Shown piece by piece: positions 1 to 64,000 of a DNA stretch of 64,000 bases. The DNA is taken from the NCBI RefSeq assembly GCF_963519265.1, contig NZ_CAUQNQ010000003.1:7642-71641 (forward strand), in the 5' to 3' direction. Origin of the DNA: an uncultured Gemella sp. (GTDB lineage: Bacteria > Bacillota > Bacilli > Staphylococcales > Gemellaceae). The notes below the pieces were generated by a model, which saw only the letters and a program-made list of their open reading frames with translations, was not told the origin of the DNA and searched no databases. Made by a program: the position numbers and the translations under genes. The stretch's first letter is position 1. Each line of letters begins with the position of its first letter.

Positions 1-701
1 CAACCGTGTTTCTTCTCTACTGGTTTTTGCGCATTTCTTACCCAGACTCCATTACCATCTACGTAATAACGACCATTATCTACCCATGAACTTGTCGCCA
101 TCTTACCATCTGCACCTAGCCAATATTTTCCGCTGATCCATTTGTTTCTAGCTAATGCCCCATTTTCGTAGTAATACCATGCGCTTCCTTCTTTTATCCA
201 GCCGTGTTTCTTCTCTACTGGTTTTTGCGCATTTCTTACCCAGACTCCATTGCCATCTACGTAATAACGACCATTATCTACCCATGAACTTGTTGCCATT
301 CTTCCATCGGCTCCTAGCCAGTAGCTTCCTATCCAAGCATTCCTAACTATATTTCCCTGGTGATAATAGTTCCATGCTGAGCCATTTTGTACCCAGCCTT
401 GCTTCTTGACTTCAGCTTGTCTATGGGCACCTTTCACCCATGCACCATTACCATCTACATAATATCGACCATTATCTACCCAAGAATTAGTAGCCATCTT
501 ACCATCGGCTCCTAGCCAATAGTTTCCTGCCCAAGTATTTCTAGCTAATGTTCCATTTTGATTATAAAAGTACCAAGTATTTCCACTTTTAACCCAGCCT
601 TGTGCTGCTAAAGCGTCGCTACTAGCTACTGCATTTACAGCTATTGGTGTAGCTAATACTGTTAATACTCCTAATCCTAATTTTAATTTATTTCTTCCCA
701 T
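1..701 (-). CDS. Secreted protein with choline-binding/cell-wall-binding repeats (5' part only, runs off the window)
   Basis: Not in the ORF track. ATG at 701 after AGAGGA reads MGRNKLKLGLGVLTVLATPIAVNAVASSDALAAQ (signal peptide) then repeats GWVKSGNTWYFY..NYWLGADGKMATNSWVDNGRYYVDGNGAW; DNA period about 198 bp. Confidence 0.85.
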   Translation of the reverse strand, partial: MGRNKLKLGLGVLTVLATPIAVNAVASSDALAAQGWVKSGNTWYFYNQNGTLARNTWAGNYWLGADGKMATNSWVDNGRYYVDGNGAWVKGAHRQAEVKKQGWVQNGSAWNYYHQGNIVRNAWIGSYWLGADGRMATSSWVDNGRYYVDGNGVWVRNAQKPVEKKHGWIKEGSAWYYYENGALARNKWISGKYWLGADGKMATSSWVDNGRYYVDGNGVWVRNAQKPVEKKHG

Positions 702-861
702 TTTTCATTATCCTCTTTACTCATTATTTTGCACTGATAATTATACCATATTTAAGCTATTTTTAGGGTTACAATTAGATTATTTTTTATTACATCTATA
801 TTACAAAAAAGCAAGAAATATTATTACTTAATACCTTACCAAAAGAAAAAAAGAATGGAGA

Positions 862-1557
862 TTATCTCTCACACTCTTCTTTTAGTATTTCTTCTAATTT
901 ATTATAATCTTTAACACTATCAATTTCATAGATACTATTCGGTTCTAATTCTTCTACATAAACATCTAGTTTCTCAATATTATCTTTAACCATATTATCC
1001 CAGTACAAGTTCATGAACTCATTACTTTCATAGGCTTTATCGATAAAACTTACGATTTTCTCTGCAGTTTTCTTATCCCAGAAAGATACCCCGCTAAGGA
1101 TTCTTCCTGCTTTACTGTCCACGATAATATCTTGTACTTTATAATCATCACCGTAGATTAAGAACCATTCATTCTCACAATCTTCACGGTAAACACTGAA
1201 ATATGTCGAACGATCAATATCAGTTCTAAACATATTTTTGAATAAATAGTTATCTGCATCGATTACGTAGCTATCCGCCAATTTTTCCTTAACTAAGTAT
1301 AATGAGTAAAAATTGTTATACTCAGCGTATTTATCGTTAAACACTAACTCTACATTATACTTTTCTTTTAAATAATCGAATTGTTCATGTAAATATCCAA
1401 CAACAACGATTATTTCATCTATTCCTTTTTCTTTTAAAAATTCAATTTGATATTCCACAAGCGGCTTATCTTTAACCTTTATTAAAGCCTTGGGAGTATT
1501 ATCTGTCATCGGTCTAAGACGCGTTCCTAAACCCGCAGCTAATATAATTGCTTTCAT
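862..1557 (-). CDS. licC: CTP:phosphocholine cytidylyltransferase
   Basis: MKAIILAAGLGTRLRP NTP-transferase motif, YAEYNNFYSL; follows licA-licB. Confidence 0.93.
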   Translation of the reverse strand: MKAIILAAGLGTRLRPMTDNTPKALIKVKDKPLVEYQIEFLKEKGIDEIIVVVGYLHEQFDYLKEKYNVELVFNDKYAEYNNFYSLYLVKEKLADSYVIDADNYLFKNMFRTDIDRSTYFSVYREDCENEWFLIYGDDYKVQDIIVDSKAGRILSGVSFWDKKTAEKIVSFIDKAYESNEFMNLYWDNMVKDNIEKLDVYVEELEPNSIYEIDSVKDYNKLEEILKEECER

Positions 1558-1567
1558 TATCTATTTG

Positions 1568-2446
1568 TTACTCCTCTCTAACAATAACATAAACACCTAG
1601 TATGATAATAATAGATGTAACTACTAATTGTAAATTCACCTCTAATGCGACAAAAATCATCGAGAATAATATCGTCCAAACAACATAACTAACATTTAGT
1701 CCTGTTGCCTTAGCTGGTTCTAATTTATTAATCGCCATATAATATAAAATATACGATACCATATTACTAACTACGAAGAAGACGATAAGTCCGCCGAATT
1801 TCACATCAAGACTCGTTTCAATTCCTAGTCCATTGAATGATATTATTACTAAATACGCTAAAAATGATGTCACCTGACGGATTAATAAAGTCTCTAGCTC
1901 ATTAAGATTATTTTTCATAGCATATGAACTAAGAACACTCTCACTACCCCATGCAACTGCACAAATCAATGCAAACATAAATCCAAGATAAAATGATTCA
2001 ACCTGTTCACTCTTATAGCTTTGGATAAAAATACCAACAATAATAAGCGCTATTCCTAATAGTGTTTTCGATGAGACTTTATTTTTTAAAAATATCACAG
2101 CCAGTATCACCGACACAGCTGGATAAATCGCTGTAATCGAAGATGTCAACCCACTTCCTATATACTTCACCGCATATAGATTACATTGCATCCCAATAGG
2201 TCCCGCAAGAAGCGCACCTACAATAACACTAACACTTTTTATATTCGTAAAAATCTTTAAATTAATTGTTTTATACTTAACTAAAATAATCGCCAATAAA
2301 ACAAAAATACTAATAAAATCATGGATTACAGCAACCGCAAAAGGCGATATATTATACAGTGAAAATATACACGCACTAATCGCAAGCCCAAGCCCCCAGA
2401 ACATACCAGATAAAAGTCCAGCTGAAATTCCTACTTTATTTTTCAT
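1568..2446 (-). CDS. licB: Choline permease (DMT/EamA family)
   Basis: About 10 hydrophobic segments; lies between licA and licC. Confidence 0.88.
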   Translation of the reverse strand: MKNKVGISAGLLSGMFWGLGLAISACIFSLYNISPFAVAVIHDFISIFVLLAIILVKYKTINLKIFTNIKSVSVIVGALLAGPIGMQCNLYAVKYIGSGLTSSITAIYPAVSVILAVIFLKNKVSSKTLLGIALIIVGIFIQSYKSEQVESFYLGFMFALICAVAWGSESVLSSYAMKNNLNELETLLIRQVTSFLAYLVIISFNGLGIETSLDVKFGGLIVFFVVSNMVSYILYYMAINKLEPAKATGLNVSYVVWTILFSMIFVALEVNLQLVVTSIIIILGVYVIVREE

Positions 2447-3305
2447 AACTTTCTACATACTCCTTTAAATTCTTAACCGCTCTTAGGTATCTATCTTTAC
2501 CATAAGTTCCAAAATCTGCACCCTGTTCTTCTTTATAAATCGTCCATAGACTCCACAAGAAGTCCTGTAATATTTTATAAATCATAATCTTAGCTACGCT
2601 AACTGGAGTATCTTCACTAAAGTACGCTTTAAAGAATTCCCCTTCCTCGGCTTTTCTAAAGTTAGACTCCAAGAACAACGCCGCCAAATCCCACATCGGA
2701 TCATTCATCGCAGAATATTCCCAATCAATAAGATAAATACGCCCATTCTCATCTTCAATGAAATTCTCCGGCACAAGATCGATATGACAAGATTTTTTAT
2801 CGACACCAATATCTTCTAGATGATTTTGTAGAGAAAATACCTTCTCCCTTATCTTCTCATAATAAGGATAATTGATATTACCTTCAATCAGATTTTCATA
2901 TTTTCTTATCTCATCGAAGACTCTAAATTCACCTTCAAGAACCTTCCCAGAGCTATGTACTTTTTTTAGAATATTCGCAACTTCTTCTTTCTTCGCTTTT
3001 AAATAATGCGCATCAAAAGTCGTTGCATTCTCAATATATTCATTTACCTTTATTCCAGATTCAATATCAAAGATATAGTTTTTTACATCTAAACCTAAAT
3101 CAGCAAGATTCGCAAGATTATTTTTCTCCGCAACCCTATTGATTAGCTTATCAGTTCCTTTACCAAAGAACTTAACTATATACTTGTTACTCGTAGTTTC
3201 CACTAGATAGTTACTATTCGTCATACCACCTAGCTTTTCAACTTTTACTACTTCCTCAGATTCAGTAAGTAGCTTTTCTATTTTAGTTTTTATTAGTTGT
3301 TTCAA
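2436..3305 (-). CDS. licA: Choline kinase
   Basis: LGGMTN, CHIDLVPEN (Brenner motif), LIDWEYS. Confidence 0.93.
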   Translation of the reverse strand: MKQLIKTKIEKLLTESEEVVKVEKLGGMTNSNYLVETTSNKYIVKFFGKGTDKLINRVAEKNNLANLADLGLDVKNYIFDIESGIKVNEYIENATTFDAHYLKAKKEEVANILKKVHSSGKVLEGEFRVFDEIRKYENLIEGNINYPYYEKIREKVFSLQNHLEDIGVDKKSCHIDLVPENFIEDENGRIYLIDWEYSAMNDPMWDLAALFLESNFRKAEEGEFFKAYFSEDTPVSVAKIMIYKILQDFLWSLWTIYKEEQGADFGTYGKDRYLRAVKNLKEYVESYEK

Positions 3306-3466
3306 TGTAAAGCCTCTTTTCTACATTACAATATTACTTACCATTATAACATAAAATGTGATAATTCATAGAAATAATATTACTTATTTTAATATTACAA
3401 GATAGAAAGGTGACTCAGAAAACCACCTTAATAGTTTCATGAATCACCTAAATTATTTTTATTCTA

Positions 3467-4489
3467 TTATATCTCCCACTTAAAGACTGTCTTAAATGCA
3501 GTATTTAAATCAGTCATAAACACCCTATGAATGTCTTTAATATTTCTCACAGGTTGCTCAAGTTCAATAATATTCTTAAATCTTCTTTCGAATTTCTTAT
3601 TACTCAGCATCTCGATAGCTTTTTCAAAGTCGATTCTACCAGAACGTGATGAACCTATTAGCATTAGTCCTTTTTCTAAGATATCACGTGTATTGATATT
3701 TACCTTATATTCACTAACTCCCATAAGTACCAAACTTCCTTGTGGTTTGATGTACTTGATTAAGTCATTTATCGCGTATCCACTACCATCTCCACCACAA
3801 CATTCTACACCATGATCAAAAGTTAAGTTTTCAGGAATATCATCAGTAATGTATCTTTCTTTTGCAAAACTGAATAGTTCTAGTTTCTCCCAGTGGCGAC
3901 CTATTACGATTATCTCACACTCTGGTAGAGTGTAGTTTATTATGTTTGCCATAACATAAGCTAGGCTTCCATCACCGATTATCGCTATTCTTTCTTTTTT
4001 ACTATGTGAGTTCTTTAAGAATCTGTCCATTGCGTGCATACCAACACTTATGAACTCTGTAATAGCCGCAACAGAATCTTCTACACCATCATAAGCTACC
4101 ACTCTATCTTTAGGCAGAGTTACGAATTCTCTCATGAATCCATCAAAACCACTTGATAGGAAGTGTGTTCCTGGCATGTAGTTTTCATAGAATTCTTCGT
4201 CACTTTGTCTTGGTGGTTGGTTAGGTATCATTACTACCTTTTGTCCTACTTTATATGTCCCTGTTGGATCTGCAATTACTATTCCTGCACATTCATGAAT
4301 AAGTGCCATAGGCAGTTTTTTAGCTAGTACCTTAGGATCTCTTTTCCCTTGGTAGTATCTTTGGTCTGCGTGACATAGTGCCATATAGTTTGGACGGATG
4401 ATGATTTTATCACCATCGTTTATATTCTCTTCATTGTATTTTACATTAATAAATTTCGGTTTAATTAATTGATATATTTGATTTATCAT
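3467..4489 (-). CDS. tarJ: Ribulose-5-phosphate reductase (ribitol-5-phosphate dehydrogenase)
   Basis: Zn alcohol-dehydrogenase fold, ALCHADQRYYQGKR, LIHE; downstream of tarI. Confidence 0.93.
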   Translation of the reverse strand: MINQIYQLIKPKFINVKYNEENINDGDKIIIRPNYMALCHADQRYYQGKRDPKVLAKKLPMALIHECAGIVIADPTGTYKVGQKVVMIPNQPPRQSDEEFYENYMPGTHFLSSGFDGFMREFVTLPKDRVVAYDGVEDSVAAITEFISVGMHAMDRFLKNSHSKKERIAIIGDGSLAYVMANIINYTLPECEIIVIGRHWEKLELFSFAKERYITDDIPENLTFDHGVECCGGDGSGYAINDLIKYIKPQGSLVLMGVSEYKVNINTRDILEKGLMLIGSSRSGRIDFEKAIEMLSNKKFERRFKNIIELEQPVRNIKDIHRVFMTDLNTAFKTVFKWEI

Positions 4490-4490
4490 A

Positions 4491-5198
4491 TTATTCGTCC
4501 TCTAGCATACTCTTAGCTATCTTAAGGTCGGTTACTGTAGTTATTTTGATATTTGAGTATTCTCCCTTAGCTAGTGCTACTTTTTTCCCTTTTATAACGA
4601 ATATCTTACATGCATCTGTAAGTATTTGTTTTTCCTCTTTGTCTAATGAGTTATATAGATTTAAGAAATCTAAACATTTGAAGCTTTGAGGTGTTTGACC
4701 TTGGTAGTAGTGTGCTCTGTTTGGAATGTTTGAAATATATTCTCCGTTAGTGCTCTCTACGATTGTATCTACTGCTTCCACTACAGTATCTACTGCATCA
4801 CTCTCTTTAGCTAGACGTATGTTGTCTTTAATGATTCTAAGTGTGATGAATGGGCGAACTGAATCGTGAGTAACGATAATATCTTCGTCAGTTAACGGTT
4901 TGTATTCATTAATTCTGTTTATGATATTTTCAATCGTTGTATTTCTATCAACACCACCAGGTGTAATAATGATTCTATCAGCAAAGGCTGAAACATATTG
5001 TTCAACTAAGTCTTCAGCATGAGATACCCAATCTTCATGAACACCGACTACGATTTTTTCGATTTCAGGTTCTAATAAGAACTTCTCAATTGTGTGAATA
5101 AGTATTGGTTTCTTACCTAATTCTAGGAATTGTTTTGGCATATTACTTATTCCCATTCTAGTTCCTGTTCCACCAGCTAATATTCCTGCGTATATCAT
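4491..5198 (-). CDS. tarI: Ribitol-5-phosphate cytidylyltransferase
   Basis: AGILAGGTGTRMG..PKQFL, THDSVRPF, QGQTPQ, NIKITT. Confidence 0.93.
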   Translation of the reverse strand: MIYAGILAGGTGTRMGISNMPKQFLELGKKPILIHTIEKFLLEPEIEKIVVGVHEDWVSHAEDLVEQYVSAFADRIIITPGGVDRNTTIENIINRINEYKPLTDEDIIVTHDSVRPFITLRIIKDNIRLAKESDAVDTVVEAVDTIVESTNGEYISNIPNRAHYYQGQTPQSFKCLDFLNLYNSLDKEEKQILTDACKIFVIKGKKVALAKGEYSNIKITTVTDLKIAKSMLEDE

Positions 5199-5363
5199 TT
5201 TCTTCTCCTTTTAAATACTATTTTTTAATATATTATCTACTTTATTATATCATAGAGAATCAATAAACTTCAAAAATCTTCTATCTTAAACTTATAATTT
5301 TCAGCTAATAAATTAAAAATATGATATAATGTAAAATAGAATTTTAGAAAGGATTTCCTTTAA

Positions 5364-6845
5364 ATGAAAAACATAAAAGTCAATGCATTAGCAAGTTTAA
5401 TGGTTAACATACTGAACATAGTTTTCCCATTAATCACTAATCCTTATCTGACTAGGATACTTAGTAAATCAAACTACAGTTATTTCAACACAGCAAATAC
5501 ATGGGCTAGTTTTGTCGTTCCTATAGCAGCTTTCGGTATTTATAACTACGGAATTAGATCAATAAGTAAAGTTAAAGATGATAAAAATAAAATTAATTAC
5601 GTATTTTCAAAATTATTTTACATATCAGTAATTACTTCGATTACTGTAACGGCCTTATATTTTATATTTATTAGCGTAGGGGAATATGAAACTGAAAATC
5701 TAAAAACATTATATTATATACTTGGAATTCAAGCACTATTTCAGTTTTTAAATATTGAATGGATGAATGAAGCATACGAAAACTACACATTTATTCTTTA
5801 CAAAACTTTATTTATTAGAATCGCAATGTTAGTATCAATCTTCGCATTTATAAAAACAGAAGATGATATTATACCTTATGCAATCATAATGAGTGCTACT
5901 ACAATCTTAAACTATCTACTAAGTTTCTTATGGATAAAAAGAGAAGTTTCATTTGTTAAAATAGAATTGAAAGAATTATTATCATCTAGTAAAGCACTTA
6001 CTGTTATGCTATTATTAACTGATGCCAATATGCTTTATACTCTACTTGATAGAATGTTTATTACGAAGAGCCCTGATACGAACTATATTTCATACTATAC
6101 TATATCTTTCAACATAGTTATGCTTATAGCCAGTGTGCTTAGTGGAGCTCTAAGTGTTAGTTTACCAAGACTGGGATATTATTTAGGAAAAAAAGATTAT
6201 AATTCATACGAAAACCTAATCAACCAAGGTTCTTCTCTTTTCTTTTTCCTAATGATGCCGACTAGTATAGGAATAATGATTCTAGGAACATATGCAACTG
6301 TTATCTATTCATCAGATAAATATTTAGAGGCAGGAATAGTAACAAGTATATTTGCGATTAGAACTATTATTTGGGCTATTGAGATGATACTAGGAAAGCA
6401 AATTATATTTATCAATGATTTCGAAAATAAATTGACTTCATTTTACTTTATCGGTGGTGGATTAAATGTAGTGTTAAATTCAACATTATACTTCTGTAAT
6501 ATTTTTAAACCAGAATACTATATTGGAACAACAATACTTGCAGAAGGATTAGTAGTATTGCTAGAAATACAGTTCATTAAAAAACATAAGCTAATAAACT
6601 TATCAGCTGTATTTTCTTCGCTTTACAAATACCTTGTAGTATCACTTGGTTTTATTCCAATATACTTCATTACAAAATTCGTATTCCACGTTAATTCTTA
6701 TGAAATCACATTAAACATGCTTATTATGGTCTGCACAGTTATAGCAATCTGTGGCATTTATTATCTAGCTATCCTAACAATACTAAAAGATTCAACAATG
6801 AACTATGCGATAAATATGGTAAAAAGTAAAATCAATAAAAACTAA
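5364..6845 (+). CDS. tacF: Teichoic acid flippase
   Basis: Polysaccharide-flippase (MOP) protein starting MKNIKVNALAS, divergent from tarI as in the pneumococcal lic1/lic2 layout. Confidence 0.88.
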   Translation: MKNIKVNALASLMVNILNIVFPLITNPYLTRILSKSNYSYFNTANTWASFVVPIAAFGIYNYGIRSISKVKDDKNKINYVFSKLFYISVITSITVTALYFIFISVGEYETENLKTLYYILGIQALFQFLNIEWMNEAYENYTFILYKTLFIRIAMLVSIFAFIKTEDDIIPYAIIMSATTILNYLLSFLWIKREVSFVKIELKELLSSSKALTVMLLLTDANMLYTLLDRMFITKSPDTNYISYYTISFNIVMLIASVLSGALSVSLPRLGYYLGKKDYNSYENLINQGSSLFFFLMMPTSIGIMILGTYATVIYSSDKYLEAGIVTSIFAIRTIIWAIEMILGKQIIFINDFENKLTSFYFIGGGLNVVLNSTLYFCNIFKPEYYIGTTILAEGLVVLLEIQFIKKHKLINLSAVFSSLYKYLVVSLGFIPIYFITKFVFHVNSYEITLNMLIMVCTVIAICGIYYLAILTILKDSTMNYAINMVKSKINKN

Positions 6846-6858
6846 TAAAGGAGTACTT

Positions 6859-8334
6859 ATGAAAATCTTAAAAACACTTATAATAATCGTATTAGTATCT
6901 ATGATTTTTCTTCCAACAGTACATGCAAAGTCTGATGATAAACTACATATTATAACTGTTGCCGAATGGTCTGACGCGATGATATTAGAAAGTAACGGGC
7001 ACTATGCAATGATTGATACTGGAGAAGATTTTTCATATCCAGATGGTTCAAATCCACGATATCCCGATAGAGAAGGTATAACAAAAGATAGAGATAAAAT
7101 CACACAAGATAGATTATTTGCCCACATTAAACAATTAGGTATTAAAAAATTTGATTTCATCATTATTACACATGCCCACTCTGATCATATCGGCTCTGCA
7201 CACGATGTTTTGAAAACTATTCCTACGGATAAACTTTATATAAAAAAATATAGTGACGATAGAATTTCTGATAAAACAAGACTTTGGGATAATTTATATG
7301 GATATGAGAGAGCATTAGAAGCAGCAAAAGAAACTAAGACTACTGTAATTCAAGACATTACTGAAAAAGATTCACACCTAATGCTAGGGGATATAAAAAT
7401 TGACTTATTAAATTATGAAAATGAATACGAGAGTGATGGTTCATTAAAAAAAGTATATGACGATAATTTAAATTCAATTCTAGCAATAGTAAACATAAAC
7501 AATACTAAGATTTTCTTAGGTGGGGATTTAGAAAATACTGAAAGACACCTTGAAGAAAAATATGGCCCATTAATTGGTCAAGTAGATGTTATGAAATTTA
7601 ATCATCATGTAGAAACAACAAAATCAAATACAAAAGAATTTGTGGATAAACTTAATCCTAAAAAGATTATTAAAACTGGTATTAGACCTGTAGAAGAAAA
7701 ATATGCTGAATATCTAAAACAAAAAAATATCAGCATTATAAATGCTGGTCAACTAGACAGAGCAGCGATTTCTTTAGAGTTCAATAATGGGGAAGTAAAA
7801 GATATTTCTAATGATTATCCTCACTATGGATTCTATAATGAGAACAATACATTAAAATTTAAAAACTGGAAAAATAAAGCCCCAAAAGATGGATGGACAC
7901 AACATAACGACAATTGGTATTACTTCTTTAATTCTGGAACTGTCGCTGTTGATTGGAAATATCTTGATAATAACTGGTACTATTTTAATAATGATGGTTC
8001 TCTAAGAACAGGTATTGTGGAAGATAATAACAACCTTTACTATATCGACAAAAACAAAGGTATGTTGACAAACTCTTGGAAAGAAATTGATTCAAACACA
8101 AAATACTATTTCAAAAAAGATGGTAAAGCCGCAAAAAATGAATGGGAAAACCTCTATCATTTTGGAACAGATGGGACACCAAGTAAAAATAAATGGATTG
8201 GTTTCCTTCATACAAATAATGATGGACGACTTAGTCTTTCTGATTATAGAAACTATCCACTTTCAATTGTGCTAATAGCAATAATCATATATATAGAATA
8301 TAAAATAAAAAATAGAAAGCATCGTGGTTATTAA
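6859..8334 (+). CDS. pce: Teichoic acid phosphorylcholine esterase (metallo-beta-lactamase fold, choline-binding repeats, C-terminal hydrophobic tail)
   Basis: Signal peptide, SDAMILESNGHYAMIDTGED..PDGS, THAHSDHIG, GGDL, NHH; WYYF repeats. Confidence 0.82.
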   Translation: MKILKTLIIIVLVSMIFLPTVHAKSDDKLHIITVAEWSDAMILESNGHYAMIDTGEDFSYPDGSNPRYPDREGITKDRDKITQDRLFAHIKQLGIKKFDFIIITHAHSDHIGSAHDVLKTIPTDKLYIKKYSDDRISDKTRLWDNLYGYERALEAAKETKTTVIQDITEKDSHLMLGDIKIDLLNYENEYESDGSLKKVYDDNLNSILAIVNINNTKIFLGGDLENTERHLEEKYGPLIGQVDVMKFNHHVETTKSNTKEFVDKLNPKKIIKTGIRPVEEKYAEYLKQKNISIINAGQLDRAAISLEFNNGEVKDISNDYPHYGFYNENNTLKFKNWKNKAPKDGWTQHNDNWYYFFNSGTVAVDWKYLDNNWYYFNNDGSLRTGIVEDNNNLYYIDKNKGMLTNSWKEIDSNTKYYFKKDGKAAKNEWENLYHFGTDGTPSKNKWIGFLHTNNDGRLSLSDYRNYPLSIVLIAIIIYIEYKIKNRKHRGY

Positions 8335-8336
8335 AA

Positions 8337-9329
8337 TCACGATGCTTTCCTATTTAAAAATATTTGTTCTCTTATCTGTTTTATTGGGGAGTTAAAAATA
8401 TTATGAGATAGTACGATACTCAATAACACTGCAATTAATAGAAACACTAGTTTCCCACTAACTCCATAATTAAATACATTAGAGATGTTAAATACTTTAT
8501 TCAAAATATAATATATATGCATATGCCAAAAATATACATTTATAGAATTTTTCCCCATGTCTGTAATTAAGAACATCCTTCGATTAGGCATCAACATTAT
8601 AAGAGCAAAGCACATTCCAAAAGATATGGTATAGCTAGCTAATCTTGCTAATGGAGCGTAACTCATTATCTGAGGGAAGAATGGATTTCTTCCTGTGAAT
8701 AAATATCTTAATCGATAAAAAATATCCAATTCATAAATACACAATCCTAACCAAATTACTACGATAAATCCAGCCAAGAACTTATATTTAGAATTTTTAT
8801 CTTTAAGACCCACTATATCAAAGTTTTGTAATAATACCCCACTTAAAAAGAAGGGAAAGAATATTATTATTCTTGATAGATATAGAAAATCACCTATTCC
8901 TGGATCATATCCTACAAAGCAAGCTAGGACTATCGAAAACACTAAAATATATTCCTTATTTTGTTTCTCAATTATTTTTAAAATTACCATATATGCTGCC
9001 AAAGCAAACATAAACCATGAAATCCCACCATCTGATAATAATAAAAATTCAACTTTTATAGTCCCTAGTAATCTTTCCACAACCGCTGAAACTATCTTGT
9101 AAGCAAAACCAATACTCATAAAAAATATCGCTTTACTTGTAATATCTTTATTTTTAAACATCAGTCCTGATATAAAAATAAAAAGTGGTATATGAAATGA
9201 ATAAATAAATAAAAATATACTATCATATATATTAGATACATCGGTAAATTGATCCGCAAAGTGCCCAATAACCACACAAGTTACAAGGAAAAATTTTAAA
9301 TTGTCCCATAATGCTATCCTATTTCCCAT
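8337..9329 (-). CDS. Acyltransferase family 3 (membrane O-acetyltransferase)
   Basis: RIALWDNLK..VVIGH, FHIPLFIFISG; polytopic. Confidence 0.85.
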   Translation of the reverse strand: MGNRIALWDNLKFFLVTCVVIGHFADQFTDVSNIYDSIFLFIYSFHIPLFIFISGLMFKNKDITSKAIFFMSIGFAYKIVSAVVERLLGTIKVEFLLLSDGGISWFMFALAAYMVILKIIEKQNKEYILVFSIVLACFVGYDPGIGDFLYLSRIIIFFPFFLSGVLLQNFDIVGLKDKNSKYKFLAGFIVVIWLGLCIYELDIFYRLRYLFTGRNPFFPQIMSYAPLARLASYTISFGMCFALIMLMPNRRMFLITDMGKNSINVYFWHMHIYYILNKVFNISNVFNYGVSGKLVFLLIAVLLSIVLSHNIFNSPIKQIREQIFLNRKAS

Positions 9330-9351
9330 AATACTTTCTCCTAGATTTAGT

Positions 9352-10068
9352 TTACTTATCTTTTCTCAACACAACCTCTGCTAACTCTGCATTCCCGCTC
9401 TTATAAATCGGATTTTCTTTCCAATTATAGTTAGTATTAGGAGTTTTAAAATCTTCTCCATATAAAGTTCTTAAATACTCCTCAGTGTTAGTCGGAACCT
9501 TTACTTTTAGATTTTTAAAATCACATTCTTTTAAACCAAAGAATGGAATTTCATAGTGGTAAACCTCATATCTAGTAGGATTTCCTAATGCATTTGTCAT
9601 GAAAAATATTGTATCAGAAGATACTTTATCTTCTTCCTTTTTATAGATAATAAAATCTACATTAAGGCCTTTATAACTGTAAGATACCTCAACTAAATCT
9701 TTATCAAAATAAAACTCTTTTGTTCGTTTAAAATCATTTTCAGAAAGATATTTTTCTATAACTTCAAATTCTTCTAGACTTGAAACTTGAATTCCGAAAT
9801 CCATGTCTAAATCATGGCTAATAAAATCATTTTCTCGATAAAATCCCAATAACGTTCCAAAATCTAACCAAATATTATAATCCTTCAAATCAGAACTATA
9901 AACAGTACTCAGAATTTCCTCAAAGTTTTCTTTTAACAAACTACTTCTTTTAGAATCTAATTCAATATTAGCTTTTTCATTTAATTTTTTTATTAGAGGA
10001 AGATTTTTAACCACATCCTTCTTATCACCTAAAAAACTGGCTAAACTCCTCTTAAGCCATTGCAACAT
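9352..10068 (-). CDS. LicD family phosphotransferase
   Basis: WLDFGTLLG..FISHDLDMDFG, YLRTLYG. Confidence 0.85.
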   Translation of the reverse strand: MLQWLKRSLASFLGDKKDVVKNLPLIKKLNEKANIELDSKRSSLLKENFEEILSTVYSSDLKDYNIWLDFGTLLGFYRENDFISHDLDMDFGIQVSSLEEFEVIEKYLSENDFKRTKEFYFDKDLVEVSYSYKGLNVDFIIYKKEEDKVSSDTIFFMTNALGNPTRYEVYHYEIPFFGLKECDFKNLKVKVPTNTEEYLRTLYGEDFKTPNTNYNWKENPIYKSGNAELAEVVLRKDK

Positions 10069-10069
10069 A

Positions 10070-12226
10070 CTAGTTCTCCTTCTTAATATACGCTACAAAA
10101 TCATCATGCTGTATTCTTTTTTCTAATGGTGGAATCTCTATATAGTCCGAACCATAAATTGTAGTTAAAATATGATCATAATCTTTTGGTATATTATATA
10201 CTCTATCCTCAAATTTACATTCAACTACTTCATCTAAAGCCTTAGCATCTATCTTAGTACTGTATTTTTTAGATTCCATTAAATAATCTATATACTCACC
10301 ATTACCAGGTACTTTAGAAAAATCATTTAATTTCTTGTTCCATGTTTTTACTCTCGTTAATCTGAACACCACTAACATTAGATAACGAATAATATTCTTA
10401 ATACCCGCTTCTTTATTTCTTATTCCATATAAAGTGTATACAGATAGTCTACGATACATATCTAGTTTTGTGATTTCTTTATTTACATCTTTATAGTCAT
10501 CAAAGGGAAAAACATCTACGCAGATACCTAATTCTATATCATTTTGTATGTAGTTATTTTCATAAACAGTTCTACTATCATAGACTCTATAAAATGGATA
10601 AGGGTATCTAGAATCATTTTCCCAAGAAACAACCTTGTAAATACTATTATTATCTTCTAAAATTGCTTGGTATAATTTATCATATTCAGTTCTCTTTAAA
10701 GCAATATCCAAATCATCGTCCCATGGAATAAATCCTTTATGCCTAACTGCACCCAACAAACTTCCATAAGCTAATGAATAATTAATACCTTTTTCTTTAC
10801 AAATATTATGAATATAATCCATAACTCCTAATTCTACTTCTTTAATTTCATCAATATCTAATTTTTTAAAATTACTTTTATCTGTACTCACTATAGAATA
10901 GAAATAACCTGCCATTAAGAATAAGATGATACCTAATAATGAAATTCCATAAAATGTAGAACTTAAGAATAGATTAGACACTAAAATCACCATCAATATC
11001 ATAATCATTGATAATAAATCTTTATTTACTAAATCTTCTTTTTTATCTCTAAATATTCGTTTTATCATTGATATGAAAAATGATAATACAAATATTCCCA
11101 TCAAGATAAAGCCTACAATTCCATTATAAAATAGAATTTCTAAATATCCATTATGAGTAAGATAATGCTCTTTTATTATATACTCATCTGGATTCGTCTT
11201 TTTACCTATTTCATACCAGTTTCCACCTGAATAACCAAAGATAGGTTTTTTAGGTACAAAAGATGCCGTAGATTTCCAAATTGCAAATCTATTATTAGAA
11301 ATATTTTCTTCACTTGTATCTGTTCTTTCAAGAGAAAGATTGTTATCTTCATTTTCTAACTTTTTATCCTGAGCCTCTAATCTTTCTTTATTGTAATGTA
11401 AATATTGTTCACTAATGAAATTAACTGCTTTATAACTGAATAATACAACTACTATCGCCAATACTACTTTAAATAGTGACCTGATATTTTCTCTTTGATA
11501 AAACATCACTATTGAATATATAACAGCAGCTATCATCATACAGATAAACGCAGTTCTTGAACCTGATAATACTATATAAATAAAATTCAATACAATAGCT
11601 AATATACTTATATTTTTATATATTTTTATAAAGTTATCGATTTTTGTAATTAAAAATATAATTACAATTAGCGAAATTAATGATAGAAAGTTTGGGCTTG
11701 CCAAAATACCAAATAATCTAGACTCTACAAACCCTTGTCTAATATACAACCCTTTATAGTCATGTACTCTATAGCCTTTCAATAATACGAATTGAATTAA
11801 TGAAACTAATACTCCAAAAGTATTAAGTAGAGTAACTACATAAAAAAAGTAATCATATATTTTTTTACTCTCTTCTCTAGTTACTCCCGTAAATATAGGA
11901 AATACCGTTAAGAAGTAAATATAAAATACTAATGCATTTTTTATATTTGTAGAATAACCATAAGATATCACTAGAATGCTGGTAATTATATTAAAAGCAA
12001 AAAATAGTAATAGGTACTCTATTGTTTTTATCTTTAGATAAACTTTCTTAATAACTAAGTTATACGTTGCTAAAAGAATTCCAAGTAATGTCATCCCCCC
12101 TGCAACTACTTTGTTAGCTGAAATAAATTGTAGTGGCACTATTAGACCACACATACAATAAATAGCAACTATTAAAATAAATGCCAGATTTATTTTAAAA
12201 TAATTTTTTTCTATCAGTTTTAACAT
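10070..12226 (-). CDS. O-antigen ligase/Wzy_C (TacL-like) membrane domain fused to a C-terminal LicD domain
   Basis: N-terminal polytopic part with RLFG..SPN, SGSRT, RFAIW, THNGYLE; C-terminal YGSLLGAVRHKGFIPWDDDLD. Confidence 0.85.
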   Translation of the reverse strand: MLKLIEKNYFKINLAFILIVAIYCMCGLIVPLQFISANKVVAGGMTLLGILLATYNLVIKKVYLKIKTIEYLLLFFAFNIITSILVISYGYSTNIKNALVFYIYFLTVFPIFTGVTREESKKIYDYFFYVVTLLNTFGVLVSLIQFVLLKGYRVHDYKGLYIRQGFVESRLFGILASPNFLSLISLIVIIFLITKIDNFIKIYKNISILAIVLNFIYIVLSGSRTAFICMMIAAVIYSIVMFYQRENIRSLFKVVLAIVVVLFSYKAVNFISEQYLHYNKERLEAQDKKLENEDNNLSLERTDTSEENISNNRFAIWKSTASFVPKKPIFGYSGGNWYEIGKKTNPDEYIIKEHYLTHNGYLEILFYNGIVGFILMGIFVLSFFISMIKRIFRDKKEDLVNKDLLSMIMILMVILVSNLFLSSTFYGISLLGIILFLMAGYFYSIVSTDKSNFKKLDIDEIKEVELGVMDYIHNICKEKGINYSLAYGSLLGAVRHKGFIPWDDDLDIALKRTEYDKLYQAILEDNNSIYKVVSWENDSRYPYPFYRVYDSRTVYENNYIQNDIELGICVDVFPFDDYKDVNKEITKLDMYRRLSVYTLYGIRNKEAGIKNIIRYLMLVVFRLTRVKTWNKKLNDFSKVPGNGEYIDYLMESKKYSTKIDAKALDEVVECKFEDRVYNIPKDYDHILTTIYGSDYIEIPPLEKRIQHDDFVAYIKKEN

Positions 12227-12233
12227 ACTCTAA

Positions 12234-13196
12234 TTAATATCCTCTCTTCTCTATTATTTTTCTATATAGATTTCTATTCAATAATAAGGCAACAAATCCA
12301 ATTTTTCTACCTTTTGTAAATAATGAATCTGTTAAAATACTCTTACTATGATCTTTTAAATACGATATTAACTTATTTTCTAATTTTTTATCATTATAAT
12401 CTTTATCTAACAATAGCCTATCTAATACATAAAAATACGCCCAATTCATCCTCATCTGAGCTACCTCTTTTAATTCAGGATATTTCTCTAAAATAATCTC
12501 TTTATTCTGTTCATAAGCTTCTATTACATTTAAAAACTTAAGTGAAAATTTTTGGGTAGTAATGCTATTTTCTCTATGGACATAGTAATATTTTTTCTCA
12601 TTAGTTGCTACTATTTTATTGCACTTATCTAATAACTTTATCATAATAAATGCATCTTCAGCGATTTTCCCAATTTCAAATTTGAACTCTGAAAATAAAC
12701 TCTTTTTATATAATTTATTAACAGCTGTTACAGATAATATCTTAGCTTCCATAACCATTTTAATAGCTTCTTGAGGACTAAGCTCCCATGTTTTCTTTTC
12801 AGTTACTTGAGCCTCAGGAAGATTATGATAGACATCATAATGTCCACACATGGATAAATCTGCGTTTGCAGCTTTTAGATTATTTATCAGCATTTCATAC
12901 ATATCTTCATCTATGTAATCGTCACTATCTATAAATCCGATTAACTCGGCTTCAGCTTCAGCTATACCAACATTCCGCGCATCAGACAAACCACCATTTT
13001 TCTTATGAATAACCCTTATTCTATCATCTTTCTTTGCGAGCTCGTCACAAAGTTGTCCACTGTTATCAGTAGATCCATCATTGACTAAAATAATTTCTAA
13101 GTTTTTATAAGTTTGATTGATTATTGAAGCAACACAACGCTCTAAGTATTGCTCTACATTGTATACCGGTACTATTACACTAATTTTTTCGTCCAT
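12234..13196 (-). CDS. Glycosyltransferase family 2
   Basis: ISVIVPVYNVEQYL, VNDGSTD, NGGLSDARN, FIDSDD. Confidence 0.92.
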   Translation of the reverse strand: MDEKISVIVPVYNVEQYLERCVASIINQTYKNLEIILVNDGSTDNSGQLCDELAKKDDRIRVIHKKNGGLSDARNVGIAEAEAELIGFIDSDDYIDEDMYEMLINNLKAANADLSMCGHYDVYHNLPEAQVTEKKTWELSPQEAIKMVMEAKILSVTAVNKLYKKSLFSEFKFEIGKIAEDAFIMIKLLDKCNKIVATNEKKYYYVHRENSITTQKFSLKFLNVIEAYEQNKEIILEKYPELKEVAQMRMNWAYFYVLDRLLLDKDYNDKKLENKLISYLKDHSKSILTDSLFTKGRKIGFVALLLNRNLYRKIIEKRGY

Positions 13197-14025
13197 AATA
13201 TTCCCCTTTATACTTAAGATAACTATTTTCCATATCCGCTATAACTACATCATGATGTGGTACTTGTTTTTCTTTTGGTGGAGGTGTCATATAGTCACCA
13301 AATGCTGTTTTTAGATAAATATCATACCCCACTGGTATTGGCATTTTAGTATTTTCAAAATCTATAAAGATATTATCCTCAAATGCTTCAATTGGATATT
13401 TTTTCTTCATATATCCAGGCCCTGTACAAAGTTCTGTTATACCATCACTTTCTTCAAGTGTGTATTTCATCATTTCTTTTTCAGCTTTTTTCCAGATTTT
13501 ATAACGTAATTTACTTGTCGTTAAACTCAATAACATAGAACTAATATATTTAACTAATTTACCATGTTTTTCTGGAATAGTCTGCGCACAGAATAGTGAG
13601 TAAATCAATGCCCAACGAATTTGTTTTTTTCTATCCGCTTCATTTTTAGGATAATAATCCAAAGGAATAACATCTAAAGCTAAACCATGTGGTATATCTA
13701 GATCTTGTTGATATGGTTTTATACATGTTGTTTCTCTATCACGAATCGTGATAAATAAGTTTCTATCAACGAAGTTACTATCACTTTTTGATAAGAAATA
13801 TTGTTCTTTAGCATACTTTCTCCAAAGTTCTGGAAGTTTTTCATAGTCTTTTCTAGGCATGAAAAAATCTAAATCATCATCCCAAGGGATAAATCCTTTA
13901 TTTCTCAGTCCACCAATAGCTCCACCACCACAAAGATAACAAAGTAAGTCATGTTCACGACAAAATTCTACAAAATATTCAGCCATCTCTAAGCTTTTAT
14001 TTTGTATTTCTTTTAAACTACTCAC
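13180..14025 (-). CDS. LicD family phosphotransferase
   Basis: CGGGAIGGLRNKGFIPWDDDLD, FGDYM. Confidence 0.9.
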   Translation of the reverse strand: MSSLKEIQNKSLEMAEYFVEFCREHDLLCYLCGGGAIGGLRNKGFIPWDDDLDFFMPRKDYEKLPELWRKYAKEQYFLSKSDSNFVDRNLFITIRDRETTCIKPYQQDLDIPHGLALDVIPLDYYPKNEADRKKQIRWALIYSLFCAQTIPEKHGKLVKYISSMLLSLTTSKLRYKIWKKAEKEMMKYTLEESDGITELCTGPGYMKKKYPIEAFEDNIFIDFENTKMPIPVGYDIYLKTAFGDYMTPPPKEKQVPHHDVVIADMENSYLKYKGEYYGRKN

Positions 14026-15235
14026 CTACTACCTCCTCAACTATTTCCTTGAAGTTTTCAATAATAACAGCTACATCTTCATCACTAAGTCTAGTGTGTA
14101 AAGGTAATGTTATTTCTTTTACATAGTAATTATATGCGTTAGGATAGTTTTCAATATCAAATCCTAAGTTTTTATACGCAGTTAATAACGGTAATGGTTT
14201 ATAGTGAACATTACAGCTAATTCCACGCTCTGCCATTTTAACAATTATCTCACCACGTTGTTCAAATGTAGCACCTTCAACATGAGTAATATAAAGGTGT
14301 CCACAAGATTTATAATAGTCTGAACTGTGACTTAGGCCTTTAATTTTTGTTCCTTCAAAACCTTTATTGTACTTACTAATAATGTTATCACGACGTTCTA
14401 AAAGTTTTGGATAACGATCTAGTTGAACTAATCCAATAGATGCTGCGATATCAGTTAAATTACATTTATATCCAGGAATAACAATATCATACTCCCAAGA
14501 TCCTGCTTTTGTTTTAGCTAAAGCATCTTTTGTTTGACCGTGAAGAGAATATATTTGATATTCTCTATATAACTCTTCGTTATCAAAGTTTTCATTTTGT
14601 TTCCATGTTACACTTCCACCTTCAGCAGTAGTGAAGTTCTTTACAGCATGGAATGAAAATGTCGTAAAGTCAGCTACAGAACCAATTTTCTCACCTTTAT
14701 ACATACTTCCTAAAGCATGCGCGCCATCAGCTACTACAGCCACTCTACCAAGCTTTTCTTGATATTCACTATTGGCTTTGAATAAGTGTTTCTTACTCTC
14801 CACTACCTCAAAGATTTTATCGTAATCACATGGTATCCCTGCTAAATCAACTGGAATAACAGCTTTTGTATTCTCAGTAATAGCATCAGCTAAAGCGTCG
14901 TAGTCCATCTCATGGCTATCTTCAGCAATATCAACAATAACAGCCTTCGCTCCGACATGATAAATCACACTACAAGAAGCTGTGTATGTCATCGCAGGAA
15001 CGATAACTTCATCACCTTCACCAATACCTAGAACACGTAATGTTAATTCTAACGCTGCAGTTGCTGAATTAAGACAAACAGTTTTCGGTGTATTAGTAAA
15101 TTCAGATAATCTTCTTTCTAATTCTTTTGTCTTCGGTCCAGTTGTAATCCAACCTGATTTCAAAGTATCTATTACTTCATTTATTTCTTCTTCACTAATA
15201 TCCGGTGGAGAAAATGGTATATTATATTTTTTCAT
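14018..15235 (-). CDS. DegT/DnrJ/EryC1/StrS PLP-dependent sugar aminotransferase (likely AATGal synthesis)
   Basis: SGWITTGPK, NSATAAL, DGAHALG, FSFHAVKNFTTAEGG. Confidence 0.9.
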   Translation of the reverse strand: MKKYNIPFSPPDISEEEINEVIDTLKSGWITTGPKTKELERRLSEFTNTPKTVCLNSATAALELTLRVLGIGEGDEVIVPAMTYTASCSVIYHVGAKAVIVDIAEDSHEMDYDALADAITENTKAVIPVDLAGIPCDYDKIFEVVESKKHLFKANSEYQEKLGRVAVVADGAHALGSMYKGEKIGSVADFTTFSFHAVKNFTTAEGGSVTWKQNENFDNEELYREYQIYSLHGQTKDALAKTKAGSWEYDIVIPGYKCNLTDIAASIGLVQLDRYPKLLERRDNIISKYNKGFEGTKIKGLSHSSDYYKSCGHLYITHVEGATFEQRGEIIVKMAERGISCNVHYKPLPLLTAYKNLGFDIENYPNAYNYYVKEITLPLHTRLSDEDVAVIIENFKEIVEEVVGE

Positions 15236-15280
15236 CTCAAACTCCTAATTATTAAAATTCTACTTAAAAGTATCTTAACT

Positions 15281-15961
15281 CTATTTAACAACCGCAATAG
15301 TAGTTCTTATCATTATTTTAATATCATTTATAACACTGAATTCTTCAATGTACTTTAAATTATATTTCATCTTGTCTGGAAGAATTTCCTTCACATAGAT
15401 TTCATCTACACTTCTTCCACTTCCTTTGAATTTCTCAATAACTTCGTCTTCATCTTTGTATTCGATACTCGCTGGAGAAGTTATCCCAGCAGGAAGAAGT
15501 AATGTTGCATTCATTTCATCAGTGTACTTATCTACATATTTCGCTACTTCCGGTCTTACACCAACAAAGCTCATATCACCTACAAGTACGTTTATAAGTT
15601 GAGGTAGTTCATCAAGACGTAGTTTACGTAGCTTATGTCCGACCTTACTAATACGAGGATCATTTTGCTGAGTAACAGCTGTTCCAAGCTTATCAGCATC
15701 TTTAACCATAGTTCTAAACTTAAAAATTCTAAAAGTTCGACCATAAGTTGTAATACGCTCTTGCCTGTAAAATACAGGACCTTCACTATCAAGTTTTATC
15801 CAAATAGCTATTCCTAAAATTATCGGCGATAAAGGGATAAGCAAAATTAATGCAAGCACCTTATCAAAAAGTAATTTTAGAAATAATGATATCTTCTTCT
15901 TTTCAATAGAAGCTCTATACTTTTTTACGGCTTCTGTTTCAAATCTATTATCAATGTTCAT
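15281..15961 (-). CDS. Undecaprenyl-phosphate sugar-1-phosphate (priming) transferase
   Basis: IFKFRTM, DPRIS, RLDELPQLINVLVGDMSFVGVRPE. Confidence 0.9.
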   Translation of the reverse strand: MNIDNRFETEAVKKYRASIEKKKISLFLKLLFDKVLALILLIPLSPIILGIAIWIKLDSEGPVFYRQERITTYGRTFRIFKFRTMVKDADKLGTAVTQQNDPRISKVGHKLRKLRLDELPQLINVLVGDMSFVGVRPEVAKYVDKYTDEMNATLLLPAGITSPASIEYKDEDEVIEKFKGSGRSVDEIYVKEILPDKMKYNLKYIEEFSVINDIKIMIRTTIAVVK

Positions 15962-16078
15962 CTTTCACCTTAATAGCCAATCAACTGTTTCGATTAGCTC
16001 TACTAATTTATTTCATCTCTTTATTATACCACACTTCGCAATAGAACAGAAGAAATGAAAGCAAAAAAGACAACCAAA

Positions 16079-17089
16079 TTAGGTTGTCTTAAATGATTTT
16101 CCAATAAGAAATGGAAAACTATTATTAATTATCTTAGCAATTACTTCACATAATAGTATTGCTAATAATAATTCTACACTAGCTATTATATAATTACTAA
16201 CAAATATTCCTGTATACTTACTCGCAAGCTGCTCCATGATTATGTCTAAAATATATAAAACTATTGGTGAATGATATGCATAATATATCAATGTGTTGCT
16301 ACCAATTCTCTCTAATATTTGTATATTTGGAATATTTTTGAATAATATAAAACTTGCCCAGATACCAAAGAACGCAGCAACAAAATATAAGAAAGTCGAA
16401 TTAATCTGTTGGTAATAAAGATCTACTCTAGTGTTATAAACTCCACATATAATACTTACTACAACAACTGGTAAAAAATATTCTTTTCTGAAATACCTTT
16501 GTAAAGTATCTAGATTTTTTCTTAATATATATCCTGATAATATGAAGATAGTCGCATACGGTACAAGATCAAAACTCCAAATCAACCAAAATTCCATTAC
16601 ATATAGTTTTTTTCCTAAACTACCACACAGTATAAGCACAACAAATACAATTACATATTGATATAGTTCATCACTGTATTTTATCGCAAAATAACAAACT
16701 AATTCCGCTAAAAACAACACATTTAAAAACCACAGTTGATAATAAATATGCATTCTATCTGCTACTATCATGGCTTTTATAAAATGTATAATATCTATTT
16801 TCAAAATAAATTGCGGTTGCAAAATAAATGATTTAATAAAAAATATAGAAATATTCATTAAAAAGCAAGGTATAACTATAGTTTTAAATTTTCTAGAAAA
16901 GAATTCAAAGAACGAAGTATACTTTGCTACATTTAAAGTCATTCCAGATAAAAAGAAAAATAAAGGTATATGGAATATATATAGTAATAATTTTACCTTG
17001 GCTGGAGTGTATCCCATGTGACCAGCTATTACTAAGATTATGCAAAAAGCCTTCAACATATCGATATATTTAATTCTCTTACTACTCAT
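16079..17089 (-). CDS. Acyltransferase family 3
   Basis: RIKYIDMLK..LVIAGH, FHIPLFFFLSG, LWFL. Confidence 0.85.
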   Translation of the reverse strand: MSSKRIKYIDMLKAFCIILVIAGHMGYTPAKVKLLLYIFHIPLFFFLSGMTLNVAKYTSFFEFFSRKFKTIVIPCFLMNISIFFIKSFILQPQFILKIDIIHFIKAMIVADRMHIYYQLWFLNVLFLAELVCYFAIKYSDELYQYVIVFVVLILCGSLGKKLYVMEFWLIWSFDLVPYATIFILSGYILRKNLDTLQRYFRKEYFLPVVVVSIICGVYNTRVDLYYQQINSTFLYFVAAFFGIWASFILFKNIPNIQILERIGSNTLIYYAYHSPIVLYILDIIMEQLASKYTGIFVSNYIIASVELLLAILLCEVIAKIINNSFPFLIGKSFKTT

Positions 17090-18687
17090 TACTTATCACT
17101 CCTTAAAATATATATATTCATATCATTTAAAATATCACTTTCTTTTACAAAGTAAACATCCTTATCATAGTTTTCTTTAAACAATACTCTGATTTTATCG
17201 AAAGAACTAGAGTCCTTGGGTAAAATAAATTTAATATTATCACTATTTACCGCACTAGAAAGTATATTATTCGTATCTTTCACTCCAAATTCTTTTAGTT
17301 TATTATGATATTCAGGCGAGAATGTTTGCCAGGTCCCAAAAGTTATTATGTTTTTTGTTAACTTATCTGTCTCAACAAAAACCTTACTAACATTAGGTTG
17401 CGAACTAACTAAGTTTCCATATCCTGAAATAATATATAAATTATCTTTATTATTGACTAGTATATTATTATAAGCCTTATTAAAATCATAAGAGTGATAA
17501 TTAAACCAATACAATTCATTTTTCCCATATTTCCATATAGAGCCCATTAATAGTATGCATAAAATTGTAAAGATAACATTTTCTAGATTATTCAATAATT
17601 TATAATTTCTTTTTATAAATAACTCATTTCCATATACAATAAAGATAAATAGAGCTAGAATAATGATAGGTATATAAACTCTCTCTACTACTCTTTGTCT
17701 AACTATTAGCGCTGTTAGCAGAGCTAAAGGACTCAAAAATAGCAGATATCCATAATAACTTTTAGATTTATAAAATATAAAAACAAGAATTACAAAAAAT
17801 GTAAACAACTTATAAAACTCATTAGAAAAGTACTCAAGTATTATCTTTTTAATCGAAAAATTATATTTTTCTGATACTGATCGTACTCTATCAAGATTAT
17901 CTAATAACTCATTACTAAAGATTTGTTTTTCTGAGAGTATCCAAGAATTATGACTTACTAATGTATTTTCAGTAATACCAATCTTATCTAGACTTTCTTT
18001 TTTTTCAGAATAATCAATAGCAGGATAGTCTCTTATCAAAGTACTCTTTTCATTCCATTCTATATAAGATTTTTCTACATCATCACTTTGTATAAATAAC
18101 CAATTTGCTAAACTTACAATAAAAATTGTACTAATTAAAATAGCTGTTTGTTTTACCTTTTTATTCCTAATTAGTTCAAATACGATTATCGCTGAACATA
18201 TTACTAAAAGACTGGGTATTATTTGAACTCTAAGAGAGATACCTATAAATATAAGTATAACAGCAAAAACTATGTTTTTTTCTTTATAAAGTAAAAATAT
18301 TCCGGAGATAGATAACAAATAAGCAACCACAGAATATGTAAAATATTTTAATAAAGCAAACTCTATTACTAAAACTATTATCCATAGAACTATTTTATAT
18401 TTTCTATCTCGAAACAGATAAAGCAAACATGAAAAACTTATACTATACGCTGATGCTAAAAAAACGAAATAAATATTAATATTTGAAAATAAACTTTGTA
18501 ATATTACTAATATCCTAGTTAATACTATTCCCATGTAGGGAAGTAACATATATTCTTTATTTAAAATTGAATAATTAATTGTAACATCATCAACAGCATG
18601 ATAAATATAACCATATAAATATCTATATAGCACTACAATAAATAATGGTATACCAATTGAAATTATTAACGATGTAGTTTTCTTCAC
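17089..18687 (-). CDS. Polytopic membrane protein, possibly GT-C-like glycan-modifying enzyme
   Basis: Many hydrophobic segments, early DD motif, soluble loops; stop overlaps acyltransferase start. Confidence 0.55.
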   Translation of the reverse strand: MKKTTSLIISIGIPLFIVVLYRYLYGYIYHAVDDVTINYSILNKEYMLLPYMGIVLTRILVILQSLFSNINIYFVFLASAYSISFSCLLYLFRDRKYKIVLWIIVLVIEFALLKYFTYSVVAYLLSISGIFLLYKEKNIVFAVILIFIGISLRVQIIPSLLVICSAIIVFELIRNKKVKQTAILISTIFIVSLANWLFIQSDDVEKSYIEWNEKSTLIRDYPAIDYSEKKESLDKIGITENTLVSHNSWILSEKQIFSNELLDNLDRVRSVSEKYNFSIKKIILEYFSNEFYKLFTFFVILVFIFYKSKSYYGYLLFLSPLALLTALIVRQRVVERVYIPIIILALFIFIVYGNELFIKRNYKLLNNLENVIFTILCILLMGSIWKYGKNELYWFNYHSYDFNKAYNNILVNNKDNLYIISGYGNLVSSQPNVSKVFVETDKLTKNIITFGTWQTFSPEYHNKLKEFGVKDTNNILSSAVNSDNIKFILPKDSSSFDKIRVLFKENYDKDVYFVKESDILNDMNIYILRSDK

Positions 18688-18782
18688 TATTTACCTGCCT
18701 CCTTCCCTTAAAATATAATATTAAAAATTTAATAACACTAGTATAATACTATAATTAAAAGGTTTTTTCAAATTAAAGATGA

Positions 18783-19031
18783 TTTTACTTTTCTTTATTT
18801 AGAACTACCATCATTTTCGTATTAAATAACACTTTATTAGCCTACTTACTTTCATATATTGTAGATAATATTACGTATCCTTTTGTAAATCAAATTACTA
18901 ATATGAACATGAGGTTCAGTATGTTCCCAGTGATAGTAGTCCTGAACTTTATACTGACTATAATCCTTGTTATAATTGTAAGAATTATCTTATCAGTACT
19001 TTCTAAATCTATAAAACTTGCAAGAAGATAG
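18783..19031 (+). pseudogene. Hydrophobic reading frame, probable 3' remnant of a membrane protein (or 42-aa peptide from ATG 18903)
   Basis: Open frame ...MNMRFSMFPVIVVLNFILTIILVIIVRIILSVLSKSIKLARR*, followed by a terminator; no clear RBS. Confidence 0.35.
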
Positions 19032-19059
19032 TTTCACATTATAGTGAGACTATCTTTTT
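19025..19059 (+). terminator. Intrinsic terminator
   Basis: AAGATAGTTTCAC-attata-GTGAGACTATCTT followed by T-run. Confidence 0.6.
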
Positions 19060-19080
19060 ACTATTTCTTCCAATATAAAC

Positions 19081-19117
19081 AAAAACTCGAATCTAGATTC
19101 TCCCAGACTCGAGTTTT
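19081..19117 (-). terminator. Probable terminator downstream of the P-type ATPase
   Basis: AAAAACTCGA...TCGAGTTTT inverted repeat. Confidence 0.5.
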
Positions 19118-19222
19118 ATTATTATTTAGTTCACATAGCCCAACAGCTTATAATTTTGTTTTGTTTACATAATCTCACGAGCTGATACCTATATTATGTA
19201 CAGACACAAGCTAACTTTTACT

Positions 19223-21277
19223 CTACTTAATATTAAAATTCTTAAGTACGATACTAAATGTAGTTAGATTATGTAGTAATGCTAATAAGTTCGATGGTAA
19301 TACATTTATTAACCCTAAGAATATTAGTGAACTATTAATCGATACTGTGCTCTTAACGTTGTTGCTCATTTGCACACGTAGTGTTTTTGAAACATCTGAC
19401 AGTAATAATAGCGAGTTTAGTGAATCTGATTTTAGGACGACATCACTTATTTGTTTCGAAAGATCAGCACTTTCGCTCATAACAATACTTACGTCACTTT
19501 CCGACAGTGCCGCTGAGTCATTTAGACCGTCACCTATCATCAGGACATGTCTTCCTCGTTCTTTTTCGCCCTTAATATACTCAAACTTCGTAACTGGCGT
19601 CATACTTGTATGTACTTCATCAAAAGTTACGTCTTTTAAAATTTTCTTAGTTCTAATTTCGTTATCACCTGTTAACAGAACTACCTTTTTACCTTTATTT
19701 CTAAGCTCAGCTAATACTGTACTTGCCTCATCTCTTAATGGAATATCCACACAGAAAATTGAGATTAATTTTTCTTTATATCCTAAGAATAGTAGGTTAT
19801 ATTGTTCTTGTTTTTCGGATATGATTTGTTCTTGTTCGGCAGTAACAACTACACCTTCGTCTTTTAGCAATTGTCTACTTCCGATAACTACTTTCTCTCC
19901 GTCGATATGAGACACTATCCCTTTTGAAGCGATGTGATATAGTTCTGTGTGCATCTCTTCATGCTCAATCCCATCTTCTTCCGCCTTACTTACTACGGCA
20001 CTAGCAATTGGATGATAGATATGCTCCTCTAAACATGCTCCAATTCTAAGAACTTCTTCATAAGAATATTCATAAAATGGTAGTACTTCTTGAATATATG
20101 GCTTAGATACTGTAATTGTTCCTGTTTTATCAAAAACAAATGTATCTATATCCTCATATTTATCAAGGGTTACTGAATTTTTTACCACAATTTTTTGATC
20201 GATTAGATTTTTTATAGTAGTTAGATATGCTACTGGTGTTGATAATTTCAATGCACATGAGTAGTCTACTAATAGAAACGACATCGCCTTCACGAATGAT
20301 CTTGTAAATAAATACGTTAATCCCATCGCTAGGAAGTTATATTTTACGATGCTGTCGGCTAACTTAATATATTTGTAATGATATGCATCTTCTCTACTTT
20401 CAGAATCTTTCATCAGTTGAATTAAATGATGAATGCGACCATTAACCTGTGGATTTTCAACTTTTAGCTTAATCTCACCATTAACAACTATCGTATTAGA
20501 ATAAACATTATCTCCGATATTCTTCACAACAGGGAAACTTTCACCTGTCAATGAACTTTCATCAACACTAGCTCCCTCACTCATCACAATACCATCAAAA
20601 AGAATTTCATTTCCTTCTGAAACTAGAATTATATCGCCTTTTTTCACCTCTGCACAAGTTATTTTTCTATTACCATCTTCTTCAACAAGCCAAATTTCTT
20701 TATCCATAGAAGTTAAACTTTGTTCTAGTACTTTTACAGATTTTTTCTCAGACCAGTTGTTTAAAGCTTCTCCTAATTCTAAGATGAACATAATAGAACT
20801 TGCTGTTTCACGAGCTCCCGTCGCCAATGACACAAGAATCGCTGCAGAATCAAGTGTTTCCATAGTAAGTTGCTTGCGTGATAGTAATTTCAGCGTATCT
20901 TTTAAATACCCTGATGCTTTCCACCATGTGTGAATAGCTCTAAATGGAAGTGGCACGAATAGCTTAGACATCGCACGCCAAAACACGGCATTCATAATAA
21001 TTGAATAAGGACTTTCTTCAGCTACTGCAACCGGATTCTCATAACAGTCCTTAACTCTTTCTTTATTTACTAATTTAAAAAATTCTCGCAAACAACTGTT
21101 GCAACCATCTTTAAATATAACAACAAAAGTGTACTCATCTTGATAAAAGTCCACTTTTTGTATATTTTCGATTTTTGATGCCTGTTCTTTAAAATATACT
21201 TTTACATCTGGTGTTAAGCGAAAATTAACTCTAACCCTCGCTCTTGCACTTGAAAGATGTAGTATTTTGAAATCCAT
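19223..21277 (-). CDS. Heavy-metal translocating P1B-type ATPase
   Basis: TGES, DYSCALKLSTP, DKTGT, HP, TGDN, GDGLND. Confidence 0.92.
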   Translation of the reverse strand: MDFKILHLSSARARVRVNFRLTPDVKVYFKEQASKIENIQKVDFYQDEYTFVVIFKDGCNSCLREFFKLVNKERVKDCYENPVAVAEESPYSIIMNAVFWRAMSKLFVPLPFRAIHTWWKASGYLKDTLKLLSRKQLTMETLDSAAILVSLATGARETASSIMFILELGEALNNWSEKKSVKVLEQSLTSMDKEIWLVEEDGNRKITCAEVKKGDIILVSEGNEILFDGIVMSEGASVDESSLTGESFPVVKNIGDNVYSNTIVVNGEIKLKVENPQVNGRIHHLIQLMKDSESREDAYHYKYIKLADSIVKYNFLAMGLTYLFTRSFVKAMSFLLVDYSCALKLSTPVAYLTTIKNLIDQKIVVKNSVTLDKYEDIDTFVFDKTGTITVSKPYIQEVLPFYEYSYEEVLRIGACLEEHIYHPIASAVVSKAEEDGIEHEEMHTELYHIASKGIVSHIDGEKVVIGSRQLLKDEGVVVTAEQEQIISEKQEQYNLLFLGYKEKLISIFCVDIPLRDEASTVLAELRNKGKKVVLLTGDNEIRTKKILKDVTFDEVHTSMTPVTKFEYIKGEKERGRHVLMIGDGLNDSAALSESDVSIVMSESADLSKQISDVVLKSDSLNSLLLLSDVSKTLRVQMSNNVKSTVSINSSLIFLGLINVLPSNLLALLHNLTTFSIVLKNFNIK

Positions 21278-21278
21278 C

Positions 21279-21560
21279 TTATTTTTCCTCTAATTCTTGA
21301 AGATTGCTTTCTCTTTTTTCTTTTTCGTATAAGTCTTTAGCATCCGCTACAACATCGTCAGCATGTTGCTTGATATTTGATACTGTTCCTTCTACTCCAT
21401 CTTTTGCCTTATATAATTTTGATAAAACAACTGAGTACCCTTTCTTCGCATCTTTACTTGATAAAAGTTTAAGACCGAAAGTCCCAAATGCTACTCCTCC
21501 TGCAAATACTCCTGGTGTTTTAAGTGCTGCTTTAGCGACTTTTAATACTTTAATTGACAT
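21279..21560 (-). CDS. Small partner protein of the P1B ATPase (DUF6110/DUF1490-like)
   Basis: True start probably ATG 21560 (MSIKVLK) after AAGGAGG; glycine-rich hydrophobic stretch then amphipathic helix; stop abuts ATPase start. Confidence 0.65.
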   Translation of the reverse strand: MSIKVLKVAKAALKTPGVFAGGVAFGTFGLKLLSSKDAKKGYSVVLSKLYKAKDGVEGTVSNIKQHADDVVADAKDLYEKEKRESNLQELEEK

Positions 21561-22295
21561 ATTTATTTCCTCCTTATAATACTTTATTATAATCATATTA
21601 TATCATTTTACAATATATATGTAAATCCTAATATATCAAGCATAAAACTATTTTAATTAAGTTTTATAAAACTTTTTATCTCAAAAAATATTCTTACTTT
21701 TCTCAGTCTTGTATAGACATAAATTTAATGCTATATTTGGATTTTATTTTTTATTAAAACCTTATTATGTCAAAGCTTAATAGCAAATATCATCTATACT
21801 TTTCTATAATTTAACTCTAAAAATACCATAGCTCATAAATCTTCGTAAGGGAAACTTAAATTCCCAAGGAAATATTTCTTCTCTTTACTGTAGTGAACAA
21901 CCTTGTTTATTAATATAAGATTTATCATAATTTTTTATAATTCACTCCATTCCCAGTCGTACCATACTGCATATTTGAATAATGAATCGATAATATGTAG
22001 ATAAATATTTTTATCAACTCAAACCTTAATTTATGTTATAATAACAATGTTGAAGAAAGTGAGGCACTTGAGACAATCAAGACACTTTTGTATTAAAGAA
22101 AACATACAAAAATGAAAAAAAGTGATTTGTACTAGATGAAGTTATTAATTTTTAAAAAAATTATTTGTACTGGATTTACATATTGCTTTTGAATCGAAAC
22201 ATATTATTAAGAATTCGAAACAGTGATCCGTACTAGGTTTACGCACTACTTTTGAATAAAAAAACTCAATTAAATCGATAAATAAGGAGCACATT

Positions 22296-23225
22296 ATGAT
22301 TTATATTATTGGACTTGGACCTAATGATAGTTCAAACATTAAGGAAAATATCAAACAACTATTACTAGATAACACTAATGCAAAGGTTATCGCTCGTACT
22401 AAAGAGCACCCTGCGATTTCTTTCTTGGAGGAAAATAATATCGTATTTGAAACTTGTGACAGGTTTTATACAGAAAGTGAAAATTTCGAAAATACATATA
22501 ACGGTATTGCGAATTATATTCTTGAAGTTGCTGAGGCTAACGATGTAATGTATCTCGTTCCTGGGCATCCTATGGTCGCTGAGCTGACTACTCAACTGCT
22601 TATAAACAGCGGTAAAGACGTAAAAATCGTTGGTGGTGAGAGCTTTTTAGATTCTTGTTTTAACGCAGCGAAGTTCGATCCTGTAGAGGGATTCTCTCTT
22701 GTTGATGCCACTGCGCTTGAGACGTTAAGACAGGTTAACCCACTACAACACCTACTTATCACTCAATGCTATGATGATTTAACTGCGGCTAATGTCTCTG
22801 ACGAACTTATGTCGTTCTATCCTTATGATCATGAGGTTACAGTTATTGAGCAAGCCGGTGCAGAAGATGAGAAAATTTACACTGCTCCTCTACATGAACT
22901 TTCAGCTGCAGTTGGTGAGGACGTAAATAACCTACGTGCTTTATATATCGCACCGTTAAAAGATGGACTTAGCTTTAATATCAAAGACTACACTAAAGAA
23001 TTTGATGAAAATGATGAAACTACAGAAGCTGATTTAGTAGAAAAATTAGAAAAACTTGTCGCAGGTCTTAAAGAAAATTTAAATCGAGAAGAAGACTATA
23101 CAAGTGATAATTCGAAACTATTAGCTGAGATTATTAACACGTCACTTGACTTTACAATAGCTAGCGATAACTATTACGAACTTAGTGACATTCTTTCTGA
23201 AATGAAAGCAGACAGAAAAAAATAA
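22296..23225 (+). CDS. Tetrapyrrole methylase-domain protein (YabN-like, degenerate MazG part)
   Basis: IYIIGLGP, RTKEHP, YLVPGHPMVAE, GGESFLD..FDPVEG, ITQCYD. Confidence 0.8.
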   Translation: MIYIIGLGPNDSSNIKENIKQLLLDNTNAKVIARTKEHPAISFLEENNIVFETCDRFYTESENFENTYNGIANYILEVAEANDVMYLVPGHPMVAELTTQLLINSGKDVKIVGGESFLDSCFNAAKFDPVEGFSLVDATALETLRQVNPLQHLLITQCYDDLTAANVSDELMSFYPYDHEVTVIEQAGAEDEKIYTAPLHELSAAVGEDVNNLRALYIAPLKDGLSFNIKDYTKEFDENDETTEADLVEKLEKLVAGLKENLNREEDYTSDNSKLLAEIINTSLDFTIASDNYYELSDILSEMKADRKK

Positions 23226-23246
23226 TTTTATAATAAGGATAATAAT

Positions 23247-23816
23247 ATGGATAAGGTATTAGCTTTTAGCAAAAAATTATTAAAAGAAGTTATTGATAAA
23301 AATTCAGTCGTCGTTGATGCTACAGCTGGAAATGGAAATGATACATTGTTTCTAGCGAAGACTTCAGCTAAAAAAGTCTATGCATTTGATATCCAAGAAT
23401 TAGCAATAAAAAATACTACGAGTCTAATCGAAGAAGCTGAGCTATCAGATAAATGCGAGGTTATTCTTGATTCGCACTTTGAATTTAATAAGTATATAGA
23501 TGAAAAAATTCGTGCAGTTATCTTTAATCTGGGATACCTACCGAATGCAGATCACGAGATTACTACACTAGCTGAGACGACACTTGCGACGATTAAAAAG
23601 TTCTTATTACACTTAGAAGTTGGTGGAAGAATCGTTATTGTTGTCTATTGGGGACATGAGAATGGTAAGGTAGAAAAGGAAGCATTGTTAAATGAACTTC
23701 AAAATCTCGACCAAAAAGAAGCTGAAGTATTGGTTTATCAATTTATAAATCAGAAAAACAACGCACCATTTATTATTGCGATTGAAAAGAGAAAGGAAAT
23801 TTCATGCGAGAAATAG
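23247..23816 (+). CDS. Class I SAM-dependent methyltransferase, YtqB/MnmM-like
   Basis: VDATAGNGNDT, FDIQ, DSH, FNLGYLP, YWGH. Confidence 0.85.
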   Translation: MDKVLAFSKKLLKEVIDKNSVVVDATAGNGNDTLFLAKTSAKKVYAFDIQELAIKNTTSLIEEAELSDKCEVILDSHFEFNKYIDEKIRAVIFNLGYLPNADHEITTLAETTLATIKKFLLHLEVGGRIVIVVYWGHENGKVEKEALLNELQNLDQKEAEVLVYQFINQKNNAPFIIAIEKRKEISCEK

Positions 23817-24376
23817 AAATAGAATTTAAAAACTTACTTACAAAAGATCAATATGCGTCACTATTTGAAAAATATGACTTAAAGAATTCTGAAAAAATAA
23901 TAAACAAAAATTTCTACTATGATGATGCAGATGAAAGTTTCAAGAAAATCGGAGCAGCACTAAGAATTCGTTATACAAATAAAAAAACAGAGATGACTCT
24001 AAAGGTAAAAGGTGAAACTCAAAATGTTGAGATAAACGTACCTCTTGATGAAAAATATCCAAAAGAGCCAACGGTACTGCCAATTTTGCCGAATGAAATT
24101 ATCGCTGAGCTAGAGCGAATGAACGTGAAGATTAAAACTCCAATGCTGATTCAAAAAATCGAGACGTTAAGACACGAAGTTACTTTAGAAGAAGGCTTAT
24201 TGGTACTTGATGAGACAACATTTATCAATGATATCGTCGATTATGAATTAGAATTCGAGACAAAAGATTACGAAACAGGAGTAGTCGCATTCGAGAAATT
24301 ATTAGAAGAAAACAATATAGACAAAAATCCTGCTAAACCAAAAATAGCAAGAGCTGTTGAGTATTCAAAAAGATAA
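23804..24376 (+). CDS. CYTH domain protein (YjbK-like)
   Basis: EIEIEFK N-terminal ExExK, ALRIR, DYELEFE, KIARA. Confidence 0.88.
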   Translation: MREIEIEFKNLLTKDQYASLFEKYDLKNSEKIINKNFYYDDADESFKKIGAALRIRYTNKKTEMTLKVKGETQNVEINVPLDEKYPKEPTVLPILPNEIIAELERMNVKIKTPMLIQKIETLRHEVTLEEGLLVLDETTFINDIVDYELEFETKDYETGVVAFEKLLEENNIDKNPAKPKIARAVEYSKR

Positions 24377-24401
24377 AACTAAATAAAGATTTAAGAAACA
24401 G

Positions 24402-24616
24402 CGCTCTGTCAACTTCGGGGCATGGGAGAAATCATACTAGAAGGTATGGGCTCAAAAGTCCTAAATTTTAACAAAGTGTATATGAAAACTCATAAACGCA
24501 GTGGTTTATTGACATCTAAATTCGCTTTATAAAAGCTTTTTAGATGTCTAATAAACTTTGCGGGGGTGACTCGACAAAATCGATTTCTTAAAAATCACAA
24601 TTTTTGAGTCACTCCC
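24402..24616 (-). repeat. Dispersed MITE-like intergenic repeat, full copy with ISL3-like end
   Basis: Reverse complement matches the 59935-60107 copy (GGGAGTGACTCAAAAAT..AAATCGATTTTGTCGAGTC..CCCCGCA); left end resembles 29684-29719. Confidence 0.8.
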
Positions 24617-24757
24617 TTTTTCACCTATCATATGCAATTTAGGATAATTCGACAAAATCGATTTCTCTGAAATGACGATTTTCGAGTTATTTCCTGACAT
24701 AGTAGTTTTTTATTATAACTTATTAGGGGCGTGAGGTGGCACTCGCACCCTAATTTC

Positions 24758-24994
24758 AAAATGGAAATTTTGACTGTTTTTTCCATTTTGAACTCTTTTT
24801 TTCTTCCCAAATTGGAAATTTTACCCGTTTTTTCCATTTTGAACTCTCTTTTTCTTCCAAAAATGGAAATTTTACCCGTTTTTTCCATTTTGAGCTCTCT
24901 TTTTCTTCCAAAAATGGAAATTTTGACTATTTTTTCCATTTTGGGCTCTCTTTTTCTTCTTAAAATGGAAATTTCGACTATTTTTTCCATTTTG
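24758..24994. repeat. Tandem array, 51-bp period, 5 hairpin units (last partial)
   Basis: Units start at 24758, 24809, 24860, 24911, 24962; each AAAATGGAAA-N12-TTTCCATTTT plus a pyrimidine-rich linker. Confidence 0.92.
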
Positions 24995-25186
24995 CTTAAT
25001 AAAAAATCTAGGAAACTATGAGATGACTCGATAAAATCGGTTTTGAAGTCACTCACTCTTCCCAGATTTTTTATATATACAACTATTTAGAAAATCGAAC
25101 TCTTATATCTATTTACTTTCATGTATAAACATAAGTCAAAAGGTTTCTGTTTTTTGTATATATATGTCTCGAAAAATAAATCTAGT

Positions 25187-26218
25187 TTATTCTTCTTTGA
25201 ACTTCACACCATTATCTTTCAGTTTTTTGATAATACCTACTCCAATACCATCTAGTTTTTTCAGTTCCTTTTCTGTATAACATTCGATAATTTCTTTATT
25301 ATACAATTCTGCATCGATAATCTTGTTCAATTGTTTTTCCATACCTTTGAAGACAGGATCTTCTTTCATATCTTCTTTGGACACAGACTTACGTCCTTCA
25401 ACAATCAGGCTTTGTTTTTTCTCTATATCTTCTCTATAGAATTTCTCTAATAATTCGTAATGATATTTATTAGTCAAATATTCTTTAGCAATGCCCACTG
25501 AGAATTGCATTTCAAAATATTTTTCCTTATTAGCACCTTTCACATTACCTGGATTTCCTTCTAAATAATCTAGAACTTTATTGAATCCGCCTTTAAAAAT
25601 ATCACCCGTGCACTTATTAAGTTTTTTAAGTTTAGTCATATAATAATGTGCTTCATCAAATCTTTCTTGATTTATGCTAAAGATACTTAACAATAGCAAT
25701 GTCGCTTCTGAATCTTCATAGTCAAAACAATCAATATGATCCATCAATAAACTTTCTCTATCTAGGCGAACATACATAAGTGTCAAGAGATCTATCACCT
25801 CATGGAAATCACTTGGATTCGCCATCAACATAAGTTCATATAGTTTCGCGGCTTCTTCATTCATACCAGCCTTACTATAATATTCAGCCAGAACATCCGC
25901 TATTATCATCTGTTCAGCATCTTCATCATTATCTGAGTACATGATATCCTCTTCCAACTCTACAGCCCTTTCTAGAGCATCTTTATTTTCCTCATGAAGT
26001 TCACGTAAGGCGCTAATTTTATCAACGACACTCATATTCCCTTCATCTATCGCATCAACAAGATCGCTAAGAGAAGCATCTATCTCATAACCTTCGTCGA
26101 CTAAATTGTAAATACGTTCAAATACCTCGGTAGCCTCTTCCTTACTAGAAAAATGCTTCCCTTCAGTTTTCAAAAACTCTTTAAGCAATATTTCGAATTC
26201 TCTATCATGTTTTACCAT
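25187..26218 (-). CDS. Acidic helical (TPR-like) protein with C-terminal helix-hairpin-helix
   Basis: C-terminus TEKELKKLDGIGVGIIKKLKDNGVKF. Confidence 0.65.
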   Translation of the reverse strand: MVKHDREFEILLKEFLKTEGKHFSSKEEATEVFERIYNLVDEGYEIDASLSDLVDAIDEGNMSVVDKISALRELHEENKDALERAVELEEDIMYSDNDEDAEQMIIADVLAEYYSKAGMNEEAAKLYELMLMANPSDFHEVIDLLTLMYVRLDRESLLMDHIDCFDYEDSEATLLLLSIFSINQERFDEAHYYMTKLKKLNKCTGDIFKGGFNKVLDYLEGNPGNVKGANKEKYFEMQFSVGIAKEYLTNKYHYELLEKFYREDIEKKQSLIVEGRKSVSKEDMKEDPVFKGMEKQLNKIIDAELYNKEIIECYTEKELKKLDGIGVGIIKKLKDNGVKFKEE

Positions 26219-27363
26219 AAGTCATCCTCCATAAGATCCATCTGGATATCAAACTCACTATCATCAGCGAACATTACACCGTTTAAATGTAGGTTTTTGA
26301 TAGTCCCCTTACCTAAACCTTTTATTTTAAGAAATTCTGACTTCGTAATCTTCAAGAAATCCTCTTTTGTTAATAAAAAGTTCTCATGCATAATTTTTAA
26401 TTCCGTATCTCTAATTGCCATAAACGATTTATCTCGTTTCATATCAGCAACCGTTATTTCCTTGCGGTCGGCATACTTATCTAATTCATCTCCAATTACA
26501 TATTCACTTTCTCTCACATGCATAAGGAAGTCGAAATAATACTCTCTATTTATAAAATAATCAAATTTCATAACCGTATTAAGAGCATCTAGATACTTAC
26601 AATCATCATCCGTGCTAAATTCAATCAGCTTAGGATTAGCAATTCTATCTAATACATCCGAAATGTATTTATTATTTTTTATCAATTTATTATAGAATGC
26701 AACTGCCTCTTTCTCCTCACCTTGCATCAAGTGATAGAAAACTTTTGATAATAAAATTACATCATCATTTTTACCACGTTTATTCATAAGTTTATAGTAA
26801 TGGTTAAGCATTGTGAAATCATTTAATATAAGACTAGCCACGATAAAATTATGATACATCGGCACTAAAACTTCATCAGCCATATCTAAAGCCATATAAA
26901 AAGGTTTATATGCATCCCAAACTTTATTGTAGAGCTTATTACCTAAATAAAATTCCGCAAGGTGGTGGCAAACTATTAGATGAAGATAGTTAATCGGAAA
27001 TAGTTTACCCTCGACATAACCTTCTTCAAAGGTGTATACTTCATCTTTTAGGCGTAGTAATGCTAATTCTATTTCATATTCTGTACAATCTTTACTAACA
27101 ATTTTCCAGACTCTAGCATCCACATTATACTTAGATAAAGCTATTGCATCTTCAATATAAATCGCATATTTAGAATCATCAATATTCTCAATAAACTCCG
27201 CAAAAAGCCTCATCGATTCTTTAAAATCAGATTCAATCTCTTTAGAAGTAAATCTAATCTTACCATAACCTTGATTAAGTTTAAAGTCTCTAGATGTTTT
27301 ATTCCTAATTCCTGTATATCCTTTTTTATTAACAGGAAATTTTATAATTTTTTTATTATTCAT
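26212..27363 (-). CDS. Helical protein with C-terminal helix-hairpin-helix, paralogue-like to the downstream gene
   Basis: C-terminus TKSEFLKIKGLGKGTIKNLHLNGVMF; RBS AGGAGG; overlaps next gene. Confidence 0.65.
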   Translation of the reverse strand: MNNKKIIKFPVNKKGYTGIRNKTSRDFKLNQGYGKIRFTSKEIESDFKESMRLFAEFIENIDDSKYAIYIEDAIALSKYNVDARVWKIVSKDCTEYEIELALLRLKDEVYTFEEGYVEGKLFPINYLHLIVCHHLAEFYLGNKLYNKVWDAYKPFYMALDMADEVLVPMYHNFIVASLILNDFTMLNHYYKLMNKRGKNDDVILLSKVFYHLMQGEEKEAVAFYNKLIKNNKYISDVLDRIANPKLIEFSTDDDCKYLDALNTVMKFDYFINREYYFDFLMHVRESEYVIGDELDKYADRKEITVADMKRDKSFMAIRDTELKIMHENFLLTKEDFLKITKSEFLKIKGLGKGTIKNLHLNGVMFADDSEFDIQMDLMEDDLW

Positions 27364-27700
27364 GTCTGCCCCTCCTTTTATCTTTATAATAAATATACAA
27401 AATTTACAGCGATTTTATCAATCCTCTTATATATGAAAATCTTTATAAAATTCACTCTTCCTTCAACTTTATTCTACACCAAATTTCAATATAATACAAA
27501 CTTAACAATCAGCAAATCGCCAAATATGAAGAATAAAAAATAATTTATGGTAGTTAACAGAAATAAAAAAACTTATCTCATACTTAATAAGATAAGATTC
27601 TTTATAACTTGACATAGTGACCTATAATGATAAAACAAGGGAAGTAGATAGCCATTTTAGCTCACGACGCACATACTTCACTTGTGTGTAAATATTAGTA

Positions 27701-27766
27701 TAAAAAGCCAATTGAACTGAATCTTCAATTGGCTTTCGTGGTGGAATTTGATAGACATCATTCACT
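27701..27766 (-). ncRNA. Putative antisense antitoxin RNA, module A
   Basis: Terminator AAAAAGCCAATTGAA-ctgaatc-TTCAATTGGCTTT (27702-27736) followed by GTGGTGGAATTTGATAGACAT, which matches the toxin A start region. Confidence 0.55.
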
Positions 27767-27865
27767 TCTTATAGTCTATCCCATGTTTTAGCTATTGACC
27801 CAGCGTAAATCATCTTCACTTATGTCTAATATCAATTGATACCTTGCCCGAAAGGAGGTGGTTGA

Positions 27866-27916
27866 ATGGAGATAGACATTACCCAAATTCTTGTTAATTA
27901 TTATCAGAAATACTAA
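27866..27916 (+). pseudogene. Frameshifted type I toxin, module A
   Basis: AAAGGAGGTG RBS, MEIDITQILVN then a 1-nt loss relative to module C; the shifted frame continues LLSEILILI. Confidence 0.65.
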
Positions 27917-28234
27917 TCCTAATATATAATATTATCCTCTTAATTTATATCAACTTACTTTTAGACACAGCTCATAAATTCCACTCTATACGTGATTTCC
28001 ACCACTAATCTGATTAAAATCAAAATTAGAGCTTATATTAAAAAGTATTATTACTTCCTATTCACTTGTCTATACTTTATCATATCTTTCTATATCATGT
28101 CAAACAACTTTCATTTAAAATCACTATTCTTTTTTTCTTGATAACTACCTTTTTTATTTTCCGTTTACATAATCTTAAAAATGCAATTTTAATCTCAACA
28201 TCAATAAGAAAACCTTTTCTAACATGACTTCTAG

Positions 28235-28243
28235 TGCTATAAT
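28235..28243 (+). promoter_or_regulatory. Extended -10 promoter of toxin B
   Basis: TGcTATAAT, conserved in module C at 28680-28688. Confidence 0.7.
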
Positions 28244-28279
28244 AAAGTTAGGCTACTAGCTCCAAAAGGAGGTGGTTGC

Positions 28280-28387
28280 ATGTACGATATAATCGTTCAA
28301 ATTCTTGTTGGACTATTTATAGGAATTATTCTCCTATTTATAGAATATTTTTATTTCCTAAATGATAAAAACAACAAGAAAAGGTAG
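28280..28387 (+). CDS. 35-aa type I toxin-like membrane peptide, module B
   Basis: AAAGGAGGTG RBS; MYDIIVQILVGLFIGIILLFIEYFYFLNDKNNKKR*: one TM helix plus charged tail. Confidence 0.85.
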   Translation: MYDIIVQILVGLFIGIILLFIEYFYFLNDKNNKKR

Positions 28388-28466
28388 CCCTATTTAGGCA
28401 CGACGTACATGTTATTCACTCATGTATGAATATCTATTCTCATACTAAGTAGTATGTTAATACATA

Positions 28467-28538
28467 TAAAAAAGCAACTGAATGGCGTTTCAGTTGCTTT
28501 TCGTGGTCTCATGTGAATATAATCGTCCAATTCACTTA
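28467..28538 (-). ncRNA. Putative antisense antitoxin RNA, module B (about 70 nt)
   Basis: Minus-strand TTGACA (28573-28568)-18 bp-TAGAAT (28549-28544); ends at bidirectional terminator 28468-28501; carries a copy of the toxin B start region. Confidence 0.75.
28468..28501. terminator. Bidirectional terminator, module B
   Basis: AAAAAAGCAACTGAA-tggcgt-TTCAGTTGCTTTT. Confidence 0.85.
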
Positions 28539-28724
28539 TATATATTCTACCACATACCTTTTCTTGTTGTCAATTAATTCGAAGGCATATCCTCTATCCC
28601 TTCTCCTATTTACATAATCTTAAAAATCTAACTTTAGTTTTAACATTAATAAGAAAACCTTTTCTAAAATAATTTCTAGTGCTATAATAAAGGTAGGCTA
28701 CTGCCCCGGAAGGGAGGTGTTGGT

Positions 28725-28826
28725 ATGAATACTAGCATTTCACAAATTCTTGTGAATCTATTATCCGGAGTTATTCTTCTGATAATAGAATATTATTTCC
28801 TAAAAGATAACAACAAGAAAAAGTAG
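28725..28826 (+). CDS. 33-aa type I toxin-like membrane peptide, module C
   Basis: GGGAGGTG RBS; MNTSISQILVNLLSGVILLIIEYYFLKDNNKKK*; paralogue of module B. Confidence 0.85.
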   Translation: MNTSISQILVNLLSGVILLIIEYYFLKDNNKKK

Positions 28827-28883
28827 CCATTTTAGGACACGATGCATACTCTTCACTTTGTATGTGAATATTAAATATTAATA

Positions 28884-28953
28884 TAAAAAGCCAATTGAAA
28901 TAGCACTTCAATTGGCTTTCGTGTTGGAATGTACTAGCATTTCACATTCACTT
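28884..28953 (-). ncRNA. Putative antisense antitoxin RNA, module C (about 70 nt)
   Basis: Minus-strand TTGACA (28989-28984)-18 bp-TAGAAT (28965-28960); ends at terminator 28885-28919; carries a copy of the toxin C start region. Confidence 0.75.
28885..28919. terminator. Bidirectional terminator, module C
   Basis: AAAAAGCCAATTGAA-atagcac-TTCAATTGGCTTT. Confidence 0.85.
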
Positions 28954-29064
28954 TCCTATATTCTATCACATACCTTTTCTTGTTGTCAATTAATTCGAAG
29001 AGCTGGATATAATAAAATTCGGAAAGGGTAGAAAAAAAATAAATTTCTTTAAACTATAAATTGC

Positions 29065-29657
29065 GGGTCTATAATAAATACGGTTGATAATAAATATCAG
29101 CCGTATTTAAATTTATAAAAAAATAGAAAAGAATGTAAAATTCCTCTATAATTTAAGTATGAGCAAAAAATCAAGAAAGGAAATTTACATTCATATGTGT
29201 AATTATAGCAAATCTCTTAAAATAACGCTACAAATAACTGACGAAAATATAAAAATTCTAGATAAAACAGAGGAAATTGAAATAAATGGTTGTAAGCATC
29301 TCGTTTATTACGGAGTATTGGAAGCTTCATCTAACTCTTGTCCTTATTGTAAAGAATGTAAGATAACTAATAACGGTCCTTTAGAAGGAATTAACAACAA
29401 AATTAAAGTTATTAAGCGTATTTCTTATGGTTATAGATCTTTTAGTAACTTTAAAGCTAAAATACTCCTTGTATTCAGCTTATTTATACCTTCTGAAACT
29501 AACAAAAAACCTAGATATTCGAAAGAAGAGCGCCAAGATATTCTCGATAAAAAGAAAGAAATAAAACTAAAACGAAAAAATAGAAAAAAAGCTATACTAC
29601 TTAATATAGCATAGCTTTCTCCTAATTTTCTAAATCAACCGAATTTGACAAAGAACC
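29065..29657 (+). mobile_element. Internally deleted ISL3-family element
   Basis: Imperfect terminal IRs GGGTCTATAATAAATACGGTTGAT and (rc) GGTTCTTTGTCAAATTCGGTTGAT enclosing a transposase remnant. Confidence 0.8.
29159..29614 (+). pseudogene. ISL3 transposase remnant (N-terminal zinc finger joined to C-terminus)
   Basis: CPYC directly joined to TNNGPLEGINNKIKVIKRISYGYRSFSNF; the central DDE region is missing. Confidence 0.85.
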
Positions 29658-29819
29658 GCAAAATGCTGCCTAGATTTCTAGAGTGATTTTTTCCCATGCC
29701 CCGAACTTGACAAAGAGCCAAAATTTGTTACTTAATTCTTGCCGACGAAAAAATTTTTTTAATTTTTCATTGTAATTTAATTTTTTGGAATTTATTTTCC
29801 GTAATAATTTGACTTTAAC

Positions 29820-29885
29820 AGAAGCTACAAAACCCTTGTAATTACTCGACTATTTGACTGTGTCATTATTATGACGCGAAACCCA
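29820..29885. repeat. 66-bp direct repeat, left copy
   Basis: 58/66 identical to 35636-35701 by manual alignment; core TGTCATTATTATGAC palindrome. Confidence 0.9.
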
Positions 29886-29898
29886 GACGATGCGTCCA

Positions 29899-30525
29899 CT
29901 ATAGCTCATTTCTTTTTTTTTGCAAAAACATAATACATTTTAATATTTTTTCAATATTTTTATCATCGGAATATTTATTGTAAAATCCATACATATTCAT
30001 GAGCAAAAAATCCAATCTTCTAATTTCTTCATCCAATTTCAATTTTCTATAGAAGCTACAAATAATATTATCTGTAATATATTTTTGCTCCGTCCTAATA
30101 TAATACTCCTCATCTCTATAAAATAATTCTGTTATGCTTTCATCATCAACATTAAATCTTGGAGAATATGCTTCACTCCATATAAAATCTTTTTTTGCTC
30201 TATTACATTTTTTGCATGAGAGAACCAAATTATTTATTTTGCCAGCATTTATAAAATCTTCATTGAATGATGATTCACAAATAAAATGATCTACTTCAAA
30301 TAATTCACAACTTATCACATCTGTTGTGATACCACAATAAGCACATTTATTATTATATATATTCCTAAATTGCTTATTATATTCACTATCTCTTTTATTT
30401 ATTTGATTGTATATTATTTTTACCTTAGGATGTTCTCTTTTTATTCTCTCTTCTAAAGCTTTTTTTTCATCAATAATGTTCTTTTTGGGAACTTCATATA
30501 CTGTATTTCTATAATCATTCTTCAT
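29899..30525 (-). CDS. HNH endonuclease
   Basis: CAYC..FEVDHF..NNLVLSCKKCNRAK zinc-finger HNH motif. Confidence 0.88.
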   Translation of the reverse strand: MKNDYRNTVYEVPKKNIIDEKKALEERIKREHPKVKIIYNQINKRDSEYNKQFRNIYNNKCAYCGITTDVISCELFEVDHFICESSFNEDFINAGKINNLVLSCKKCNRAKKDFIWSEAYSPRFNVDDESITELFYRDEEYYIRTEQKYITDNIICSFYRKLKLDEEIRRLDFLLMNMYGFYNKYSDDKNIEKILKCIMFLQKKRNEL

Positions 30526-31111
30526 AATTTTTTCTCATTTCTTCAAAAGCTTTAATAAGATTATCAATATCCATCTTAGTTAAATTATCATAATTTGACA
30601 CTCCATTTATTGAATTCTCCATTTTTTCAAATAGGAATTTCTCAACATAATTTTTCATGGAAATATTTTTTAAAATATTTCTATTTAAAATTATATTTTG
30701 GGTGGCATTAACTATTCCTTCATTCCAATTATCTTGAAAAAATGAATCCACACCACAAAGATACGTATTAGAATTATATTTTTTTAATGTACTATATTCC
30801 ATCTTTTCTTGATATTGAGTAATTACTATTATTTCTTTAAAAGGAAAAATTTTTTTAATTATCAAGCCAAGCTCTTCCCCAGAAATTTTCTTATCTTGTA
30901 CGTTTCCATTTTCAAAAAGCATTGAATCCAAAAACAATATATCAGCTTTTTGAATTTCATCATTCTCAAGCAAGTCTTCGTAGGAATATTTATTTTCAAA
31001 TTTCAATTCTGAATATTTATATTCAGCCTTATCATTTGAATATGAATTTAAATATTTCGAAACATACAAATCAATTTTGTCATCTACATAAAGCATAGTT
31101 ATTAATTCCAT
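30515..31111 (-). CDS. Response-regulator receiver-domain protein without a recognisable DNA-binding domain
   Basis: MLYVDD, DILFLD (phospho-acceptor position), SGEEL, IIVIT; overlaps both neighbours. Confidence 0.72.
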   Translation of the reverse strand: MELITMLYVDDKIDLYVSKYLNSYSNDKAEYKYSELKFENKYSYEDLLENDEIQKADILFLDSMLFENGNVQDKKISGEELGLIIKKIFPFKEIIVITQYQEKMEYSTLKKYNSNTYLCGVDSFFQDNWNEGIVNATQNIILNRNILKNISMKNYVEKFLFEKMENSINGVSNYDNLTKMDIDNLIKAFEEMRKNYEE

Positions 31112-33239
31112 TTAAAATCGTTTCCTCCATTTCAAAACTAAATTTAAACCCACTCTCTCCTGAAATAGAAAGAATTTTTCCTTTTTGTAAATTAATTGTA
31201 TTGTTAATTATCCACATCCCAAGACCGTGTCCATTTGTTCTGCTTGTTTCATGCGGTTCTAAAATAATTCTTGGGTTATCTAAATATTTTTTTGACAATC
31301 CCTTCCCATCATCGTAATACAATATTTTCAGCTTATTATTATCTCTACTAATTACAATTTTTATTCTTAATTCATTAGCTTCGCTGTTTTGTTGAACACT
31401 ATTTAGTATTAAATTATCAAATATAGTGTAGAATGTGTCTTTTGATATATTAAATTCTACTTTATCATCTATACACGTTTCTATATGTAACCAAGAATAA
31501 TCTTTTTTCCAACCTTCTAATATTTGATTTAAAATTTCTTTTATATTTAAACATTCTGCAAAAAATTGATTTTTTTCTACTTTTTCTAAAATCGCATCAA
31601 TAAATCTCAGTATTTTTTTTACTGCAATATGATTATTTTCTAACAAACCTGGTATATCTTCACACGCAATTTTTCTATTCTCTGGACTATTAACAATTTC
31701 CCAAACCCTATATTTTTTTAAAGCATTAACGATGTCATCATAGGATGGTTCCATTTGATTTCTGTCGTTATTTATTTCATGTGCTATTGATGTAGCCTTC
31801 ATTCCAGATGTTGCTAGAGCATTTAAAATTCTAACATCATATTTATACCTTGCTTTCTCTTGCTCAAATTTTTTACTATCTTGTTTAAATAATTTTAGTT
31901 CATTAATAAGCTTATCCTGTTCACTTTTATTTAAATTTTCTATCTTTTTAGGATTTTTAACAATTTCATCTGATATTTTTTTTATAGGCGCTTCTTCACC
32001 TTTATTTTTTTCATTTATTTTTCGAATTATTTTTTGTCTATATCTTTCAAATTCTTTGATACCAGTTAATATAATTTGAACGAACAATTTATAGTATATA
32101 TTTTCATCTAATCCTTGTCTATTCATAAGATCTTGCAATACTATATTTTGTTGCTTATCAATCAATACATATCCAGACATTTGATTTTCTCTAACTCTCC
32201 AAGCCCCTGTGGGATGTGATGCCGCTGCTGGAGATTTTCTTGTTCTTTTCCCTAATCCTAACCAATCTCTTTCACCTTCAAACGATGATATGCTAAAAGC
32301 ATTTCTATAAAGAATCACCCCACTATCAACACTTTCATCAGTACTTAAATATTTATATAAAAATTTTTCTTTATCTTGCTTTGTTGCGTTTAAGTTGAAA
32401 AATAAGTTTACAGAGAATCCCCCAAGTTCCTCTAACTCAGAAAATAATTCTTCTCCTCGCATCTCAGCAATTTCATTACCTTCAAATTCATCAAAAATAT
32501 TCACTTCACTTTTATATGTATTTAAATCCATTTCTGGGCAATACTTTATGGCTTCACTATCAAACTCGTCTGAAAGCACTAATACAGACAGTATTCCTTT
32601 ATTATATTTTAGTACAATATTCGCTCTACAATTTTTTCCAGGTTCAGGTTTTGGAAAATGCAACTTCACAAATTCATCGTATTCATTAGCTATAATCCGT
32701 ATCTTCATAGCTGTATCATTATATGTTTTCTCAAGGTACTTATTTAATTTTTCAATTCTCCTAAGAGTCCATTTTTTTCTAAGATTGTTTATTACTATAC
32801 AAGTACCTTTATTTTCTATGCTAGAATCTAAATCTAATGTTGATTTATCCCAATCTGTTTTCCAAACGACTCCATCTTTTTGTGCCTTTTTACTATACAA
32901 TCGTATATTTTCACCTAATCTAGACAAGGCAAAACGACCTACTCCTTTCGCTCCAGCTTGCACTCTAACATTATTATTTGTATCAATGAAATCATATCCT
33001 TTACTGCTTTTTCCAATATGCATCCAGTGTTTCTTTATATCCTCTGAATCCATGCCATCTCCATTATCAGTTATTCTCAGCGTTGTTTTATCAATAAACT
33101 CTAATGTAACAATCAAAGCATTCGCATCATATGCATTTTTAACCAATTCTAAAACTGCCGCCTCATCATTGGAAAAGTTTTGTACGCCTAAAAGCTCTGC
33201 AATTGTACTATCTTCAATACTATACTTAAGATATTCCAT
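31080..33239 (-). CDS. GHKL (MORC/MutL-like) ATPase fused to a histidine kinase
   Basis: N-terminal ELVKNAYDA, DNGDGM, GAKGVGRFA; C-terminal IAHEINN, FDNLILNS, DDGKGL, GHGLGMWI; probable start ATG 33239 after GAGGAGG; no TM segment. Confidence 0.88.
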   Translation of the reverse strand: MEYLKYSIEDSTIAELLGVQNFSNDEAAVLELVKNAYDANALIVTLEFIDKTTLRITDNGDGMDSEDIKKHWMHIGKSSKGYDFIDTNNNVRVQAGAKGVGRFALSRLGENIRLYSKKAQKDGVVWKTDWDKSTLDLDSSIENKGTCIVINNLRKKWTLRRIEKLNKYLEKTYNDTAMKIRIIANEYDEFVKLHFPKPEPGKNCRANIVLKYNKGILSVLVLSDEFDSEAIKYCPEMDLNTYKSEVNIFDEFEGNEIAEMRGEELFSELEELGGFSVNLFFNLNATKQDKEKFLYKYLSTDESVDSGVILYRNAFSISSFEGERDWLGLGKRTRKSPAAASHPTGAWRVRENQMSGYVLIDKQQNIVLQDLMNRQGLDENIYYKLFVQIILTGIKEFERYRQKIIRKINEKNKGEEAPIKKISDEIVKNPKKIENLNKSEQDKLINELKLFKQDSKKFEQEKARYKYDVRILNALATSGMKATSIAHEINNDRNQMEPSYDDIVNALKKYRVWEIVNSPENRKIACEDIPGLLENNHIAVKKILRFIDAILEKVEKNQFFAECLNIKEILNQILEGWKKDYSWLHIETCIDDKVEFNISKDTFYTIFDNLILNSVQQNSEANELRIKIVISRDNNKLKILYYDDGKGLSKKYLDNPRIILEPHETSRTNGHGLGMWIINNTINLQKGKILSISGESGFKFSFEMEETILNGINNYALCR

Positions 33240-33249
33240 ATTTCCTCCT

Positions 33250-34692
33250 CTAAAAATTAAATTCTTCAATATCCTTCGATGTAATTCTCAATGAACTTCC
33301 ACTAATATTTATCCCCACCTTCTTTACATAGTCCATGAAATTTTCACTTTCAAGAATTCTTTTTGCAAAATCCAAATTATATTCTTGGTTTTCATCTCTT
33401 AAGGAAATATACATTCCTGCATATGGAATATAATCCTCCTCTAGCCTATATATACAGACTTTATCTGTGATAATTGTTGATATAAGAAGTTTTTCGCATT
33501 TAATTCCTGAAAGTGCTTGCGTTCTTCCATATTCAAACCACTTTGATCTTTTGTCAGATTTTCTTTCTGTTAATTCTCTTTTGAATTGGCTCAAATAGAA
33601 AAAAGTACCAGGATATAAATTTGCAAATTCATTTTCTTCATATTTTATTAACCGATTATTAATATATTTATATGGAAAAATAATTTTTTCAACTTTACCA
33701 TACCTTATAGTTCTTGGTGTTGCAGTTGGCATTACTGCACCTTTTTCAATCATGAAATTTCCAACTTTATAATATTCCTCTATTTCATCATACATATTTT
33801 CATTAATTACATATGCTTTATTTAACAAAGTTGCTATCACATGTGAAACTTTGAAATAATCGCCAAATCGGTTGTTTCCTATATTAAACTCATTAGAAAA
33901 AATCCATTTCCCTTTCATTATTTTTTTATTAATGGATAATCTATTATTACAACACATGTCGAAATATTTAATTTTTTTACTAATATAGTTTTTATCAAAA
34001 ATTATAATAGCTGACTTAACTAATGCATCATCAAATATCTTTTCTTTTGTATAATCTTTTATGACAACAATATTCTCACTCATAAATTCTCTAAGTTTAT
34101 CACCAAAAACCGTTTTAAATATACTACTCGGTATTAAATAAGACATTTTACCTTCATTTGATAACAACTTTATACTATGTTCTATAAATGCATAGCAATA
34201 GTCAAATTTCCCTTGTCTACATGTTTCGTATTTCTCCTTAATAAATGTTCTTTCCTCTTTAGACAAATCACTATAAGTTATATAAGGCGGATTCCCTACT
34301 ATAAAATCGAATTGTGTTTTTATTTCACTTTTTAGATAGTCTTCATTATAAATTTTCCAATTAACATCCTGTATTTCATTTTCTTCCGCAATTAAGTTTA
34401 AGTTATATATGCACTTTTCAAATTGTTTTTTGTCAATTTCAAACCCAAAAATATTACGTTCTAAACCATCTTTTATTTTTTTGTTAGAATATTTAAGTTT
34501 TACTGCTTCTTCAATATATCTTTTAACTATTTCAACAAGAATATTACCATCACCACATGAATTCTCTAATACTGTTTTATTTATTATATTTCTACAATAT
34601 CCAACCGAATCCAGCAACTCATTAACGTAATTTGATGGAGTAAAAATTTGACATTTATTCGCTATATTTTTTTTATTTAATTTTTTCATCAT
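33250..34692 (-). CDS. N6-adenine DNA methyltransferase (Eco57I/TaqI-like, gamma class)
   Basis: IFTP, motif I LENSCGDGNIL, motif IV IVGNPPY, C-terminal KWFEYGRTQ. Confidence 0.9.
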   Translation of the reverse strand: MMKKLNKKNIANKCQIFTPSNYVNELLDSVGYCRNIINKTVLENSCGDGNILVEIVKRYIEEAVKLKYSNKKIKDGLERNIFGFEIDKKQFEKCIYNLNLIAEENEIQDVNWKIYNEDYLKSEIKTQFDFIVGNPPYITYSDLSKEERTFIKEKYETCRQGKFDYCYAFIEHSIKLLSNEGKMSYLIPSSIFKTVFGDKLREFMSENIVVIKDYTKEKIFDDALVKSAIIIFDKNYISKKIKYFDMCCNNRLSINKKIMKGKWIFSNEFNIGNNRFGDYFKVSHVIATLLNKAYVINENMYDEIEEYYKVGNFMIEKGAVMPTATPRTIRYGKVEKIIFPYKYINNRLIKYEENEFANLYPGTFFYLSQFKRELTERKSDKRSKWFEYGRTQALSGIKCEKLLISTIITDKVCIYRLEEDYIPYAGMYISLRDENQEYNLDFAKRILESENFMDYVKKVGINISGSSLRITSKDIEEFNF

Positions 34693-34696
34693 TAAA

Positions 34697-35530
34697 TTAC
34701 TCCATTTTTTTTATTACTTCATTATTTACTTTTTCCAAAGAAATAATTTGCTTTTGAGCAAGCTTTCTAAGTTCTATCATTCTTTCTTTTTGGTCCGTAC
34801 CTTTTCCAATTAGGATTGCATTATAACTTTCCATATTTACAAGTACCAATAACTCATTCAGACTTGCATAGTCTCTCATATTACCCTTTAAATCTGGATT
34901 TTCTTCACACCACTGTTTTACTCTTTTATTAAATAAAGCAACATTTAGCATATCTTCTTCACTTTCGTATTTATAGGATAACTGTTCGTTGGTAAGATCC
35001 TTTAAGAGATATTCTTTGAGTGCATCTATATGGATTTTGTAGTTAATCTTTGAAATTTCCCTCTTCAAGTTCCAACCTAATGATAGTTTTGAATTCTCAT
35101 CTAATTTAAGTCTTCTGTAATCTTGAATTACATACATCTTAAATTCAGCAGAAATCCATGAAGCAAATTCAAAGACAATATCTGTATGTGCAAATGCACC
35201 TCCATATCTTCCACCTTTTGAGATAATTCCGATTGCTTCTGTTTTCTCTACCCATTTCTCAGGAGACAATGTAAAGGGATTATATCCAACTTCCGATTTA
35301 ATTCGGTCGAATTCGACCGAATTGAAATTCATGTTGTTTAAGCTTTCCCATAAACCAAGAAATTCAATTGTATCTTTTCTTCTCATCCAATTTTTAATTA
35401 CATCACTTGGTTCATCACTTTTATACCTTGCAATATCCGTTAGACTTATATAGTCGTTTTTAAAATCTTCAGTATAAATTTGAATAGCAAAACCTTTTGC
35501 TTCAATCATATCTTTTTTTACCTTAGACAT
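34697..35530 (-). CDS. KilA-N domain DNA-binding protein
   Basis: DYISLTDIARYK..IKNWMR..TIEFLGLWE, GRYGGAFAH..FEFASWIS. Confidence 0.88.
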   Translation of the reverse strand: MSKVKKDMIEAKGFAIQIYTEDFKNDYISLTDIARYKSDEPSDVIKNWMRRKDTIEFLGLWESLNNMNFNSVEFDRIKSEVGYNPFTLSPEKWVEKTEAIGIISKGGRYGGAFAHTDIVFEFASWISAEFKMYVIQDYRRLKLDENSKLSLGWNLKREISKINYKIHIDALKEYLLKDLTNEQLSYKYESEEDMLNVALFNKRVKQWCEENPDLKGNMRDYASLNELLVLVNMESYNAILIGKGTDQKERMIELRKLAQKQIISLEKVNNEVIKKME

Positions 35531-35635
35531 GTATGTTCCTCCTTTATGCTGATGTACTATTTACAACATTTATTTTCGTAATAACCGCTCTAAACAACAT
35601 ACCAACAATTCATTTTTCTAGTTTTAAACTTTGGT

Positions 35636-35701
35636 AGAAGCTCTAAAATCCTTGTAATTACTCGACTATTTGCCTATGTCATTATTATGACATGAAATCC
35701 A
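35636..35701. repeat. 66-bp direct repeat, right copy
   Basis: See 29820-29885; contains perfect ATGTCAT-tatt-ATGACAT. Confidence 0.9.
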
Positions 35702-36795
35702 CAAACAGGCTCTAACACATAATCAGTTAGCAATACATCAATAAATTTTGTCATAAGAGTTGTAATATGGTGGGGCGTTAAAACAATTCCTAGACCATTT
35801 CCGTCGCTACCTCCATATTTAACAAACTCGTCATAAAAATTACCTAAAATATCGTAATTTATATTTTACTTAAAATGATGAATAACTTTATCTTATAATT
35901 TTCTAATAAAATAATGAAGTGGTGTTATCCCCAACATCTCGTTTTTTCCATTTAAGTAAACATTTGTTTCTAAAAAAGAGAACTTATTAATAAGAATACT
36001 GACCTTGTCTTCTGGCATAATACCTTCAGCCGTAATATAATCTTTAACTGATTTCAGTATTCTCATTCCATCACTGCTAATTACTGGTTTTGTTAAATCC
36101 TCTTTCCCATCTTTACCTTTAGGATATTTATTACCCCTTAATTTAGGTATATCAATCCCATCTTCATTAAGAGCTAGAAGTATTGCTGAATTTACCATAG
36201 CCTTATTTTCGCCCTCAAGAGAAGCGTAATTCCTCAAATCCTCATGAAGCTCTCTAGAAACATTTTGCAACTCAAAAATACGTTTTTGTTCAATCGGAGC
36301 CTCTCCAAGAACATTAACAGAATACCATTCATTAATATTATCTAGATTAAGTACTTGGAAATCTCACAATATTGGAAAAATCTTTTCAGTAATCTCACTA
36401 TCTACAAAACTAACTAAGACAGGTTAAATATTATGTAACTCCTCATCTCCTGTTACACCTATTGCAATTACTTCATCAAAAGAGCTAGTTTTAGTTACAA
36501 TATTGTTTGCATAGTGAACCGCACCATTAACTGCATAGCCTGATAAAGAAGCAACATCCTTGGCAATAAAGCATTTATCAAACTTAATGAGTTTATCATT
36601 ATCTCTCTTATTTTCTATAACAACTAGATAGTCTGAAATTTACATAACAAATTCAGGTTTCCAAATTCCAGATTTTCCTTGTTTACTTGCTACTTTAAGC
36701 GCTTTAGCTATTGAACCTTGTTCATCATAACGCACTCCAAACTTTTCTATTTTTCTTCTGATATATTGGTTAGTCGTTGTTGCTTCCTTTTTCAT
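35700..36795 (-). pseudogene. BcgI-alpha-like (Type IIB/IIG) restriction-modification subunit pseudogene
   Basis: From ATG 36795: KPEFVM*ISDYLVVIENK..YAVNGAVHYA..*, then the 35893-36270 ORF, then LGNFYDEFVKYGGSDGNGLGIVLTP..VLEPVCG; several stops, ends at MTase motif I. Confidence 0.78.
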
Positions 36796-37056
36796 TATTA
36801 TTCTCCTAGCATAATATAATCTCCAAATAATTTTATCATATTTCTAATTAAAATTCTATATATAATGTCAAAACGTAAATTCTCAAAGTAAATTTGTTAA
36901 TTCCCTAAGTAAATTCCAGTTCAAATAAAAAACTGGAATTTAACCTGAAATCAATTTTTTAACTAGAACTTAAATTTGGAATAGTCAATCATAAGAAATA
37001 TTTATCTAACTTTATTACGTTATTTAAAATTTTATCATTATCATCTATTCTCAACT

Positions 37057-37821
37057 CTAAGCAACTGAAATATCCCAGTGCATAAAATCTTCAATCGGCA
37101 CTTCACTATTTACTGTCTTTACAGTACTCATCAAATAACTCGGAATAATTTCACTTTCTAATATCGTTTTATCATTTAGCATGGTTATAAACTCTTTTAA
37201 ACTGACAAAATGGATGATTTTTATTCTTCCGTTACTCTTATCCAAAACATTCAAATACTCATCTTTAGAGATTTCAAAATTAAAATGCTGATTTTTATGA
37301 TTATATACAGCAAGAACTATTTTTTTATCTTTGCTGTCATTTTCTCTATAAGCAGAAAAATATTTATCTATAATAGCTTCTACAACACGAGGGAAACAAC
37401 TAATTTTAGAAGATATTATACCATCTGATAACGCCATCATAAGCATACTCTTTATCCTATCTTCATGCTTGTCCAATATTCTTATTGCATTTTTTATTTC
37501 TTTGCTAGTTTTCTCATCTAAATTCTTGTCACTGAGTCCCTTTTCTATTTCCTTAGACCACTCACATTCCACAAATAACTCTCCTCCTTTATTTATCTTA
37601 TCACTCCAATCATTAAAATCTATTTTTGTACTTTTTTCATAATTTATAGAAAATCGTTTTTCTGCTCGATCAGCAATAAAAATATATATATTATTCCTTT
37701 TTAATTTTCTTTTTTCTACATATTTATTAAAATATTTTTTCACACGAAATAGCACAGCAATAATTTCTTTAATAATGGTTATCAACTCGGCTAAATAAGA
37801 AATATATTTCATAATATCCAC
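37057..37821 (-). CDS. Hypothetical protein with N-terminal hydrophobic segment
   Basis: 254-aa ORF, AGGAGG RBS, 9 bp after the rmlD stop. Confidence 0.7.
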   Translation of the reverse strand: MDIMKYISYLAELITIIKEIIAVLFRVKKYFNKYVEKRKLKRNNIYIFIADRAEKRFSINYEKSTKIDFNDWSDKINKGGELFVECEWSKEIEKGLSDKNLDEKTSKEIKNAIRILDKHEDRIKSMLMMALSDGIISSKISCFPRVVEAIIDKYFSAYRENDSKDKKIVLAVYNHKNQHFNFEISKDEYLNVLDKSNGRIKIIHFVSLKEFITMLNDKTILESEIIPSYLMSTVKTVNSEVPIEDFMHWDISVA

Positions 37822-37830
37822 CTCCTATAA

Positions 37831-38685
37831 TTAACTTTCATATATATTATTAAAAATTTTATTTTTAAACTCCCCCAACGCTTCTTGCCATGTTGGGATT
37901 TCAAACCCTGTTTTTTTTGTTTTTTCTAAATTCATAATTGAATATTTTGGTCTATTTGCTTTTTGTGGGAAATCCTTAGATTCAATCGGTACTACTTCTA
38001 CAGCTTCATCTTTTAGAATTTCTTTTGCAAATTCATACCATGAACAGCTATTATCATTTGATAAATGATATGTTCCATATTCTACATTATTTTCTACTGA
38101 ATATACCATGAATTCTGCCAATGTTTTTGTCCATGTTGGTCTTCCGAACTGGTCTGCTACGATTGTTAATTTATCACGATCTTTAGCTAATCTTTGCATT
38201 GTATATACAAAGTTGTTTCCATATTCTCCGAATACCCATGATGTACGAATTATATAGTATTTTTCTAATAATTCTCGTACTGCATTTTCACCTTCTAATT
38301 TTGCTCGACCATATTCATTTTGTGGATTAGTTGCGTCTTCTGGTAAATATTCCGTTTCAGAAGTCCCATCAAAAACATAATCAGTACTAATATACACAAA
38401 AGTTGCTCCACATTCTTTTGCTGCCAAAGCAAGATTACGTGTTCCTTCTGCATTTACTTTGTGATTATCTTCACGACCAACATCTTCAGCATTATCGACA
38501 GCTGTGTACGCTGCACAGTGATAGATTACACTAGGATTTAATTCCTTAACATATCTGCTAACTAAATCTTTATCTGTTATGTCTAATTCTTTTGTTGTTG
38601 TGGCTACATAAGAAATATCTCTTGAATCTAAAAGATTTCTTAATTCACTACCTAATTGTCCATTACTACCTGTAATTAATATCAT
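37831..38685 (-). CDS. rmlD: dTDP-4-dehydrorhamnose reductase
   Basis: ITGSNGQLG, CAAYTAVD, YISTDYVFDG, YGRAK. Confidence 0.95.
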   Translation of the reverse strand: MILITGSNGQLGSELRNLLDSRDISYVATTTKELDITDKDLVSRYVKELNPSVIYHCAAYTAVDNAEDVGREDNHKVNAEGTRNLALAAKECGATFVYISTDYVFDGTSETEYLPEDATNPQNEYGRAKLEGENAVRELLEKYYIIRTSWVFGEYGNNFVYTMQRLAKDRDKLTIVADQFGRPTWTKTLAEFMVYSVENNVEYGTYHLSNDNSCSWYEFAKEILKDEAVEVVPIESKDFPQKANRPKYSIMNLEKTKKTGFEIPTWQEALGEFKNKIFNNIYES

Positions 38686-38706
38686 TATATTACCTCCTAA
38701 TAAAAA

Positions 38707-38824
38707 GGGAGTGACTCAAAATCGTGATTTTGGAGAAATCGATTTTGTCAAGTCACCCCCGCAAAATTTATGAACCCTCATATAGATTTTTTTAATCTAG
38801 GACTATTACTTTCGGGTCAACCCC
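38707..38824 (+). repeat. Dispersed MITE-like repeat, shortened copy between rmlB and rmlD
   Basis: GGGAGTGACTCAAAATCGTGATTT..AAATCGATTTTGTCAAGTCACCCCCGCA. Confidence 0.8.
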
Positions 38825-38831
38825 TTTTTTA

Positions 38832-39869
<1,038 letters not shown>

Positions 39870-39894
39870 TTAACTCCTACTTAATTTTATCTTT

Positions 39895-41454
39895 CTACTT
39901 CTCTATACTTTTAATGATCCATTCTCCTGCTTTTGTTGACCCCTTACGTTCTAATATACCCTCTTTTTTATACTTACTTACATGATATTTAGCTCCATCA
40001 TAAGTTAATCCCAATTCAACAGCTAATTCTTTTATAGTAATCCGTGGATGCCTTCTAATTATCTCTAGAATTCTACCTTGCTGGGTAGTTTCTTGGGTAG
40101 TTTCTTGGGTAGTTTCTTGGGTAGTTTTATGAATCTCATTTTTATTACTATTTTGAACTGTTTCCATGAACTCTTCATTAATTTTTATTATTACATTTGT
40201 ATAGTCATCATCTTTATTATCTAATACATATTCCAAAGAAGGTGATGCATTTGCTCTCAGCGCTTCTTTGGCGCGCCTTACTCCCGAACCATAAGACTCT
40301 ATTAAATTCAAGGAATAGAACATATCTTTTAATTCACCACTAATATACTGCCTATTATCAAAACTATCCTTAGAATTTAAGGAATCTATAGTCACAGGTG
40401 GCAATGGGCGATTATGATTAATAATCGAAATATAATTTTCATAAATATATACACCTATATATTGTTGTGATTCATAATCTTTATGAACTATTGCATTTAT
40501 TAGTAGTTCTTCAAATGTGGAAAGCGGATAATTGTATTTGATATTATGCTCAATTTTATCTTCTTTCCTGATTGTATGTGATCGCATAACCTCATCTTTA
40601 AAATAGTCTATCACTCTTTTTGCCTGCTTCCAAATTGGTCCTGCAAAATCCTTAGCTTCCATTTTATCTGTTTTAGAAACTTCTCTTATTACTTTAACAA
40701 ATGCCCCAGGAATAAATCTCCTAGGTTCATCACAAAACATAAGTACAGCAAAATTCTTAACTCTAAATTTTCCTAATTCAGTCTTACTAATCAAATCTAG
40801 ACTTTTAGCCATTTCAAGTTTATTTTGCTCTTTTATATCTTGTTTTGATTCTGTTTCAATAAGGTATTCTCTCATATATTCATAATTTAAATCATCTAGA
40901 GTTGCAGTATTATTTAATGAACTCGAAAATAATTTCCCAGTAAATTTTTTTAATAACACTAATTCTTGTGACGGAGATGGTAAAACACTGTCTCTATTAT
41001 CCCTTATATACCTACCAGGTTTCAGATTAATCCCCTTAGTACTCTCAGCTTTATCACTGGTTTGATAGGGTCCATTAGTACCAGGTTCTACAGCGATTAT
41101 TAAATACTTAATACCTTGATATTCATTTACTATAATTTGATAACATATTCTTGGATGTATATTCGCTAATAACTTCCTCAATTGATTTTCTGTTGTTTCT
41201 ATCACAGACTCTTCTATTCCACAAATTGGAATTTTCGGAATAGCCTTTATCCCCTTCTCGATATCGTTTTCTTCCTCTACTCCAATGAATATTAAACCTA
41301 TTTCCGATTCCATATAATTATTGGCAAATGCACATGCGGTTTTTAAAATTTTATCTTTAAAACTAGCAGATTTTTTATATTCTATATATTCATTCTCTAT
41401 TTTCTTTGATTGCAAAATTTCATTCGCAAGCTCCTTAATATCTTCTATTTTCAT
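39895..41454 (-). CDS. AlbA_2/Schlafen-like domain + HATPase_c_4-like domain + C-terminal winged HTH
   Basis: ENEYIEYKK..ACAFAN..GLIFIGV; ELLINAIVHKDY, IESYGSGV; TTQE linker; C-terminal ITIKELA..ERKGSTKAGEW. Confidence 0.82.
   Translation of the reverse strand: MKIEDIKELANEILQSKKIENEYIEYKKSASFKDKILKTACAFANNYMESEIGLIFIGVEEENDIEKGIKAIPKIPICGIEESVIETTENQLRKLLANIHPRICYQIIVNEYQGIKYLIIAVEPGTNGPYQTSDKAESTKGINLKPGRYIRDNRDSVLPSPSQELVLLKKFTGKLFSSSLNNTATLDDLNYEYMREYLIETESKQDIKEQNKLEMAKSLDLISKTELGKFRVKNFAVLMFCDEPRRFIPGAFVKVIREVSKTDKMEAKDFAGPIWKQAKRVIDYFKDEVMRSHTIRKEDKIEHNIKYNYPLSTFEELLINAIVHKDYESQQYIGVYIYENYISIINHNRPLPPVTIDSLNSKDSFDNRQYISGELKDMFYSLNLIESYGSGVRRAKEALRANASPSLEYVLDNKDDDYTNVIIKINEEFMETVQNSNKNEIHKTTQETTQETTQETTQQGRILEIIRRHPRITIKELAVELGLTYDGAKYHVSKYKKEGILERKGSTKAGEWIIKSIEK
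40082..40127. repeat. 12-bp tandem repeat, about 4 copies (TTQE)
   Basis: (TGGGTAGTTTCT)n. Confidence 0.9.
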
Positions 41455-41597
41455 AATATTTTCTCACCTTTATATAATATAAATATACACTCTAATCTTA
41501 TCAAATTATTCTTTAATATACTTCAACTTTGAATCTTTAAAATAACATATACAACTACTTTCTCATCAATGATGAGTTATGAGCTCCTACTCAGTTA

Positions 41598-42170
41598 TTA
41601 TATCTCTCCATATACGAAATCATTATTTGCTTCATATTCTTTAAATGTAGGATGTTTAGCATCTTTTTCTGATGTAATAGCTTTTGATAGATCAATCTGC
41701 CAGTCAATTCCAAGCTCTTTATCATCGAACGCAATTCCTGCATCTGCCTCTGCATTATAATAATTATCACACTTATACATGAAGTTAACATTAGGTGTTA
41801 AAGTCGCAAAACCATGAGCAAATCCTCTAGGAACTAAAAGTTGTCTTCTATTATGTTCTGAAAGGATAAAACTTTCCCACTGACCATATGTAGGACTGCC
41901 TTTTCTCATGTCGACAATAACATCAAGCACTGCTCCAGTCACCACACGAATAAGCTTTGTTTGCGCAGCACTTCCTCTTTGGAAATGTAAACCACGAACA
42001 ACACCAGCTTCAACTGATAATGAATGATTGTCTTGAACAAAGTTAAAATCTATACCTAGTTTTTTATATTTTTCTTCAGAATAACTTTCCGTGAAAAATC
42101 CGCGATGATCACCAAAAACATCTGGCTCTATTATTTTTACATCTTTTAATTTTGCTTCCATTACTATCAT
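41598..42170 (-). CDS. rmlC: dTDP-4-dehydrorhamnose 3,5-epimerase
   Basis: GDHRGFF, VQDNHS, RGLHFQ, GFAHGF, YKCD. Confidence 0.95.
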   Translation of the reverse strand: MIVMEAKLKDVKIIEPDVFGDHRGFFTESYSEEKYKKLGIDFNFVQDNHSLSVEAGVVRGLHFQRGSAAQTKLIRVVTGAVLDVIVDMRKGSPTYGQWESFILSEHNRRQLLVPRGFAHGFATLTPNVNFMYKCDNYYNAEADAGIAFDDKELGIDWQIDLSKAITSEKDAKHPTFKEYEANNDFVYGEI

Positions 42171-42172
42171 TG

Positions 42173-43054
42173 TTATAACTCCTGTTCAGCAATACGTAAC
42201 ATATATTGTCCGTAATTATTTTTCTTCAACGGTTGTGCTAACTTAATCAATTGTTCTCTATCGATGTATCCCATGCGATATGCTATTTCTTCTAGACATG
42301 CAACTTTAAGATTTTGACGTTTTTCTATAGTTTCAATAAAATTACTTGCTTCTAGTAATGATTCATGTGTTCCTGAATCTAACCATGCATATCCACGCCC
42401 TAAAAGCTCTACATTTAATTCACCTTTTTCTAGATATGCTTTATTTACGTCAGTTATTTCTAACTCTCCTCTTGGAGAAGGTTTAATATTTTTCGCAATA
42501 TCTACTACTGTGTTATCATAGAAATATAAACCAGTTACTGCATAATTAGATTTAGGTTTTTCTGGTTTTTCTTCGATTGATACAGCCTTCATTTCCTTAT
42601 CAAATTCAACAACCCCAAATCTCTCTGGATCATGAACATGATATCCAAATACCGTAGCACCACTTGGACGACTAGCAGCACGTTGAAGCATCTTACTAAG
42701 TCCACCACCATAGTATATATTATCTCCAAGAATTAAGCACACAGAATCATCACCGATAAATTCTTCTCCAATGATAAACGCCTGAGCTAATCCATCTGGA
42801 CTTTCTTGAACTTTGTATTCAATGTTTAAACCTAATTCATTACCATTTCCAAATAACTCCTCAAAACGCGGAGTATCTGTTGGTGTAGATATTATTAAAA
42901 TATCTTTAATTCCTGCAAGCATTAAGATAGACATCGGATAATAAATCATCGGTTTATCGTATATTGGCATCAATTGTTTTGATATCGCCTTTGTAAGAGG
43001 ATATAAACGCGTTCCGCTTCCTCCCGCTAAAATTATTCCTTTCATGAAAATCAC
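42173..43054 (-). CDS. rmlA: Glucose-1-phosphate thymidylyltransferase
   Basis: [38 protein letters not shown]. Confidence 0.96.
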
Positions 43055-43106
43055 ATCCTTATTTTAGAATAGTTTATTTTTCTTAATTATATCTTTCTCA
43101 TATATA

Positions 43107-44516
43107 TTACTTTAAAAGTGTTCTGATCTCTTTAATGTTTATTGTTCTTAATACAATATTCATTATAACATACGTAATACCACCAACTCCAATATAAATC
43201 AATAGCCCAACTACTCCTTCTAATCCTAACATATATTTACATAACATAATAGCTATAAACATTAGGAGAGATGCACTAATAATTTTTACTAGATCAATAT
43301 TAAACAATAGGTTCTTGCTAATAATATTACGGCTATAATACCATTGAATGGTAAATACAAGAATTTCTACTACTACAGATGTTATACTCGCTCCGATATA
43401 TCCAAAAAATGGAATGACTACAATATTAACGACTACACTGACAAATGCAGGTATCGTTGTTGACAACATAAATTCTTTATTCTTATTTCTAGCCACTAAT
43501 ACTTGATATCCAAGAATATTAGTCCACCCAATGAACATAATGTTAAATACTATAATATACAAGACATACTTAACATCTTGGAAATTTTCTCCTAAGAATA
43601 ATTTAACAAACACTTCATTAACCGCAATTAATCCGAAAATCATTGGAAAAATTATTAGATTATACAAAATAAATGAAAATCTCACCATATTTTGTGCTTC
43701 TTTTTCTTTTTTTTCAGAAAGAAGATTCGCTACCCTAGGAAGCATAACAGCACCTAATGAACTAACTACAGTAATAAGAATACTCGTTAGCTTCTGACCT
43801 TGTTCATAAATTCCAACATCCGAATACGACCCTAAAATACCTAGTAACGTTTTGTCCAATACCACATAAAGCGAGATAGCAACTTGCGGTAAAAATAATA
43901 ACACTATTGGATGAAAATTTTTCTTAATAAGTTTAATATTAAATGAAGGGTATTTTATAAATTTCTTTGCTGGTACCCACATTACAAATTGTCCTAGAAA
44001 ATCAAATACGATAATTAGAAATGCATAAAGATATAAATCTTCACTACTTTTAACAAGGGTGAAAATACTAATTACTCCAGATAATTTCACAACAGTATTT
44101 CTAAGTGTTATTTTCTTAAAATCTTCTTTTCCTGCGAATAACCATGAAATATCAATCATTTTTGAAAATAGAACAACACCTAATATTATCGGTATTATTC
44201 CACCCATATTTGGAATACTAATGACCGCTATCACATACGCAATAAGTGCAAGCAAACTCGCAATAAATTGAATTGCATAAATATTCCAAAATGTGCTACT
44301 AACATCACTTGCAGCAGCGATTTGCTTCGTACCATATACTGCAACTCCTAACATCGCAAATAAGGAGAAGTAATTTACAATAGAGCTATAAAATACATAA
44401 TTACCTAAATCTTCACTAGTAAAAATCCTTGTAACATATGGAACTGTGATTATAGGAAGAATTATCGTTAATATTTGATACGAAAGATTGTATAAATAAT
44501 TTTTTATTACTTTCAT
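43107..44516 (-). CDS. wzx: Polysaccharide flippase
   Basis: KNYLYNLSYQILTIILPIITVPYVTR; polytopic. Confidence 0.9.
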   Translation of the reverse strand: MKVIKNYLYNLSYQILTIILPIITVPYVTRIFTSEDLGNYVFYSSIVNYFSLFAMLGVAVYGTKQIAAASDVSSTFWNIYAIQFIASLLALIAYVIAVISIPNMGGIIPIILGVVLFSKMIDISWLFAGKEDFKKITLRNTVVKLSGVISIFTLVKSSEDLYLYAFLIIVFDFLGQFVMWVPAKKFIKYPSFNIKLIKKNFHPIVLLFLPQVAISLYVVLDKTLLGILGSYSDVGIYEQGQKLTSILITVVSSLGAVMLPRVANLLSEKKEKEAQNMVRFSFILYNLIIFPMIFGLIAVNEVFVKLFLGENFQDVKYVLYIIVFNIMFIGWTNILGYQVLVARNKNKEFMLSTTIPAFVSVVVNIVVIPFFGYIGASITSVVVEILVFTIQWYYSRNIISKNLLFNIDLVKIISASLLMFIAIMLCKYMLGLEGVVGLLIYIGVGGITYVIMNIVLRTINIKEIRTLLK

Positions 44517-44635
44517 TATATTTCCTCATCATACTAAGAGTTTCTAATATTATAAAGTAATCTCACTTCACAAAATACCAACTGCTATACACTAAACTAT
44601 AACAGCTGGTATTAGAATAGAGTACTTATTCCCTC

Positions 44636-45733
44636 TTATTTATTCAATTCCTCTCTTACTACATTAAGAGCTCTTTCGATTACTACGTGCATATCATAAT
44701 ATTTATAGTCTGCAAGACGTCCGCAGAAGATAACATTTTTACCTTTTGCTTCTTCCAAATATTTTTGATACATTTCATTATTTTTAGCATCGTTAATTGG
44801 ATAGTATGGTTCATCCCCACGTTTCCAATCTACTGAGTATTCACGCGTAATAACTGTTTTCTCTTGAGTACCTTTTTCGAAGTGTTTGTGCTCGATAATA
44901 CGAGTGTAAGGAACTTCACGCTCTGTGTAGTTCACTACAGCATTACCTTGGTAGTTCTCTTCATCTAGTACTTCATGTTCAAAGCGAAGACTTCTATATT
45001 CTAATTCTCCGTGTTTATAATCGAAGTATTGATCGATCATTCCTGTGAATACTACTTTTTTCGCACTTGCTTCTAATTCTTCACGATTCTCAAAGAAGTC
45101 CACATTTAGTTCTACTTCGATACCTTTCAGCATATTGTCAATAATAACATTGTACCCACCAATTGGAATACCTTGATATCTATCGTTGAAGTAGTTGTTA
45201 TCGAATGTGAAGCGTACTGGAAGACGTTTAATAATAAATGGTGGTAGTTCTGTAGCACTGCGTCCCCATTGTTTTTCTGTGTAGCCTTTAATTAAAGTTT
45301 CATATACGTCAGTACCAATAAGTTTGATAGCTTGTTCTTCTAGGTTTTTAGGTTCACTATCTTGCAGATGGGCTGTTTGTTCAGCGATTTTAGCTTTTAC
45401 TTCTGCAGGAGTCTTAGTTCCCCATAATCCATAGAAAGTATTCATATTGAAAGGTAGATTATATAACTTACCTTTGTAGTTTGCTACTGGCGAGTTAATG
45501 TAGTTGTTAAACTCAGCAAATTGATTCACATAATCCCACACTTCTTTGTTAGAAGTATGGAAGATATGTGCACCGTATTTGTGAACATTGATTCCTTCAA
45601 CGTTCTCACAATAGATATTCCCACCAATGTGGTCACGTTTATCTATTACTTTTACTTTTTTTCCTTGTTTTGTTGCTTCATGAGCAAAGATTGCACCTGA
45701 CAATCCAGCTCCTACTATTAAATAATCGTACAT
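44636..45733 (-). CDS. glf: UDP-galactopyranose mutase
   Basis: YLIVGAGLSG, HKYGAHIFHT, EPYYP, GRLADYKYYDM. Confidence 0.96.
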   Translation of the reverse strand: MYDYLIVGAGLSGAIFAHEATKQGKKVKVIDKRDHIGGNIYCENVEGINVHKYGAHIFHTSNKEVWDYVNQFAEFNNYINSPVANYKGKLYNLPFNMNTFYGLWGTKTPAEVKAKIAEQTAHLQDSEPKNLEEQAIKLIGTDVYETLIKGYTEKQWGRSATELPPFIIKRLPVRFTFDNNYFNDRYQGIPIGGYNVIIDNMLKGIEVELNVDFFENREELEASAKKVVFTGMIDQYFDYKHGELEYRSLRFEHEVLDEENYQGNAVVNYTEREVPYTRIIEHKHFEKGTQEKTVITREYSVDWKRGDEPYYPINDAKNNEMYQKYLEEAKGKNVIFCGRLADYKYYDMHVVIERALNVVREELNK

Positions 45734-45739
45734 GTTCTA

Positions 45740-46879
45740 TTACCTCTTTAGATTATAAATTATATCACTACCTGTAATTAAGTATCCTAAGAACAGAATA
45801 GATGGATTGTGAGAAATCTCTAATAATTGCGGATCGTATATACAATGAATTCCTAATATAACAATCATTAACGTATAAAAAACATTATTACTCAGTTTCT
45901 TTTTCCCTAATAAATAATATCCTACAATAATTAATAATATTAGTATTATCCCATAGTTAAATAGTATATTAAGAAAAGATGAATCTACATAATCGTATTC
46001 TATTTCTGACATCCACTGGTTCTCTGTCACCCACAATATCTTTTGACCGAATATAGTAATTCCAAATTCATCCCATGCCTTATCAGCCAAACGTAAACGC
46101 CCTGTAACTAATGTATTTAATAATTCTCCTACTTCAGTTCCAAATCGATATAGGAACAACGTACCTAATGATATTATGAAACCACATAACATAGTATACT
46201 TGTTTAAAAAATTACTTTGCTTCGATAATTTTAAATATTTAATGATCGATACTAAAAATAATAGTAATACACTACAAGCAAAAGCAGATTTAGTATCAGT
46301 TTTTATATATAAGTAATAATTAGTTATAAATAAAGCTATTATCTCTAAAACTTTTATCTTTTCTCTTCTAATGAAGCTATAAAATAGTGTAAAGTGGAAA
46401 AAATAGTTTGCTGAGAAACTAGAGTACCCATATCCTAATCCATATCTTATTTTATCTCCTTCTCTCCCGAACACACGAGTTGTTTCACCTATGATATCCA
46501 TATAATAAGAAACTGATACAAATAACATTAATATAATAATTTCAAATAACCAAATTCTTAATATTTTTTCTAAATTAATGTTCCTAACACTTATTACTAA
46601 CAAAAAAATTGGCAATAATGTGTAATAAGTTTTTGTCATAAAAATTATTACTGATAAAATAGGGATTAAAATTAAAATTGTATATAACTCTATTTTACTA
46701 TGTTTGTCTATTAATAATTTTACTAATAACATGATACAAGCAGATATTACTAATATCTTACTAACATTTTTTAAGATAGAGAATCCCTCTACAAACATAG
46801 TTCTAGATAAAAAGTCAACAAAAATAACTAATACAAATGAAAAGATATATAAATACTTTGATACTATACTTCTATTCAT
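45740..46879 (-). CDS. wzy: Polysaccharide polymerase
   Basis: Polytopic, RYGLGY, TGRL, YVDSSF; position in cps locus. Confidence 0.8.
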   Translation of the reverse strand: MNRSIVSKYLYIFSFVLVIFVDFLSRTMFVEGFSILKNVSKILVISACIMLLVKLLIDKHSKIELYTILILIPILSVIIFMTKTYYTLLPIFLLVISVRNINLEKILRIWLFEIIILMLFVSVSYYMDIIGETTRVFGREGDKIRYGLGYGYSSFSANYFFHFTLFYSFIRREKIKVLEIIALFITNYYLYIKTDTKSAFACSVLLLFLVSIIKYLKLSKQSNFLNKYTMLCGFIISLGTLFLYRFGTEVGELLNTLVTGRLRLADKAWDEFGITIFGQKILWVTENQWMSEIEYDYVDSSFLNILFNYGIILILLIIVGYYLLGKKKLSNNVFYTLMIVILGIHCIYDPQLLEISHNPSILFLGYLITGSDIIYNLKR

Positions 46880-47933
46880 ATTCTTTGACTTCCCTTCTAT
46901 CTAGACACTTCTCAATTGCTCTCTTAAAATAGTAGCCATCTCTAAGTTTTAAACCTACTTCTTTAGCATTTTTCTGTATTTCATCTAGTTTTTCTTGAGG
47001 AGTATTACTTAATATTTCTTCAATTTCCCCAAGATTATCAATCAATATTCCTACATTATTTTCTTTAACAAATTTCGCAATTGCCGCTTCTTTCCATATT
47101 AATACTGGAATTCCAGCTGATAAATATAACGAAGTTTTGTGTGGATTATTATATCTAAGATAGTTCCCTGTATTCCCACTACAAGTTTCTATACTATCTC
47201 CATCCCAAACTAATCCAAATTCTCCTTGTAGCTTGTTGGGCAATTCATCCGGAGTAAAGCTTCCTAAATAATAAATATTCTCACTCAAATTGATGTCTTT
47301 ATCAAAACTTGGACCATATAAATTTAATGTATAATTTGGATTTTGTTCAATTAATTTATACAAATAACTACTTTTTGCTCTATTAAGATTCCCTGCTATA
47401 ATTAATCCTACTCCATTATTCTCTGTTTCTTGACTTTTATTACATAAGTAATCAAATATATCCAAATTAACTAACTTACTTTCACTAATTCCCTCATTAA
47501 CTAAATACTTCTTCATACTGTCATTGTGACAGACTATCTTATCAAACATGGGCAAAAGAACCTTATCTGACAATATTGCAACTTCTTCATCGTAAGTTGA
47601 GGTCCCCCCACGTAATAATTCTAAATCATGAATAACAGTAACAAACTTGGTTTTCTTTATCTTCTTAAAAATTGGAATAAGTTTAATTGCTTCTTTAATT
47701 CCATACATTGGATGTTGAAATATTATAACATCATCTTTCTTCAATTTAAACAATAAACTTAACCACAATTTACCAACTTCAAATTTTTTCTTAAGTTTAG
47801 ATGCCTTCCCATCTTCTATCATTAACTTTAAGCTTTTAAACCCTAACTTTTTTGATATATCATATATATCATTTGGAGCCTTTGGACCTGCAGTGTGCTC
47901 ATCATTTTTTCTAAGTTCAATAAAATATATCAT
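46872..47933 (-). CDS. Galactofuranosyltransferase-like glycosyltransferase
   Basis: AGPKAPND, IHDLE, AGNL, FGLVWDG..YLRYNNPHKTSLYL. Confidence 0.8.
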   Translation of the reverse strand: MIYFIELRKNDEHTAGPKAPNDIYDISKKLGFKSLKLMIEDGKASKLKKKFEVGKLWLSLLFKLKKDDVIIFQHPMYGIKEAIKLIPIFKKIKKTKFVTVIHDLELLRGGTSTYDEEVAILSDKVLLPMFDKIVCHNDSMKKYLVNEGISESKLVNLDIFDYLCNKSQETENNGVGLIIAGNLNRAKSSYLYKLIEQNPNYTLNLYGPSFDKDINLSENIYYLGSFTPDELPNKLQGEFGLVWDGDSIETCSGNTGNYLRYNNPHKTSLYLSAGIPVLIWKEAAIAKFVKENNVGILIDNLGEIEEILSNTPQEKLDEIQKNAKEVGLKLRDGYYFKRAIEKCLDRREVKEYE

Positions 47934-47957
47934 ATAATTCCTCCATCTTCAGCAATT

Positions 47958-48956
47958 TTATAATTCATATTTTGATTTATTAGGAAACTTTTCTTCAAAT
48001 ATCTCTAATATTTCTTTTTTTGTTTCTTCGAAATTTTCAATATCTGTACTATCATTAACACAAATAACTTTACATTTATCTTTCATAAGAATATTTCTTA
48101 ATTCAATATTTGAATTAGAAATCTCATAGTATCTTCCGAAGTTTATATTTCGGGGAATAAAGTCTCCACTACATAAATTCCAATACCTCATCAGCCAGTG
48201 ATTAATCTCATCTTTCGATCTAAATTTATTCTTGTAAGTATCAAGAAAAAGTTGTTTTTCCTGATTTTCTAATAGCTTAAAGACACTCTTCTTATGTGAT
48301 ATAGGAATATGATAATCATAAAAACCCAAAACAGGTTTCCAGAGTAGAGCTACAAAATTTTTTATTAAGTGTTTTCCATAAGATAGTTTAAAGAATTTCT
48401 TTCCAGCAACATCTAGCACAGATTTTTTGTTAAAATACTTATTTATAACCTCCAAGTTATTCAAGACAATAGAAGCAATCCCCCCATAATTTGGAACTAG
48501 TGGGCTAAATACTCCTATATCCTTTGGTAATCCATCCTCGAAAAAATCTTTCTCAGTTGTAGAATTCATCAAAAATATATCATCATTAAATAAAATAAAG
48601 TTCTCAGATAAACTCTCAATATTATGTAAATTTAATTCTATTACATTCGAATTATATGTAGGAAGAAACTTCTGATCAATAAAATCAGAATGCTTTACTA
48701 TCACTAACTTCTCATGATTAGCATTCAGCCATTCGGGTAAATGTCCTTCAGTAATAAAGAAGATTTTATTCACCCATGGGGCATACCTCTCTACTGCACG
48801 AAACCAATATTTAATTAAGTTCCAGTTTCTATATCTTTCATCGCTATTCATTGTTTGATTAATACCTGTATTACCTAGATATTTATTTTTCTCGTTATAC
48901 CAATTTAAATCTTCTGAATCAACCCAGGTAACAACGATGTCAATTTTTTCAGTCAT
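47958..48956 (-). CDS. Stealth-family sugar-phosphate transferase
   Basis: CR1 IDIVVTWVD, CR2 PTYNSNVIE..FILFNDD, CR4 ICVND. Confidence 0.9.
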   Translation of the reverse strand: MTEKIDIVVTWVDSEDLNWYNEKNKYLGNTGINQTMNSDERYRNWNLIKYWFRAVERYAPWVNKIFFITEGHLPEWLNANHEKLVIVKHSDFIDQKFLPTYNSNVIELNLHNIESLSENFILFNDDIFLMNSTTEKDFFEDGLPKDIGVFSPLVPNYGGIASIVLNNLEVINKYFNKKSVLDVAGKKFFKLSYGKHLIKNFVALLWKPVLGFYDYHIPISHKKSVFKLLENQEKQLFLDTYKNKFRSKDEINHWLMRYWNLCSGDFIPRNINFGRYYEISNSNIELRNILMKDKCKVICVNDSTDIENFEETKKEILEIFEEKFPNKSKYEL

Positions 48957-49005
48957 TTTTACACCTTCTAATTATAATTTTTGTATATAACAAACTTAAC
49001 ATTTT

Positions 49006-49953
49006 TTATAATATTTTATAAAGATATTTTACAAGAATAGGTGATATCATCATCAATCTAAAAAATAATTCAAATTTTCTACCTAATAAAAATTTATTTT
49101 TAATAATAAAATCCTTCTCTTTTTTTAATAATTCAAGATACTCTTTATTCTGAATTTCTCCTTTTTCTGATAGTTGTTCACATAGTCCCCAAATCATATA
49201 TTTATATTTTTCCAACTTTATTACATTTTCATATTTTTCTTCGTTCTCTCTAGAAAACAGATTATCCCATATTTTAAATGCTGTAATTTTTTTATCAGAA
49301 TTCCCTGGAATATCAGTGTTATGTATATCGTAAACATATAGTTTCTCAGGTATAATACTAATCTTACTGATATATTTAAAATATATTAAATTAAATCCTA
49401 AATCTTCACAAAATTTTATCTTTTCATCAAAAAAAATATTTTTTTCATCCAGTATTTCCTTTTTATAAATTTTGTTACATGCAGATCCTCTAAGTTTCAC
49501 TAAACTACCTTTTGATTTTAATACCTCAGTATATATATTTTCCAATGCAATATTTTGTATATCCTTTTCAACTAATCCACTGCTAGTATAATCACACATA
49601 ACTAAGTCTAATCCTTTTTCTTCTTTGAACGGTGCTAACATTTTTGGATAAAACTCTGACATAATAGTATCATCAGAATCTACAAAACTTACATACATTC
49701 CTTTTGATATTTTCAAGCCATTATTCCTAGCAACTGAAACACCAAAATTTTCTTGATTTATGACATTTACATTTTTATCTATACTTTTTATTTCATTAAG
49801 TATATTTAATGTATTATCTGTCGATCCATCATTAATGAAAATCACTTCATACAAAAATAGATTATCTATTGATTTAACAATACTTTTATAACACTCCCTA
49901 ATTGTATCCTGACAATTATAACAGGGTACAATAATAGAAATTTCAACATTCAT
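49006..49953 (-). CDS. Glycosyltransferase family 2
   Basis: ISIIVPCYN, NDGSTD, GVSVARN, FVDSDD. Confidence 0.9.
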   Translation of the reverse strand: MNVEISIIVPCYNCQDTIRECYKSIVKSIDNLFLYEVIFINDGSTDNTLNILNEIKSIDKNVNVINQENFGVSVARNNGLKISKGMYVSFVDSDDTIMSEFYPKMLAPFKEEKGLDLVMCDYTSSGLVEKDIQNIALENIYTEVLKSKGSLVKLRGSACNKIYKKEILDEKNIFFDEKIKFCEDLGFNLIYFKYISKISIIPEKLYVYDIHNTDIPGNSDKKITAFKIWDNLFSRENEEKYENVIKLEKYKYMIWGLCEQLSEKGEIQNKEYLELLKKEKDFIIKNKFLLGRKFELFFRLMMISPILVKYLYKIL

Positions 49954-49956
49954 AAA

Positions 49957-50940
49957 TTATCTAGTTCCTTCCTTAGTTAAAATTTTCTTTAATTTAATTA
50001 TTGGGATTAGTAACCTCGATTTATATAATGCATACTTGATAATTTTATCTTGTTTATATACTGCAGATATTCTTGCTTTAGAACATTTCAACTCAGATAG
50101 GATTTCTCTTTTTAAATCATCATCCTTATACGTTGATTTAGTATAATTAATTAATAATTGAACTAACATCATTTTATACCAAGTATCTATATTAGAAAGA
50201 TTTCTCTTGTTCATTTCCAAGTATCGTCTATTCACTTCATATATTTCTTTTGTGCTTACTAAATAATCAGTCATATTTTTTATCGTAGAGTTACTTGTAA
50301 TAGAGTTTGGATTCTCTAACCAATAATAATATAAAGTGTAATCAGTAACTACAATATTCTTAGCTTTAAAATAAAGTTTATATATAGTTGCTAAGTCTTC
50401 ATAATTTCTTCCCTCTGGAAATCTTACATCATCAAACAAATCCTTTTTATATAACTTATTACAAATAAAGAAATCTAATTCACCGGAGAATAATTTATCT
50501 ACATAGCTTAATAAATTACACTCATAACTATCTTTAATTTTATCATTCAATTTAATAATATTCTCCGTTTTTCTTTTAGCAAAACGAAGTTTAAAATTAA
50601 TAATATCACATCCTTTTTCTACATATTTATTCAATTTTTCTAGAGTATCTTCTGAAATCCAATCATCTGAATCAACAAACATGATATACTCTCCTGAAGC
50701 AATATCTAAACCTGCATTTCTAGCAGAAGATAATCCTCCATTAGCTTTATGAATAACCTTTATTCTACTATCAATTTCCTCATATTCATCACAGATTTCT
50801 CTACAGTTATCAGGACTACCATCATTAACCAATATTATTTCTGTATTCTTGTACGTCTGATTAACAATGCTGTCTATACATCTTCTTAGATACTTTTCAA
50901 CATTATATATTGGAATAATAATACTAATTTTTTTATGCAT
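49957..50940 (-). CDS. Glycosyltransferase family 2
   Basis: ISIIIPIYNVEKYL, NDGSPD, FVDSDD, YED. Confidence 0.9.
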   Translation of the reverse strand: MHKKISIIIPIYNVEKYLRRCIDSIVNQTYKNTEIILVNDGSPDNCREICDEYEEIDSRIKVIHKANGGLSSARNAGLDIASGEYIMFVDSDDWISEDTLEKLNKYVEKGCDIINFKLRFAKRKTENIIKLNDKIKDSYECNLLSYVDKLFSGELDFFICNKLYKKDLFDDVRFPEGRNYEDLATIYKLYFKAKNIVVTDYTLYYYWLENPNSITSNSTIKNMTDYLVSTKEIYEVNRRYLEMNKRNLSNIDTWYKMMLVQLLINYTKSTYKDDDLKREILSELKCSKARISAVYKQDKIIKYALYKSRLLIPIIKLKKILTKEGTR

Positions 50941-50952
50941 TCCCTCTCCTTA

Positions 50953-52227
50953 TTATATATCACTATTATATATATCCAGTAATTTTCTATAGTGTTCACT
51001 CATAGTTGGAAAATTCGTTATCTTATTAACTTTTATCATCTCGTTATTTAACTGTTCTGCTAAACATATATAATTAGTAAAAATATCTTCCTTCTCTAAA
51101 ATTTCTTTAGCCCCTACGCTATCACTAACAAATACCTTTACTCCAAACGATACCCCTTCTAAGACAATCAAGCCAAATGTTTCTTTCCACTTACTTGGAA
51201 CTATTAATACATCAATTTCAGAATAAACATCTCCACTTTTCTTACTATCAAACCTACCAAATTGTTTAATAGAATCTGGACATTTATTATTAGGCTTATG
51301 CCCATATGTTCTCACTTCATATTTATCTCTATCTAATAATTCAGCAAATTTTATAAAGTCAAAATATCCTTTATATTCTTTATCAGGCCCAATATAAGCA
51401 ATTACTGACTTTTTATTTTTCACTTTTTTTTCTATAAAGTTTTCCTTTTTTATATTATAATTTGTTACAGGAATAACTTCTAAGAAACTTGGTATTATTC
51501 CATTTTTCATGTACACATTTTTTGTCTGCGCACTATTAAAATGAAATATATCAATTAAATCAAAAACTGATTTATAATAGTTTTTTAACAAAGTAAAATC
51601 CTTGTATTCTCTAAACTGATTATTTTCAGGTTTCTCATTTTTTTTAATTCTTATAATAACTTTTCCTATTTTTCTAATTAAAGGATAATATTTACTTTGA
51701 AATAAATAAAGTTTTTTTATACTCATAGCATTTTGTGACATTAAATTCCATGACTCATTTGTATTTTTCTCATCAAAACTTACTCCATTAGCATAAAAGG
51801 TCGGATCTGGAGCTAATCCATAATAATCATGAGTAGTAAAAATCATTTTTATTTTTAACTGCTTAGCAACTTCAAAAAACTCTTTATGTATCCCCATCAG
51901 TGTGTGAATATGTATAATATCAGGTTTAACTTCTTTTAAAAATTCTAAATAGATACTTTTATCAATTTTCTCCATAAAGATATCAGGATTGGAAATACCT
52001 CCAAATAACGCTAGAGGTAATCCATTATTCAATTCATATTTTACTATCGTATTTTTGTTTTTTTTTCTTATATTAAAATTTCTATAAAAAATACTCTGTT
52101 TTCCTGGATACAAAACAAAAACTTCATTACCATTTTTCTGTTGTTCTTCCATCAAGTCTATAGAGTACTTTACTAATCCCCCTGTTCTATGTGGAGGGAA
52201 CCCTAAGGTATAATGAAGTATTCTCAT
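50953..52227 (-). CDS. Glycosyltransferase family 4
   Basis: LGFPPHRTGG, THDYY, YKG, PSKWKETFGLIVLE. Confidence 0.88.
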   Translation of the reverse strand: MRILHYTLGFPPHRTGGLVKYSIDLMEEQQKNGNEVFVLYPGKQSIFYRNFNIRKKNKNTIVKYELNNGLPLALFGGISNPDIFMEKIDKSIYLEFLKEVKPDIIHIHTLMGIHKEFFEVAKQLKIKMIFTTHDYYGLAPDPTFYANGVSFDEKNTNESWNLMSQNAMSIKKLYLFQSKYYPLIRKIGKVIIRIKKNEKPENNQFREYKDFTLLKNYYKSVFDLIDIFHFNSAQTKNVYMKNGIIPSFLEVIPVTNYNIKKENFIEKKVKNKKSVIAYIGPDKEYKGYFDFIKFAELLDRDKYEVRTYGHKPNNKCPDSIKQFGRFDSKKSGDVYSEIDVLIVPSKWKETFGLIVLEGVSFGVKVFVSDSVGAKEILEKEDIFTNYICLAEQLNNEMIKVNKITNFPTMSEHYRKLLDIYNSDI

Positions 52228-53393
52228 CCCCTAAACTCCTTCTCATACTCGTCAACTATATATTCCCAAGAAAATTGTTTCTTAATTCTCTCTTTAGCAT
52301 TCTCTTCAAGAATCTTTATCTTTTCTTCATCCAGCTTTTCAACTTCCTCTATAAGAATATGAAGATTGTCTTTTTCCCAGTATAAAGCTCCATTTTCTCC
52401 AACTTCTCTATTAAAGCCTACATCTAATAATAAGTTTAATCTAGTACTTCCTAAAGCTTCTAATAAAGATGGATTTGTTCCACCAACTTCATGCCCGTGG
52501 AAATAAGCAAAAGCATTTTCTCTTATATATTTTAGCAACTCTTGATCATATACAGTTCCAACAAATTTGATACGTGCATCTTTATCAAATCCTGTAGTCT
52601 CTTTTAACTTTTCATAAAATGAATTTTGTTCAACATTAGTTATTAATACGAAATCCTTTTTACTGTTAGATTTCATAAATTCTCTAATCATTGTTTCGTA
52701 GTTATTTTCTGGAACGAATCTTCCTACTACTAAGTAATAATCTTTTTCTTTAACATTCTTACTAGAAAACCACTCTCTAACTACTTCACTCTCACTTGTA
52801 AGAGTACTCTTATTCAAGTCTGTCCCATAGGCTATATAAGTTGTTTTCGGATTATATTTTTTATAATCTTCTTTAATGTATTTTTCTATATTTTTACTAT
52901 CACAAATAAGTTTATCTGCGTGTTTCACCATTAGACTCTCTGATATTTTCCAATATTTTCTAACTGGTAAACTCCATTTTTCTCTTAACCATTCATGCCC
53001 GTCTGGATTAACTAATAATACTCCACCTATTTTTTCAATTTTTTTCTTTAAGCGAGCTATAAAAGGTCCTATTCTACATGCGAGAACATAAAATATAGGT
53101 CTTTCATATTTTTCTTTTTCTGCTTTTTTTATCGCCCATTCTAATGCTTTTACATCATAATAAATTGCTTTTGCTGGTCCAATATTAGGTAAATCTATAG
53201 TGTAACAATTTGCTCCATTATGTACAAATTCTTTTTCTACAATCCCAGACTTATCACTATTTTCTTTTGTACATGCTACATGATATTGTATATTTTTGTC
53301 TTTTTGATTCTCTGTTAATTTCTCTATAAACGTTTCAAAACCACCATATTTGGCTGGTATACCTTTTGAACCTACTATAAAAATATGTTGCAT
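52224..53393 (-). CDS. wchF: Rhamnosyltransferase
   Basis: GSKGIPAKYGGFETF, NPDGHEW, GRFVPENN, HGHEVGGTNPSLLEA. Confidence 0.9.
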   Translation of the reverse strand: MQHIFIVGSKGIPAKYGGFETFIEKLTENQKDKNIQYHVACTKENSDKSGIVEKEFVHNGANCYTIDLPNIGPAKAIYYDVKALEWAIKKAEKEKYERPIFYVLACRIGPFIARLKKKIEKIGGVLLVNPDGHEWLREKWSLPVRKYWKISESLMVKHADKLICDSKNIEKYIKEDYKKYNPKTTYIAYGTDLNKSTLTSESEVVREWFSSKNVKEKDYYLVVGRFVPENNYETMIREFMKSNSKKDFVLITNVEQNSFYEKLKETTGFDKDARIKFVGTVYDQELLKYIRENAFAYFHGHEVGGTNPSLLEALGSTRLNLLLDVGFNREVGENGALYWEKDNLHILIEEVEKLDEEKIKILEENAKERIKKQFSWEYIVDEYEKEFRG

Positions 53394-53503
53394 TTTGATT
53401 TCTCACTTCCATTTTATCAATTTTTATGTTAATATATCCATATTCACTTATATAAGTCTGTGTTTTAGTTTGGCGACGGAACACAGTCTTTTTTATTTTA
53501 ATA

Positions 53504-53675
53504 AGAGCGACTCAAAAATCGTGATTTCATAGAAACAAGATTTTGTAGAGTCGCCCTCGCACACAGTTTATTGGATTTAAAAGTAGCCACTATAAAGCGA
53601 TTTTTGGAATCAACAAACTACTGAGTCCTAGTATAGTTCACAATGAATTCTACTATACTTTCGGTCAGTACTCCA
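53504..53675 (+). repeat. Dispersed MITE-like repeat between wchA and wchF
   Basis: GACTCAAAAATCGTGATTTC..GATTTTGTAGAGTCGCCCTCGCAC..CAGTTTATT. Confidence 0.75.
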
Positions 53676-53706
53676 CTCCCTATCATTCGTTTTTACTTTT
53701 CCTGTA

Positions 53707-55071
53707 TTACTTACTTCCCTCTCTTTTTAAGACAACCATTATAGTTTTAATTATAATTTTTATGTCCAGTCTTAGCGACCAATTTTCGATATATTTCATA
53801 TCTAGTTTAACTACTTCTTCAAAATCAAGGATGTTACTTCTTCCACTGACCTGCCACATTCCTGTAATACCCGGTTTTACCTGCATACGTTTGAAGTGAT
53901 GAAGGTCATACTGCGTATATTCATCAACTGTTGGAGGACGTGTCCCTACTACACTCATATCTCCTTTAAGTACGTTGATAAATTGTGGAAGTTCATCCAA
54001 TGACCAATCTCTTAACTTTTGTCCAAATGGAAAAACTCTAGGGTCATTTTCCATTTTAAACATTAATGTCGTCTCTAACTCGTTTTGACTAAGTAATTTT
54101 GCTTTCCTTTCCTCAGCGTCCATATACATACTTCTAAATTTATATATTTTGAACTTTTTACCATTTTGACCTATTCTCGTTTGAGTGAATATAAGTGGTC
54201 CTGGGGCTTGTTTTTTCACTATTGGTAGTATTATTATTGCAACAAGAATTGTTAATAGTATTCCCGCTATTGAAATTGCTATATCCATAACTCTCTTCAG
54301 AATTACCTGGCGCAGTGTTGCAATTTTTATAGCTGATGTTAGGTAAATATTATCCCCTTGGAAGGTAACCACTGTATTCGCCCCAACCTCTTTTATAATC
54401 GGGGTGATATTGATTTTTGTAGGTATACCAAGCACTTCAAAAATCTTAAAAATCTCGACCAAACTAGTCTGTGATGATAAATTGGCATATATTTCATCAA
54501 CCCTGTGACAAGATAAAAAATCTCTAATTTCACTTATATTATGAACTACAGGCTTATCATTATAAAAATCCTCTTTTGAAGTGTTAGCGTATGCCAACAC
54601 CTCATAATTATCTGGAAGTTCACCAATTGTACCTAAATCACAAAAGTCAGATAATATTATAATATTACGACTATCATCTCGATATTGATTATTTATTCTT
54701 TTAGAAATAGTTCTTACACAATAAATAAAAACAAAAGATAAAATTAAATAAATAATCCATTCAAAACTCTTCATCATGTCAAAGAAATCATTACTATTAA
54801 TTACCACTAAAAACAATGTGAATAATGAAACAACTTTTAGAACATATAACGATGTAGTCTTAACTTCCTTAAGATAACCTCGTTCAGATATTGTCCAGTA
54901 TTCTTCTGACATAAGCGCCACAAGAATACCGATAATATTCATAGCGATAAAGAAGTATAAGTTATCTTTTGATTTCGATTGAAAATCAAAACTAAGGATA
55001 TAGGCTAAAGATAAAGCTATTAAATCGGTCACCAAGAACAAAAACTTATTATTTCTTCTAATATAATACAT
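53707..55071 (-). CDS. wchA: Initiating glycosyl-1-phosphate transferase (CpsE)
   Basis: N-terminal TMs; IYKFRSM, DPRV, SLDELPQFINVLKGDMSVVGTRP, KPGITG. Confidence 0.9.
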   Translation of the reverse strand: MYYIRRNNKFLFLVTDLIALSLAYILSFDFQSKSKDNLYFFIAMNIIGILVALMSEEYWTISERGYLKEVKTTSLYVLKVVSLFTLFLVVINSNDFFDMMKSFEWIIYLILSFVFIYCVRTISKRINNQYRDDSRNIIILSDFCDLGTIGELPDNYEVLAYANTSKEDFYNDKPVVHNISEIRDFLSCHRVDEIYANLSSQTSLVEIFKIFEVLGIPTKINITPIIKEVGANTVVTFQGDNIYLTSAIKIATLRQVILKRVMDIAISIAGILLTILVAIIILPIVKKQAPGPLIFTQTRIGQNGKKFKIYKFRSMYMDAEERKAKLLSQNELETTLMFKMENDPRVFPFGQKLRDWSLDELPQFINVLKGDMSVVGTRPPTVDEYTQYDLHHFKRMQVKPGITGMWQVSGRSNILDFEEVVKLDMKYIENWSLRLDIKIIIKTIMVVLKREGSK

Positions 55072-55095
55072 CTTGTTCTCCTCTTAACTTAAGAT

Positions 55096-55800
55096 TTATT
55101 TTTTACCTTTTTTTCCGTGTTCTCCATAGCTACCATAGTGCCCATAGTATCCGCCATAACCAAGTTCATTTGAGCTAACTTTATTTAATATTACACCTAA
55201 GAATTCTGCTCCACCTTTTTCTAGTTGTTCTTTACATTTTTCTAGAGTTTTTTTCTTAACTTTGTTCGCTTCTACTACCATAACTACCCCATCAGTTTTA
55301 GGAGCTACGATAGCCGCGTCTATTACCTGACCAACTGGTGGTGTATCGATAATTACATAGTCGTAATATTCTCTGAATACTTCAATCATAATGTTGAAGT
55401 TCTTGTTTTGTAGTAGTCCTGTTGGATTCGGTGGTACTTGACCAGCTGGAATAACATTAAGATGTTCTACATCAGTTTCATAAATAACGTCCTCTATTGG
55501 AGATACCCCTGATAGGTAATTTGATAATCCGCTAATTTTGTGTTTAAATTTAAAACGTCCTGCCATAACTGATTTACGCGTATCGGCATCAACTAACATA
55601 GTTTTTAATCCTAGCTTCGCTAATGAGATTGCTAAGTTAGTCGATACAGTACTCTTTCCTTCATTCTCTGAAGTTGACGTTATCGCGATTACTTTTTTGT
55701 CTTTCCCTAAAAATTGGATATTTGTACGTAAGGTGTTAAAATATTCATCATTTTTAGGATCTACTATTTTTTGGTTTGTTAGTAAATTAATTTGTGCCAT
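55096..55800 (-). CDS. wze: Capsule tyrosine kinase (CpsD)
   Basis: Walker A EGKST, DADTR, IIDTPP, C-terminal YGx tyrosine cluster. Confidence 0.94.
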   Translation of the reverse strand: MAQINLLTNQKIVDPKNDEYFNTLRTNIQFLGKDKKVIAITSTSENEGKSTVSTNLAISLAKLGLKTMLVDADTRKSVMAGRFKFKHKISGLSNYLSGVSPIEDVIYETDVEHLNVIPAGQVPPNPTGLLQNKNFNIMIEVFREYYDYVIIDTPPVGQVIDAAIVAPKTDGVVMVVEANKVKKKTLEKCKEQLEKGGAEFLGVILNKVSSNELGYGGYYGHYGSYGEHGKKGKK

Positions 55801-55811
55801 GTATTTTCACC

Positions 55812-56510
55812 TTATCTCTTTCCTGTTTTTGTATCTGGAACTACACCTAAAAGCACTAATCCCATTGTTTCTTCAATATCTTCTGCTCGTTTAACTCTAT
55901 CATCTAGTAACTCAAATAACACTACTCCAGCTACAGCTAAGATAAATCCTAATGCTGTCGCTAAAATTCCATTTCTAGGAATGTTTGGAGAACTTGGAGA
56001 GTTAGCTGCTTTGGCTTCTTCTAATGTTGTTACATCATCAATTTTCGTTACTTCTTTGATTTGGTCTGCTGATACCTCTTTTACAGTATTCGCTAAATCA
56101 CTCGCAACTTGTGGGTCTTTATCTTGCACAGTGATTGAGATAATACGTGTATCCTTTGGTGCTTCTACGCTAACTTTTTTCGCTAATTGTTTTGCTGTAA
56201 GATTTGTCCCACTTTTATCTGCCACTTCTTCCATAACTCTGTTAGAAAGAATAATCTCTTTATAGTCTTTTACTAATAGTGAACCTAATTGAACGTCTTG
56301 TGTTGTGATTGCTTTATCATCTTTCTTTTGGTTAACTACGTACACTTTCGTAGTAGATGAATATTGTGGAGTCACTAAGAAAATACTATAAGCTAATGAT
56401 GCCGCCGTGAATAGTAATGTTACTAATACTATTAATACCTTCTTCTCCCAAATTCTTCTTAACAGTAGCATAATATCTAACTGTATTAAATCTTTTTCTT
56501 GATTATCCAT
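55812..56510 (-). CDS. wzd: Chain-length regulator (CpsC)
   Basis: Two TMs, TPQYSSTT, PSSPN. Confidence 0.92.
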   Translation of the reverse strand: MDNQEKDLIQLDIMLLLRRIWEKKVLIVLVTLLFTAASLAYSIFLVTPQYSSTTKVYVVNQKKDDKAITTQDVQLGSLLVKDYKEIILSNRVMEEVADKSGTNLTAKQLAKKVSVEAPKDTRIISITVQDKDPQVASDLANTVKEVSADQIKEVTKIDDVTTLEEAKAANSPSSPNIPRNGILATALGFILAVAGVVLFELLDDRVKRAEDIEETMGLVLLGVVPDTKTGKR

Positions 56511-56529
56511 TATAATATTTATCCTCTCT

Positions 56530-57273
56530 TTATATTATTTTATTCATTAGTAATTTTTCTTGATTTTTTTCGAATAGTTCGTAAGCTATTGTTGGTCCGT
56601 ATTTTTTCTCGATAATATCATATGCTTCTTTCATATACGTTCTTCGAGTGTCCATATTGTGCATATCACTAGCGATGAAATGAACTAATTCTTCATCTAA
56701 GTACTTTTTAGCGCGTTTTTTATAGTGTTTGTGTTTATCACCAAGTAATTTTGGTTTTAAAACACTTGCTGCATTCACTTGGATGTAAGCACCCATATTT
56801 ATTAGCTCCTGAACACCTTTTTCATCTACATCATTGTATCTTTCAACATGTGCTACTACTGGTGTTAATCCAAGTAGTATAACCTTGTTCAATGCTCTAT
56901 GAATCTCTTTATAACGCATTTCATAAGGAAATTCTACAAGTACATAGTCCGTCTCCGCTAATCGAGGGTATTCCCCACTTTCAATCTTAGCGATTTCCCC
57001 TTCTTTGTAGTAGATTTCGCTACCTAAGTAGACTCTTAGATCTTCCGCTACTTCAGTGGCGATTTCTTCTACTCGTTTGAAGTTTTCTCTTATTATTTCT
57101 ATGTCTGTTTCGAACATCCCGCGTCTTCTGTGAGGTGTTGCGATAATAGTTCTAACACCTTGTCTATAACTTTCTTCTAGTAAATCACGAGTATCTTTTT
57201 CAGTTTTTGCACCGTCATCTACTCCGAAGACAACATGGGAATGTATGTCTATCATTCTAATTGCGTCTCTCAT
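56530..57273 (-). CDS. wzh: PHP-family phosphotyrosine phosphatase (CpsB)
   Basis: DIHSH..DDG, ATPH, AHVERY, ASDMHN. Confidence 0.94.
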   Translation of the reverse strand: MRDAIRMIDIHSHVVFGVDDGAKTEKDTRDLLEESYRQGVRTIIATPHRRRGMFETDIEIIRENFKRVEEIATEVAEDLRVYLGSEIYYKEGEIAKIESGEYPRLAETDYVLVEFPYEMRYKEIHRALNKVILLGLTPVVAHVERYNDVDEKGVQELINMGAYIQVNAASVLKPKLLGDKHKHYKKRAKKYLDEELVHFIASDMHNMDTRRTYMKEAYDIIEKKYGPTIAYELFEKNQEKLLMNKII

Positions 57274-58743
57274 CTACTTACCTTCTAATACTTCTTTAAT
57301 ATTTTCTGTAACTTCTCGTAAACTTTGTTCACTAATCTGTGTCATGTATAAATTTGCCCCTGGCATCGCATATGAAGGTAATCCCATACTTCCTGTTCCT
57401 GTTAATGCTTGTGAAGTTACATTATAATCTTTACCTGCACTAAGCTGCTCATTCGCAAGTCCCATAGCTGTTTCTATCGGCATGTTTGTCTGAATTGACT
57501 CGCTTAATTCTTTAATAACGCTTTGGTAATTTGATAAACCTTCTTTCGAAGTCAACTTTTTAATTATTGCCGTAATAACTTTTTCTTGGTTTTTACCTCG
57601 GTCATTATCTCCACCAGAAAGTCCATATCGTTCACGGACGAATCCTAATGCTTTTTCAGCATCTAAGTGAACTAACCCTTGAGAGAAGCTATATTTACCA
57701 TGAAGTGATGTAAACGCCTGATCATTATACACATCTACCCCACCAACTGTATCAATAAGTTTTAGGAATGATGTGAAATTAAGTCTAGCGTAGTAATCTA
57801 TCTTAATACCATATAGATTTTCTAGCGTATGGATCGAAGAATCTACCCCATACAGACCTGCATGTGTAAGTTTGTCGTATTGGTTATTACCACCATCAGC
57901 GACTTTTACATAAGAATCACGTGGTGTTGTCGTTAATAAGATTTTACCAGTTTTTTTGTTTACTGTCATAATAATATTAACATCTGAACGACTAACACTA
58001 GATACCGGTCCATACGTGTCAATACCACTTATGTAGACGTTGAAAGTATCACCTGCATTTTGTTTTGCTTTCGCATTTACTGATTTTGTTATTTTAAATT
58101 CATAGATTTTTTTCGTTTTATCTTTAAAATCTGCATGTTGGCTAGTAATAAGATCTTCGAATGAGCTGTTAAGTATCATCGCTCTGCTAGTTCCTGCGGC
58201 TAATTCTTCGTAAGCTGAGATATAGTTTTTAGATTCCGCAAGGTTTAGACTTTGTTTTTCTTTATCGCGAATCTCTTTCATCAACTTATTAATATTTTCA
58301 CCATCTGCAGATACTGGAGCTGCTACTGACTCTCCATTTAAGTCGGAAAGTTTTTCAGCTGCATCGTTTTTCATAACAACAACACTCATCGTGTACTCAC
58401 TCACCGCCGCATTACTATTTAAGTTGTCGAATAAGCCGATTGCCGTTCTAAACTGCATGTAAGAAAATACCAAGGCTATATTCATAACAATCAACATTAT
58501 CGTATTGAATATTCTCGCTTTTTTCTTAATTACGAGGAATATCGAAAGTATTATTGCTAAGATTATTACTCCGATTATCCCGTAGTTGATACCTCTAAAA
58601 TTTAGAAAGTCGTATTTTAGCATCGTCCAACTTACTAATCCTCCAAGTATAATTAGTAAGACTGTTAATATCCCATTAACGATTTCGAAAGCACCTATAC
58701 TATCCTCGTGTCTTCTATTTCGACTACTTGAATTTCTTCTCAT
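57274..58743 (-). CDS. wzg: LCP family protein (CpsA)
   Basis: Three TMs; SGIDTYG..SRSDVNI, TPRDSYV, DKLTHAG, FVRERY. Confidence 0.94.
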   Translation of the reverse strand: MRRNSSSRNRRHEDSIGAFEIVNGILTVLLIILGGLVSWTMLKYDFLNFRGINYGIIGVIILAIILSIFLVIKKKARIFNTIMLIVMNIALVFSYMQFRTAIGLFDNLNSNAAVSEYTMSVVVMKNDAAEKLSDLNGESVAAPVSADGENINKLMKEIRDKEKQSLNLAESKNYISAYEELAAGTSRAMILNSSFEDLITSQHADFKDKTKKIYEFKITKSVNAKAKQNAGDTFNVYISGIDTYGPVSSVSRSDVNIIMTVNKKTGKILLTTTPRDSYVKVADGGNNQYDKLTHAGLYGVDSSIHTLENLYGIKIDYYARLNFTSFLKLIDTVGGVDVYNDQAFTSLHGKYSFSQGLVHLDAEKALGFVRERYGLSGGDNDRGKNQEKVITAIIKKLTSKEGLSNYQSVIKELSESIQTNMPIETAMGLANEQLSAGKDYNVTSQALTGTGSMGLPSYAMPGANLYMTQISEQSLREVTENIKEVLEGK

Positions 58744-59599
58744 TTCTCTCCATCCTCTTCAATTTATAAAATTTACTAATACAGCTTAGATTTAATTTCT
58801 CCTCACTGTCTATTAATTCTCCATCAATTTGAAAGTATCTCTGATTTGTCTTTATAGTTAATCTATCCGTCGTTATTTGTTTAACTTTCCTCAGTTTATT
58901 ATGTTTTTTAAAAAGTAGACATACATAATTATAAATAAAAGTTATTAAAGACATATTTTCCATTATCATGACGTGAAGTTTTCCATCTTGACCTGTCGCC
59001 TGCGGGGCGAATTTTATCCCGCCACCTTCATAAGGTTGAATCATCGCGTTAAGCAAATACAACTTGTTGGTCGTGATTTCTCCGTCGTCCCATGAAATTT
59101 CCGCTTTATATCTTTTCAACATTAAAATACCTATTACTCCTTCGAGAAGATAGATATGCTTTCCTAGATATTTCTTCATCTTTGAGCCATTAGCTCTCTT
59201 AATAACGTCAGCATTAAACCCGATATCAAATCCCGAACAGAATTTTCTATCATTAACAATACCTACATCATATTCAATAAACTTTTTTGAATCTAATAAT
59301 CGACTTATTTCAACATCCTTTTTGAACCTTATAGATCTCGCAAGATCATTCCCCGAACCATACGCAAGATAAATAATCTCTTTTCCATGATAGTTATTTA
59401 TCACTTCGTTAATAGTTCCATCGCCTCCGATGACTATCAACTCATTTCCACGAACTTCATTCATCAAACTATTTGCATTTTTATTTTTTGAAGTTTTCAA
59501 CACCTTGTAAGGCAACTTCTTTTCTTGTAAAACTTGTTCTATTTTATCGAGTTCAATAAGACTTTTCTTACTTCTAGAATTAACTATTATTTCAATCAT
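58724..59599 (-). CDS. Diacylglycerol/lipid kinase family protein
   Basis: IGGDGTINEVIN, GSGNDLAR, GFDIGF, YEGGG, QIDGE. Confidence 0.9.
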   Translation of the reverse strand: MIEIIVNSRSKKSLIELDKIEQVLQEKKLPYKVLKTSKNKNANSLMNEVRGNELIVIGGDGTINEVINNYHGKEIIYLAYGSGNDLARSIRFKKDVEISRLLDSKKFIEYDVGIVNDRKFCSGFDIGFNADVIKRANGSKMKKYLGKHIYLLEGVIGILMLKRYKAEISWDDGEITTNKLYLLNAMIQPYEGGGIKFAPQATGQDGKLHVMIMENMSLITFIYNYVCLLFKKHNKLRKVKQITTDRLTIKTNQRYFQIDGELIDSEEKLNLSCISKFYKLKRMERNEKKFK

Positions 59600-59934
59600 A
59601 TTCCAATCCTATACAGAAAATACTTTATCTTAATAATTATACTATAAAAAGCAATATTTATCAAAGATTTATCTACTTAAAACCTTTTAAAACAATAGAA
59701 TTCTTTAGTTTTCACTGACTATTTCTATCTATTATGATTTATTAGTAAAGTTTAGTTATATAAAATTATTTTTTATATTTAGATAATCTCCACATTAAAT
59801 TTAATTTTAACTTTTATAAACGATTTCTCAGCAAAAAACTATTTCAAATAAAAAAACTATCCTATCTTTAGCGCATGAAGACAGTTTTAATCTTCGATGG
59901 TGCACATTCGATAAAATAGTTTATTGATTTCCTA

Positions 59935-60107
59935 GGGAGTGACTCAAAAATCGTGATTTCGTAGAAATCGATTTTGTCGAGTCGTCCCCGCACAGTTTAT
60001 TAGATATCTAAAAAGCTTTCATAAAGCGAATTTAGATATCAATAAACCACTGCGTCTATGAGTTATCATATACACTTTTTTAAATTTAGACCTTTTAGGT
60101 CAGCCCC
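59935..60107 (+). repeat. Dispersed MITE-like repeat, full copy
   Basis: GGGAGTGACTCAAAAATCGTGATTTCGTAGAAATCGATTTTGTCGAGTCGTCCCCGCACAG.. with internal hairpins. Confidence 0.85.
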
Positions 60108-60614
60108 TTACATATACTCTAGTCTCTCTATCTCTGGTTTTTCAGAAGTTGTTTGTGTGAAATCTGAGTTATCGGTGTTTTTTGGCGCTCTTCTCACAAA
60201 TAGCATAACTGCCACTACAAAGTATAATAAGTACACAGGAATTAGAACACCCGCTGTCATTAGTCCAACTAACACTGCTGATATTAGGAATAAAATTCCT
60301 GAAACGATTCTTGCTCTCATAGTAAATGATGCTATCAAAGCAATCACTAACGCAATTATCGCCACTACTGCGTATACTTTCACCGCAGTCACAAAAAGTG
60401 TTGTTATAGACATTCCTGAGCTTGCAAGAAATGCAGAAATCCCCTGATCTGATGCTAAGGTACTTAACATAGATTCAAGCTGTGGTTGTTGTAGTGCTGT
60501 TTCTAACTGACTAGAAAACGCTCCAAGAGATACTAATCCTGTCATAAGCATCATAATAACATTCGCTATCCAAGCTAATATTTTTTCAATTTTTCTACTA
60601 AATGGTTTCATCAA
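60108..60614 (-). CDS. Membrane protein, DUF4064-like
   Basis: FSRKIEKILAWIAN, about 4 TMs, AVMLFVRR. Confidence 0.7.
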   Translation of the reverse strand: MMKPFSRKIEKILAWIANVIMMLMTGLVSLGAFSSQLETALQQPQLESMLSTLASDQGISAFLASSGMSITTLFVTAVKVYAVVAIIALVIALIASFTMRARIVSGILFLISAVLVGLMTAGVLIPVYLLYFVVAVMLFVRRAPKNTDNSDFTQTTSEKPEIERLEYM

Positions 60615-60664
60615 ATTCTCCTTTGGTTAATATTATTGTTTTGATTATACCATAAATTACCATA

Positions 60665-60836
60665 GGAGGTGATTTAAAAGTCATAATTTTTAGAAAAAGT
60701 ATATATAAAAACTCATAGGAACAGTATTTACTGATATATAAATTCGTTTTATAACAGCTTTTTAAATATCTAATAAACCTACAGGGCCTCGACAAAACCT
60801 TGTTTCTCCAAAAGCATGATTTTTGATTCACTCCCC
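60665..60836 (-). repeat. Dispersed MITE-like repeat, diverged inverted copy
   Basis: Reverse complement begins GGGGAGTGAATCAAAAAATCATGC..GGTTTTGTCGAG. Confidence 0.7.
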
Positions 60837-61065
60837 TACTTTATTAATCATTTTTTATAAAAATATATTGGAAATTCTTTCTGTTTATATGATAAATAAA
60901 CTAATAGAACATATCTTATCATATTTTTCCTTTTTCTCTACTTAAAACACTATCACTTTTCATTCACATAACCTCTATTTTCACATCTATTTCCTTGACT
61001 ACAATTAAATCTTTTCATATAATTTCAGAGAACATTTAATTAACATCGTATACTGGAGGTTTTTC

Positions 61066-61899
61066 ATGATTACACTTGAAGATATTAATAAAGTTATAGA
61101 GAAAATAAAAAATGATAATACACACGAATGCATCAATATCATGATTGAAGAAAATAATAATCTTGGCATTACAGATAGTAAATTCGGTGGTATTCCGTAT
61201 ATCGCTAACGATTCTAATGTTCCTAAAGATTCTAACGACATGCAGTTGTCTTTACTAGCTCAAATAAATTGTACTGAATTACCGGAGAATAATTTATATC
61301 CTAAAGTGGGATTATTACAATTTTGGATTAGCCGTGATGAGAACTTCGGATTAAATAATAGAGAAGATTATCACGTGAGATACATTAAAGAAACCGAAGA
61401 CGGCATAACAAATGAAGATGTTTTAAATAAGTATACTTTACCAAACGAAGATAACGACGAAGAATATTCACCTTTTAATAAAAAAAATACCTCTTTCGCC
61501 TTAAAATTTAAAAAAGGTATGTCATCTATTACTTCTAATGATTTTCAGTTTGAGGAGGTGACACTACAGACTATTCAAGAATTATTTCCAAATGAAGATG
61601 TCAGAGATTTATACGATGACCTAGAGAGAGAGGTTTTTGATACGTTATTTAAGGCTTTTAACGGGGTTAATCACGCTATCGGCGCTTATCCTACATTTAC
61701 TCAGTGGGATCCTCGAAACCCAGACGAACCAAACGCATACAACATTACTCTCCTACAAGTAGAAAGTCAGTGGAGCAACGACTCTAACGATGCTCAAATC
61801 ATGTGGGGTGACTCTGGTGTTGCTAATTTCTTTATTAACAAAGAAAAATTAGAAAATCTAGACTTTGAAGATGTGTTATTCAACTGGGATTGTTTTTAG
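61066..61899 (+). CDS. YwqG/DUF1963 family protein
   Basis: SKFGGIPY, LLAQIN, GLLQFW, GAYPTFTQWDPR, LLQ, MWGDSGVANFFI, WDC. Confidence 0.88.
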   Translation: MITLEDINKVIEKIKNDNTHECINIMIEENNNLGITDSKFGGIPYIANDSNVPKDSNDMQLSLLAQINCTELPENNLYPKVGLLQFWISRDENFGLNNREDYHVRYIKETEDGITNEDVLNKYTLPNEDNDEEYSPFNKKNTSFALKFKKGMSSITSNDFQFEEVTLQTIQELFPNEDVRDLYDDLEREVFDTLFKAFNGVNHAIGAYPTFTQWDPRNPDEPNAYNITLLQVESQWSNDSNDAQIMWGDSGVANFFINKEKLENLDFEDVLFNWDCF

Positions 61900-61928
61900 T
61901 AAACTAACTAAAGTTCTATGATCAAAAT

Positions 61929-61964
61929 GGACAGAGAGTAATAATTTTACTTTCTGTCCTCTTT
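61929..61964 (+). terminator. Intrinsic terminator after the YwqG-like gene
   Basis: GGACAGAGAGTAA..TTACTTTCTGTCC then T-rich tail. Confidence 0.6.
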
Positions 61965-62005
61965 GTGTGTATTAACTTTATAGCAATCTGAATTTTTTGA
62001 GACTT

Positions 62006-62078
62006 GGAAGTGACTCAAAAATCGTGATTTCGTAGAAACAAGATTTTGTCGAGTTGCTCCCGCACTTGACAAAGAGCC
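62006..62078 (+). repeat. Dispersed repeat head joined to an ISL3-like terminal IR
   Basis: GGAAGTGACTCAAAAATCGTGATTTCGTAGAAA..CCCGCACTTGACAAAGAGCC. Confidence 0.75.
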
Positions 62079-62202
62079 TCTAAAAAAATCCTTATTATGC
62101 ACTTCTATAGAGAATCCACGTCTATAATTAGATTTCTTCTACAAGAAATTGCACCATAAGGATTTTTAATAATATGTATATTCGTTTGTTTTATAGATGT
62201 TT

Positions 62203-63450
62203 TTATTTTACTTTCAAAACTTCCATATAAGCATCTACTGCCTTTTGCCTTGTATATTCATTTGCAAATGTTGAAGATGGATATTCACCTTCTTCTTGAT
62301 ATTTTTTTAACAAAATCACTAATTCTTCAAACGAATTAAAAGTTTTAGTATTCTCACAGATACTTGCATAGTAGCTATGAGCTAAATCAACATTTGAAAG
62401 AAGACAGACTAAGCCTTTCGATGATGCTTCTACTGCAGCATTTGCAAAACATTCACTAAGCGAGCAAGAAATATAACCCTCGTGCTTCTCATAAGGCACC
62501 TCTTTTACAAACCCAGCGAACCTAACGTTTTCTGGTAGATTATCCTTCTTATATCCCTCCGGCAGACTACCATAAATAGTTATCGTACTTTCTGGCGTTC
62601 GTCTAAATGCTTCTATCGCTAGTTCGCATTTTTTTATTATCGTCATATTACCAACAATACACCAATCTTTTACTTTTGTATAAGTTTTGTCCTTAACTTC
62701 TTCTGCATACACTGGCGGCAAAAATCTAACCCGATCACTTCCAAGCCTCTCTTCCAAAATAGGACTCGCAACAATATTCTTACACCAACCTTGCAATACA
62801 AATTTCATAAACGGTGCAAGTATATCATAATGCGTATACGCAAATAATTCTCTTCTAGTATTTTGGAAAAATTTCCTCAACTGAAGTGGATACTCATTAA
62901 TCATATCTATAATAAACTTGTCGTTTGTCGTTGAATTTTCTGCTAAATATTCACTTACAAGTTGCCACTGTGATAATATTTCGTCAGTCTTTCTTACGTG
63001 GTATTGATGATAATTTTCCGAAACATCACCTTCTAAGACTACCCCCTCTTTCCCATAAAGAATAAACTTATGTTCCTTTGGAGCGTATTTATATAATAAT
63101 TGCGAAGTGTAACATTCGATAATTCCATCTTTATAGAAAACAAGACCAACAAAACCTTCTTTAGTATATTCTACTGCCGCAACATTTTCTAATGTTTCCA
63201 CAAATTTTCCATCAACACACGGCTTATCTCTAGCGATGTTAGATTTTTCTAAAATGACATGATAAAAATTCTTAAACCCTAAACTTTCAAGAGTCTCAAC
63301 AAAATTAGGTACAAATTCATCAAAATTCGTAACAACCAATCGGTGCTCTATACCTATCTCTTCGAAAATATCTTGACGTGCCAATTGACTTCTTTCAAAG
63401 CCATAAATACGACAAGGTACTCCTTCTTTTATTGTAAACACTTTAACCAT
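62203..63450 (-). CDS. GT-B glycosyltransferase (GtfA/GT4-like)
   Basis: YGFERSQLARQ, IVGN..KK, SLSECFANAAVEA (EX7E). Confidence 0.75.
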   Translation of the reverse strand: MVKVFTIKEGVPCRIYGFERSQLARQDIFEEIGIEHRLVVTNFDEFVPNFVETLESLGFKNFYHVILEKSNIARDKPCVDGKFVETLENVAAVEYTKEGFVGLVFYKDGIIECYTSQLLYKYAPKEHKFILYGKEGVVLEGDVSENYHQYHVRKTDEILSQWQLVSEYLAENSTTNDKFIIDMINEYPLQLRKFFQNTRRELFAYTHYDILAPFMKFVLQGWCKNIVASPILEERLGSDRVRFLPPVYAEEVKDKTYTKVKDWCIVGNMTIIKKCELAIEAFRRTPESTITIYGSLPEGYKKDNLPENVRFAGFVKEVPYEKHEGYISCSLSECFANAAVEASSKGLVCLLSNVDLAHSYYASICENTKTFNSFEELVILLKKYQEEGEYPSSTFANEYTRQKAVDAYMEVLKVK

Positions 63451-63453
63451 ATT

Positions 63454-64000
63454 CTACTCCAATACATCCTGTAATCTTAACCCTCGACTCCTAGCAAGCC
63501 TACTTCTAAAAAGCATTTCCCTGTCATATTCATCCGATATCTTACAAAATACAGTTACAGTACCTAACACTAAAGCATTATCCTTAGTTACCATACGCGC
63601 CCACAAATGCCAATCTTCAAAACCACAGCTATTAAAATCATATCGTCCAGCCTGTTCATATGCTTCTTTTCTAAAAACAACAGCGGAATGATTGAAAATA
63701 TTTTTATATGCCAACATCAGCCACAACTTTTCTCCTGATAAATTGTTAGAGACACTTCGCCTTATACCCCCAACACAATCTCCTTCTATAACCTTTGAAC
63801 CTATTACATCTAATCTAGGATTCAACTCCAATTCACTAAGAAGAAAGTCAAGATGCCACGGCAACCACTCATTCGTAGCATCTAACCTTGCTATATACTC
63901 CGCAGTCGATAGAAAAATACCAGCATCAAGAGCTTTAAAAATTCCCCCACTCTCAATCTTATGATAATTCACCCTACTATCTTCTAGATATTTTCTGCAA
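63454..64000 (-). CDS. Glycosyltransferase family 2 (3' part; frame open to the window edge)
   Basis: ALDAG..YIARLDA, FNHSAVVFRK, FEDWHLW; frame stays open upstream of 63972. Confidence 0.8.
   Translation of the reverse strand, partial: CRKYLEDSRVNYHKIESGGIFKALDAGIFLSTAEYIARLDATNEWLPWHLDFLLSELELNPRLDVIGSKVIEGDCVGGIRRSVSNNLSGEKLWLMLAYKNIFNHSAVVFRKEAYEQAGRYDFNSCGFEDWHLWARMVTKDNALVLGTVTVFCKISDEYDREMLFRSRLARSRGLRLQDVLE

Follow-up and report, generated by a model that had tools for sequence, protein, structure and literature searches.

A chromosomal array of putative par-type type I toxin-antitoxin modules in Gemella, with peptides best explained as a divergent Fst clade

Introduction

What is encoded by the tandem repeats that adjoin a defence island in the genome of an uncultured Gemella sp., and to which family do their short peptides belong? 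The repeats lie in the window, that is the whole stretch of 64,000 nucleotides analysed here (contig NZ_CAUQNQ010000003.1, positions 7,642 to 71,641 of the forward strand). The region is AT-rich and contains numerous spurious ORFs. A sequence-only reading had taken the repeats for type I toxin-antitoxin modules with the par layout (RNA I/RNA II, Fst), the toxin of which may represent a new family. The analysis presented here favors, with a probability of roughly 0.78, a set of par-type (Fst/RNA I-RNA II) type I toxin-antitoxin modules arrayed in the chromosome and belonging to a clade that is so far known only from Gemella. Judged by their sequences, the peptides are best taken for a divergent clade within the Fst family and not for a separate family.

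Results

The array contains two intact units, B (28164-28584) and C (28609-29000), which are direct repeats of each other with 74% identity over 215 nt and additional common blocks (D1-D7). Both open with a conserved upstream box on the plus strand, TTTACATAATCTTAAAAAT (28164..28182 and again 28609-28627), which is near-invariant in an alignment of 34 units. To the left of them lie two decayed units. The degenerate unit A (27800..28114, plus strand), recognized by the repeats D2, D3 and I21, by the promoter scan and by a match to the Gemella mRNA model R1 (27846-27998, 55.6 bits), retains the SD sequence and the start region. Its ORF is shortened to 16 codons (27866-27916), its interior has been rearranged, with an inverted piece inside, and a remnant of the sRNA promoter is left (TTGACA-18-TAAAGT, 28103..28074). 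Remnant 0 (27634..27800, plus strand) consists only of the 3' half of a unit. What it retains is the end of the ORF with GTAG..AGCC, the hairpin of the 3'UTR, the palindrome of the terminator (27704-27736) and a region resembling the sRNA that ends with ATTCACTT. The 5' part of its toxin is deleted and its sRNA promoter is degenerate, yet it matches R1 at 27640-27694 (28.5 bits) and shares the repeat families D4, D5, D6 and I14. The sequence-only reading was thus right about the repeat units B and C, the coordinates of which are reproduced by sequence and repeat analysis, and about a degenerate A, but what it described as one degenerate unit are actually two remnants, the fourth unit (27634-27800) not having been separated.

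Each intact unit has two convergent promoters. For the toxin of B this is an extended -10 box, TGcTATAAT, at 28235..28243 on the plus strand, with a transcription start predicted at or adjacent to G28251, and for the toxin of C the same box at 28680..28688 (plus strand), with a start predicted near G28696. The motif GGCTAC starts 7 nt past the -10 box, at 28251 (B) and 28696 (C), and both the box and this distance are kept in all 34 aligned units. The sRNA promoters, TTGACA-18-TAGAAT on the minus strand at 28573..28544 (B) and 28989..28960 (C), agree at 11 of 12 positions each and were the top two of 22 promoter-like sites found by the promoter scan. Convergent promoters, as matches in sequence, were present in 34 of 34 aligned units. 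A second promoter at an upstream TTTACA...TTTAAT box was rejected, as the -10 element of this box has no A at position 2 and the scan did not call it.

The terminators are 13-bp perfect palindromes (I15 and I17) at 28470-28501 in B, where the terminator spans 28469-28502, and at 28887-28919 in C, with three covarying pairs in the alignment of units. The scan called the minus-strand terminator with its U-run; it did not call the plus-strand terminator of B or C. The plus-strand U-tract 3' of the terminator is short (3-4 U), as it is in the genuine Fst locus L050, which also has the same geometry between -10 box and 5' end as the Gemella units. With this, the TGcTATAAT boxes, the convergent TTGACA/TAGAAT promoters and the bidirectional terminators that had been proposed were all recovered at B and C by sequence and scan. 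An inverted repeat between the 3' end of the ORF and the spacer of the sRNA promoter (I8-I10) was discarded as a pairing, being lost in several subtypes of the 34-unit alignment.

The predicted toxin mRNAs are about 255 nt (B, 28251..28506, plus strand) and about 229 nt (C, 28696..28924, plus strand) long and share the same domains, as judged for both by their folds and the Rfam model RefB11 and for B also by consensus structure and covariation. In B the 5' end GGCUACU (28251 on) pairs with 28383-28389 across the stop codon, where GTAGCC occupies 28384-28389; in C, 28696-28702 pairs with 28822-28828, GTAGCC being 28823-28828. The SD sequence of B lies in a small hairpin, CTCC-AAAA-GGAG at 28260-28271, and the minimum-free-energy folds contain this hairpin as CUCC/GGAG (B) and CCC/GGG (C); its helix is short, with two consensus pairs that are 98% paired. 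The mRNA of B also has an inner ORF helix and a 3'UTR hairpin (28404-28428) with the loop UUAUUCACU, and the 3'UTR hairpin of C is found at 28844-28865. Sequence and folds hence agree with the earlier proposal of a GGCTAC/GTAGCC pairing at the stop codon and of a ribosome binding site in a hairpin. The predicted folds have z-scores of -7.5 (B) and -7.0 (C), and none of 200 shuffles each was as good.

Across 34 aligned copies from other genomes the unit is conserved and shows covariation. In these, 97.1% of the cells in mRNA helices are paired (29-46% with the partners slid), eight pairs change on both sides, and none of 500 shuffles reached the covariation score; as the copies stem from related genomes and are not independent, these counts, like those for dN/dS given below, overstate the number of events. 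The helix between 5' end and stop codon (GGCUACU/AGUAGCC) is paired in 99.5% of cells. A search for a compensatory pair in this helix yielded none, its changes being one-sided only, from G-C to G-U.

The toxin ORF of B (28280..28387, plus strand) encodes 35 amino acids, in which a single hydrophobic helix precedes the tail NDKNNKKR, and that of C (28725..28826, plus strand) encodes 33. According to their sequences both peptides consist of a hydrophobic transmembrane helix and a C-terminus that is highly charged, and the earlier description as transmembrane peptides of 33-35 aa with a charged tail holds. The ORF is under purifying selection in the same non-independent copies, with a median dN/dS of 0.15 and dN below dS in 108 of 108 pairs with dS>0.05. 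Its variable sites fall 11/5/22 and 12/4/14 on the three codon positions, i.e., with a third-position bias, and a conserved SD and ATG keep the same distance in 34 of 34 units. All 23 distinct Gemella peptides share a common length and pattern, in which a Gly, aligned to the Gly of Fst, is invariant. The residue four positions before it is N, G or E, as against the P, D, S or T listed for Fst, and Tyr takes the place of the signature Trp in all 23. The exact peptides B and C were absent from a collection of 15 billion proteins, and none of eight inspected cluster members for peptides of this type carried a name.

The predicted antitoxin sRNA of B (28466..28537, minus strand, about 72 nt) is delimited by promoter, terminator, fold and repeat D18. 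It begins with AAGUGAAU, has a 5' hairpin loop that is complementary to 28287-28300 and shares its 3' end with the common terminator. The predicted sRNA of C (28884..28953, minus strand, about 70 nt), delimited by promoter, repeat D15 and fold, has a 5' hairpin loop complementary to 28730-28744, and its D15 repeat is identical at 15 of 15 positions. Their folds have z-scores of -6.4 (B) and -4.6 (C), with no shuffle out of 200 being as good in either case. The convergent promoter for an RNA of about 70 nt that had been suggested is therefore there as sequence, together with a minus-strand terminator and a fold.

The earlier description had missed a unit-specific direct repeat, which renders the sRNA complementary to the toxin's start codon together with codons 2-7. 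As this repeat of the DNA is read in opposite directions, each sRNA is complementary to the start region of its own toxin. Of 35 units, 34 have the repeat, which is 12-16 nt long and joins codons 2-7 to the 5' region of the sRNA at a fixed place; its copies co-vary across at least eight sequence types. Duplex energies averaged -26.9 kcal/mol for cognate pairs, as compared with -11.8 kcal/mol (sd 5.0) for non-cognate pairs and -7.2 kcal/mol for shuffled sRNAs. In the window, the cognate duplexes reach -23.7 (B with B) and -27.3 kcal/mol (C with C) and the cross pairs -10.7 and -9.4 kcal/mol, so that B and C are predicted not to cross-pair. The sRNA is situated on the 3' side of the toxin gene, where it overlaps with the mRNA outside the ORF, and the predicted duplex falls outside this overlap. 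In addition, 33 of 33 units show complementarity between the invariant 5' end of the sRNA and the 3'UTR hairpin loop.

Contigs from three runs labelled as RNA, from three studies, contain pieces with 95-99% identity to the units: X1 (28372-28516 and 28692-28996), X11 (28298-28458) and X18 (28298-28438). These contigs are strandless and, as carry-over DNA is possible, do no more than place such sequence in RNA libraries, which falls short of showing the two RNAs; stretches that they leave uncovered carry no information. Two of the contigs span the terminators. X18 carries adapter letters at both ends, and for a fourth run, X2, the RNA label is only a guess.

Of 32 genomes of the genus Gemella, 18 carry the module, frequently as tandem arrays of two to five, and it was found in none of 29 genomes from elsewhere in the order. 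The genome of the window has four intact copies and two remnants, and both decaying copies and orphan sRNA genes exist for the module. A search of 150 other Bacilli genomes with R1 gave no match at E<=0.01 with stricter filters, and blastn of units B and C against plasmid and phage collections gave none either. A tblastn match in a contig of Candidatus Parabeggiatoa (58% over 24 residues) was put down to chance. When 1.84 billion representative proteins were searched with a profile, only six clear relatives came up; each was of the Gemella type, and Fst peptides were not among the matches. Canonical Fst (PF13955) was absent from a six-frame translation of the window's own genome and from all 32 Gemella genomes; sister families of the order do carry it. 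Gemella is named neither in the main text of the T1TAdb paper nor in the text and eight of nine supplement files of Fozo 2010, and the literature search found no relevant paper on par/Fst loci in this genus.

Curated models do not recognize the peptides. Pfam Fst_toxin (PF13955) gave no match at E<=10 for B and C, and the NCBIfam search gave only weak, unrelated matches below threshold, to SA1362_fam (17 bits, cut-off 42) and CLC_0170_fam (15.6 bits, cut-off 30). At the RNA level, Rfam RefB11 (RF02848) aligns over its full length (1-167) to B with 26.4 bits (E 0.015) and to C with 26.0 bits (E 0.019), scores that fall under its gathering score of 54; on loci holding PF13955 Fst ORFs the same model scores 80.9 and 46.8 bits. 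In this alignment, the helix between 5' end and stop codon corresponds to the outer helix of RefB11. Rfam fstAT (RF01797) had no match at E<=10 in the window. Matches to the RNA II-type model RefA9 (RF02844) were rejected as evidence for the antitoxin, as they lie on the plus strand and cover the terminator palindrome only. As Pfam, NCBIfam and Rfam all miss them, the Gemella loci probably remain unannotated.

In the reverse direction, R1, which by construction scores the unit C mRNA with 193 bits, matched one of 15 Fst loci. This is L050, at 1456-1634, over the full length of the model and with 32.9 bits (E 7.8e-5, a rough value), and the interval is the one which RefB11 matches as well. The order of parts in L050 is that of the Gemella units, with two repeats around the ATG, a bidirectional terminator and copies of the repeats before the sRNA start; the layout of its direct repeats D2 and D3 is equal. 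The par layout proposed by the sequence-only reading is well supported by the direct repeat, the covarying helices, the covariance-model matches and the anatomy of L050.

A profile comparison by HHalign of the 23 Gemella with 14 Fst peptides gave a probability of 87.2% and a score of 24.7 over 28 ungapped columns. Composition-preserving column shuffles had a mean score of 7.8 and a maximum of 19.3, and none of 200 reached the real one. Neighbours in the ESM Atlas were unnamed clusters only (0.77-0.79, under the meaningful level) and were set aside. According to the Fst/Ldr review, clades differ in the first residue of the xXXXG motif (P/D/S/T), Pro is reported essential for toxicity in Fst-pAD1 and Lpt, and Fst-pAD1 carries Val at the position of the signature Trp, so that Trp is not essential. 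Of the proposal of a new toxin family, the part that stands is that no curated model detects the peptides (PF13955, Rfam and NCBIfam all staying under threshold) and that they are without Pro and Trp. It probably does not extend to a separate origin, given the gapless HHalign alignment to Fst peptides. Together with the clade-variable motif residue, this alignment makes a divergent Fst clade the best reading of the peptides.

Discussion

From these findings we infer that both RNAs are transcribed, that translation of the mRNA is repressed and that the peptide is toxic. An intact unit would give rise to an mRNA of about 230-255 nt, encoding a single-helix membrane peptide of 33-35 aa, and to a convergent sRNA of about 70 nt from the strong TTGACA/TAGAAT promoter. 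The mRNA would be translationally quiet and probably stable, with its 5' end paired across the stop codon and its SD sequence held in the small hairpin. The sRNA, which would meet the mRNA by overlap only at the common bidirectional terminator, may then pair through its 5' loop with the mRNA of its own unit, at the start codon and codons 2-7, and thereby block ribosome entry. Upon loss of the sRNA, synthesis of the peptide would be permitted. As the recognition sequences within one array are distinct, each sRNA would control its own toxin only.

The nearest competitor of a divergent Fst clade is a separate toxin family, i.e., a membrane peptide unrelated to Fst that adopted, or converged on, a par-like RNA layout. 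Such an origin would agree with the missing matches at curated thresholds in Pfam, NCBIfam and Rfam, with peptides that lack Pro and Trp, and with a profile search that returned six Gemella-type relatives and no Fst. Short hydrophobic peptides, moreover, can be aligned by composition alone. It nevertheless appears improbable, as the 28 ungapped columns put Gly on Gly and Tyr-Tyr on Tyr/His-Trp and beat 200 of 200 shuffles that preserve composition. The covariance-model matches in both directions (that of R1 to one of 15 Fst loci) span the whole mRNA with the ORF in frame, and the first residue of the motif is already known to vary between clades. The absence of canonical Fst from 32 Gemella genomes, with its presence in sister families, fits replacement by descent.

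Still less probable is an ordinary small membrane protein, such as a regulator or a subunit, that is not a toxin and is merely tuned by an antisense RNA. Purifying selection fits any function, and residues which the review gives as essential for Fst toxicity are absent. Such a protein, however, sits poorly with multiple, tandem and patchily distributed copies, with decaying copies and orphan sRNA genes, with several predicted layers of translational silencing, with unit-specific recognition sequences and with the position next to a defence island, all of which are hallmarks of type I toxin loci in the literature. That the units are non-coding repeats, either an array of sRNA genes or a repeat element, can be regarded as very remote. 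The ORFs are indeed very short and spurious ones fill this AT-rich region, but accidental ORFs would hardly display a dN/dS of 0.15, dN below dS in every pair, a third-position bias, SD and ATG at constant spacing in every unit and a length and pattern retained across 23 distinct peptides.

The par-type array thus extends the par/Fst family to a genus without an earlier report and does not represent a new kind of system. The clade supplies at least 12 natural variants of sRNA recognition with matched targets, which could be used to study antisense specificity, and it offers a test of whether the proline of PxxxG is truly needed in this class of toxins. A speculative, rather unlikely extension is that Pro and Trp can be replaced with the par RNA machinery kept, that the peptide may act differently on the membrane, and that the orthogonal arrays, with decaying copies and orphan antitoxin genes beside a defence island, could diversify for island maintenance or phage defence and would then be more than redundant copies.

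Among known systems, the closest is par of the Enterococcus faecalis plasmid pAD1 together with its homologues on chromosomes and plasmids; RefB11 (RF02848) and RefA9 (RF02844) model the pTEF2 and pTEF1 copies. Common to pAD1 par and the Gemella units are the convergent promoters, the common bidirectional terminator, direct repeats that are read in opposite directions, the SD hairpin, a helix sequestering the extreme 5' end, an sRNA of about 65-75 nt that lies off the ORF, and a peptide of 30-35 aa with a transmembrane helix and a charged tail. In both, specificity comes from recognition repeats with little conservation, as has been reported for pAD1 against EF0409 and as predicted here for B versus C. 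The Gemella peptides differ from Fst in having N/G/E-xxx-G for PxxxG, Tyr for Trp and a tail that is basic and K-rich. In the 5' helix of the Gemella mRNA, the 3' arm overlaps the stop codon, whereas in par it comes after the stop, and the complementarity of the invariant sRNA 5' end AAGUGAAU to the 3'UTR hairpin loop is a further difference. The sRNA has no detectable sequence similarity to RNA II, and all scores against par/Fst models are under curated thresholds.

SprA1/SprA1AS (PepA1) are Fst homologues from staphylococci, which belong to the same order as Gemella. There too, the sRNA is located on the 3' side and its acting region lies outside the overlap, and the first residue of the motif varies in staphylococcal clades (S/T/P). 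Neither RefB11 nor R1 matched the staphylococcal-type Fst loci L045, L048, L051, L052 and L054. By sequence comparison at the RNA level, the Gemella units appear closer to the enterococcal than to the staphylococcal type. The enterobacterial Ldr/Rdl loci, which form the second branch of the Fst/Ldr superfamily, resemble them by their class of peptide and by tandem copies in one intergenic region, but their regulation differs, being hok/sok-like with the sRNA at the 5' side. The layout of the Gemella units fits the definition of a par-like locus given in the Fst/Ldr review and the T1TAdb paper.

Anatomy of the array

The 1.8-kb gap between an ORF end at 27363 and an ISL3 transposase remnant at 29159, which contains no ORF of at least 100 aa, holds four copies of a unit of ~420 nt. 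Two of them, unit B (28164-28584) and unit C (28609-29000), are intact and share 74% identity across 215 nt, with other common blocks besides. Every element that the sequence-only reading had listed for B and C could be found where it had been placed: extended -10 boxes followed 7 nt downstream by GGCTAC, an SD hairpin, ORFs of 35 aa (B) and 33 aa (C), GTAGCC across the stop codon, and a palindromic terminator with a convergent TTGACA-18-TAGAAT promoter. In a promoter scan, the two convergent promoters ranked as the top two among 22 promoter-like sites of the region. Compared with shuffled sequences, the predicted folds gave z = -7.5 and -7.0 for the mRNAs and z = -6.4 and -4.6 for the sRNAs.

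The other two copies are decayed. Unit A (about 27800-28114) has kept its SD and start region, with an ORF ending at 16 codons and a rearranged interior, and only the 3′ half is left of the fourth copy (27634-27800); a covariance model of the Gemella mRNAs scored them at 55.6 and 28.5 bits, respectively. As unit A carries an inverted copy of the post-terminator sequence (TTCGTGGTGGAA; 27735-27746 vs. 27997-28008), its decay involved an inversion and deletions.

Some further sequence elements were observed within the units. Units B and C share a 19-nt box, TTTACATAATCTTAAAAAT (28164-28182 and 28609-28627), situated ~70 nt upstream of their toxin -10 boxes and nearly invariant across 34 aligned units, including single-copy ones; as a sigma-70 promoter it scored poorly in the promoter scan. 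A CCTTTTCT box recurs upstream of the toxin promoter (28211-28220). The 3′-terminal codons of the ORF (ACAACAAGAAAAGGTA, 28371-28386) are perfectly complementary to the sRNA promoter spacer (28555-28570 and 28971-28986). As this match is missing from several unit subtypes, a conserved pairing is unlikely.

Putative toxin gene and predicted mRNA structure

Among 26 distinct ORF sequences, variable sites at codon positions 1/2/3 numbered 11/5/22 for ORFs of the 33-aa class and 12/4/14 for those of the 35-aa class, which is a third-position bias. The median dN/dS was 0.15, with dN below dS in 108 of 108 pairs with dS > 0.05; the pairs are interdependent, yet the signal has one clear direction. 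The short ORF is a gene. Its product, a single hydrophobic helix with a charged C-terminus, follows the pattern M-x(4-6)-QILV-[N/G/E]-L-x-x-G-[IV]-[IV]-[LF]-L-x-I-E-Y-(F)-Y-[FL]-L, which is followed by a K-rich tail.

Over their full length, 34 units from 18 genomes could be aligned, and all have kept both promoters, the SD/ATG spacing and the 7 nt from the -10 box to GGCTAC. In the RNAalifold consensus of 33 predicted mRNAs, the 5′ terminus (GGCUACU) pairs with the sequence spanning the stop codon, the SD lies in a short hairpin, and codons 8-10 form an inner helix with the last sense codons; a 3′UTR hairpin follows, and then the terminator, the base of which is lengthened by CACGA/UCGUG. For the first four helices, counted over 32 distinct sequences, standard pairs were present in 97.1% of cells, compared with 29-46% when the 3′ partners were slid by 1-3 columns. 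Two-sided changes occurred at eight pairs, and none of 500 shuffles reached the covariation score. Five covarying pairs belong to the 3′UTR hairpin, whose loop UUCACU is nearly invariant. The 5′/stop helix varies from G-C to G-U only, which is consistent with this pairing and no proof of it.

Predicted antisense contact and specificity

A feature beyond those of the sequence-only reading is a direct repeat, of which the first copy covers codons 2-7 and the second is placed between terminator and sRNA start (28287-28300 and 28517-28530 in B; 28730-28744 and 28932-28946 in C). The sRNA is encoded on the opposite strand, so that the loop of its 5′ hairpin complements the mRNA's start region, and the predicted duplex spans the AUG. 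The repeat occupies this fixed place in 34 of 35 units, while its sequence varies by unit type, with both copies always in step; the single unit without a regular repeat forms a gapped duplex of -25.8 kcal/mol. Cognate duplexes had a mean of -26.9 kcal/mol (range -21.3 to -31.7), those with another sRNA variable region a mean of -11.8 kcal/mol (sd 5.0; n = 960) and those with shuffled sRNA 5′ parts a mean of -7.2 kcal/mol (sd 2.5). With strong duplexes within B (-23.7 kcal/mol) and within C (-27.3 kcal/mol) and weak cross pairs (-10.7 and -9.4 kcal/mol), the two units are predicted to be mutually orthogonal. In 33 of 33 units, the invariant 5′ end of the sRNA, AAGUGAAU, also complements the loop of the 3′UTR hairpin perfectly over at least 6 nt, and this loop may serve as a second contact site.

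Contigs from public RNA libraries contained pieces 95-99% identical to the units (three RNA-labelled runs from three studies); as they are strandless and could stem from DNA, they are a lead only. Two such contigs from two studies, one of them adapter-flanked at both ends, share 28298, immediately 3′ of the sRNA target, as their first position. The toxin mRNA may be processed or cleaved here, or the shared start may be a coincidence.

Distribution and genomic context

A six-frame search of 61 genomes with a profile of four peptides detected the family in 18 of them, all Gemella: the own genome and 17 of 31 other species. It was not detected in five genomes of a second genus of the family or in 24 genomes from the rest of the order. 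Tandem copies are frequent, with five (~405-435-nt spacing), four and three copies in individual genomes (G012, G009 and G028). Searching 1.84 billion representative proteins with this profile yielded eight matches, six of which clearly belong to this family, several with mis-called starts or stop read-through, and none of eight cluster members examined was a named entry. The exact B and C peptides are absent from a collection of 15 billion proteins, and no similar DNA was found in plasmid and phage collections. No report of type I toxin-antitoxin modules or Fst in Gemella was found in the literature; the genus is named neither in the main text of the T1TAdb paper nor in the main text or eight of the nine supplement files of Fozo 2010.

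In the own genome (1.75-Mb assembly, 86% complete) another contig bears two further intact units and one remnant. An orphan antitoxin gene was observed on contig C15 (locus L004, 1270-1470), directly upstream of an intact C-type unit. This complete B-type sRNA gene has its promoter (TTGACA-18-TAGAAT), B-type recognition sequence and terminator, with the toxin 5′ half deleted. Toxin B of the window may thus be served by two antitoxin genes.

To the left of the array lie housekeeping genes and two proteins without family match. The latter are encoded by adjoining minus-strand ORFs (25187-27363; 343 and 383 aa; no Pfam or PADLOC match), whose similar terminal motif (...G(I/L)G.G.IK.L..NGV.F) suggests that they are paralogues. 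A defence-type cluster adjoins the array on the right (29159-35530). It begins with the ISL3 transposase remnant (29159-29614) and a PtuB-like HNH protein (29899-30525); its other members are an unknown protein of 198 aa, one of 729 aa that carries two GHKL ATPase domains, a type II DNA methyltransferase of the Eco57I type and a KilA-N protein matching the candidate defence family PADLOC PDC-S22 (E 1e-119). The array thus borders a variable region of defence type.

Proposed mechanism and relation to par/Fst

The analysis shows the anatomy of the units and their conservation, constraint on the coding sequence, covariation of the structure and a complementarity specific to cognate pairs; the mechanism is modelled on the par paradigm. 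Both RNAs would be transcribed, and the folded mRNA would be stable and poorly translated. The sRNA would dock via the complementary terminator loops and/or the 3′UTR loop and then pair over the start codon, blocking ribosomes. Upon loss of the sRNA, the peptide would damage the membrane.

At the gathering score no Rfam family matched the units. The model RefB11 nevertheless aligned from first to last position (26.4 and 26.0 bits; E 0.015 and 0.019 over 4227 families) and in register with the outer helix, SD hairpin, AUG, inner helix and 3′ hairpin. As sRNAs, RefB11 and RefA9 have been mapped to the plasmids pTEF2 and pTEF1 of E. faecalis. Genuine Fst loci were collected by searching Pfam PF13955 across 251 Bacilli genomes, 14 of which had a match. 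On two of these loci RefB11 matched over the Fst ORF (80.9 and 46.8 bits) and RefA9 matched on the convergent strand (41.5 bits); therefore, the two models represent par RNA I and RNA II. RefB11 did not match Fst loci of the staphylococcal and streptococcal types. Reciprocally, a covariance model from 32 Gemella mRNAs aligned at full length to one of 15 Fst loci, L050 (the first of the two matched by RefB11), in the same interval as RefB11 (32.9 bits, rough E 7.8e-5), with no matches at the other 14 and none at E ≤ 0.01 across 150 further Bacilli genomes under stricter filters. Like the Gemella units, L050 has two direct repeats around the ATG and codons 4-8, second repeat copies placed after the bidirectional terminator and before the sRNA start, and a -10 box 7 nt ahead of GGC. 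With this shared anatomy, the full-length RefB11 alignment and the cognate repeats, the array was rightly read as par-type. The features by which the Fst/Ldr review defines par-like loci are exactly those of the Gemella units, and the review describes the repeats as poorly conserved and as explaining specificity among co-resident systems.

The toxin, which had been proposed as a possible new family, is indeed non-canonical, with N/G/E at the position of the Fst Pro and Tyr at that of the Fst Trp. According to the same review, the toxicity of Fst-pAD1 and Lpt requires the Pro, and this is the chief argument against a simple equivalence with Fst; the review also states that the first residue of the motif is clade-dependent (P, D, S, T) and that Fst-pAD1 itself has Val at the Trp position. 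In HHalign, 23 Gemella and 14 Fst peptides aligned over 28 gap-free columns (probability 87.2%, score 24.7), a score reached by none of 200 column shuffles (mean 7.8, maximum 19.3). Canonical Fst was not found in any of 32 genomes of the genus Gemella and is present in sister families of the order (PF13955 search), in keeping with a version of the family that has diverged in this lineage. Judged from its sequence, the toxin, whose invariant Gly aligns on the Gly of Fst, is best placed as a divergent clade within Fst, not as a family of its own.

Follow-up and report, generated by a model that had tools for sequence, protein, structure and literature searches.

Comparative analysis of an Ambrosia-type cassette from a Bacillota-centred clade, a candidate anti-phage system beside a disrupted type IIG gene in an uncultured Gemella

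The closest described relative of the locus studied here is Ambrosia, a five-gene system (AbrR-AbrA-AbrB-AbrC-AbrD) of Pseudomonas aeruginosa reported by van den Berg et al. in 2025 (bioRxiv 10.1101/2025.09.30.679545). Defence was validated with phages in Pseudomonas, where every gene and the receiver aspartate were required. Loss of the methyltransferase (MTase) abolished defence, while phages grown in cells carrying only the MTase were still sensitive, and host toxicity was not seen during defence. Infection induced reporters placed at these two ends of the set, abrA and abrD. AbrC was described as carrying a winged helix, and infection-induced transcription was proposed. With the system itself validated, the remaining questions are how the methylase can be needed yet unprotective and by which route the relay reaches the nuclease. 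Earlier, a HEF_HK / Response_reg_2 pair had been described beside restriction-modification (R-M) genes, and signalling control of R-M was proposed for it (Bellieny-Rabelo et al. 2021, PMC8011034). Two further comparisons are Detocs, in which defence needs the kinase histidine and the receiver aspartate and effectors are exchangeable (Rousset et al., bioRxiv 10.1101/2023.01.24.525353), and the MORC/paraMORC ATPases of R-M operons (Iyer et al. 2008, PMC2292703), VcSduA and BbrUII/HgiDII-type proteins, in which an N-terminal GHKL ATPase is linked to methylases and nucleases.

We analyzed a 64,000-nucleotide stretch of an uncultured Gemella contig, referred to as the window. It contains a cassette of MTase, GHL-kinase, receiver, and HNH genes, and the explanation we lean towards, by a narrow measure, is that this is an Ambrosia-type anti-phage cassette of a Bacillota-centred clade that arrived as end cargo of a Tn1806-like element inserted into a resident type IIG gene. 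The features of the locus, all on the minus strand, are as follows.

35668..36795, minus strand: 5' half of a broken type IIG restriction-modification gene with 6 stops; PADLOC PDLC03602 positions 1-365 of 637, E 1e-88
35628..35701, minus strand: attachment-site arm at the upstream cassette boundary; direct repeat of 74 nt with 85% identity to the downstream copy
34697..35530, minus strand: KilA-N protein, 277 aa; PF04383 E 5e-19, PADLOC candidate PDC-S22 E 1e-119
33250..34692, minus strand: N6-adenine DNA methyltransferase, 480 aa, AbrA-like, core gene; Eco57I/N6_Mtase, PF07669 E 3e-24, PF02384, PADLOC MTase_II E 3e-53
31080..33239, minus strand: GHL (MutL/MORC/Hsp90-type) ATPase with middle domain, coiled coil, and soluble histidine kinase, 719 aa, AbrB-like; HATPase_c_3 at 26-135, HATPase_c at 601-705
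30515..31111, minus strand: receiver protein, 198 aa, AbrC-like; REC domain (D10, D11, D62, T98, K111) with an acidic all-helical tail
29899..30525, minus strand: zinc HNH endonuclease, 208 aa, AbrD-like; PF01844 E 1e-7
29812..29885, minus strand: second copy of the attachment-site arm, at the downstream cassette boundary, 13 nt past the HNH stop

The initial annotation had described five co-oriented genes with gaps of at most 10 nt or overlaps, and the spacings (+4, +10, -32, and -11 nt) bear this out. It had also noted an NPPY methyltransferase lacking a PD-(D/E)xK partner; we located motif I of the MTase at residue 43 and NPPY at 134, and searches with Pfam, PADLOC, and NCBIfam found no PD-(D/E)xK gene inside the cassette. 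A promoter scan performed at chance level (32 found vs 42.6 expected). The novelty that had been attached to the arrangement did not hold, as both Ambrosia (2025) and the HEF_HK / Response_reg_2 paper (2021) came first.

Compared by description, the locus and Ambrosia share a cluster of N6-adenine MTase, HATPase sensor kinase, receiver, and HNH genes in the same naming order, and the phospho-acceptor aspartate lies at a similar position (D60 in AbrC, D62 in the window receiver). A four-gene set of this kind is already known as Ambrosia; the Bacillota clade, the lack of an XRE gene, and the predicted receiver docking are variant features here. Whereas Ambrosia includes the HipB-like XRE protein AbrR, the window cassette has none, with KilA-N and an attachment arm upstream instead. 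We found no HTH_3 or HTH_26 match in a subset of 20 small ORFs scanned from close-clade loci (19 of them at most 600 bases upstream and one internal); an XRE gene does lie more than 1 kb upstream in one close locus (L005) and directly upstream in three more distant loci. Unlike AbrC, the modelled window receiver has no winged helix, and Ambrosia also differs in both the direct receiver-HNH docking predicted here and the KilA-N passenger. Ambrosia was reported across Gammaproteobacteria, while the window clade is Bacillota-centred. The HEF_HK / Response_reg_2 systems likewise combine a soluble HATPase_c_3, H-box, and HATPase_c kinase with an adjacent receiver gene and a DNA methylase, with HNH neighbours noted, but their methylase is mostly of the C5 type, in contrast to m6A here, and their receiver query was 600 aa against 198 aa for the window receiver. 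PF19191 had no match in the kinase at E 0.05, nor at the locus in a genome search, and PF19192 had none in the receiver at E 0.05. Detocs has a TPR-type sensor, no MTase, a receiver-fused effector, a separate buffer receiver, and abortive infection, whereas the window cassette has a single receiver gene, a separate HNH, and a GHL sensor. In the MORC/paraMORC, VcSduA, and BbrUII/HgiDII proteins the ATPase is fused to the nuclease; in the window it is fused to a histidine kinase and the nuclease is separate. Neither a direct receiver-HNH complex nor a Bacillota Ambrosia clade was found in the literature we covered, with most subscription journals outside that coverage, and passages of PMC7159879 and PMC12839542 do not cover the system.

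Full-length kinase genes are rare, occurring in one of 32 genus genomes and one of 401 genomes sampled from the phylum. Where they do occur, the core genes travel together: a receiver lies downstream in 27/27 close full-length loci (24 whole, two cut by contig ends, one broken), HNH is present in 23 of the 24 close loci with room, and an N6 MTase lies adjacent in all 25 close loci with room. Co-conservation of the four genes, a check named in the initial annotation, was therefore borne out. Across 21 gene pairs, dN/dS ranged from 0.12 to 0.42, which also speaks for the Ambrosia-type explanation. Broken copies are common in related loci (L029, L031, L040, L042, L053, and L073). The clade is Bacillota-centred, and it has a homologous gammaproteobacterial sister clade with the same gene order (receiver profile-profile probability 95.5, E 1.4e-8). 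No Pseudomonas-named homologue was among the matches listed from the plasmid, 400-genome class sample, and protein searches, and the E. coli genomes searched gave no match. The Bacillota loci extend an Ambrosia-type system to low-GC Gram-positive bacteria, where it would travel as end cargo of elements that target methyltransferases.

The proposed soluble GHKL ATPase-histidine kinase is well supported by its two HATPase domains and by the highest hydrophobic 19-mer score, which is at most 1.21 across all five proteins. Residues E31, N35, D58, G60, G62, H487, N609, N613, D643, G645, G672, and G674 are invariant in 57/57 aligned homologues, and H487 in 80/80. In the kinase model (pLDDT 85.7) a single helix, 438-491, continues into the H-box, and the fold matches the Hsp90 N and M domains and the ZraS kinase core. 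A match to NF050001 covers residues 15-171 only and falls far under the cut-off. The zinc HNH assignment also stands, with C61/C64, D79-H80, N99, C104/C107, and N108 invariant; a sequence search of solved structures returned generic HNH/Cas9 matches only.

The receiver was more complex than the stand-alone protein with an acidic pocket that had been described. It has no receiver-family Pfam match and a sequence search of solved structures returned nothing, but its model adopts the receiver fold (Z 11.7, rmsd 2.8-2.9, 122-124 residues aligned), and D10, D11, D62, and K111 are invariant in 21/21, so the fold and the pocket stood. It is not a bare domain, however, as a helical tail of about 75 residues follows, with negative net charge in all 21 receivers. 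No winged helix-turn-helix was found; a wing would be lacking in the predicted tail (pLDDT 58-69), since the model is all-helical with no beta-strand after residue 110. The matches listed for the tail include no known fold, and residues 151-198 were barely tested by the fold search. When the receiver-HNH complex was predicted, it scored 0.83 against 0.01 for the best of three controls, a mark reached by 116/157 solved complexes and 2/215 mismatched pairs (this calibration holds roughly, with own alignments used). The complex runs share at least 75% of contacts, with pLDDT 88 for the partner and about 72 for the receiver chain, and the docking element would be the last receiver helix (176-196) on the C-terminal helical domain of HNH. 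At the interface, conservation exceeds that of the remainder of the same regions (p ~0.02 on each side), but this result and the model draw on shared alignments and are not independent. The receiver tail thus appears, in these predictions, to grip the nuclease directly.

A different pattern was found for the methylase. MTases 84-85% identical to that of the window pair with kinases that are only 27-44% identical, and in one locus (L070) such an MTase is accompanied by an HNH of only 32% identity. Conversely, two loci with close kinases (L045 and L052) have a different MTase family, and FastTree trees of the MTase and of the kinase, compared without a formal topology test, are discordant. The kinase clade goes together with the type of receiver and with the fourth gene, while MTase family and position vary. 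These comparisons indicate that methylases are exchanged between kinase clades, that is, between kinase-receiver-HNH blocks. Together with the finding that the Ambrosia MTase alone does not protect phages, this argues against simple self-marking, and the proposed self-marking by the MTase, taken as in type II systems, is not supported.

KilA-N, counted previously as a system component, was rejected as a core gene, as it occurs in 5/19 intact close loci having at least 900 bases upstream of the MTase and comes after the attachment arm elsewhere too. Going by its gene neighbourhoods, it is an accessory passenger of the element end. In L017, L042, and L073 the same arm interrupts MTase genes at the SAM-binding motif I, and L042 also has the second arm copy, with another KilA-N gene after it. 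In the window, motif I is likewise where the element cuts the type IIG gene, making that gene an insertion target outside the system. Integrative conjugative elements of the Tn1806-like kind insert into DNA methyltransferase genes (PMC12942858), and the junction letters at the window and these three loci equal those in that report; the likeness consists of MTase-gene insertion and identical junction letters. The locus differs in that only one arm (twice) and the end cargo remain, and conjugation or integrase genes are absent from the cassette flanks. As part of the overall explanation we favour, it is somewhat probable that the cassette is mobile end cargo of a Tn1806-like element inserted in a resident type IIG gene. 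A genus-wide repeat was considered for the 74-nt arm and rejected, as it is present in 2/32 genomes.

Under the explanation we favour, the GHL ATPase clamp would engage invading DNA, probably with the MTase as an exchangeable reader of DNA sequence. A signal would then pass down the coiled coil to H487, whose intact surroundings suggest autophosphorylation, and the phosphate would move to D62, the equivalent of which is essential in Ambrosia. Phosphorylation may alter the docking of the last receiver helix on the HNH C-terminal domain, unleashing or recruiting the nuclease, and DNA cleavage, shown for Ambrosia only, would halt phage replication; KilA-N would not be required. The suggestion that a His-to-Asp relay gates HNH in a defence cassette is supported by analogy to the anti-phage activity of Ambrosia, by the co-conservation of the four core genes, and by the predicted contact. 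A broader and more tentative reading is that the system is a modular phosphorelay immune platform rather than a transcription switch. A MORC-like clamp would rely on an exchangeable methylase to read DNA sequence, and its kinase would phosphorylate a receiver with a tail holding an exchangeable effector, HNH in the window and a metallo-beta-lactamase, a caspase-like protein, or others elsewhere. It is intriguing to consider that, if true, this would be a two-component system with DNA methylation state as input and a directly docked nuclease as output, carried through Bacillota by elements whose delivery of the system destroys a resident restriction gene.

The absence of a winged helix from the receiver model and the predicted tail docking lead us to favour direct control over the transcriptional model of the preprint. 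In that model the phosphorylated receiver turns on MTase and HNH, and the nuclease attacks self-methylated DNA, in keeping with the infection-induced abrA and abrD reporters and the lack of protection from MTase-only growth; we consider it unlikely for the window, as its receiver has an acidic tail without a wing, the cassette has no XRE, and the HNH protein has no match to a methyl-reading domain in Pfam. With neither of the two proposed transcription regulators present in this clade, and with a specific, mutable receiver-nuclease interface predicted, docking and transcription can be told apart by a simple experiment. A Detocs-like guard, with the kinase watching the MTase or host DNA and an anti-restriction protein or DNA damage triggering a relay by which the nuclease kills the infected cell, seems about as improbable. 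The fourth gene is swapped in distant relatives, being a metallo-beta-lactamase in three loci (PF00753), a caspase-like His/Cys protein in three (motif pattern only), and an HPxxH-motif protein in 19 (pattern only), and signal-then-kill systems, Detocs among them, typically swap effectors, but Ambrosia defends without host toxicity and no trigger was identified in this analysis. Least probable is classical restriction, the reading nearest to the initial annotation, in which the MTase shields host sites, the nuclease cuts unmethylated ones, and the relay only tunes activity. The intact type II-like MTase agrees with it, and the negative result with the MTase alone would be accounted for if the Ambrosia enzyme methylates only as part of the complete complex, but the MTase exchange described above is not expected of a nuclease that has a matched site specificity of its own.

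It is also possible, if rather doubtful, that the family works as proposed while the copy in the window is poorly tuned or no longer functional, the stranded remnant of an element whose body has been lost. The sole PF07508 recombinase match in the genome sits on another contig, in line with such a remnant. The kinase lacks four residues of the signalling helix about 25 residues N-terminal of H487, a deletion private to this copy (1/92 scored homologues), and has an 11-residue C-terminal read-through past the point where near-identical relatives stop, so this genome's kinase may be impaired; the read-through also causes the 32-nt kinase-receiver overlap. Against this, all catalytic residues are intact and none of the genes is frameshifted, and assembly error may be the source of both lesions. 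General decay of the kinase is unsupported, as its six substitutions at conserved columns equal those of P0006 (56 sequences) and do not make it an outlier. On the window lineage the four genes show 12 nonsynonymous to 7 synonymous changes, compared with 7:9 elsewhere, numbers that are too few (35 listed of ~485 base differences) to separate the two. An Atlas comparison led to unnamed clusters.

The five ORFs of the cassette (29899..35530) all lie on the - strand with successive spacings of +4, +10, -32, and -11 nt, in agreement with the initial annotation of five co-oriented, tightly spaced or overlapping genes. Family scans identified a KilA-N match in the first protein, which also scores as PADLOC candidate PDC-S22 (E 1e-119), as well as an Eco57I-type N6 methylase, HATPase_c_3 and HATPase_c domains in the kinase gene product, and an HNH nuclease for the last gene; the 198-aa protein matched no receiver family in these scans. 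In the predicted kinase model (pLDDT 85.7), a GHL domain and a middle domain are accompanied by a long helix (438-491) that leads to the H-box and by a kinase ATP domain; in fold comparison it matched Hsp90 proteins and a sensor-kinase core. All 57 of 57 closer homologues keep the catalytic residues of the two ATP sites as well as H487, and in a wider set H487 is invariant in 80/80; this bears out the proposed joining of an ATPase to a histidine kinase. The 198-aa protein adopts a receiver fold (Z 11.7 in fold comparison of its model), followed by helices only, and D10, D11, D62, and K111 are invariant in 21/21, as expected for the receiver with an acidic pocket proposed earlier. The last gene likewise proved to encode a zinc HNH nuclease, with zinc-binding and catalytic residues invariant in 20/20.

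Co-conservation of the four core genes had been set beforehand as a test. Our survey took in 5 loci from genomes, 63 from metagenomes, and 80 from viral collections, together with 11 gammaproteobacterial and 6 plasmid regions, and we defined a close set (n=27) by an unbroken kinase ORF and an identity of at least 45%; split or partial kinases, several of them broken copies (L029, L040, L042, L053, and L073), were excluded from these counts. The four genes do stay together: a receiver lies 3' of the kinase in 27/27 (24 whole, 2 ended by a contig edge, 1 broken), an HNH gene is present in 23 of the 24 loci having room, and an N6 methylase adjoins in 25/25 with room, although many of these loci are close kin and the counts are not independent. 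Across 21 gene pairs, dN/dS was 0.12-0.42. A full-length kinase was found in 1/32 genomes of the genus and 1/401 genomes sampled from the phylum, in both cases the Gemella genome studied, and the cassette occurs at ~98% identity in two public runs, beside the same broken type IIG gene.

This distribution is accompanied by marks of a mobile element. A 74-nt direct repeat (85%) flanks all five genes:
35628..35701, upstream copy, cutting a type IIG restriction-modification gene (35668..36795) at SAM-binding motif I
29812..29885, second copy, beyond the HNH gene
In three related loci (L017, L042, and L073), other methylase genes are likewise cut short at motif I by this arm, with KilA-N next in each. 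Tn1806-like elements are described as targeting methyltransferase genes for integration, and the junction letters given for them match those found here (PMC12942858). We take the cassette to be end cargo of a Tn1806-like element, with a second insertion directly behind the HNH gene; no element body appears to remain at the locus, and PF07508 has one match in the genome, on another contig. Because the cassette would be such cargo and the same arm precedes KilA-N elsewhere, we assign KilA-N to the vehicle and no longer count it as a system component; it lies upstream of the methylase in only 5/19 intact loci with enough flank. At L042:3500-10500, a decayed cassette sits between two attachment arms with KilA-N after each, which is tandem accretion of element ends. 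An ISL3 transposase remnant (Pfam scan) lies immediately beyond the cassette at 29159-29614, and a second, unbroken type IIG-like gene, hit by the same PADLOC model as the broken one, lies at G000:C2:33840-35558 in the genome.

In a midpoint-rooted FastTree phylogeny of 124 distinct kinases, the length of the receiver and the type of fourth gene covary with the clade of the kinase. Three kinase groups bear HNH genes, namely the Gemella cassette's own, a sister group in which the methylase lies upstream in some loci and downstream in others, and one made up mostly of Gammaproteobacteria. In the remaining clades, the fourth gene encodes a Pfam-confirmed metallo-beta-lactamase, or a caspase-like His/Cys or HPxxH protein (labels that denote motif patterns only), or else a large receiver is found together with a C5 methylase. 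A tree of 52 methylases conflicts with the kinase tree when the two are compared by inspection: in loci L070 and L073 the methylases are 84-85% identical to the Gemella one, yet the kinases are 27-44% identical, and in L045 and L052 close kinases are paired with another methylase family. The metallo-beta-lactamase, caspase-like, and HPxxH swaps occur in distant relatives retaining methylase, kinase, and receiver; there the caspase-like protein accompanies a C5 methylase, and the HPxxH protein is unannotated and about 245 aa long.
Loci with fourth-gene swaps in distant relatives: L132, L165, L169; L135, L144, L208; L125, L126, L133, L145, L184, L190
Campylobacter plasmids make up 38/55 plasmid matches to a distant kinase, and the one opened (L209, CP132133.1) carries a kinase, a receiver, and a convergent C5 methylase.

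Co-folding of the receiver and HNH alignments scored 0.83 against 0.01 for the best control, a mark reached by 116/157 solved complexes and 2/215 mismatched pairs in a benchmark whose counts are only approximate with our own alignments. The runs share at least 75% of contacts (partner pLDDT 88), and a sequence search for a similar solved complex found none. In the predicted interface, the last receiver helix (176-196) packs against HNH residues 139-141 and 167-208, a surface set apart from the catalytic region; conservation is higher at the interface than around it (p ~0.02 for either partner, a result tied to the alignments used as input). The last 45 receiver residues are net negative in 21/21, and a negatively charged tail is unlike a DNA-binding head. 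The co-folding model supports receiver-HNH binding as a prediction.

The closest described system is Ambrosia, which combines an XRE regulator with an N6 methylase, a HATPase kinase, a receiver, and an HNH nuclease, stops two phage groups, requires every gene and D60, is induced upon infection, and shows no toxicity to the host; phages from methylase-only propagation are not protected against it, and the control proposed by the authors is transcriptional, by way of a winged helix (bioRxiv 10.1101/2025.09.30.679545). A kinase-receiver pair beside R-M genes was already described in 2021 (PMC8011034), and further related literature includes PMC2292703, the Detocs preprint, PMC12137116, and PMC13092281. 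The Gemella cassette shares the four Ambrosia components other than the regulator; however, we found neither the XRE gene nor the receiver winged helix in it, and because of this we do not file it as a strict Ambrosia member, AbrA-D having been compared by description only. Taking our best explanation and its mechanistic rivals jointly, the cassette very probably works like Ambrosia, as a kinase-gated nuclease defence. For the mechanism we lean, by a modest degree, towards direct docking of the receiver on the HNH nuclease, which would be set by phosphorylation, while the methylase would serve as a recognition module that can be exchanged.

We infer sensing, phosphotransfer, and the activity of the Gemella allele. 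Its kinase is missing four residues from the signalling helix, a deletion seen in 1/92 scored homologues (29 more did not fit the scoring patterns), and reads through the usual stop by 11 residues; both changes are absent from related public runs covering the site, and no excess of other substitutions was found in this kinase. A register shift in a signalling helix of this kind can fix a kinase in its active or inactive state.

Elsewhere in the window, three repeated units ~415-445 bp apart at 27649-29000 (repeat families D2, D5, D10, D13, and D20) each have a strong ribosome-binding site and an inverted repeat, and one, read by eye, codes for a hydrophobic peptide of 33 aa whose tail is basic, which resembles a type I toxin-antitoxin array. 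At least four tandem 51-bp repeats, open on both strands, occupy 24758-25012, and an adjacent gene pair (343 and 383 aa; weak TPR-like or no Pfam matches) occupies 25187-27363. The gene at 39895-41454 combines Schlafen AlbA_2, HATPase_c_4, and HTH domains in a Pfam scan and is possibly a further defence gene; its neighbours, read by eye, resemble dTDP-rhamnose synthesis genes.
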